This document shows positions 1 through 2,376 of a stretch of DNA of 2,376 bases, piece after piece; position 1 is the first letter of the stretch; each line of letters begins with the position of its first letter. The stretch is from Naegleria gruberi (Eukaryota), in assembly GCA_000004985.1 (NCBI GenBank), contig GG739267.1; one strand, written 5' to 3'. Under the pieces are notes generated by a model. That model saw only the letters and a list, made by a program, of their open reading frames with translations, was not told where the DNA came from and did no database searches. Both the position numbers and the translations under genes were made by a program.

Positions 1-166
1 TATACTTTTGCAACATGATTACATTCAATTTTTATATTTGGAGATATACTTTGTAAATATTTCATAATTTCAGGATTATCACAACAAGAAGAATGTGTTA
101 GTTTAATAAACACACCTTCAGGATGATGTGGATATGAATTAGTCTTGAATACAATTAATAATCTTG
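1..166 (-). CDS. 3'-ward coding exon of gene A, truncated by the window edge; the true 5' end of the exon may be 143, 166 or 207
   Basis: One minus-strand frame is open from 245 to position 1 (81 codons): TPSLFLSLGCLARNLKYSIDCEPYPSARLLIVFKTNSYPHHPEGVFIKLTHSSCCDNPEIMKYLQSISPNIKIECNHVAKV.... The other two frames are stop-riddled. The composition looks globular. Confidence 0.45.
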
Positions 167-342
167 CTGAGGGATATGGTTCACAATCAATTGAGTATTT
201 TAAGTTTCTTGCCAAGCATCCAAGAGAGAGAAATAGTGAAGGTGTTCAATTTTCCTTGTCAATGTGATCAAATCCCTTCTTTAACTGTCTAAAGTCCACT
301 TCTAGATGAGGATTGCTGCCACCACTATGACTATCCACTTAC
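167..342 (-). other. Intron of gene A; the 3' end is uncertain, with candidate acceptors at 168..167, 145..144 or 209..208
   Basis: The strong donor GTAAGT at 342..337 is phase 0. The downstream open frame (245..1) offers a good pyrimidine-tract acceptor ccatatccctcAG at 168..167, but that is phase 1. The only phase-0 acceptor is tgtattcaAG at 145..144. The phase-2 option ttggcaAG at 209..208 follows a long CT-rich tract. Confidence 0.3.
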
Positions 343-487
343 TTTCCTGTTACTATCTAAGGAAGGCATAGTTGGAATCTTGTCTATTGCTAGGTTCCAA
401 CCTTCTTCATTGGTTGGTTTTAACATGAGGAATTTGATAATGGAATTATGTTTGCATAATAGAGCGATTGGAGTTTTATCAATCTTA
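343..487 (-). CDS. Internal coding exon of gene A (145 nt; phase 2 in, phase 0 out)
   Basis: Translation (F)KIDKTPIALLCKHNSIIKFLMLKPTNEEGWNLAIDKIPTMPSLDSNRK has no stops. The frame terminates exactly at AAA|GTAAGTGG (GTAAGT at 342..337) and hits TAG two codons into the intron. This frame is open from 558 down to 343 (72 codons). Confidence 0.5.
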
Positions 488-589
488 CTATCCAAAGAAA
501 CAAGTGATATTTTGCCATCAATAATTGGTGCAATACAAAACGGAAGGCCTTCTAAAACTTATTTTATCAAGCAACGAACAACTACTTAC
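488..589 (-). other. Intron of gene A (102 nt), GTAAGT ... tttctttggatAG
   Basis: Donor GTAAGT at 589..584. The acceptor AG at 489..488 is the only AG that restores the downstream open frame in the correct phase (phase 2). The intron is AT/U-rich with a pyrimidine stretch before the AG, and it has stops in the continuing frame immediately after the donor. Confidence 0.45.
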
Positions 590-672
590 AATGGATTTGT
601 AAACAGCAGAAGTGTCAATTGTTTTTCCAATATTATATCTGGTTGACAGACTCTTAGATTCAAGAGGTTCAC
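590..672 (-). CDS. Internal coding exon of gene A (83 nt, ends in phase 2); could instead be one exon reaching upstream to the in-frame ATGs at 705..703 or 699..697
   Basis: Candidate acceptor ttaacgCAG|GTG (AG at 674..673). The open frame translates VNLLNLRVCQPDIILEKQLTLLLFTNP and ends at the donor ATT|GTAAGTAG (GTAAGT at 589..584 on the minus strand). The same frame is open upstream to 779 (LEYSSRFIKVFDDFTTNMIMSITYN...). Confidence 0.45.
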
Positions 673-701
673 CTGCGTTAAATTGTATGTTATTGACATG
701 A

Positions 702-848
702 TCATGTTTGTTGTAAAATCATCAAAGACTTTGATAAACCTTGAGCTGTATTCAAGTCATAAATATCAGAAACTTTCAAAGCATAAGTGAACGGTGGAAG
801 AGACTGACCGTTTACAAGATCAGAAGAATTAGCAATCATTCGTTTCAT
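702..848 (-). CDS. First coding segment of gene A (48 aa plus stop); alternatively a long upstream ORF in the leader of gene A
   Basis: Minus-strand ATG at 848..846 in context ggtggtataATGaaa (A at -3). The frame is open for 48 codons to TGA at 704..702. The stop-to-stop open frame is 77 codons, which is unlikely by chance at this AT content. Translation is MKRMIANSSDLVNGQSLPPFTYALKVSDIYDLNTAQGLSKSLMILQQT*. A pyrimidine-rich tract lies just upstream on the minus strand. Phase-0 candidate donors inside it (CTT|GTAAAC at 815, AAA|GTTTCT at 773) could splice to the phase-0 acceptor at 673. Confidence 0.35.
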   Translation of the reverse strand: MKRMIANSSDLVNGQSLPPFTYALKVSDIYDLNTAQGLSKSLMILQQT

Positions 849-883
849 TATACCACCATTCTTCAATATATAGTTTTTTGTTG

Positions 884-948
884 AGAGGGAAGAGACACAA
901 ATTACTGTTACAAGTGGGGAGGAGGGGTAAAAATCTTACTTTTAATTT
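884..948 (-). promoter_or_regulatory. Putative core promoter and leader of gene A: pyrimidine (Y) patches and an AT-rich TATA-like stretch upstream of ATG 848
   Basis: On the minus strand, gtgtctcttccctctc (plus 884..899) and cccctcctcccc (plus 916..927) lie 35-80 nt upstream of the ATG. The AT-rich stretch ctaaattaaaagtaag (plus 934..949) lies beyond them. There is no canonical TATAAA. Confidence 0.25.
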
Positions 949-1010
949 AGGGGTGTTGGCTAGAAAATTACGAAATAATTGGGGGGTAAAAACATTATTT
1001 ATTTAATTAT
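924..1010. repeat. Imperfect ~27-nt direct repeat starting GGGGTAAAAA, two copies 59 bp apart
   Basis: The two copies are 924..950 ggggtaaaaatcttacttttaatttag and 983..1010 ggggtaaaaacattatttatttaatta. The first 10 nt are identical and the rest is about 75% similar. An additional G-run at 953..956 lies between them. Confidence 0.6.
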
Positions 1011-1430
1011 TTCTTAACTAATTCTTCAAATTGTGATATCTTTGGTACTCCACGTTTCTAATTCTATAGTGGTTCTTCTTCTTGTTCCAATTCCTTCTCT
1101 TGTTAAACCTATGGAGTTATAGTTGCTGGGAAAGTCTTCTTAACTTTTTCTTTGGTTATTTTTGTCCGTATGTGGTGAAGTATAAACCATTGTATTGTGC
1201 TGGTTGTTGTTGATTAATCTTCCTTTCTATTTACAAAAGTGTCTTCTAAGGTAATGAATCATCAGTTTGTACCAATGGTTATCCTTAATTAATTTCTTGA
1301 TGGTAATAGCTGTAGGAATTCATGAAGTGAAGGTAAGGCGTGTTATTGTTGTTGTGGAAACATTTGGAAGTGCGTGCTTTGTTTTGGTAGAGGGTTAGTT
1401 GTATTGAGGTTTTTTTAAAATATTTTTTTA

Positions 1431-1459
1431 CTTTTATTAAGCTAGCTTTTACAATAAAG
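1431..1459. repeat. Imperfect palindrome centred on AAGCTAGCTT (NheI site)
   Basis: The perfect 10-nt palindrome aagctagctt lies at 1439..1448. The flanks ctttTATT and AATAAAg extend the inverted symmetry, with a 4-nt interruption on the right arm. Confidence 0.6.
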
Positions 1460-1518
1460 AAAAATCAAGCAAGCTGAAAGCGAAGCTTGGTTTTTCTTAA
1501 AATTTTAATAAAATTACA

Positions 1519-1567
1519 TTACACACGAGTGGGGTGGAGAAAATATTATTTTACATACGAGTGGGGT
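1519..1567. repeat. Two copies of a 17-nt direct repeat TTACAyACGAGTGGGGT with a 32-bp period
   Basis: Copy 1 is 1519..1535 (ttacacacgagtggggt) and copy 2 is 1551..1567 (ttacatacgagtggggt), 16/17 identical. The spacers are both A/T-rich. Confidence 0.8.
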
Positions 1568-1754
1568 CAAAACGAAGGACCGTAATTAATGTCTCTTCCC
1601 AGAACCCTTGAAACATTTTTTCCGACAAAATTGAGGTTTCGTTCTTAGTTAACAGTAAATAATTGTTTTTATTGCCAGGTTTTAAGATCATGGTGGGCTT
1701 AGAACATAAATTGTATTGCTTAAAACGAATATAATCGCCACTTTCTTCAAGAAA

Positions 1755-1759
1755 CCAAT
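1755..1759 (+). promoter_or_regulatory. CCAAT pentamer upstream of the TATA box of gene B
   Basis: The CCAAT in gaaaCCAATtc lies 24 nt upstream of the TATA box. This is closer than the classical spacing, so it is weak. Confidence 0.2.
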
Positions 1760-1782
1760 TCTTTAATCCGTTGTTGATTTTC

Positions 1783-1790
1783 TATAAATA
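1783..1790 (+). promoter_or_regulatory. TATA box (tcTATAAATAg) of gene B
   Basis: Perfect TATAAATA sits within an AT-rich context, about 200 nt upstream of the first ATG of the long plus-strand open frame. No ATG lies between it and 1960. Confidence 0.5.
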
Positions 1791-1884
1791 GAGGAGACAA
1801 GTAACTTATATCTGAGGTGCCCACTAATTAGATTCTCATTGAGATTCAGGTTATTTAAAATTCCACTACTGCTGTAGACCTGCA

Positions 1885-1950
1885 GTAAGTTTGTTGTTGG
1901 CCTACAACGACAACAAAAAAAAAAGCGTCAAAACTGCAGTTGTTCTTCAG
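1885..1950 (+). other. Candidate short intron in the 5' leader of gene B (GTAAGT ... CAG at 1939 or ttcttCAG at 1950)
   Basis: CA|GTAAGT at 1885..1890 is followed by an A10 run. Two acceptor-like sites follow, ctgcAG (1938..1939) and tgttcttcAG (1949..1950), giving 55 or 66 nt. The signals are purely sequence-based, and the leader could equally be unspliced. Confidence 0.2.
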
Positions 1951-1991
1951 CTGCTACTAATGGACCACCATTAGAAAGTGTAAATATTGAA

Positions 1992-2376
1992 ATGAGGTTG
2001 GATAGTGAGTCAATGTATTCTGTTTCATTAGATGGTATTTATGGAAATGTGTTATCTGAAGCAAATGTTGTCTCATCACCTGCTTTGAATAGTTGTGTTT
2101 CGTCCTTTTCATTGAAGAAACCTTCTCCATTGGATCAACGCTTGGATTTGTTGAAGTTTGTGAAACAATTTGTCAGAGTAGAGAAGAATGAAAGTAAGGA
2201 AGTAATTGAAGAGGAATTGAGAATTGTTTCAACTTGGAGTCAACAAGATATGATGAACACTCCATCAGTGGCAAGCATGTCAAGTTTAAACTCTGAAATG
2301 AGTTTAATGTCAATGACCTCTGACAGATCATTAGCAAATATGATCAAAGATGATTATTTCAAAGTTCCAGAAAAGA
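1992..2376 (+). CDS. 5' part of gene B: Ser-rich N-terminal region of an unidentified protein, truncated at the window end
   Basis: ATG at 1992 (context attgaaATGA). The frame is open for 128 codons to the last base of the window: MRLDSESMYSVSLDGIYGNVLSEANVVSSPALNSCVSSFSLKKPSPLDQRLDLLKFVKQFVRVEKNESKEVIEEELRIVSTWSQQDMMNTPSVASMSSLNSEMSLMSMTSDRSLANMIKDDYFKVPEK.... It has no stop, which explains its absence from the supplied track. The TATA box lies upstream and the orientation is divergent from gene A. Confidence 0.6.
   Translation, partial: MRLDSESMYSVSLDGIYGNVLSEANVVSSPALNSCVSSFSLKKPSPLDQRLDLLKFVKQFVRVEKNESKEVIEEELRIVSTWSQQDMMNTPSVASMSSLNSEMSLMSMTSDRSLANMIKDDYFKVPEK

What the first reader, a model, noticed from the sequence alone, without database searches (positions are those of the whole stretch)
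1..848. Multi-exon minus-strand gene whose open frames stop exactly at GTAAGT donors; product unidentified
Open frames on the minus strand are improbable by chance at this AT content, given the roughly 0.07 stop frequency per codon expected at this AT content. Four segments of 48, 27-64, 48 and more than 81 codons lie in different frames. Two of them end precisely at consensus donors (ATT|GTAAGT at 589, AAA|GTAAGT at 342). One intron (589..488) is uniquely phase-consistent. This is the signature of a spliced eukaryotic gene. I cannot place the 145+ residue conceptual product (…VNLLNLRVCQPDIILEKQLTLLLFTNPFKIDKTPIALLCKHNSIIKFLMLKPTNEEGWNLAIDKIPTMPSLDSNRK…) in a family by eye.
Basis: partly seen in the sequence, partly recalled or inferred. 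Interest (0 to 1): 0.55.

Follow-up and report, generated by a model that had tools for sequence, protein, structure and literature searches.

The report
Probable orphan spliced gene, structure unresolved

Summary
The statistics are weaker than claimed. Single 48-75-codon open frames are near chance. One frame "ends" at GTAAGT only because GTAAGT contains TAA. Intron 589..488 is not uniquely phase-consistent. The plus strand holds a longer 117-codon open frame (293-643).

The minus strand still looks coding:
- 1-848 can be crossed with 4 frame changes or stops, against 10.2±1.8 in shuffles (p=0.002).
- The open frame 245..3 has GC3 0.12 (familywise p=0.007).
- Two sense GTAAGT occur where 0.18 are expected (p=0.013).

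The frames run f-1, f-2 (or f-0), f-0, f-1, with an in-frame TGA at 246-248.

A spliced gene is the best reading (about 0.55). An intronless reading frame broken by three +1 frameshifts and a stop is the main rival (about 0.2).

No relative was found in Pfam, PHROGs, PDB, a word-index search of 5.8 billion proteins, or a full HMMER scan of 1.84 billion. The one hit, an ankyrin-repeat protein, is inflated by three near-identical repeats, and an ankyrin profile test failed.

The surroundings look eukaryotic: TATA-like boxes, a divergent second orphan open frame, and 1 kb with no coding signal. This is an ordinary feature of low interest.

The parts
740..848 (-). Candidate first coding exon, frame -1. 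ATG at 848-846 and a second ATG at 839-837. Product MKRMIANSSDLVNGQSLPPFTYALKVSDIYDLNTAQ. It may instead be 5' UTR if translation starts at ATG 705 in frame -0.
   Evidence: The frame is open over 935..705. GC1/2/3 are 0.44/0.37/0.25 and T3 is 0.56. Periodicity alone is not significant (chi p=0.09).
673..739 (-). Candidate intron 1, 67 nt: AAG|GTTTATCA...TTTAACGCAG|GT. It is the shortest GT-AG interval that joins frame -1 to frame -2. The donor is weak.
   Evidence: Enumeration and direct reading of the sequence. GC is 0.28, lower than the flanking exons. Inferred, not shown.
590..672 (-). Candidate exon 2 with an ambiguous frame. Frame -2 gives (G)EPLESKSLSTRYNIGKTIDTSAVYKSI.
   Evidence: Both frames are open. 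GC3 and T3 are 0.22 and 0.48 in frame -2 against 0.33 and 0.22 in frame -0. The first AG after the pyrimidine tract (488) suits frame -0; the next AG (484) suits frame -2.
484..589 (-). Candidate intron 2. Donor ATT|GTAAGT at 589-584.
   Evidence: Caveat: frame -0 is open through 558..484, and over 539..484 it shows GC3 0.17. Part of this interval may therefore be coding.
343..483 (-). Candidate exon 3, frame -0: IDKTPIALLCKHNSIIKFLMLKPTNEEGWNLAIDKIPTMPSLDSNRK.
   Evidence: Open frame 558..334 of 75 codons. Ranked sixth longest, p=0.001. Chi periodicity p=0.08.
337..342 (-). Second GTAAGT (AAA|GTAAGT, phase 0). It lies beside the 5-nt zone (338-334) where frame -0 hands over to frame -1. The acceptor is undetermined; candidates end at 285, 208, 167 or 144.
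246..248 (-). The single in-frame TGA separating the open frames 338..249 and 245..3, both in frame -1. It is removed by splicing, or is a nonsense mutation, or is a sense codon in a variant code.
3..245 (-). Terminal open frame of 81 codons that runs off the window. It carries the only individually significant coding signal. The coding part most likely starts near 167-143: ...(R)LLIVFKTNSYPHHPEGVFIKLTHSSCCDNPEIMKYLQSISPNIKIECNHVAKV.
   Evidence: GC3 is 0.12 (0.04 over 143..3), with familywise p=0.007 and chi p=0.004.
293..643 (+). Antisense 117-codon open frame overlapping the candidate gene. Most likely a by-product and not a gene.
   Evidence: No codon periodicity (chi p=0.33, GC3 0.29). 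No Pfam, PHROGs or homologue hits.
864..873 (-). TATA-like CTATATATTG, 18-24 nt upstream of ATG 848. A possible core promoter element.
   Evidence: Direct reading. AT-rich DNA gives such matches easily, so this is weak.

Best explanation
Bases 1-848 hold the 5' part of a protein-coding gene on the minus strand of an AT-rich (33% GC) eukaryote-like contig. The gene is interrupted by short spliceosomal introns, and its last visible exon runs off the window start.

Working model (inferred):
- Exon 848-740.
- Intron 739-673.
- Exon 672-590.
- Intron 589-484 or 589-488, with a GTAAGT donor.
- Exon 483-343.
- Intron from the GTAAGT at 342 to an acceptor between 285 and 144.
- Final exon down to base 3 and beyond.

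What is shown is the coding-like openness, the third-position bias and the excess of sense GTAAGT. The exact splice junctions, the frame of exon 2 and the start codon are inferred. They cannot be fixed without transcripts or relatives.

The product is a lineage-restricted (orphan) protein. No fold or family could be assigned, so its biochemical role is unknown. The only lead is short helix-like motifs (TPIALLCKHNSIIKFLM, SSCCDNPEIMKYLQ) that recall ankyrin repeats. That lead did not survive profile tests.
For: - The minus strand of 1-848 needs only 4 frame changes or stops, against 10.2±1.8 in shuffles (p=0.002). The intergenic stretch 849-1877 shows no such signal.
- The open frame 245..3 has GC1/2/3 of 0.39/0.38/0.12, with familywise p=0.007.
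- Two GTAAGT lie on the sense strand against 0.18 expected (p=0.013). The only other GTAAGT in the window (1885-1890, plus strand) is also sense to its neighbouring open frame. It is followed 60 nt later by ttgttcttcag.
- Pyrimidine tracts followed by AG precede open frames at 505-488 and 232-208.
- The frame overlaps at the three frame changes are 14, 38 and 5 nt. These are shorter than expected for frameshifts in a former reading frame (Fisher p=0.007-0.04).
- The candidate introns are no more open than random non-coding sequence (P=0.52, 0.32, 0.30; Fisher p=0.42).
- A prokaryotic or phage origin is unlikely. There is 1 kb with no coding signal, no long open frame under any stop-codon reassignment, and no phage or plasmid-type hits.
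Against: - There are no transcripts, relatives or conservation data.
- More than 110,000 stop-free GT-AG models exist, so phase consistency carries no weight.
- The donor of candidate intron 1 is weak (GTTTAT), and no convincing acceptor follows the donor at 342.
- Read in the open path frames, the candidate introns keep a mild coding-like bias (GC1/2/3 of 0.40/0.36/0.26). They are not more AT-rich than the exons (0.28, 0.33, 0.37 against 0.36, 0.34, 0.34, 0.26).
- All three frame changes go in the same direction (+1).
- Apart from 245..3, no single exon has significant periodicity.
Confidence: 0.55

Rival explanations
1. This is an intronless reading frame of about 282 codons (848 to 3) broken by three +1 frame changes and one TGA. 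It would be a pseudogene, possibly a decayed copy of a lineage-specific or mobile-element gene, or an intact gene damaged by assembly indels. The two GTAAGT would then be chance Val-Ser codon pairs (GTA AGT).
For: - Four open segments tile the whole 846 nt with overlaps.
- Segments that the spliced model calls introns keep the lowest GC at the third position in the path frames (0.26, against 0.39 and 0.36 in the other frames). Frame -0 over 539..484 has GC3 0.17, and frame -1 over 338..249 has G1 0.37.
- The candidate introns are not AT-enriched.
- All the shifts are +1.
- T4 runs lie in two of the three switch zones (direct reading).
Against: - The overlaps at the switches (14, 38, 5 nt) are shorter than expected for frameshifts (Fisher p=0.007-0.04).
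- Two GTAAGT on the sense strand have p=0.013 by chance.
- The third switch zone (GTGGA) has no homopolymer, so a sequencing indel is unlikely there.
- No intact paralogue or parent family was found anywhere.
Confidence: 0.2
2. Only the terminal open frame (about 167..3 and beyond) is a real exon. The upstream open segments and GTAAGT sites are chance features of intron, UTR or intergenic DNA, so the reader's exons 1-3 do not exist.
For: - Only 245..3 passes a familywise periodicity test.
- The upstream segments of 48-77 codons are each within or near the range of shuffles.
- GTAAGT counted across the whole window is not enriched: 3 against 1.28 expected, and 14% of shuffles reach 3.
Against: - The path statistic for all of 1-848 is p=0.002, and it is absent from 849-1877.
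- The 75-codon frame 558..334 ranks at p=0.001-0.006 for its rank.
- The strand-specific GTAAGT excess has p=0.013.
Confidence: 0.13
3. The coding strand is the plus strand. Frame +1 has only three stops between 149 and 829, including a 117-codon open frame at 293-643. The minus-strand frames would be its shadow.
For: - It holds the longest open frame in the region (117 codons, p=0.005-0.009).
- The plus strand of 1-848 needs only 6 events, against 10.0±1.7 in shuffles (p=0.014).
Against: - There is no codon periodicity (chi p=0.33, GC3 0.29).
- The significant third-position bias at 245..3 belongs to the minus frame, and plus-strand frames there are broken.
- There are no family or homologue hits.
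- There is no sense GTAAGT on that strand in the region.
Confidence: 0.05
4. The gene is read by recoded translation of the Euplotes type, with UGA read as Cys and obligatory +1 ribosomal frameshifting at internal UAA or UAG. This would read 848 to 3 as one protein without splicing.
For: - All three frame changes are +1.
- Each upstream frame, with TGA read as sense, ends at TAA or TAG (692-690, 490-488, 333-331), after which the +1 frame is open.
- Three TGA would then fall in frame.
- Two of the sites share the heptamer GGATAGT.
Against: - The sites are CAA-TAA, GGA-TAG and GGA-TAG. The Euplotes signal is AAA-TAR, or more broadly WWW-TAR, found in 3,489 of 3,700 genes, with UAA at 89% of slippery sites (PMC4759687).
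- Between 539 and 489, frame -0 has the coding-like bias (GC3 about 0.18 against 0.33 for frame -2, counted by hand). The switch therefore lies upstream of the TAG.
- Non-coding DNA here is not more AT-rich than coding DNA, unlike in Euplotes.
- There are no telomeric ends.
- The plus-strand open frame has no in-frame TGA.
Confidence: 0.02

Closest known systems
Taxonomically restricted (orphan) protein-coding genes with short GT-AG introns in AT-rich eukaryotic genomes
   Same: - Short open segments lie in changing frames on one strand.
- GTAAGT donors sit at or near frame ends.
- Pyrimidine tracts followed by AG precede open frames.
- Third codon positions are A/T-rich.
- TATA-like boxes are present, and a second gene is arranged divergently about 1 kb away.
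- There are no detectable homologues.
   Different: No transcript or comparative support is available. Intron 1 has a weak donor, the acceptor of intron 3 is undefined, and the candidate introns are not AT-enriched relative to the exons.
Unitary or duplicated pseudogenes disrupted by frameshifts and a nonsense codon
   Same: Overlapping open segments tile the whole region with three frame changes and one in-frame TGA. A residual coding-like bias runs through the supposed introns.
   Different: The overlaps at the switch points are unusually short. Consensus donors sit at two of them. No parent gene was found.
Ankyrin-repeat proteins (Pfam Ank clan)
   Same: The only database hit (P0001, E=3.4e-7) is an ankyrin-repeat protein. 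The motifs TPIALLCKHNSIIKFLM, HSGGSNPHLEVDFRQLKKGFD..DKENxTP and SSCCDNPEIMKYLQSISPNI resemble TPLHLAAxxGHxEIVKLLLxxGADVN.
   Different: The hit scores through three near-identical target repeats, each about 32 bits. Pfam Ank models, PDB sequences and a purpose-built ankyrin repeat profile give nothing above shuffles. The low-confidence structure model of the last exon is mostly beta strand, not paired helices.
Euplotes +1 programmed ribosomal frameshifting with UGA read as Cys (PMC4759687)
   Same: There are three +1 frame changes, each possible at an in-frame TAA or TAG, plus in-frame TGA codons.
   Different: The slippery motif AAA-TAR or WWW-TAR is absent. The codon bias places one switch upstream of the stop. 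The base composition and the lack of telomeres do not fit.

Membership tests
Spliceosomal-intron-containing eukaryotic protein-coding gene | Coding signal (stop depletion and codon periodicity) on one strand beyond chance | tested here: met
   Crossing 1-848 on the minus strand needs 4 events, against 10.2±1.8 in shuffles (p=0.002). GC3 of 245..3 is 0.12, familywise p=0.007.
Spliceosomal-intron-containing eukaryotic protein-coding gene | GT-AG introns with recognisable donor and acceptor signals that restore one reading frame | tested here: inconclusive
   Two sense GTAAGT have p=0.013, and there are pyrimidine tracts followed by AG. However, more than 110,000 frame-restoring models exist. Donor 1 is weak and acceptor 3 is undefined.
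Spliceosomal-intron-containing eukaryotic protein-coding gene | A spliced transcript exists | not testable with these tools
   No transcript data are available. The source was not found in any held collection.
Spliceosomal-intron-containing eukaryotic protein-coding gene | Exons conserved at the protein level in related genomes | tested here: not met
   No relatives were found in 5.8 billion proteins (word-index search), 1.84 billion representatives (HMMER, last exon only), or in viral, metagenome or prokaryote contigs. The absence may reflect sampling of the source lineage.
Ankyrin-repeat protein | Significant match to an ankyrin repeat profile | tested here: not met
   Pfam gave no Ank family at E up to 1-10. 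A home-built 16-repeat HMM run with filters off against all six frames scored 0.6 bits at best, against a null mean of 1.7 (P=0.75). PDB phmmer found no ankyrin chain at E up to 10.
Ankyrin-repeat protein | Tandem 33-residue helix-turn-helix units | tested here: inconclusive
   Smith-Waterman comparison with a consensus repeat scored 37 at 350-216, against a null of 29.3±3.8 (p about 0.03). The self-comparison shows no significant internal repeat: maximum 23, against a null mean of 24.9. The AlphaFold model has pLDDT 56 and is mostly strands.
Euplotes-type +1 frameshift gene | Frame 0 ends in AAA-TAR or WWW-TAR at each shift site | tested here: not met
   The sites are CAA-TAA, GGA-TAG and GGA-TAG. 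The motif is taken from PMC4759687.
Frameshifted pseudogene | An intact parent or paralogue that reads collinearly through the disruptions | tested here: not met
   No homologue was found for the concatenated 283-residue reading.

The most novel reading that the evidence does not exclude
The region is translated without splicing by a non-standard decoding system. Internal TAA or TAG would trigger +1 frameshifting at non-canonical contexts (CAA-TAA, and GGA-TAG-T twice), and TGA would be read as sense. That would be Euplotes-like 'non-triplet' decoding in an organism or sequence context where it has not been described.
Probability: 0.02. Interest if true: 0.75.

Novelty: new member of a known kind. 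Interest (0 to 1): 0.12.

Why it matters
If the spliced gene is real, it adds one more lineage-restricted gene of unknown function. That is useful for annotating the source genome and not much beyond it. The main value of this check is methodological. Phase-consistent GT-AG chains and frames that end at GTAAGT are very easy to find in AT-rich DNA. They should not be taken as proof of a gene model. A path statistic, codon periodicity and overlap lengths at frame changes give a fairer test.

Tried and rejected
Family and RNA searches, all without hits:
- Pfam on every open segment and on concatenated models gave nothing beyond noise.
- PHROGs gave none.
- Rfam at E up to 1 and tRNA scans gave none.

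Homologue searches:
- The word-index search of 5.8 billion proteins found nothing for the minus concatenation, the plus open frame 1992-2375, or the plus-strand antisense reading.
- The full HMMER scan of 1.84 billion representatives with the 81-residue last exon gave one hit, an ankyrin-repeat protein. Its E-value comes from three near-identical repeats.
- Protein-guided locus searches in metagenome, viral and prokaryote contigs found nothing.
- An exact 34-mer search in all three collections found nothing.
- blastn against phages found nothing.
- PDB sequence search gave only CCL5 at E=1.3, which I treat as noise.

Structure:
- AlphaFold on the last exon gave pLDDT 56, and the Foldseek matches were meaningless.

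Ankyrin hypothesis, not upheld:
- Consensus Smith-Waterman comparison gave p about 0.03.
- The repeat HMM gave P=0.75.
- Self-repeat analysis was not significant.

Alternative genetic codes (TGA sense, TAA/TAG sense) do not produce a coherent set of long open frames.

Euplotes-type +1 frameshifting was rejected on motif and composition.

The inverted repeat 887-908/1579-1600 was considered as a MITE. It has no extended terminal similarity and no target-site duplication.

Full report
**What is in the sequence**

The window is 2376 nt and is the whole source. It is 33% GC with little regional variation.

On the minus strand of 1-848 the stop-free segments are:
- frame -1, 935..705, with ATG at 848;
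- frame -0, 756..589;
- frame -2, 718..521;
- frame -0, 558..334;
- frame -1, 338..249;
- after a single TGA (248-246), frame -1, 245..3, which runs off the window.

GTAAGT occurs on this strand at 589-584 (ATT|GTAAGT) and 342-337 (AAA|GTAAGT).

- Exon 2 is open in two frames.
- Frame -1 is interrupted only by one TGA between 338 and 3.
- The plus strand carries a longer open frame (293-643, 117 codons), and its frame +1 has only three stops between 149 and 829.

**Is it more than chance?**

Single segments are not. In 1000 dinucleotide-preserving shuffles the longest open frames average 89, 75, 68, 63, 60 and 57 codons. The 81-codon segment has p=0.08 as third longest. About 18 segments of 40 codons or more are expected per shuffle, against 22 observed.

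The statement that frames stop exactly at GTAAGT is partly circular. At 589 the stop ending frame -0 is the TAA inside GTAAGT.

Whole-window GTAAGT counts are unremarkable: 3 against 1.28 expected, and 14% of shuffles reach 3.

Phase consistency carries no weight. From ATG 848 to the window start, more than 110,000 GT-AG models with at most four introns are stop-free. Intron 589..484 serves frame -2 as well as 589..488 serves frame -0.

Taken together, the region does stand out:
- The minimum number of frame changes or stops needed to cross 1-848 on the minus strand is 4, against 10.2±1.8 in shuffles (p=0.002).
- The plus strand needs 6 (p=0.014).
- The intergenic stretch 849-1877 shows nothing.
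- The plus-strand frame 1878-2376 needs 0.
- The frame 245..3 has GC1/2/3 of 0.39/0.38/0.12, falling to 0.04 over 143..3. That is familywise p=0.007 among all open segments of shuffles.
- Two GTAAGT on the sense strand of 848 nt have p=0.013.
- The plus-strand 117-codon frame has no periodicity (chi p=0.33) and no hits. I read it as a by-product.

**Introns or frameshifts?**

The frames run -1, -2, -0, -1. Every change is +1.

Two readings compete. In the spliced reading, introns sit at about 739-673, at 589-484 or 589-488, and from 342 to an acceptor between 285 and 144. In the unspliced reading, one frame of about 282 codons is broken by three frameshifts and a TGA.

For the unspliced reading:
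- Read in the open path frames, the candidate introns keep the lowest GC at the third position (0.40/0.36/0.26).
- The candidate introns are not more AT-rich than the exons.

For splicing:
- There is a sense-strand excess of GTAAGT.
- Pyrimidine tracts followed by AG lie at 505-488 and 232-208.
- The overlaps of consecutive open frames are short (14, 38 and 5 nt). A frameshift in a former reading frame should give overlaps averaging about 60-90 nt. Fisher p is 0.007 at a stop density of 0.065, and 0.04 at the measured off-frame density of 0.10.

The openness of the candidate introns is not itself unusual for random non-coding sequence (P=0.52, 0.32, 0.30; Fisher p=0.42).

I therefore favour splicing (about 0.55) over a frameshifted frame or pseudogene (about 0.2). 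Within the spliced reading, several points stay open:
- The frame of exon 2 is undecided. Composition favours frame -2.
- The start codon could be 848, 839 or 705.
- The acceptor of the third intron is unknown.

**Context**

The surroundings fit a eukaryotic locus.
- A TATA-like CTATATATTG lies at 873-864 on the minus strand.
- About 1 kb has no coding signal.
- A divergent plus-strand frame, 1878-2375 (ATG 1992), is the longest in the window (p=0.001).
- That frame is preceded by TATAAATA (1783-1790), GTAAGT (1885-1890) and ttgttcttcag ending at 1950.
- No stop-codon reassignment gives a coherent prokaryote-like gene map.
- There is no tRNA, Rfam or phage signal.

**What the product is**

Nothing could be assigned.
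- Pfam and PHROGs gave no family.
- The word-index search of 5.8 billion proteins found nothing for the concatenated minus reading, the plus open frame, or the antisense reading.
- Protein-guided and exact-DNA scans of viral, metagenome and prokaryote contigs found nothing.

The full HMMER scan of 1.84 billion representatives with the last exon gave one hit (P0001, E=3.4e-7). P0001 is an ankyrin-repeat protein. The score is the sum of three near-identical 29-residue stretches of about 32 bits each.

I followed that lead:
- A consensus ankyrin repeat aligns best with 350-216 in frame -1, across the TGA, with p about 0.03.
- A 16-repeat profile run with filters off finds nothing above shuffles (P=0.75).
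- PDB sequences give no ankyrin chain.
- The self-comparison shows no significant repeats.
- The single-sequence AlphaFold model is low-confidence (pLDDT 56) and mostly beta strand.

Ankyrin membership is therefore not supported, and the function remains open.

**A more exotic reading**

With TGA read as sense, each frame ends at TAA or TAG (692-690, 490-488, 333-331), after which the +1 frame is open. Two of the sites share GGATAGT. This recalls Euplotes, where internal stops specify +1 frameshifting and UGA encodes Cys.

It fails on several counts:
- The Euplotes signal is AAA-TAR or WWW-TAR, found in 3,489 of 3,700 genes (PMC4759687). The contexts here are CAA-TAA and GGA-TAG.
- Codon bias places the second switch upstream of its stop.
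- Non-coding DNA here is not AT-enriched.
- There are no telomeres.

I give it about 2%.

**Verdict**

The feature is most likely an ordinary orphan eukaryotic gene, or a decayed copy of one, whose exon map cannot be settled from this window. Interest is low.

Noticed in passing
window 1878-2375 (+), with 1783-1790, 1885-1890 and 1940-1950: A second, divergent candidate gene. It is a 166-codon stop-free frame running off the window end (ATG 1992; MRLDSESMYSVSLDG..., Ser-rich). It is the longest open frame in the window (p=0.001) and has significant periodicity (chi p=0.007). It is preceded by TATAAATA, by a GTAAGT, and by ttgttcttcag 60 nt later, which may mark a 66-nt 5' UTR intron. There are no Pfam hits and no homologues.
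   Followed up: partly
window 887-908 and 1579-1600: A 22-nt inverted repeat, 86% complementary (GGGAAGAGACACAAATTACTGT / ACCGTAATTAATGTCTCTTCCC), brackets about 714 nt of the intergenic region. It looks MITE-like, but there is no similarity beyond the 22 nt and no clear target-site duplication. A rough estimate puts chance at about 0.05-0.1.
   Followed up: partly
window 1510-1567 and 924-1000: Short G-run direct repeats lie next to the inverted-repeat arms. ACA(C/T)ACGAGTGGGGT occurs twice, 32 nt apart, and GGGGTAAAAA(T/C) occurs twice, 59 nt apart.
   Followed up: no
window 1459-1496: A hairpin, GAAAAATCAAGC-AAGCTGAAAGCGAA-GCTTGGTTTTTC, was flagged as terminator-like on both strands (core 1470-1489). 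It sits in the non-coding spacer.
   Followed up: no
window 293-643 (+): A 117-codon open frame lies antisense to the candidate gene and is longer than any minus-strand segment. It has no codon periodicity and no hits, so it is probably a shadow of the minus-strand composition. For example, exon 3 has few Tyr, His or Gln codons.
   Followed up: yes
window 1554-1781 (-): A 76-codon open frame (..NWFLEESGDYIRFKQYNL..MILKPGNKNNYLLLTKNE..) overlaps the right inverted-repeat arm. Its rank has p=0.004 by length, but it has no periodicity (chi p=0.64) and no PHROGs hit.
   Followed up: partly
window 487-493 and 330-336 (-): The heptamer GGATAGT closes two of the three minus-strand frames. The peptide SLDS(K/N) recurs in frame -0 with synonymous differences (tct ttg gat agt aag / tcc tta gat agt aac). 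IDK recurs three times, and IDGK adds a fourth related occurrence. The self-comparison of the protein was not significant.
   Followed up: partly
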